Virus record (IMG/VR): IMGVR_UViG_3300047560_001157
Origin: an uncultured virus (IMG/VR IMGVR_UViG_3300047560_001157)
Taxonomy: Duplodnaviria > Heunggongvirae > Uroviricota > Caudoviricetes
Length of the DNA: 20,000 nucleotides
Direction: 5' to 3' (one strand)
Part shown: piece after piece, positions 1-20,000 of the stretch
Position numbering within the stretch: position 1 is the first letter of the stretch
How the letters are laid out: every line of letters starts with the position of its first letter
Translations under genes and position numbers: made by a program
The notes under the pieces: generated by a model
Seen by the model: the letters and a program-made list of their open reading frames with translations, nothing else
Told to the model about the DNA's origin: nothing
Database searches by the model: none

Positions 1-1843
1 CTGGCTTCAAATAGCCCAGCGTTTCCAATGATTGTGCGCCGTGTTGATAGCGACCTGCATAGCGCAGTCTGTTCACTTGTTCATAGTCAGACCCATCTTT
101 TTCAGGATCGCCACGAGTCTCTAAGTAAGCAATACCTGCCTGCAGAGAACTCAGCTTGTCTTGACTCAGTGTACCGCAGGGTGCGGTGGCTTTGGGTGCG
201 CTACGACTGGTGTATGAGTTTGTTTTTGGTAGTAAATTACTACCCAACGTGGTTGTTAAGCCTTGTTTAACACCAGGAAATCTGTCCAGGTAATTGTCCG
301 GCAATGCAGAGCCTACTTCAGGAACTGTGGATTGAATTATACGTCCGGATGCAGCTCTGTCCCCGCCAACAAATGTTTGCTTTGGTGCAGGACCATCTGC
401 AATACCAATTCTTTGATTAGAAACAGCATCGTATCCTTCTCTGTTCCACGGCTCATGCGTTGGCAAAACTGCAACTGTACTCTTTGTAGCACGTTTTCTA
501 GTTACCCAGTTGTTACCAGCCACCATGGTATCGTCGTGATCATATGTGGTAATACCTTTTGGTAGTGTTGGAAGATCTGGTGCTTTGCCCGATTGCAACT
601 GTAGTTTGCCTGCGGCATCAATGATGCCAAGACCCTTGGTCTTGAGTGAAATCTGTCCATTGGCATCAATTTGTATTGGGCCATTCTGACTGGCCATTAC
701 GCATCGCTTGAATCCGTGTAAAAACAGTGAGTCGCCACCAGTGATGCCAACTTGTTTAGCCCCTTCAAGAATCATTTCACCGTCTGTGAACATTTCAATG
801 CCAGACTGTCCGTAGATGCTGACCTTTTGATCACTGTGCAAGTTCAAGTCGCCACGTGTTCTCATGTTTATACTGGAGCCAGAGTAAACGCTCATTTGTC
901 CAGTGGGACTTAATTCAATCCAGCAACTGCCGGCAGCATTAATTACATAAAACGCACCAGTAGTATCGTCCATTAACAGTTGATGTCCTCCGGCACTGCG
1001 TAGTCGTATCTGCTGACCTTGGCCGTAGTAGTCGCCGTCATCCATGACAAAACTGTGTCCACCTACACGCTCGTATATTGGTTTAGTAGGGTCAGCGTTT
1101 TTGTTTTGATTGGCGTTGTAACCTGGATCATTTTTGGGTCTGCCAGGTGTGCTCCATCCAAACACGCCGCTGGGAATATCACGCTGACTACTGCTACGAG
1201 TTGGACCTCTTACAATATCCCCGGCTAGTCCTTGTTCAATATAGCTAGGTGCTAGAAATTCGTGTACTGCTTTTTTACGTGTGGCTACTGGATCGGAATA
1301 TTTGCCGTAACGGTTAAATTCTGACAGTGGAATATTTGCTGTGTCAAGTTGATTAATAGTTCCTTTGAGTGTTGCACTTTCGACTGTGTTTACATCAAAG
1401 TCTGTTCCTGGTGCACCGCCTGGGTTACCAGGAACCATGTAGTGTCCATCTCTATCAAATATACAAGCAAACCAAAAGCCTTTGTTTCTATCTCCGTTGA
1501 TAAAAGTTATTAGCACCTGGTTGCCAACGTCCGGCGGTACTGCCCAGAATCCGTAGGTTTGTGAAGATGCGGAAAAAGTTTTTGCTAGACTTTTTTGCCC
1601 TTGTACACCAGGCGTATTTGTGCTGCCAAGGAAAGGACTTGCATATCTAACAGTGATCCAATTCCTGGAATCGTCTTCTGCTCCGCCTAGTAACGGTATC
1701 CATACAGCTAACTTTCCGTTGCGTCCAGGATCATTAACGTTTTTTACAACACCAATGTAAGTGCCGTAACTGAGCTTGGTACCATGCGAAGCTGTTTCAT
1801 CATATTGTTTTGGTATTTTTTTACCGGTTATTTTATCACTCAT
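1..1843 (-). CDS. gp5: Baseplate hub/central spike protein, T4 gp5/VgrG-like (N-terminal OB fold, beta-repeat region, then lysozyme-like domain); 3' end runs off the window
   Basis: Absent from the ORF track, consistent with no stop inside the window. Segments translated by hand from ATG 1843 (AGGGA RBS upstream) share one frame: MSDKITGKKIPKQ...YIGVVKNVNDPGRNGKLAVWIPLLGG...WITVRYASPFLG...YGFWAVPPDVGNQVLITFINGD (gp5 OB-fold pattern); GHQLLMDD...WIELSPTGQMSVYS (beta repeats); PTHEPW; IAYLETRG...YAGRYQ...LGYLKP at the window edge. Confidence 0.85.
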   Translation of the reverse strand, partial: MSDKITGKKIPKQYDETASHGTKLSYGTYIGVVKNVNDPGRNGKLAVWIPLLGGAEDDSRNWITVRYASPFLGSTNTPGVQGQKSLAKTFSASSQTYGFWAVPPDVGNQVLITFINGDRNKGFWFACIFDRDGHYMVPGNPGGAPGTDFDVNTVESATLKGTINQLDTANIPLSEFNRYGKYSDPVATRKKAVHEFLAPSYIEQGLAGDIVRGPTRSSSQRDIPSGVFGWSTPGRPKNDPGYNANQNKNADPTKPIYERVGGHSFVMDDGDYYGQGQQIRLRSAGGHQLLMDDTTGAFYVINAAGSCWIELSPTGQMSVYSGSSINMRTRGDLNLHSDQKVSIYGQSGIEMFTDGEMILEGAKQVGITGGDSLFLHGFKRCVMASQNGPIQIDANGQISLKTKGLGIIDAAGKLQLQSGKAPDLPTLPKGITTYDHDDTMVAGNNWVTRKRATKSTVAVLPTHEPWNREGYDAVSNQRIGIADGPAPKQTFVGGDRAASGRIIQSTVPEVGSALPDNYLDRFPGVKQGLTTTLGSNLLPKTNSYTSRSAPKATAPCGTLSQDKLSSLQAGIAYLETRGDPEKDGSDYEQVNRLRYAGRYQHGAQSLETLGYLKP

Positions 1844-1861
1844 TGATATGTCCCTAGTTGA

Positions 1862-4800
1862 TTATGCAAAGTCATCAATTCTACCTTCGCTTTGAGGTAG
1901 TCTATCTAAATTAAGTAGAGGCACAATCTCAGGTGCTTCACTTGCAGGTTTTGGTCCAGCACTTTCGTCGGCAGACACTGCTTGACCAGAACTGGTTGAT
2001 CCGCTGGTAGTAACTGCTCCGCTAGAGTCAGTACCGCCGGTGTTGTTTAGTATGCCAAGTATTCTTTCTTCTTCTGCAAGCTGTTCATCAGTCAATGCGG
2101 CTCTTTCTTCATCCTTGACTTCAAAATCAATATCTTGTTCTTGATATCTAATCAGTGTTAACGTTTGTTCAAACTTACCAGTTTTGAATTCGTTTACTAC
2201 TTCTTGTACTCTGTATACACCACTGAATGTGGTTGTGTCTGTGCTTACCGAAGCTGTGCCACCTTTAAGATCGTCCATGTCTGTTGGCAGTACAACATCA
2301 ATCCATGCTAGAACTTCGCCAGCATCCATGATCAATGCATTGTTGTTTAGTGTAATATCGCCATTGGACCTATAGGCTTGATCTACTTTTATACCATCTG
2401 ATGTAGCAGTACGTCCGTTGGGATCATACCACTTGTTAACATTAAAAAATATATCGTCTTGTTTGATCAGCGTAGGATCGCCGATAATTTTTAATGTTAG
2501 TGTTAACATGTCTCCTGTGGACCTGCTGTAGATGCTGTCGTTCATGGAACTAATTGCAACAGACACAGGATCTTTATCAACTTTTTTGCCAGTGATTGCG
2601 CTAAGGTCTTGACTTACAACCAGCAAGGACACAGGTGTAATTGTATTTGAAGTTTTTTTAGATCTATCGTTAGAGTCTTTTCCAGATTGTTCTGCGGTAG
2701 CATCATTGCCCTGTGCATCTCGAGTATCATCATCTGTGTTTACTTCTTTCAATGCTGAAATAGTAGTAATGTACAGCATGTCAAAGTCAATTTGGAAATC
2801 AATGATCGACGTGTTCTCGCCAGAATACAAGTATTTGTAGTATTTGACTACGTCTGCTTTTTTAGGAGATTGCTTTGGCAGATTAGGATGTTTTGTATTG
2901 TAAACCAAATAAGGTAGTACAAAGTATGTGACATCGTAGGTCCATCTATTGATTACGGCATCAAATCCTGTAATTGAAATCGAAGGCAAAATCTTCCACC
3001 ACTTGACAATGCCTTTCTTAGATGTTGTTGTAGCTTCATTTTTGTTTGCTACCAACACTTGCCCACGGATATAATCTGATGATAACATCACCATGTTGAT
3101 TACTTCAGGAATTGCCATACCAGCTGGGATAGACCATCTGTCACGTTTCTTTTCATCTGCCACTGGACGGTCACGAGGCATGTCTGGCTTGGCCATAGCA
3201 CTTCTACCTGCAGACGAATCAACTTCGCTGGGCCGTGCCATTTTTTCTCCAGCAATAATTTCATCGTGGAATCGCACTTTGATAGAATTAGGTATACTGT
3301 TTTGATCAACCACATTCAGTTGTTTTAGTTTAGCGTACCAACTGTTTACACCAGCAATGTAGCTGTTGATTTCATAAGTCTTGTCTTTAAGACTTCCGTT
3401 CTGTTCTAATATCCTAGCGGCTGCATCTGCTTCGCCAATGTTTTGTTGCTTGGCCAAGTTTGCAATTTCATTGCGTTGATTGTCAATAGAGTTGTTAATT
3501 AAATTTGTATCACTGGCATTAGTATCTGCAAAAAACTCTCGCAATGTCATCGACGACACATCAAAGTTTGCAGGAGTGGTTGACATGGACTGCAACAAAC
3601 TTCTATGATGGAATGGTGCGGCTGTACACACATATTCGCTGCCTTTGCCCGACACTTTGACTTTCATATCAAAGATTGAAATTGGAATGTATTTTCTATG
3701 TTCAATTAATAAGCCAAATTGACTGTCATAGAAATCAATCTGCAACATATAGCACAACTGCATATATGTAGGCTGTTTTAGTTTCTTTGATGTTTTTAAC
3801 AGTCTGTCCAACAGGCTGAGTCCATATGGCTCAATGATAGTGAATTCAATGTCAATGGTGTTGGTTGTTCTATTAGTAGAACTAGGCCCAACAACTTGTG
3901 ATACTTTTAGTCCGTCAAAAAAGAAATTGTGTTCCCAACCAGGCTCTCTGCGTAAAAATGTTTTTGACAGAGTTGGATCACCATCAACTGTTTGATCCAG
4001 CGGGCTGGTGCTGAATACGTTTTCATCCCATCTGCCTGCACTTGCAATCAGCGTGTGCGAAGGTTTCCAATCTGCCGCGTTCTGTGACAGTTGTTTGTGT
4101 TCTTCTTCTGTCAGAACATGCAAGGCTATGCCATATGTATAGTTGGAAAATTGATCCAGCGGGTTGTCCACAACATAGCTGGTAAACCCTTCTCCTGCTT
4201 GAGCATCTGTTACTACACTAGGATCGCTTGCACTTGATTTAATAGCATCGACTGGTGTGAATGATTCATCTGATGATTCAGCTTCTCGTGCCGCTAATCG
4301 ACTGGCTATTTCGGCAGCGGCTGCTGCCTGTTTAGCTTGGTATTCTGTTCCTCCGCCAATTGCTTCTCTTTTCAAGTCGTCAAGACTTTTGCCGTTGTTG
4401 TTTATTCTAATACGCTCTTCGGCTGATAAATTTTGTACAGTAGACGCATCGGCTTGTGCAGATGAATCCACTGCATCAGCGGCTCCGCCATCTCGAACTT
4501 TTCTTGCGGCAGCTTCGGCTTCGGCATTTGCTTTTGCTGCCTGCATTGCAACAAGTTGATCATATGGCTTAGAATAAGGTAAAAGACCATTGTTGGCATT
4601 TTTATACGAATCAACATACGATTGAAAATCAGCATATTGATCAGTACGCAAAATACTATCGTATGTGGTGAGCGTGTCGATTTGACCTGTGGTCAGTCTG
4701 CTATTTTCCGCGGCCCAGTTCTTGAATGCTTTTAGTTCATTGTCCTGCTGTTCAAACAGAGCAAGATTGCTATTCCTGAGAGTTCCGTATAAATCAAGAT

Positions 4801-5446
4801 CATCTTGTCTTAGTTCACGTGATGCTCCGTTACCTTCGTATACTATAACCTTGCCGTCTTTTTCTTCAACCTTGACAATATTAGGAACATGTTCGTCAGT
4901 GAAATAATTATTTTTAAGATAGATTGACAACACAGCTGATCGCTTGGCGTCTTCCATCCCTGCTAGTGTTCTGTCAGCTTCAACTTTTAGTCGTTGTGCT
5001 TCTTGTTCACTGGCAATTTGCTGTCGGTAAGATTCAATTGAGAATCCGTCTGCAACTAAAGTAGTCACAGCCTTCTCTGGTGTCACAGCCTGAGAATCTT
5101 TGATTTCAGACAAGGTAACGTCAGAAACCTTGACGTCAGACAAGTTTGCTAGTTTGCCTGTTTTATAATCTATTATTGCCCCAGGCGCCCAGTCGGCTGG
5201 TACTTCAACATCTTCAACACTAAGAGACACACCTACAGTCCAGGTTCCGTCTGGGCTTTGTGTTATGGTTAGTTCTGGTTCAGTGAATTCATTTACAAGA
5301 AGCAAACCGGCCTGCACATCAGTGAATGTATTACCGTAGATCGTTTGAAGTGCTCTAACCTTGGCTTGTAGTATGGCCGCGTCTTTTGTTGATTGAAGAT
5401 CTTTGCCAACTTGTACTGACTGGCCGTTGAGGGTAGTGTTAGGCAT
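1862..5446 (-). CDS. Large baseplate hub protein (gp27/gpD-like C-terminal ~770 aa) with long N-terminal extension
   Basis: 1194-aa ORF between the gp53-like and gp5-like genes. NPLDQFSNYTY, IEFTIIEPYG, LTLKIIGDP and FSGVYRVQEVVNEFKTGKFEQTLTLIR resemble contractile-tail hub proteins; assignment rests on motifs and synteny. Confidence 0.6.
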   Translation of the reverse strand: MPNTTLNGQSVQVGKDLQSTKDAAILQAKVRALQTIYGNTFTDVQAGLLLVNEFTEPELTITQSPDGTWTVGVSLSVEDVEVPADWAPGAIIDYKTGKLANLSDVKVSDVTLSEIKDSQAVTPEKAVTTLVADGFSIESYRQQIASEQEAQRLKVEADRTLAGMEDAKRSAVLSIYLKNNYFTDEHVPNIVKVEEKDGKVIVYEGNGASRELRQDDLDLYGTLRNSNLALFEQQDNELKAFKNWAAENSRLTTGQIDTLTTYDSILRTDQYADFQSYVDSYKNANNGLLPYSKPYDQLVAMQAAKANAEAEAAARKVRDGGAADAVDSSAQADASTVQNLSAEERIRINNNGKSLDDLKREAIGGGTEYQAKQAAAAAEIASRLAAREAESSDESFTPVDAIKSSASDPSVVTDAQAGEGFTSYVVDNPLDQFSNYTYGIALHVLTEEEHKQLSQNAADWKPSHTLIASAGRWDENVFSTSPLDQTVDGDPTLSKTFLRREPGWEHNFFFDGLKVSQVVGPSSTNRTTNTIDIEFTIIEPYGLSLLDRLLKTSKKLKQPTYMQLCYMLQIDFYDSQFGLLIEHRKYIPISIFDMKVKVSGKGSEYVCTAAPFHHRSLLQSMSTTPANFDVSSMTLREFFADTNASDTNLINNSIDNQRNEIANLAKQQNIGEADAAARILEQNGSLKDKTYEINSYIAGVNSWYAKLKQLNVVDQNSIPNSIKVRFHDEIIAGEKMARPSEVDSSAGRSAMAKPDMPRDRPVADEKKRDRWSIPAGMAIPEVINMVMLSSDYIRGQVLVANKNEATTTSKKGIVKWWKILPSISITGFDAVINRWTYDVTYFVLPYLVYNTKHPNLPKQSPKKADVVKYYKYLYSGENTSIIDFQIDFDMLYITTISALKEVNTDDDTRDAQGNDATAEQSGKDSNDRSKKTSNTITPVSLLVVSQDLSAITGKKVDKDPVSVAISSMNDSIYSRSTGDMLTLTLKIIGDPTLIKQDDIFFNVNKWYDPNGRTATSDGIKVDQAYRSNGDITLNNNALIMDAGEVLAWIDVVLPTDMDDLKGGTASVSTDTTTFSGVYRVQEVVNEFKTGKFEQTLTLIRYQEQDIDFEVKDEERAALTDEQLAEEERILGILNNTGGTDSSGAVTTSGSTSSGQAVSADESAGPKPASEAPEIVPLLNLDRLPQSEGRIDDFA

Positions 5447-5449
5447 TGA

Positions 5450-5749
5450 TTACAGTCCCAATGCGGCAACCAAATCCCGTTGCTTAGGCAAGCGTATGGT
5501 AACGCCTGACAGGAAGTCCCCAATAGGGTCTTGTATTACATTAGGATTACGTGCGGCAAACACCCACCATAGTCCTGCATCACCATATAAGTCGTATGCT
5601 AGTAGGTCAGGCCTATATTGATAAGCTCGTTCTATTACATACACCGTGTCGTCTTTTCTAAAAGGTATAGTACGCTTTTTTTGTACGTCTAAAAATGTAC
5701 CATAGACTGGTGTACCATAGTATGGACTTGTTTTAGCATAAGTTGCCAT
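5450..5749 (-). CDS. gp53: Baseplate wedge protein, T4 gp53-like / LysM-like tail protein
   Basis: 99 aa; YQYRPDLLAYDLYGDAGLWWVFAARNP...GVTIRLP is the typical RPDxxA(Y)xxYG...WW pattern. Confidence 0.8.
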   Translation of the reverse strand: MATYAKTSPYYGTPVYGTFLDVQKKRTIPFRKDDTVYVIERAYQYRPDLLAYDLYGDAGLWWVFAARNPNVIQDPIGDFLSGVTIRLPKQRDLVAALGL

Positions 5750-6537
5750 TAAATGATACCTCCTCGGTTGCTACTGTCTTTGACCAGTAGTCCACGTACA
5801 TAATCATCCAACTTCATTTCTTCAGCTTGACGCTGTCTGCTTAGTACTGGCTGTATGGTTACAGTTAATGTACTAGAAGTTGGCATCCAGCCATACTCCT
5901 CATTGTCTTTATAACTGTACTTGATGTAATCACAATCATCGGGCATGGTGTGTGACACCTGTGTTACCACGCCTGTGATAGATGGCAAATAATGGTCTCC
6001 GTATCCGCTTAGTCTAACCAGAGTTGGCGGTGTGCCTGCTTTTGGATCACCTTTACCAAAATACATTTTTGTACAAGCACGAAGGAATTGCAAACTGGCC
6101 ATTAGATAAAGTGCCTCGGCACCATTTTGACAGGTAAATAGTCCTGTAATGGTAATTGGTGCTACATCGCTGCCTTCATAGAAATAATTCTTATAGTTGC
6201 TGTGTGTCAGAGCTTGCTCTTGATACCTTGCGTTATGTTGCATAGTAACAGTAGGCGTGTGTGGAAATACAACTCCATCTGTGCCTGTACTTTTACCGCT
6301 TTGACTTATCAAAGGATAGACGATGCTAGGAAAAACACCGCTCCTAAAAGCAAAATTAGAGCTTGGGGGCAAGCTGATACGCACTCGCCAATCTTTGGTA
6401 GCGTCCAGTTTTGTATTTCTTCCATCGTCTAGATTTTCCAAGGCTCCAAATCTAAACATGTTAAGACGAGTGTTTGACAGGTCTGAACGTGCTGGCAACC
6501 CTCCGGGTAAAGCCCCATTTAATCTGCTTGTTGACAT
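5749..6537 (-). CDS. Baseplate-tail tube junction / tube initiator protein (gp48/gp54-like)
   Basis: 262 aa; GVVFPHTPTV, ITITGLFT and GTPPTLVRLSGYG fit tube-fold initiator proteins. Lies directly upstream of the gp53-like gene with a TAATG stop/start overlap. Confidence 0.6.
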   Translation of the reverse strand: MSTSRLNGALPGGLPARSDLSNTRLNMFRFGALENLDDGRNTKLDATKDWRVRISLPPSSNFAFRSGVFPSIVYPLISQSGKSTGTDGVVFPHTPTVTMQHNARYQEQALTHSNYKNYFYEGSDVAPITITGLFTCQNGAEALYLMASLQFLRACTKMYFGKGDPKAGTPPTLVRLSGYGDHYLPSITGVVTQVSHTMPDDCDYIKYSYKDNEEYGWMPTSSTLTVTIQPVLSRQRQAEEMKLDDYVRGLLVKDSSNRGGII

Positions 6538-6551
6538 AATGTGTTAGCCTC

Positions 6552-6580
6552 TTGCTTTTCTACTATTTACCTGTTAAAAT
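6552..6580 (+). promoter_or_regulatory. Sigma70-like promoter for gp55
   Basis: TTGCTT (6552-6557), 17-nt spacer, TAAAAT (6575-6580) with extended -10 TG at 6572-6573. Confidence 0.6.
6564..6571 (-). promoter_or_regulatory. T4-type late promoter for the baseplate operon
   Basis: Minus strand reads GGTAAATA, ending 27 nt upstream of ATG 6537; TAAATA core of the T4 late consensus TATAAATA. Confidence 0.55.
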
Positions 6581-6611
6581 AACAGGTAGTTTTATAAGGA
6601 TTTTATTACAA

Positions 6612-7490
6612 ATGAAACACAACTATCTGAATAACAAAGACATATTAAAAGAAATACACAAGAGCAAGAACACCTACTGCTGGTTTATGACGCCTGGTGA
6701 TGCCGATTACGACATGATTATTTCTGACAACAAGAAAATAACCAAAAAAGACATCCTGCAGGCTAGAAAAAATCGTGCTGAGCGACTGGGCAAACTGGCC
6801 TACGAAGAGTCCATTGCCAATGGTGTGAAAGTAAAATTAGAAGAAGTTACCCCCAAGCATACTAAAATTCCCGAGGAAGATGTTGTTTTTCGTGTGATGA
6901 CCTGGGAACATGTGCCACTGCAAGAAGAAGTTAAAGTTGCAAAAAAGCGTAGTAAATCCGAACCTGTAGACGAAGACGAGTCTGTTGACACCGAATACGA
7001 TGAAGAAGTTGTCAAGCCAACTAAATTTGTCAAAGTTAATTTTCCTCCTTTCAAACACGTGAAGTTTGTTAAAAACGAAGAAGGCGAGTTAGAGCCAACC
7101 ACAGTGGGTATCAGTCATTGGAAGGGCGATCCAGAGACTGGGCACTACAGTCGTGAGCATGGAGCAATGACCAACAAGCTGGCACACATGTTTATGAAGC
7201 TGTGTGAACGTTATGCTACCCGTAGTAACTGGCGTGGTTACACCTACAATGACGAAATGCGCTCACAGGCTCTGCTACAGTTAAGTCAGATTGGATTACA
7301 GTTCGATGAAAGCAAGTCACAGAATCCTTTTGCGTATTACACTGCGGCTATTACCAATAGCTTTACTCGTGTGCTTAATATTGAAAAACGCAACCAAAAC
7401 CTAAGAGACGACATTTTACAAATGAACAACCTGAACCCAAGTTACACCAGACAAATGGCCAACAGTGGTTCTGGTATGCACGAAGAGTAG
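6612..7490 (+). CDS. gp55: Late-transcription sigma factor, T4 gp55-like (292 aa, with large internal insertion)
   Basis: HNYLNNKDILKEI; NWRGYTYNDEMRSQALLQL; FDESKSQNPFAYYTAAITNSFTRVL. Start moved from TTG 6552 to ATG 6612 because AAGGA RBS lies at 6596-6600 and the TTG is part of the -35 box. Confidence 0.9.
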   Translation: MKHNYLNNKDILKEIHKSKNTYCWFMTPGDADYDMIISDNKKITKKDILQARKNRAERLGKLAYEESIANGVKVKLEEVTPKHTKIPEEDVVFRVMTWEHVPLQEEVKVAKKRSKSEPVDEDESVDTEYDEEVVKPTKFVKVNFPPFKHVKFVKNEEGELEPTTVGISHWKGDPETGHYSREHGAMTNKLAHMFMKLCERYATRSNWRGYTYNDEMRSQALLQLSQIGLQFDESKSQNPFAYYTAAITNSFTRVLNIEKRNQNLRDDILQMNNLNPSYTRQMANSGSGMHEE

Positions 7491-7503
7491 ATTATCAAAT
7501 CTC

Positions 7504-7532
7504 TTGCTTTTGTCATTACAACTGTCTATACT
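7504..7532 (+). promoter_or_regulatory. Sigma70-like promoter for gp47 operon
   Basis: TTGCTT (7504-7509), 17-nt spacer, TATACT (7527-7532). Same CTCTTGCTTTT 11-mer as the gp55 promoter. Confidence 0.65.
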
Positions 7533-7540
7533 AGGATGCT

Positions 7541-8554
7541 ATGTCTAACCTATTCAAGAAGGCTGCGGTCTTCACCGATATTCATTTTGGCTTAAAAAGC
7601 AACAGTATCACTCACAACGAGGACTGTTTATCGTTTGTTAAATGGGCAGTTGCCAAAGCCAAAGAGGAAGGGTGCGAAACGTGCCTGTTCCTTGGTGACT
7701 GGCACAACAATCGAGCCGCACTAAACATTCTCACTCTAAACTACAGTCTCAAAGCACTGGAGCATATGAATGACAACTTTGAAGCTGTTTACTTCATTCC
7801 TGGTAATCACGATCTATACTATAGAGACAAGCGCGATGTACAAAGCGTGGAATGGGCACGTCACTTACCAAACGTGCATATTTGCAATGATTGGTTTAGC
7901 GACGGCGATGTTGTTATCGCTCCATGGCTTGTGGGCGACGACCACAAAAAGCTATTAAAGAAAAAAGGCAAGTATTGTTTTGGGCACTTTGAACTGCCTG
8001 GCTATTATATGAATGCCATGGTTCAAATGCCGGATGTGGGTGAGGCCAGGCGTGAGGACTTCTTGGGCTTTGAGCAGGTGTTTACTGGTCATTTTCACAA
8101 GCGTCAAAGCGCCAACAACATTACCTATATTGGTAATGCGTTTCCACACAACTACGCCGATGATGGCGACGAAGAACGTGGACTGACTATTATTGAATGG
8201 GGTCAAGACCCTGTTTACCACGCCTGGCCCGACCAACCTACATATCGTGTGCTGAGTTTGAGTAGTGTGGTGAACAATGCAGACAAAATCTTCAAGCCCA
8301 AGATGCATGCCAGGATCAACATTGACATTGATCTCAGCTACGAAGAAGCAAACTTCATTAAAGAAACATTCATTGATACTTACAAACTGCGTGAGCTTAG
8401 TTTAATCCCCAAGAAGGATGTTGAAGTCACAGCAGATGCCACAGGCGAAATCAAATTTGAAAGCATTGATACCATAGTACAAAATCAAATCAATGCTATT
8501 TCCAGCGAACACTACGATCCAAAACTACTGTTAGACATCTACAGGAACTGTTAA
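7541..8554 (+). CDS. gp47: Recombination endonuclease subunit, T4 gp47 / Mre11 / SbcD-like metallophosphoesterase
   Basis: Phosphoesterase motifs DIHFG, GDWHNN, GNHD, GHFE, GHFH; follows gp55 as in T4-like phages. Confidence 0.93.
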   Translation: MSNLFKKAAVFTDIHFGLKSNSITHNEDCLSFVKWAVAKAKEEGCETCLFLGDWHNNRAALNILTLNYSLKALEHMNDNFEAVYFIPGNHDLYYRDKRDVQSVEWARHLPNVHICNDWFSDGDVVIAPWLVGDDHKKLLKKKGKYCFGHFELPGYYMNAMVQMPDVGEARREDFLGFEQVFTGHFHKRQSANNITYIGNAFPHNYADDGDEERGLTIIEWGQDPVYHAWPDQPTYRVLSLSSVVNNADKIFKPKMHARINIDIDLSYEEANFIKETFIDTYKLRELSLIPKKDVEVTADATGEIKFESIDTIVQNQINAISSEHYDPKLLLDIYRNC

Positions 8555-9441
8555 TGCAGGCCAGTGATATCACCTGGTTACAAGTAGAAAATACTACTCG
8601 GTGCAATGCCTGGTGTCCCTCTTGTGGCAGGAACAACGGTGGCTATGGATTAAGAGATAACTTTGTAGAACAGGATTTAGATATCAATCGATTCAAAGAA
8701 GTGCTGGACATGTTTCCTAACTTGTCTACTATACAATTTTGTGGCACATACGGTGATGCACTGGCTTCGCCGGATTCTCTTGAACATATCGAAATCGCTG
8801 TGTCTCGTGTTGGGCACGTGAACATTCATACCAATGGCAGTTTACGCAATCAAGACTGGTGGCGTGATCTTGCTGAACTGCTCGCTCCTATTAGGCACGA
8901 AGTCTGGTTTACACTAGACGGACTAGCAGGAACACATGAAATATATCGCCAAGGCACAGCATGGCAAAAGGTTATCGACAATGCCACTGCGTTTATTGAT
9001 CAAGGCGGACAAGCGGTATGGCAGTTTATACCGTTTGAGCACAACCAAACAGAAATAACTCGATGCATAGCACTGAGTCAGCAGTTGGGATTCAAACGTT
9101 TTGAAATAGTTAGAAATGTTAGATATCCCGATGTGGCAAAACACTATCAAACAGGACAAACAATTGAAATAAAGCCTTGGAGCAAAGATCAAAAGACCAA
9201 CAAGTACAAACAACCTGACAGAACAGTAACCACAAAAGACTGTAGGCATCTAACAGATCCCAGTGTGTATCTAAGTGCCAATGGTCAGTTGTCGCCGTGC
9301 TGTTTTTTCAATCACAGGCGTGAGTACCACAGCTTTGATCAGTTGCCAGATATTAAACTTGAATTAGAACAGCATCCTCACCAGAAATGTTTACATTCCT
9401 GTGGTACATGTGCTAGTATAGACAACCATGATGATAATTAA
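8554..9441 (+). CDS. Radical SAM protein with C-terminal SPASM/Twitch-like Cys domain (paralog 1)
   Basis: CNAWCPSC (CxxxCxxC), CGTYGD, HTNGS, FTLDG; C-terminal C...SVYLSANGQLSPCC...CLHSC. Confidence 0.9.
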   Translation: MQASDITWLQVENTTRCNAWCPSCGRNNGGYGLRDNFVEQDLDINRFKEVLDMFPNLSTIQFCGTYGDALASPDSLEHIEIAVSRVGHVNIHTNGSLRNQDWWRDLAELLAPIRHEVWFTLDGLAGTHEIYRQGTAWQKVIDNATAFIDQGGQAVWQFIPFEHNQTEITRCIALSQQLGFKRFEIVRNVRYPDVAKHYQTGQTIEIKPWSKDQKTNKYKQPDRTVTTKDCRHLTDPSVYLSANGQLSPCCFFNHRREYHSFDQLPDIKLELEQHPHQKCLHSCGTCASIDNHDDN

Positions 9442-11197
9442 AAATCTTACTGTAAAAAACTTTATGAGCGTGGGTAATGCCACGCAGGCCATTCGATTTG
9501 ATCGCAGTGATCTTACACTGGTGTTGGGGCAAAACCTAGACCTAGGCGGGGACGACACAGGCGCACGTAATGGCACAGGCAAGACCACAATCATCAATGC
9601 ACTGAGTTATGCGCTGTACGGCGAAGCACTCACACGCATTCGCAAGGAAAACCTAATTAACAAAACCAATGGTAAAGCTATGATGGTTACCATTGAGTTT
9701 GACAAAGACGGAGTCAGCTACAAGATTGAGCGTGGGCGTAAACCCAACACACTGAAATTCTTTGTGGGTGATGTAGAGCAAGAACAAAAAGACGAAGCAC
9801 AAGGCGACTCAAGAGAAACACAACATGCCATTGAACAGCTATTGGGCATGAGTCACGAAATGTTCAAGCACGTGGTTGCATTGAACACCTACACAGAGCC
9901 GTTCTTGAGCTTGAAAGCCGCAGAACAACGTGTGATGATTGAACAGTTGTTGGGCGTTACACAGCTATCAGAAAAAGCCGAAGCTCTCAAAGAGCAAATG
10001 AAGGCTACCAAAGATGCAATTACCAAAGAGGAATATCGCATCAAGGCTGTGCAGGATGCCAACAAGCGCATGGAAGATCAGATTGCTAATCTACGTCGCA
10101 GACAAACTCTGTGGCAGACCAAGAAGCAGGAAGATCTAGAAAAACTTGCTGTAGGCTACGCAGAGCTGGACAAAATTGACATTGAAGCAGAACTGGTTGC
10201 ACATCAACAGCTTGCAGAATACTTTGTTAAAAAGCAAGCCATTGATCAACTTAAAAAATATATTGTACAGAACGAGCGCGATGAAGCTCGTGAAAATCGT
10301 GTGGTGGAAAAGCTCAAAGCAGAAATTGCCAGCTTGGAAGATCACAAGTGTCATGCTTGTGGACAAGAACTACACGACAACAATCATGAGCAGTTGCTTG
10401 CTACTAAAAAAACAGAAATGCAGGAAGCCGCACTGAATGCGCTGAGTGCAAACACACAGTACATGGAGAACACCACTGCACTAGCAGAACTAGGTGAGCT
10501 GGGCGAAGTTCCTAAAACATTCTATGAGCGTGAAGCAGATGCATTTGAGCATCGTGCCAGTCTGGGTGCCATACTTGGACAGATTACTGCTAAACAGGAA
10601 GAAGCAGATCCATACTCTGATCAAATTGTAGAAATGGAAAAGCAGGCGCTGGAAGAAATTGATTATGATGAAATGAACAGGTTAACCAACCTGCTGGATC
10701 ATCAAGACTTTTTACACAAACTGCTTACCAGCAAAGACAGCTTTGTTCGCAAACGCATCATTGATCAAAACTTAACTTATCTAAATCAACGACTAAGTTA
10801 CTACCTTGACAAGATTGGCTTGCCACACACAGTGGTATTCCAAAACGACTTAACTGTTAACATCACTGAGCTAGGACGTGAACTAGACTTTGATAACTTG
10901 TCACGTGGAGAACGTAATAGACTTATCCTGTCACTGAGCTGGAGCTTCCGTGATGTGTGGGAAAGTCTGTATCAACCTATTAACCTGCTGTTCATTGACG
11001 AAGTTGTAGACTCAGGCATGGACAGTTCAGGTGTTGAAGCAGCCTTGGCTATTCTCAAGAAGATGTCACGTGATAGAAACAAGAGTGTTTGGTTGGTAAG
11101 TCACAAGGATGAGTTAACTAGTCGTGTTAGCAATGTGTTGACTGTTACAAAAGAAAATGGATTTACCAGCTATGGAACAGATGTTGACACCGTTTGA
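9428..11197 (+). CDS. gp46: Recombination ATPase subunit, T4 gp46 / Rad50 / SbcC-like
   Basis: KNFMSVG, Walker A NGTGKTT, coiled coil with zinc hook CHAC, signature LSRGE, Walker B LLFIDE, VSH. Start 9428 or 9431. Confidence 0.95.
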   Translation: MMIIKNLTVKNFMSVGNATQAIRFDRSDLTLVLGQNLDLGGDDTGARNGTGKTTIINALSYALYGEALTRIRKENLINKTNGKAMMVTIEFDKDGVSYKIERGRKPNTLKFFVGDVEQEQKDEAQGDSRETQHAIEQLLGMSHEMFKHVVALNTYTEPFLSLKAAEQRVMIEQLLGVTQLSEKAEALKEQMKATKDAITKEEYRIKAVQDANKRMEDQIANLRRRQTLWQTKKQEDLEKLAVGYAELDKIDIEAELVAHQQLAEYFVKKQAIDQLKKYIVQNERDEARENRVVEKLKAEIASLEDHKCHACGQELHDNNHEQLLATKKTEMQEAALNALSANTQYMENTTALAELGELGEVPKTFYEREADAFEHRASLGAILGQITAKQEEADPYSDQIVEMEKQALEEIDYDEMNRLTNLLDHQDFLHKLLTSKDSFVRKRIIDQNLTYLNQRLSYYLDKIGLPHTVVFQNDLTVNITELGRELDFDNLSRGERNRLILSLSWSFRDVWESLYQPINLLFIDEVVDSGMDSSGVEAALAILKKMSRDRNKSVWLVSHKDELTSRVSNVLTVTKENGFTSYGTDVDTV

Positions 11198-12089
11198 TCC
11201 TGCTGGCATACGTGTACTGCATCTTGAGTTAACCACCAGGTGTCAAGCATCATGTCCTCAATGCAGTAGAATGGATCCTAGTCTAGGCTACAGTGATGAT
11301 CATGACTTAACACTGGCACGTTGCAAAGAATTGTTTTCAGAAGATTTTGTACGCCAGCTGGATAAGGTGTTTGCCTGTGGAGACTTTGGCGATCCGGCGG
11401 CAGCTAAAGAATGTATACCTATACTGCGTTGGTTTAGAGAAGTTAATCCCAACATCACCCTGGGCATGAATACCAATGGTGGATTACGTGACACACGTTT
11501 TTGGATTGAACTAGGCGAACTGTTTAATTGCAATCTAGATTATTGTGTGTTCAGCATCGACGGCATGGCTAGTACCAATGACATCTATCGCCGAGGTGTT
11601 ATGTGGCATCGTGTGATGCTGAATGCAGAAACATTTATCATGTCAGGCGGGAGAGCACACTGGGACATGCTGGTGTTTGAGCATAATCAGCATCATGTTG
11701 ACCATTGCCGTGAACATGCTAGAAAGATGGGCTTTACACATTTTCGTGCCAAGGTTAGCAATAGATTTGAAGATCGTCCTGTGGAGTTTTTATCTCCGCC
11801 CAAAGGCTATGTTCCAATCGTGCCCGATGGCCCAATTTCCTGTCATGCTGTAAACGAAAAAAGTTTATACGTGTCAGCAACGGGGCAAGTACTGCCCTGC
11901 TGTTTCATAGGCAACAGAATTTTTACACTAGACGATCAACTAAAACAATGGATACAAGCACCAAATTATCATGGACTCGCAGACAGCTGGACCACAAATC
12001 CGCATGAAGTTTGCAAAAGGCACTGTTCTACACACAACAATCAAACACACTTTTCAAGGCAATTTACAGAAGAAACCGTTCTAAAATAG
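11157..12089 (+). CDS. Radical SAM protein with C-terminal SPASM/Twitch-like Cys domain (paralog 2)
   Basis: CQASCPQC, CGDFGDP, NTNGG, FSIDG; C...SLYVSATGQVLPCC...CKRHC. True start is more likely ATG 11172 or 11181 (smaller overlap with gp46). Confidence 0.9.
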   Translation: MDLPAMEQMLTPFDPAGIRVLHLELTTRCQASCPQCSRMDPSLGYSDDHDLTLARCKELFSEDFVRQLDKVFACGDFGDPAAAKECIPILRWFREVNPNITLGMNTNGGLRDTRFWIELGELFNCNLDYCVFSIDGMASTNDIYRRGVMWHRVMLNAETFIMSGGRAHWDMLVFEHNQHHVDHCREHARKMGFTHFRAKVSNRFEDRPVEFLSPPKGYVPIVPDGPISCHAVNEKSLYVSATGQVLPCCFIGNRIFTLDDQLKQWIQAPNYHGLADSWTTNPHEVCKRHCSTHNNQTHFSRQFTEETVLK

Positions 12090-12141
12090 ACAGAAAACAG
12101 ATTTTTTAACTCACCCAAAATACAAGATAATTAACTAAGCT

Positions 12142-12657
12142 ATGACCAGTCCACAAAAAGCAAAAGGAAATGCATGGGAACGCAAGGTGGCAGATCACCT
12201 TACTGTTACCTATGGAGAACGCTTTATCCGCGTTCCGCATTCTGGCGCTTATATTGGCGGGTCAAATGCAAATCGCAAAGAGATACTGCACGAGGGACAA
12301 ATAAGAAGCTTCAAAGGGGATATTATTCCTGGACAGAGTTTCCCAAAGTTCAATGCTGAGTGCAAAAGTTACAAAGACTTTCCATTTCATCAACTCTTTC
12401 AAGGCTCCTGCAAACAGCTGGATGACTGGATTGAGCAAACATTGGATGTAGCCGACCAAGGTGATTTCAATATTCTGTTCATGAAGTTCAACCGCAAAGG
12501 CATGTTTGTAGCGGTACAACATGGCACACATTGGGATCTATCGATACCACATCTTCTCTACCAATCAGACAAACACGGCTCCTGGCTCATTTACGATTAC
12601 GATAAATTTTGGGAACACAACGAACACGTTAAAGTAGTTCGTACTCTGTGTTCATAA
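12142..12657 (+). CDS. Holliday junction resolvase-like PD-(D/E)XK endonuclease (archaeal Hjc / T5 D14 type)
   Basis: KAKGNAWERKVA, R.PHSGA, GDII and AECK match the Hjc-type E...D...ExK active site; lies downstream of gp47/gp46. Confidence 0.8.
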   Translation: MTSPQKAKGNAWERKVADHLTVTYGERFIRVPHSGAYIGGSNANRKEILHEGQIRSFKGDIIPGQSFPKFNAECKSYKDFPFHQLFQGSCKQLDDWIEQTLDVADQGDFNILFMKFNRKGMFVAVQHGTHWDLSIPHLLYQSDKHGSWLIYDYDKFWEHNEHVKVVRTLCS

Positions 12658-12659
12658 CA

Positions 12660-12995
12660 TAGCAACATTGTTTGGTCTAGGCTGCTAGACTCACCTTGAG
12701 GTTGTACAGGTAGTGCTGTGCCGCTAGATACTGGTGCGTTGCAAGAAAAGAACTAACTTAAGGTTCAAATGGTCGTGGCTCTGCGAAAAAGATGCAACCA
12801 CAGCTTATAGGATTTGGGTCTATTCCGGATCACTAGGGTTCCGTTGACATGCGAAGCTTGGGTAGGGGGTACAGGTCAACCGCCTCCGTGTCTTACGACA
12901 ATCCCATTTAGAATAGATGACTGTGCTACTCAGATGATGCACGTTTTTTGCCCGGCAACGGGCGAATTCTGACCGATTAATCTAGATGATACTTA
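12660..12995 (+). ncRNA. Putative large structured non-coding RNA, family not recognised
   Basis: No long ORF. About ten stems found by hand, several containing G-U pairs that work only on the + strand. GCAA tetraloop hairpin at 12947-12966. Two loop-mediated pseudoknot pairings: 12843-48 with 12875-80, and 12818-24 with 12912-18. Boundaries approximate. Confidence 0.6.
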
Positions 12996-12998
12996 AAA

Positions 12999-13062
12999 TC
13001 GCTAAAGCGAAGAAAGATATTGATGAGCGATAGCGAAATCAATAGAACTGCGAAGCAGTTCT
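12999..13062. repeat. Cluster of three short inverted repeats with GCGA/GCGAAGC motifs between convergent operons
   Basis: TCGC-TAAA-GCGA (12999-13010); TATTGAT-gagcgatagcgaa-ATCAATA (13018-13044); AGAACTGC-GAA-GCAGTTCT (13044-13062). Confidence 0.7.
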
Positions 13063-13082
13063 TGAAAGTGTTAGAAAAAGTA

Positions 13083-13301
13083 TTAGAAGAATGGTAAACC
13101 ACTGTTCTTAGTAGTTTCCATATTTTCTTTAATAATTTCCCTGATGATTTCGTTGTCAGTGTGAGCCAAGGACATAGCGGAATCATAATCTATTCCTCCG
13201 CGCATCCACCAGGTAAATCTAATCACTTCCTCGCGTATGGCTCTTGACTGTTTGTCGTATTCTTCTAGCAACAATCCAATTTCGTCGTCGGTTAAAGTCA
13301 A
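13083..13301 (-). CDS. Baseplate hub assembly/tail chaperone C-terminal module, gp51-like; possibly expressed as a -1 frameshift extension of gp26
   Basis: 72 aa, WWMRGGIDYDSAMSL...EIIREIIKEN. TTG start overlaps the gp26 stop (TTGA) and has no Shine-Dalgarno; lies directly after the gp26-like gene. Confidence 0.6.
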   Translation of the reverse strand: MTLTDDEIGLLLEEYDKQSRAIREEVIRFTWWMRGGIDYDSAMSLAHTDNEIIREIIKENMETTKNSGLPFF

Positions 13302-14173
13302 GAGCCGACTACGAAAAAATTTGAATAATCAAATAGGATAGCAATGTCCAGCGGTTCATTGCAAGAGTTACAGTTTACTTTAACTGGCTTAACTGCACCT
13401 TGTTCTTGTAGCTTGGTGATTTCATTTTGTATCTGATCAAATATTTTACGATCAACTTCGTTTAAGAAATCTTTAATAAAGTTTTGATCTCCAACTCTTT
13501 CACCACTTTCAACAATTTCAATGTATTCAATACTGCTGGCCATAACAGAGTGATTGATTTCGTTAACACGCATCAGCTGATCTGTTAGTGCTTTGGTCTT
13601 TTCTTCATCTTCCTCGTCACCGGGCAATGCTTCCAGAGCCATTTGCAGTTTACGCACTTCAAAACTGGTTTTGTTTGTGAAGTTGGTTTCCCAGTACATC
13701 TGTGGGCGGAACTTGATTTTAATAACGCCGATGTCTAGATCTTTATCGTAGTCGGGGCATTTGATAGAATCCAACATCACACGTAGATCCACTGCATAGT
13801 CGTGTTCTGCTTTGCAATGCGGACATTTGTTTGTAAAATCCATTTTGTGCCCGTAGCTGGCAATACGCATGGCTATCAGACAAGTGTCTACGTCTACACT
13901 GGGCATTTTCCAAGCGTCTTTGATGTTGGGCATACAGCTTTGTATTACATCGGTTACGCCTTGTCCGTTGATCAGCGCATCTGGAGTTCTGATCATGATT
14001 TCATCACGATTGGTCATAGGATACACAGGTAATTCCCCGTTTTCGGGTAATTCCAGTGCTCCGTCTTTCCACCAGCGTCCTCCACTGGGCAAACCAATAT
14101 AAATTGCCGGGGTGCGGAAAAACTTGCTCAGTGGGTTATTTGCTGGTGGCACTGCTGTCTGTTCTGTGCTCAT
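13298..14173 (-). CDS. gp26: Baseplate hub assembly protein, T4 gp26-like
   Basis: P.IYIGLPSGG, ELPVYPMTNRDEI, DVDTCLIAMRIASYG, two CxxC pairs (CPHC, CNSC), near-terminal SNFF; GAGGA RBS upstream. Confidence 0.8.
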   Translation of the reverse strand: MSTEQTAVPPANNPLSKFFRTPAIYIGLPSGGRWWKDGALELPENGELPVYPMTNRDEIMIRTPDALINGQGVTDVIQSCMPNIKDAWKMPSVDVDTCLIAMRIASYGHKMDFTNKCPHCKAEHDYAVDLRVMLDSIKCPDYDKDLDIGVIKIKFRPQMYWETNFTNKTSFEVRKLQMALEALPGDEEDEEKTKALTDQLMRVNEINHSVMASSIEYIEIVESGERVGDQNFIKDFLNEVDRKIFDQIQNEITKLQEQGAVKPVKVNCNSCNEPLDIAILFDYSNFFVVGS

Positions 14174-14184
14174 ATTTTGATCCT

Positions 14185-14192
14185 CATAAATA
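14185..14192 (+). promoter_or_regulatory. Late promoter for the tape measure gene
   Basis: CATAAATA (one mismatch to TATAAATA), about 30 nt upstream of ATG 14224. Confidence 0.6.
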
Positions 14193-14206
14193 TTGAAATA
14201 TACGTT

Positions 14207-14214
14207 TATTTATA
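14207..14214 (-). promoter_or_regulatory. Late promoter for gp26/gp51
   Basis: Plus-strand TATTTATA reads as a perfect TATAAATA on the minus strand, about 34 nt upstream of ATG 14173. Confidence 0.75.
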
Positions 14215-14223
14215 GGTAGCAAA

Positions 14224-17200
14224 ATGGATCGCGAGCAAATTGAAGCATTCAAACGGGCAATGCAAGAGGTTATGGGAGACCGCAACCCGTCTGCGGGCCG
14301 ATCAAGCTCCAGCGGTGATTCTGATGGAGCAACATACAAAGAACGTATAGATAATCTTTTGAAAAGCAGTAAAGATGCCACAGACAGCTACAAACGTCTA
14401 AGTGCAAGTTTGCGTTTAACCAACAGAGCACAATACGAACACAAAGAAGCACTGCGTCAAGCTAACAATGAACTCTATGATCTAGAAGAAGCACTACGCA
14501 AACATCGTGCTGGCACCGCACTACTAACACCGTTACAGTTAAAAGAAGTTGAAGCTAGACGCAAAGAAATTTCGTCTATGCAGGATCGCGGCGAAGTATT
14601 CCAGAAGTTCACCGGCGGTGTTGAAAAGTGGGGCAAGTTTCTAATAGGCTACTATGGTGCTGTGCAAATGGCAACCATACAGGGCGTTGGACAGGTAATG
14701 AGCACTATCCAGAGCGGTGGTTCTGGATTTGCCATAGCCAATGCTCAGATGGAAATGGAACTGAACATTGCTAATGTTCATGCACAGCAATTGGCCACTG
14801 CCACACAAATGGCTGGCACAGCAGTTGCGGCTATTCCAGGATTTGCAAGTAAACTGCTTGGCTTGGGCATGGTATTGAATGCCGAGTCAAACAAAGTACA
14901 ATCAGAACTTAAAACTGCTGCCGCAAGACTCTACAACCAGGTGCTGATGACTGGTGGTGATCAACTGTTAAGAGCCTACAAAGATTTAACCAAGGCAGGT
15001 GTTGTTGTTGCAGGTGGTGCCGATGACATAGCCAAGGCATTGCAATTCAATGGCGTCATGATGATGACCTTTGATCAGTTCAAGCAAGGTGTGCAAGAAA
15101 ACGCAGACGCATTGGTTAGAACTGGTATGGGCATTGGTCAAGCCAGTTTGCAGATGGGTCGCGTGGCAGCACAGCTCAGAGGACAAAAACTAGACAGACA
15201 GTTGCAGGCCATGGGGGTGTCAGTTGAAGACTTTATGGGCATTGCCGCATCTGAAATGGCATACATGAAACAAGGACAGTTTGGTCGGTCCTTGAAAGAT
15301 TCAGAAATTTTACAACGCTCTGTGGAGTATGCACAGTCGTTGAGTATTATTAATCAACTGACTGGTAAGAGCATTAGAGACCTTAAAGAAAAAGCCAAAG
15401 CCAACCAGGCAGACTTTGCATACCAACAAGAGATGGCTAATCTTCCAGATAGTGTGAGAGCCACAGTTACAAAAGCCATGGACACCTTTGATGACGAGAT
15501 ACGTCGATCAATTGTTCAGACTGCTAAGTTTGGTGTAGCCACTGGTGACAGCATGAAATTGTTAGCTGCCAGATTCCCAGAGCTACAGGTAATTTTCCGA
15601 GACGCAGCCAAGTCAATGCGTAACGGTACCATGACACCAGACGAAGCAATCAAGATTCGTACACGACTGTCAAGTGTGTACCAAACAATCATGAAGGATC
15701 AGACCTTTGGTACTATTGCGGCAAGTAATAGTAAACTGGCACCTGCTATTAATTCTCTGTCCAGCATGATGGTTGAAGGCTCTAGGTTTACAGCAGACGC
15801 GGTTAAAAACATAAAAGAAAATCAACGTCAGACCATGGAAGATGCTGAAGAAGCAGGTAAGACTGGCAAGCCCAAGAACATGACACAGATGTTGACTGAC
15901 ATTGAAGCGGCAGGCAGAGATCTAACAGCCAAGTTCCAACAACACATTATTGATAGACTTCCTGAGATTGGAACTAAGATCAAAGCTTCATTAGAAGAAG
16001 CAAACAGATTAATAGAAGAAGGTCTCGGCGGATTCCAACGCAAGTTTGGCGGCGGCGATATACCTGGCATGGGAGAAATCAACAAGTGGTTACCAATTGC
16101 CATTGCCGCACTACTAGCAGTTGATGCATTGAAACTCATACGCTGGGCAACATCTGGACGTTTTGGTGGAGGAACAACAACAACTGCAACAGAGGGTGGT
16201 GCTAAAGTAGAAGAAGGCAAGACTCGCACAGAACGATTCAAAGAATGGTTCAAAGAAAAGAATCCATTCAAAGGCAAAGAACTAACTGGTAGTGCAAAAG
16301 ACGTCGCAGAAATGGAATTGCGCTCCAAAGCCGCTGCCGCGGAAATAAGACAAGCCAAGATTGCAACAGCCTTAGAAAAAGCCGCACCTCTGTTAAAAAA
16401 TGTTAATCGTGCCAACATAGGCGTTCAGACTCTTATGTACGGTTACGAAATGAATCAAATTCGTGAAAAGAAAAACCGCGGCGAAATAACAGCAGAACAA
16501 GCAAATGAAGAGTACACTGGTAAAACAGCAGAGACTGCAGGTGGTGTTGCCGCTGCCTGGGCTGGCGGAAAGATAGGTGCCGCAGTTGGTGCCGCAATTG
16601 GTGTATGGTTTGGAGGTGTTGGTGCAGGACCCGGCGCTATCATTGGCGGATTACTAGGTAGTATTGGTGCAGGTGTGCTGTATTATATGACTGATGCTTC
16701 TAAATGGGTTAATAAAATTGGACAAAGTTTTTCCAAGTGGTGGCAGAGTTGGACGTTCAAAGGAGTTTGGGATTCAATTGGTAAAACTCTAGGTAGTACA
16801 TTTACAACCATAAGCGACTGGGTAGAAGATAGTTGGAAAACAGTTAAACAGAAATTTAGCAACTTAAATCCAATGAGTTGGTTTGGTGACGATAAACCTA
16901 CTACTACCAATGGTAAGCCACGTTCTGCACCATCAGCACCAGCTGGTGCAACTGTAACAGTTACAGGCAAACTGCCAGAAGGACTTAAAGCATTTGATGG
17001 CGCTCTTGCTGTAAGCCTATCGTCGGCTGGTAATGCTATTACGTTTACAGCAAATGCAAAAGGAATCTTAACTAGTGCATTTGTTGATGCATTAAAAAGT
17101 GCCCAGGGCGGAGCAGGTCCACTTGGCACTACATCTGTTAGACCGGGCGATTTTTATGATCCTAAGGCTAAAAAAGGCAAAGCGTTCACTGAAAACGATT

Positions 17201-17370
17201 TGATTGAATATGGTAAAGGTGATCCTATTATTTTTGCATTAGGTAAGCTAACCAAAGAAACAGCCGAGGGTGTTGAAGTTATGCGTAGTCTAGCAACAAA
17301 AATGGGGGCAGTGGTTTCTGCTAATAGCGATAGTGTACGCTACCTCAAGAAGATTGGCAACAACTTCTAA
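14224..17370 (+). CDS. Tail tape measure protein (gp29-like role)
   Basis: 1048 aa, Ala/Gly/Gln-rich helical sequence. Hydrophobic segment WLPIAIAALLAV, glycine zipper GGVAAAWAGGKIGAAVGAAIGVWFGGVGAGPGAIIGGLLG and periodic Trp (KWWQSW...VWDSI...DWVEDSW). Adjacent to gp26/gp51. Confidence 0.75.
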   Translation: MDREQIEAFKRAMQEVMGDRNPSAGRSSSSGDSDGATYKERIDNLLKSSKDATDSYKRLSASLRLTNRAQYEHKEALRQANNELYDLEEALRKHRAGTALLTPLQLKEVEARRKEISSMQDRGEVFQKFTGGVEKWGKFLIGYYGAVQMATIQGVGQVMSTIQSGGSGFAIANAQMEMELNIANVHAQQLATATQMAGTAVAAIPGFASKLLGLGMVLNAESNKVQSELKTAAARLYNQVLMTGGDQLLRAYKDLTKAGVVVAGGADDIAKALQFNGVMMMTFDQFKQGVQENADALVRTGMGIGQASLQMGRVAAQLRGQKLDRQLQAMGVSVEDFMGIAASEMAYMKQGQFGRSLKDSEILQRSVEYAQSLSIINQLTGKSIRDLKEKAKANQADFAYQQEMANLPDSVRATVTKAMDTFDDEIRRSIVQTAKFGVATGDSMKLLAARFPELQVIFRDAAKSMRNGTMTPDEAIKIRTRLSSVYQTIMKDQTFGTIAASNSKLAPAINSLSSMMVEGSRFTADAVKNIKENQRQTMEDAEEAGKTGKPKNMTQMLTDIEAAGRDLTAKFQQHIIDRLPEIGTKIKASLEEANRLIEEGLGGFQRKFGGGDIPGMGEINKWLPIAIAALLAVDALKLIRWATSGRFGGGTTTTATEGGAKVEEGKTRTERFKEWFKEKNPFKGKELTGSAKDVAEMELRSKAAAAEIRQAKIATALEKAAPLLKNVNRANIGVQTLMYGYEMNQIREKKNRGEITAEQANEEYTGKTAETAGGVAAAWAGGKIGAAVGAAIGVWFGGVGAGPGAIIGGLLGSIGAGVLYYMTDASKWVNKIGQSFSKWWQSWTFKGVWDSIGKTLGSTFTTISDWVEDSWKTVKQKFSNLNPMSWFGDDKPTTTNGKPRSAPSAPAGATVTVTGKLPEGLKAFDGALAVSLSSAGNAITFTANAKGILTSAFVDALKSAQGGAGPLGTTSVRPGDFYDPKAKKGKAFTENDLIEYGKGDPIIFALGKLTKETAEGVEVMRSLATKMGAVVSANSDSVRYLKKIGNNF

Positions 17371-17373
17371 TCA

Positions 17374-17381
17374 CTTAAATA
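17374..17381 (+). promoter_or_regulatory. Late promoter for portal
   Basis: CTTAAATA in the 33-nt intergenic gap before ATG 17404. Confidence 0.55.
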
Positions 17382-17403
17382 TACGACACGGAACCAATTA
17401 TAC

Positions 17404-19149
17404 ATGTCTTGGAAAAAATATTTTAAGAGCTCTAACATACCCCAGAATATGGGAGGTGCTGTTAGTCCATTCACATTCAATGGAAGCTCTACCCCTACTA
17501 ACCCTGGTTATCGCAACTGGCAAAGCAGTCTGCCAGAAATTTATATTGGACATCCAAATCGTGTTGAGCGATACAACCAGTATGAACAAATGGACATGGA
17601 CAGCGAAGTCAATGCGGCCCTAGACATTCTAGCAGAATTCAGCACACAAGACAACGAAGAGTATGGTAATGCTTTTACACTAGATTTCAAAGAGCAACCA
17701 ACTGAAAACGAAATTAAAATTATCAAAGAACAACTGCATCAGTGGGTAAGTCTCAATGAACTGAACAAACGTATCTTTCGTATTTTCCGTAGCGTTATCA
17801 AATACGGAGATCAAGTGTTTGTGCGTGATCCAGAAACATTCAAACTGTTCTGGGTTGAAATGTCAAAAGTGGTTAAGATTATTGTAAACGAAGCAGAGGG
17901 CAAACAGCCTGAGCAGTACATTATCAAAGACATTAATCCTAACCTGCAAAACCTAAGTGTAACCGCAGTAGCCGCAACAGACACATATATTAACCATCCG
18001 CAAGTGGGTGGACCCACTGGTAGCTATGTACAACCCAGCAATTATACAGCAGGTGGTAGCCGTTTTAGCCAGGCTAAAAACGAAGTAGCAATCAACGCAG
18101 AACACGTTTTACACATGAGTTTAACAGAGGGCCTGGACGTATATTGGCCGTTCGGCAACTCTGTTTTAGAGAACATTTTCAAGGTGTTTAAGCAGAAAGA
18201 ACTGCTGGAAGATGCTATTATTATCTACCGTGTACAACGTGCTCCAGAGCGTAGAATCTTCAAAATTGACGTAGGAAACATGCCAAGTCACATGGCTATG
18301 GCCTTTGTTGAGCGTATTAAAAACGAAGTGCATCAGCGTAGAATCCCCACACAAACAGGTGGCGGAACAAACATGATGGATGCTACTTACAACCCATTGA
18401 GCCAAAATGAAGACTATTTCTTCCCTGTTACAGCAGACGGCCGTGGGTCTAGCGTAGAGACACTAGCAGGCGGTCAGAACCTAGGTGAAATCACTGATTT
18501 ACACTTCTTTACCAACAAATTATTCCGTGGTTTACGCATTCCAAGTAGCTATTTGCCTACAGGACTAGACGACGGCGCACAGGGCAGTTTTACTGATGGT
18601 AAAGTAGGCACAGCACTGATTCAGGAATGGCGCTTTAACCAATACTGTTTGCGTTTACAAAAGATTGTTGCTGAATATCTAGACAAAGAGTTCAAGCTGT
18701 ACATGAAGTGGCGCGGTATTAGTATCGACGGACAACTGTTTGATCTTAAGTTTAATCCCCCACAGAACTTTGCACAGTACCGTCAAGCTGACGTTGATAT
18801 GGCACGTATCAACACATTTACACAGTTGGAGCAGTTTCCTTACTTCTCCAAACGTTTCCTAATGCAACGTTTCTTGGGCTTAACTGAACAAGAAATGACA
18901 GAAAACGAAAGCATGTGGGCAGAAGAACAAGGTGATGTTGAAACTGCACCTGCTGATGCTGCCGAGCTACGTTCAGTGGGCGTAACCCCAGGTGGCATCC
19001 AAAGCGACCTAGAAGCCGCAGACGTCCCTGCTGAAGGAGAGCCAGGAATGGGCATGCCAGGTGAAATGCCAGCTGGTCCAGGCATGGGCAGTCCAGTCCC
19101 AGGAGGCACAGCATCCACGCCTGCAAGCGGCATACCGCCGGCAATATAA
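17404..19149 (+). CDS. gp20: Portal vertex protein, T4 gp20-like
   Basis: YEQMDMDSEVNAALDI, LLEDAIIIYRVQRAPERRIFKIDVGNMP, EDYFFP, VETLAGGQNLGEITD, KLFRGLRIPSS; Pro/Gly-rich C-terminal tail. Confidence 0.96.
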   Translation: MSWKKYFKSSNIPQNMGGAVSPFTFNGSSTPTNPGYRNWQSSLPEIYIGHPNRVERYNQYEQMDMDSEVNAALDILAEFSTQDNEEYGNAFTLDFKEQPTENEIKIIKEQLHQWVSLNELNKRIFRIFRSVIKYGDQVFVRDPETFKLFWVEMSKVVKIIVNEAEGKQPEQYIIKDINPNLQNLSVTAVAATDTYINHPQVGGPTGSYVQPSNYTAGGSRFSQAKNEVAINAEHVLHMSLTEGLDVYWPFGNSVLENIFKVFKQKELLEDAIIIYRVQRAPERRIFKIDVGNMPSHMAMAFVERIKNEVHQRRIPTQTGGGTNMMDATYNPLSQNEDYFFPVTADGRGSSVETLAGGQNLGEITDLHFFTNKLFRGLRIPSSYLPTGLDDGAQGSFTDGKVGTALIQEWRFNQYCLRLQKIVAEYLDKEFKLYMKWRGISIDGQLFDLKFNPPQNFAQYRQADVDMARINTFTQLEQFPYFSKRFLMQRFLGLTEQEMTENESMWAEEQGDVETAPADAAELRSVGVTPGGIQSDLEAADVPAEGEPGMGMPGEMPAGPGMGSPVPGGTASTPASGIPPAI

Positions 19150-19158
19150 ACCGTTTTG

Positions 19159-19166
19159 GGTAAATA
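19159..19166 (+). promoter_or_regulatory. Late promoter candidate
   Basis: GGTAAATA ending 6 nt before ATG 19173. Confidence 0.45.
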
Positions 19167-19172
19167 CAAGTT

Positions 19173-19418
19173 ATGAATTTATACGAATTTTTTAATCCAG
19201 TATTGCCCGGACGTTACGAACCCGAAGAAGATCATACCACCATCAAGCTGGATGATCGACGCAAAACTAGACTCACATTAGCGCAGATTAACCGTTTGCG
19301 TATGATGAATGACGTTAAAAAAGTAGAACATGAGCAACAGCTCAAGAGGGTAAGCAAGCAATATAAAACAGCTCCGGAAGAGGGTGCAGCCGGTGTTGGA
19401 GCACCTGCAAGCCTATAA
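19173..19418 (+). CDS. Small basic hypothetical protein of the head cluster
   Basis: 81-aa ORF between portal and prohead core genes; DDRRKTRLTLAQINRLRMMND helical basic core. Confidence 0.75.
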   Translation: MNLYEFFNPVLPGRYEPEEDHTTIKLDDRRKTRLTLAQINRLRMMNDVKKVEHEQQLKRVSKQYKTAPEEGAAGVGAPASL

Positions 19419-19472
19419 ATTTTGCAAATCGCTCAAAAACATCCACATAACTGGCGAAATCTTAGCCGTTAT

Positions 19473-19480
19473 CTTAAATA
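19473..19480 (+). promoter_or_regulatory. Late promoter for prohead core gene
   Basis: CTTAAATA about 33 nt upstream of ATG 19514; strong AGAGGAG RBS at 19502-19508. Confidence 0.55.
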
Positions 19481-19513
19481 AAATAACATAGCCATATTAC
19501 TAGAGGAGTTCTC

Positions 19514-20000
19514 ATGAACAAATACGAACAGCTTATAGAACATATCATTAATGATGACGAAGACAAAGCTCGTGCTCTTTTCCACTCAATCGTGGTAGAG
19601 CGCAGCCGTGAAATCTATGAATCATTAATGGACGAAGAACCAGCAGTTAGCCATGATCGCGTGGGTAACCTTGCTCAAGAAGTTGCCATGGACGAAAATG
19701 GCATGACTGAAGAAGACGATGAATTGGGCATGCCAGGTGATGACATGTCCGGCGAGCCAGGCGGCGATGACATGCCAGGCGGCGATGACATGGGTGGTTT
19801 AGGCGGTGCTGGCGACAGCGAAGCTCCAGCTACCAAGTCTGACATTATGGACCTAGAGTCTGCAATTGACGAATTAAAAGCAGAATTTGATCGCTTGATG
19901 GGCGACGAAGAAGGCGGTGACGACTTCGGCGGCGATGACATGGGTGATGAAGAAGGCGACGATAACCCATTTGGCGGCAGCGACGAAGAGGGTGATGAAG
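19514..20000 (+). CDS. Prohead core/scaffolding protein, T4 gp67-like N-terminus with long acidic low-complexity region; runs off the window
   Basis: Absent from the ORF track (no stop in window). Hand translation: MNKYEQLIEHIINDDEDKARALFHSIVVERSREIYESLMDEE...GGDDMPGGDDMGG...IMDLESAIDELKAEFDRLMG... The LIE.I...D...AR.LF pattern, acidity and position after the portal match gp67. Confidence 0.7.
   Translation, partial: MNKYEQLIEHIINDDEDKARALFHSIVVERSREIYESLMDEEPAVSHDRVGNLAQEVAMDENGMTEEDDELGMPGDDMSGEPGGDDMPGGDDMGGLGGAGDSEAPATKSDIMDLESAIDELKAEFDRLMGDEEGGDDFGGDDMGDEEGDDNPFGGSDEEGDE

Follow-up and report, generated by a model that had tools for sequence, protein, structure and literature searches.

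A conserved structured RNA of about 400 nt, with two pseudoknots and a short variable word carried twice, in uncultured T4-like giant phages

Positions 12662-13062 (+) of the window, the 20,000-nt stretch of uncultured virus DNA analyzed here, hold a conserved structured RNA of about 400 nt, as confirmed by comparison with homologous sequences. Its core of about 150 nt is shown to be nearly invariant and to be joined by two pseudoknots, which are nested with three further helices. Downstream of the core, a 7-nt word that differs between phages is carried twice, and the two copies change together. On balance, we favor the view that this is a stand-alone noncoding RNA gene of about 400 nt, whose product would act in trans, with a double-pseudoknot core and one programmable word presented twice.

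The RNA occupies a gap that the initial annotation had pointed out in an otherwise tightly packed genome. The gap is real, bounded by the end of a nuclease gene at 12657 (+) and by that of the following gene, which lies on the - strand, at 13083. The element starts 5 nt past the nuclease stop codon and reaches beyond 12995, its previously assigned end, by two additional conserved hairpins (13019-43 and 13044-62). The nuclease gene is the final member of a gp55-gp47-rSAM-gp46-rSAM-nuclease block. On the other side, the converging ORF 13083-13301 (-) is probably a -1 frameshift extension of a gp26/gp51-like gene (13298-14173); read on that strand, TTTTTTC comes just before 13301. The RNA had been described as immediately downstream of the nuclease. 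This holds for the window but not generally: among 83 loci found by motif whose sequence extends 150 nt or more upstream, only 7 have the nuclease directly 5' of the RNA. The RNA is retained although its flanking genes differ between phages. Sequence scans found neither a promoter nor a canonical + strand terminator for it. The RNA probably arises at the 3' end of the early/middle DNA-metabolism operon or directly behind it. Late genes here are preceded by T4-like TATAAATA motifs (late promoters).

A profile search (nhmmer) places the RNA in 209 of 236 fetched loci of uncultured T4-like giant phages, and a scan with the core motif finds it in at least 120 viral contigs. It occurs as a single copy in each of 7 of the 10 long phage records searched, both complete genomes (~340 kb) included. 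The carriers appear to be a widespread clade of giant T4-like phages from lakes, uncultured and ~340 kb in genome size, and the RNA is apparently a standard part of them. A divergent subfamily has a different 5' domain. Among 50,697 records of cultured phages there was no DNA match to the RNA. Judged by portal protein, PA5oct-like Pseudomonas jumbo phages and Sinorhizobium phage Phosso come closest among cultured phages (~50-52% identity); a covariance model built from the core domain (R1, positions 12771-12926) had no match in PA5oct and a best match of only E = 0.26 in Phosso. Related genomes carry 27-44 tRNAs, in large arrays, and a permuted tmRNA (ARAGORN). The clade is equipped with near-complete tRNA sets and its own tmRNA, and the RNA may belong to an undescribed viral take-over of RNA or translation.

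The fold was evaluated on 96-97 non-redundant homologues, aligned with L-INS-i (MAFFT). The core model has 47 pairs, both pseudoknots included, and 93.9% of its 4340 cells are paired (96 sequences). Shuffled partners pair in 77.7 ± 0.4% of cells, with 0 of 500 shuffles reaching the observed value, and slid partners pair in 39.6-46.2%. Compensatory change on both sides is seen in 37 of the 47 pairs, and doubly changed cells number 624 against 155 expected. RNAalifold, run on 32 sequences, returns 41 pairs, 30 of them with compensatory changes. One pair of the first pseudoknot (PK1), for example, is C-G in 53 sequences and U-A in 28. The RNA also has long invariant single-stranded runs. The features of the element and its flanking genes are listed in Table 1.

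Table 1. Features of the RNA and of its immediate neighborhood (positions in the window; pairing as the share of paired cells among homologues)
Feature	Position	Strand	Evidence and remarks
Upstream gene, PDDEXK_15 (Hjc/RusA-like) nuclease	12142..12657	+	Pfam PF24608, E = 2.2e-25; PHROG 244; outside the RNA
5' domain (P1-P4), variable	12662..12766	+	column-wise pairing across homologues
P1	12662-66/12738-42	+	within the 55-71% range
P2 hairpin	12675-80/12685-90	+	64.7% column-wise; many pair types
P3	12692-95/12733-36, 12700-02/12723-25, 12704-09/12716-21	+	P3a 94.8%, P3b 95.1%; several pair types
P4 hairpin, conserved loop UAACUUAAG	12750-53/12763-66	+	within the 55-71% range
Near-invariant core, two pseudoknots	12771..12926	+	core-model pairing, 96 sequences
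Core hairpin	12775-78/12798-801, 12782-85/12793-96	+	first stem 99.0%
Long core hairpin	12804-16/12826-38	+	91.6%; 12 of 12 pairs changed on both sides
PK1, loop of long hairpin with downstream strand	12818-24/12912-18	+	93.5% and 87.8% (two halves)
PK2, upstream strand with hairpin loop	12843-48/12875-80	+	95.3%; 5 of 6 pairs changed on both sides
Core helix	12859-62/12903-06	+	97.7%
Core helix	12865-70/12882-87	+	99.5%
Variable core hairpin	12889-92/12897-900	+	81-94%; length variable
Module 1, UGAC-N6-ACUC-X-G	12918..12940	+	X = 12932-38 (AGAUGAU here)
Inter-module hairpin, stem UUUGCCC/GGGCGAA, loop GGCAAC	12947..12966 (12947-53/12960-66)	+	GNRA-type loop in many members
Module 2, UGAC-N6-AUCU-X-A	12970..12992	+	X = 12984-90, the same as in module 1
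A-rich variable linker	12993..13018	+	length and sequence vary widely; small local hairpin 13000-13011 here
Hairpin A, conserved internal loop UGA/GAAA	13019..13043 (stem 13019-23/13039-43)	+	
Hairpin B, AGAACUGC-GAA-GCAGUUCU, GNA triloop	13044..13062	+	
Downstream converging ORF	13083..13301	-	ORF list; context, outside the RNA

Seven of the ten helices proposed in the initial annotation, together with both of its pseudoknots, are borne out by these homologues: the helices are conserved in relatives, and compensatory changes occur in both pseudoknots. Three proposals are not confirmed. CGCTAG/CTGGTG (12722-36) is displaced by the first P3 helix, and only its inner two pairs are regularly pairable. 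GTGC/GCAC (12923-42) is merely 54.9% paired column-wise, because this closing helix shifts register between sequences. For the long-range closure GGTCG/TGACC, pairability is 79.0%; compensation is scant, and a single pair accounts for 31 A-C mismatches. In the 5' domain, P1, P2, P3c, and P4 are badly aligned variable hairpins with 55-71% column-wise pairing, yet they show many compensating pair types; P2 is among the earlier-proposed helices that are borne out. Such variable hairpins are under-scored because L-INS-i gives an alignment that is not structure-aware.

Read on the + strand, the alignment contains 1027 G-U cells and 316 A-C cells. The + strand is therefore the RNA, as had been argued from individual wobble pairs. 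Folding energy, proposed as a further check, is marginal on this strand (z = -1.80; 5 of 100 shuffles fold as well), compared with z = -0.14 on the - strand. It is a weak signal by itself; the case rests on covariation.

For the last two hairpins (13019-43 and 13044-62), G-U counts do not settle the strand; Hairpin B has 21 G-U against 17 A-C cells. Pairing reaches 84.0% in the outer stem of Hairpin A, where 132 cells have changed on both sides, and 92.8% in the inner stem. The apex of this hairpin is a 2-bp GC stem with a GNNA loop (UGAGCGAUAGCGAAA). By analogy with known GNRA and tandem G-A motifs, its loop and internal-loop motifs would be meaningful on the + strand alone. Hairpin B is paired in 92.7% of 756 cells, of which 153 have changed on both sides, and is the likely 3' boundary of the RNA. 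On the - strand, it scans as a terminator-like site facing the converging late operon.

A small protein-coding gene was considered and rejected. Of 97 homologues, 94 interrupt the candidate ORF 12814-12972 with internal stops, and 70 differ from it in length by a number that is not a multiple of three. The median length of the longest open stretch is 65 aa, compared with 66 aa in shuffles, and neither Pfam nor PHROG gave a match for the ORF. A search for sequencing runs gave 24, one of them RNA. In one metatranscriptome, short assembled contigs of relatives extend over the nuclease gene and the RNA; these establish neither a transcript nor its ends.

The two modules are each 22 nt long and lie ~52 nt apart; among homologues, spacing, and with it unit length, ranges from 49 to 64 nt. 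In module 1, ACUC is invariant, while X is polymorphic yet equal to the X of module 2. In the window, helix 12923-26/12939-42 closes a hairpin whose loop contains the box of module 1. The hairpin between the modules is paired in 93.2% of 678 cells (27-47% with slid partners), with 66 changed on both sides. Across 97 sequences, the identity of X between boxes is 97-100% at every position, although X differs between phages (X1 = A67/G29; X5 = G58/A36/C3; X7 = U72/A22). The mutual information between equivalent sites of the boxes is 0.81 of 0.89, 1.13 of 1.13, and 0.75 of 0.89 bits, whereas it is at most 0.38 with any other column. A second patch of identity covers bases 1 and 3 of UGAC (12918/12970 and 12920/12972). 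Equal words are likewise found in 17 of 18 divergent members and in another complete genome, and the 97 + 18 sequences inspected include none with one or three modules. Three occurrences of AGATGA had been noted earlier: those at 12932 and 12984 are the co-varying boxes, whereas that at 12915 is part of PK1 and is not conserved as such.

The two copies have switched together on at least 14-16 separate occasions. On a tree built without these columns, there are 14-16 changes per box (X1 and X5). Independent contrasts go in the same direction in 9.8 of 10 cases for X1 (P about 0.002) and 8 of 8 for X5 (P about 0.008), although phage recombination could have inflated the count of independent switches.

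We found no partner for X inside the RNA by mutual information, and a scan of the RNA for 7-mers complementary to X, G-U pairs allowed, gave a best site common to just 16 of 97 sequences. No partner emerged from five phage contigs (the window's own 94.9-kb contig and four others, one a complete genome of 347 kb). Extended matches of 9-12 nt in these contigs are near chance and fall in unrelated genes at non-orthologous places. The window's own contig has one 12-mer identical to box 1, antisense to a giant ORF, without a counterpart in the other genomes. The tRNA and tmRNA regions contain no consistent X site.

In the reading that we favor, the RNA would act in trans as a ribonucleoprotein or catalytic scaffold, with the invariant core as its functional or partner-binding center. 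Together, the two modules would be a programmable recognition device that depends solely on the two copies matching. The same word could be read twice by one kind of nucleic acid partner, or the boxes could be coupled directly, through strand transfer of a copied product or through box-box contact. A three-way coupling of partner and two boxes that changed 14-16 times would be unparsimonious, which weakens the idea of a common trans partner and favors direct two-site coupling.

Large RNAs so conserved in architecture are rare, and most have proved to be ribozymes, ribonucleoprotein cores, or self-assembling machines. The near-invariant, double-pseudoknotted core of 150 nt is also a good target for structure determination. 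Identity rules between two sites are known from polymerase strand transfer, matched recombination cores, and translational hopping, but we know of no such case reported for any phage noncoding RNA. The rule is a sharp hypothesis that can be tested by mutation.

The RNA class looks new by sequence and model searches, in line with the earlier suggestion of an undescribed class: Rfam 15, ARAGORN, and the records of cultured phages gave no match. The 4227 models of Rfam 15, which include tmRNA, RNase P, group I/II introns, HDV-like, glmS, twister, and hammerhead RNAs as well as GOLLD, ROOL, OLE, HEARO, and T-box, had 0 matches at gathering score in the whole window. At E ≤ 10, the sole match in 12500-13250 is Ysr49, with 13.6 bits against a gathering score of 95. 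At E ≤ 1, 18 homologous loci gave two sub-threshold hairpin matches, both downstream of the element in a single locus (L134). ARAGORN detects no tRNA or tmRNA gene in either the window or the 94.9-kb contig. The literature searched yielded no published description of this RNA. Fragments of it could be among the 8495 viral candidate structures, with a mean length of 67 nt, that Fremin et al. 2023 (PMC10690425) report; the six smaller supplementary files of that article contain no match to the core motif.

The RNA resembles GOLLD and ROOL, which are also large, highly structured, pseudoknotted phage noncoding RNAs that came from comparative genomics with no function assigned. GOLLD and ROOL are roughly 600-800 nt in size and commonly lie near tRNA genes. 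In contrast, the present RNA is smaller (~400 nt), matches no Rfam model, and, in the complete genome G004, is separated from the tRNA cluster by ~85 kb. A recent preprint reports self-assembly of GOLLD and ROOL into cages (bioRxiv 10.1101/2024.12.08.627333).

A conserved scaffold with two short programmable sequences also recalls guide and sponge RNAs. Repeated recognition sites occur in box C/D sRNAs, CsrB-type sponges, and the IS110 bridge RNA, whose two loops share a core that needs a match in both donor and target. The boxes are not those of a C/D k-turn, because GAUGA is dispensable (variants GAUAAU, GAUCAA, ACGAAAU, and ACAGAAU), nor are they CsrA sites, because GGA is missing in 67 of 97 sequences. 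The 18 window ORFs scanned gave no sign of an IS110-type recombinase context.

The two-site identity could instead reflect programmed template jumping, which we consider rather unlikely. The RNA would be a template and scaffold on which a polymerase starts copying at box 2 and proceeds to box 1; the X of box 1 would template the 3' end of the product, which would then re-anneal on the X of box 2, and repeated rounds would yield tandem units of 49-64 nt, as in DRT2 rolling-circle reverse transcription, DRT10, and telomerase. Identity rather than complementarity, and the lack of an internal partner, are what strand transfer requires, and only two sites would have to change, which fits many coordinated switches. 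A template boundary could be marked by pairing of the fixed ACUC beside box 1 with GAGU (12860-63), which is feasible in 95.1% of cells but shows no covariation. There is a precedent in the DRT2 noncoding RNA, a pseudoknotted scaffold in which homology between ACA-1 and ACA-2 is reported to be required for jumping, with defense lost when it is broken (bioRxiv 10.1101/2024.05.08.593200). As described there, that RNA likewise combines a pseudoknotted scaffold with two short motifs that are the same and not complementary, the counterpart here being the 7-nt word. However, DRT2 is a host defense locus with a fixed ACA, whereas this RNA is phage-borne and its word is freely variable.

Several results speak against template jumping. 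A six-frame search of 5 phage records, including one complete genome, detected the reverse transcriptase domain RVT_1 (PF00078) in none, although control genomes were positive. Unlike in DRT2, DRT10, and telomerase, there is no adjoining reverse transcriptase gene, no conserved unit length, and no repeat ORF: unit lengths of 49-64 nt fall into the three classes modulo 3 as 55/27/15, and concatemers are stop-free in just 16 (+) and 20 (-) of 97 sequences, so that no neo-like gene would be made. The UGAC identity patch lies outside the would-be unit of module 1. Joints between boxes, whether head-to-tail or with the intervening segment skipped, were not seen in the 4 runs examined as assembled contigs. 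A polymerase other than a canonical RVT_1 reverse transcriptase, encoded by host or phage, might do the jumping, and the RNA might act as a decoy for host defense reverse transcriptases; we hold this version to be similarly improbable. Were template jumping to occur here, DRT2/DRT10/telomerase-like synthesis would gain its first counterpart on the phage side. An even stranger alternative would be a natural parallel-stranded contact between the boxes through like-with-like base pairs.

It is also doubtful, and a little more so, that the RNA is processed by itself or by an enzyme. The boxes would then be equivalent cleavage or ligation sites, with the core as a ribozyme or with a nuclease and ligase pair acting on them, and a 52-nt segment would be excised or circularized, for which a clean join requires identity. 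A nearly invariant, pseudoknotted core is ribozyme-like, the boxes have the common layout UGAC-N6-A-YYY-X, and box 1 sits in a hairpin loop. However, known ribozyme families gave no match even at E ≤ 10, no internal guide is complementary to X, and the joint expected from a skipped segment was absent from the assembled contigs. A hammerhead ribozyme (CUGANGA ... GAAA ... UH around a three-way junction) was rejected for Hairpin A, which is a two-way internal loop. In most members, it has only (C)UGA directly before the GC stem and lacks the full CUGANGA core, and the Rfam hammerhead models match neither the region nor the 18 homologous loci.

To much the same degree, we doubt that the element acts only in cis, as a structured 3'-end buffer between converging operons that terminates, insulates, or stabilizes their mRNAs. 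Its position between converging genes and the terminator-like reading of Hairpin B on the - strand are in keeping with such a role, and with a start so close behind the nuclease stop codon, it could be a simple 3' UTR. However, some 400 nt with two covarying pseudoknots and invariant single-stranded runs exceed what termination or stabilization needs, the RNA is kept while both neighbors change, and the rule of identity between the boxes would have no role.

A DNA-level element (a replication origin, protein-binding iterons, or a recombination site) with an incidental RNA fold is highly improbable: the direct repeats do lie about five helical turns apart, and site-specific recombination likewise demands identical cores, but the strand asymmetry and the compensatory pairs point to a folded single + strand, the spacing varies, one- and three-module members are absent, and the boxes are unlike the T4-like late promoters upstream of late genes. 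A late-promoter role for the boxes was rejected on this last ground, and the window has no excess of CTNAGATGAT (4 occurrences against 4.7 expected).

Two further systems bear comparison with the paired boxes. In the bypass of T4 gene 60, matched take-off and landing codons lie ~50 nt apart, with a hairpin. The RNA likewise has two identical short sites ~50 nt apart and a stable hairpin between them. In contrast to gene 60, every reading frame contains stops and none runs into the boxes, the triplet after box 2 is mostly a stop again, several variants have no stop, and evolution proceeds by base-pair compensation and not under codon constraint. T-box RNAs sit in the 5' leader of a gene under their control; they pair a specifier codon, with a purine behind it, to the tRNA anticodon, and a UGGN bulge to the NCCA end. 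A T-box-like RNA was rejected, since X1, X2, and X7 co-vary too, without the logic of an anticodon loop; furthermore, no + strand gene follows the RNA, and no Rfam T-box model matches.

Two further observations concern the composition of the word. Many X variants read GGA or AGA followed by UGA or UAA. In addition, X3-5 together with the invariant A at X6 can be read as a codon followed by a purine, with AUG, AUA, AUC, GAA, AGA, CGA, and CAA as the triplets.

Giant lake phages carry a real, strongly supported and apparently undescribed class of large structured RNA, as judged from sequence comparison. In the window, the candidate RNA occupies the gap between two converging genes (12658–13082) that the initial annotation had pointed out. 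Its plus strand (minimum free energy −123.7 kcal/mol, z = −1.80) folds better than most shuffled controls, but the signal is modest, with 5 of 100 shuffles folding equally well; the minus strand gives z = −0.14. It is comparative evidence, rather than folding energy, that is decisive for the reality of the RNA.

Using the nuclease and hub protein as baits, we collected 110 related viral loci. Searched with nhmmer, the gap sequence alone matches 66 of these, and its orientation to the anchoring nuclease or hub gene never varies. A degenerate pattern drawn from the 27 best-conserved nucleotides retrieved at least 120 further viral contigs and, from prokaryotic genome bins, six stretches, four of which are true members (two Haliscomenobacter contigs, one Flavobacterium, and one Hydrothermarchaeota by bin label). 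Phage contigs were probably sorted into cellular bins here, and the labels are thus a poor guide to the host. The first alignment yielded a profile that matches 209 of 236 loci, and 126 full-length copies were reduced to 96 non-redundant homologs plus the window. Among loci scored weakly by the sequence profile, a covariance model of the core recovers 19 more divergent members, whose core is shorter and whose 5′ domain differs. Each of the seven long records with a match holds exactly one copy; the RNA was not found at E ≤ 1 in three other long records (24%, 52%, and 87% complete).

Compensatory changes are found throughout the fold. RNAalifold on 32 sequences predicts 41 pairs, 30 of them with such changes. 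Our written-out core model (47 pairs, 10 helices) includes both pseudoknots proposed in the initial annotation and was counted on 96 sequences. Standard pairs fill 93.9% of 4340 cells, versus 77.7 ± 0.4% with 3′ partners shuffled (none of 500 shuffles gets as high), and sliding the partners by one to three columns lowers pairing to 39.6 to 46.2%. Both sides change in 37 of the 47 pairs, both pseudoknots being among those with compensation, and double changes occur in 624 cells where 155.5 ± 9.6 would be expected. The halves of pseudoknot 1 are 93.5% and 87.8% paired, with one pair occurring as U-A 46, A-U 16, or G-C 12 times; pseudoknot 2 is 95.3% paired, with one pair as U-G 60, C-G 15, or G-C 10. 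The element is also larger than first drawn, extending past position 12995 through two more conserved hairpins (A and B). In the 5′ domain, the variable hairpins reach only 55 to 71% column-wise because MAFFT aligns them poorly, yet each shows several compensating pair types. Two proposed helices, CGCTAG/CTGGTG and the long-range GGTCG/TGACC closure, do not hold in homologs. The GTGC/GCAC closure likewise fails column-wise (54.9% paired), its closing helix being present in many sequences in a shifting register.

Features of the window and of the candidate RNA (window positions)
Feature	Position	Strand	Remarks
gp5-like hub	2–1843	−	
Late sigma factor gp55	6552–7490	+	
gp47 nuclease subunit	7541–8554	+	
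Radical SAM gene	8554–9441	+	
gp46 nuclease subunit	9428–11197	+	
Radical SAM gene	11157–12089	+	
PDDEXK_15 nuclease	12142–12657	+	
Candidate RNA	12662–13062	+	
Helix	12692–95/12733–36		94.8% paired; outside core
Core	12771–12926	+	
Pseudoknot 1	12818–24/12912–18		
Pseudoknot 2	12843–48/12875–80		
Module 1	12918–40	+	UGAC-N6-ACUC-X-G, X = 7 nt
Hairpin	12947–66		93.2% paired; outside core
Module 2	12970–92	+	UGAC-N6-AUCU-X-A, X = 7 nt
Hairpin A	13019–43		84.0% outer, 92.8% inner paired; many compensations
Hairpin B	13044–62		92.7% paired; many compensations
Small ORF	13083–13301	−	
gp26/gp51-like hub gene	13298–14173	−	
Portal	17404–19149	+	

Summed over all helices, there are 1027 G-U cells versus 316 A-C cells, and the folded strand is thus the plus strand, as had been argued from wobble pairs in the window. 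This count does not decide the strand of hairpins A and B, for which a GNNA loop, a UGA/GAAA internal loop, and a GNA triloop favor the plus strand through their likeness to known motifs. A coding origin was rejected: the 52-codon ORF of the window has internal stops in 94 of 97 homologs and changes length by other than a multiple of three in 70 of 97, and open stretches in the region are no longer than in shuffled sequence.

The RNA matches no catalogued family. Rfam 15 gives no match at gathering score in the window and a single meaningless match in the element region at E ≤ 10. Scanning 18 homologous loci at E ≤ 1 adds only two hairpin matches, which fall below threshold and outside the element. 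In the window, ARAGORN detects neither tRNA nor tmRNA, in agreement with the earlier impression by eye. No similar DNA was found in cultured phage records, and the core model has no match in PA5oct and scores only E = 0.26 in Phosso. We found no published description of the RNA, a search that stops short of the large supplementary files of Fremin et al. 2023 (PMC10690425). That study reports 8495 viral candidate structures with a mean of 67 nt, a catalog that could hold single hairpins of this RNA. Together with the covarying plus-strand structure, these searches support the proposal of an undescribed class; both the structure and its novelty relative to catalogued families are shown.

The RNA was described as lying immediately downstream of the Hjc-like nuclease, which is true of the window and not of the class. 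Of 83 motif-found loci whose upstream sequence spans 150 nt or more, only 7 have the nuclease C terminus as the immediate upstream neighbor, and gp26/gp51-like sequence follows the RNA in 24 of 75. Other genomes have unrelated genes of 261 or 344 codons inserted between nuclease and RNA, and in one complete genome the nuclease gene is more than 3 kb away. Thus, the RNA is a conserved unit in a variable spot. A large subfamily (for example, fetched loci L148, L123, L163, and L232) has more conserved sequence ~30 to 75 nt ahead of the element: an inverted repeat, GGCCAUAU...AUGGC, then CAUAAACAAAAUUUAA, which is rich in A, and, immediately preceding the first helix, an AGGCA(A/G)C motif. These may be an upstream terminator plus promoter, or the RNA may extend farther in the 5′ direction; most of this stretch is missing from the window.

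We infer the expression and boundaries of the RNA. One of 24 runs is a metatranscriptome, with short assembled contigs of relatives that give no transcript, ends, or strand; one of 302 nt covers 12657–12805 with nine differences, and others cover the nuclease gene. Our scan found no sigma-70-like promoter or plus-strand terminator for the RNA; it scored hairpin B as resembling a terminator of the converging minus-strand operon.

The 3′ domain contains two modules of equal layout, 52 nt apart in the window, each with a box holding the same 7-nt word, X. Every position of X is the same in both boxes in 97 to 100% of 97 sequences, even though three positions are polymorphic (X1, A 67/G 29; X5, G 58/A 36/C 3; X7, U 72/A 22); X6 in box 1 is always A. 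Shared words include AGAUGAU, GGAUGAU, AGAUAAU, AGAUGAA, AGAUCAA, AGAUAAA, ACAUGAA, ACGAAAU, ACAGAAU, and ACCGAA(A/C), with AACAAAA, AGAUGAG, and AAAUGAA from further members, and the words are equal in 17 of 18 divergent members. The first base of UGAC also agrees between modules in all cases (U/U 91, C/C 5), while the three bases preceding X depend on the box (CUC in the first, UCU in the second, without exception). For equivalent positions, mutual information approaches entropy (0.81/0.89, 1.13/1.13, and 0.75/0.89 bits) and is <0.4 bits with any other column. On a tree built without box columns, the changes per box number at least 15 and 16 for X1, and 14 in each box for X5. Phylogenetically independent contrasts show box 2 moving with box 1 in 9.8 of 10 for X1 (P ~ 0.002) and 8 of 8 for X5 (P ~ 0.008); X7 (4 of 5) is not significant. 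Inter-phage recombination could inflate the number of switches; it could not create the coupling, because columns between the boxes are unlinked to them. Box 1 also has conserved alternative pairings that lack covariation: ACUC (12928–31) can pair with core GAGU (12860–63) in 95.1% of cells, and AGAU (12932–35) with AUCU of box 2 (12980–83) in 94.3%. AUCUAGAU of box 2 is self-complementary. These pairings may be switches or a boundary helix.

Function and partner are likewise ours to infer. Inside the RNA, X has no complementary partner; the best site, common to 16 of 97 sequences, owes its match to a fortuitous likeness to the loop of pseudoknot 1. Elsewhere in the phage contigs, to which we added four with different words (one a complete 347-kb genome), extended matches in either sense are near chance and in unrelated genes, and tRNA/tmRNA regions contain no consistent site. 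We consider it more likely that the two sites depend directly on each other than that they share a trans partner, because coupled change at two sites is far easier than at two sites plus a partner, and it occurred many times. Display of X3–5 with the invariant A as a codon (AUG, AUA, AUC, GAA, AGA, CGA, or CAA) is possible, but leaves the coupling of X1, X2, and X7 unexplained. Identical sites are exactly what three known mechanisms require, namely matched recombination cores, translational hopping, and strand transfer of a nascent copy. The last is documented for DRT2, where rolling-circle reverse transcription depends on ACA-1/ACA-2 homology and defense fails once that homology is broken (bioRxiv 10.1101/2024.05.08.593200). 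Such template jumping between boxes is the boldest reading compatible with our data. It is nevertheless improbable here, given that an RVT_1 gene was found in none of five phage records (one complete), the unit between boxes varies from 49 to 64 nt, no repeat ORF is conserved (concatemers are stop-free in 16 of 97 sequences on the plus strand and 20 of 97 on the minus strand), and a second identity patch lies outside the unit. A DNA-level element with matched recombination cores is scarcely credible against the strand asymmetry of pairing. Hopping is ruled out, as there is no reading frame, and we rejected the boxes as late promoters, which here resemble TATAAATA of T4, a motif not enriched in the window. 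For this rule of sequence identity between two sites of one RNA, our tests yielded no explanation.

The window belongs to a 94,879-base phage contig and has the gene content of a distant T4-like myovirus. Its portal reaches at most ~52% identity to those of cultured phages; PA5oct-like Pseudomonas jumbo phages and Sinorhizobium phage Phosso come closest. Two complete relatives with terminal repeats measure 346,856 and 338,435 bases, indicating a clade of giant phages. All runs sharing at least a small share of the window's sampled words are labeled water, sediment, or unspecified metagenome. The two radical SAM genes alternate with the gp47/gp46 (SbcCD/Mre11-Rad50-like) recombination nuclease genes in a single co-directional block, with the RNA at its end. 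The gp55-type sigma factor has 312 residues, nearly all spanned by its PHROG 12791 match; T4 gp55 is much shorter. The small ORF overlaps the gp26/gp51-like gene at the end of the latter, with a run of TTTTTTC ~20 nt upstream of 13301 (−). Outside the window, the opposite strand of its contig has a giant stop-free frame of ~6089 codons containing an antisense 12-nt copy of box 1, probably by chance because other genomes have no counterpart. ARAGORN finds no tRNA or tmRNA genes in this 94.9-kb fragment, and 27 and 44 tRNA genes in RNA-carrying relatives (G004, the complete genome of 346,856 bases, at 3264–3339 and 102805–116353; G001, at 150412–170232), which also encode a permuted tmRNA of the two-piece type that includes a tag reading frame.
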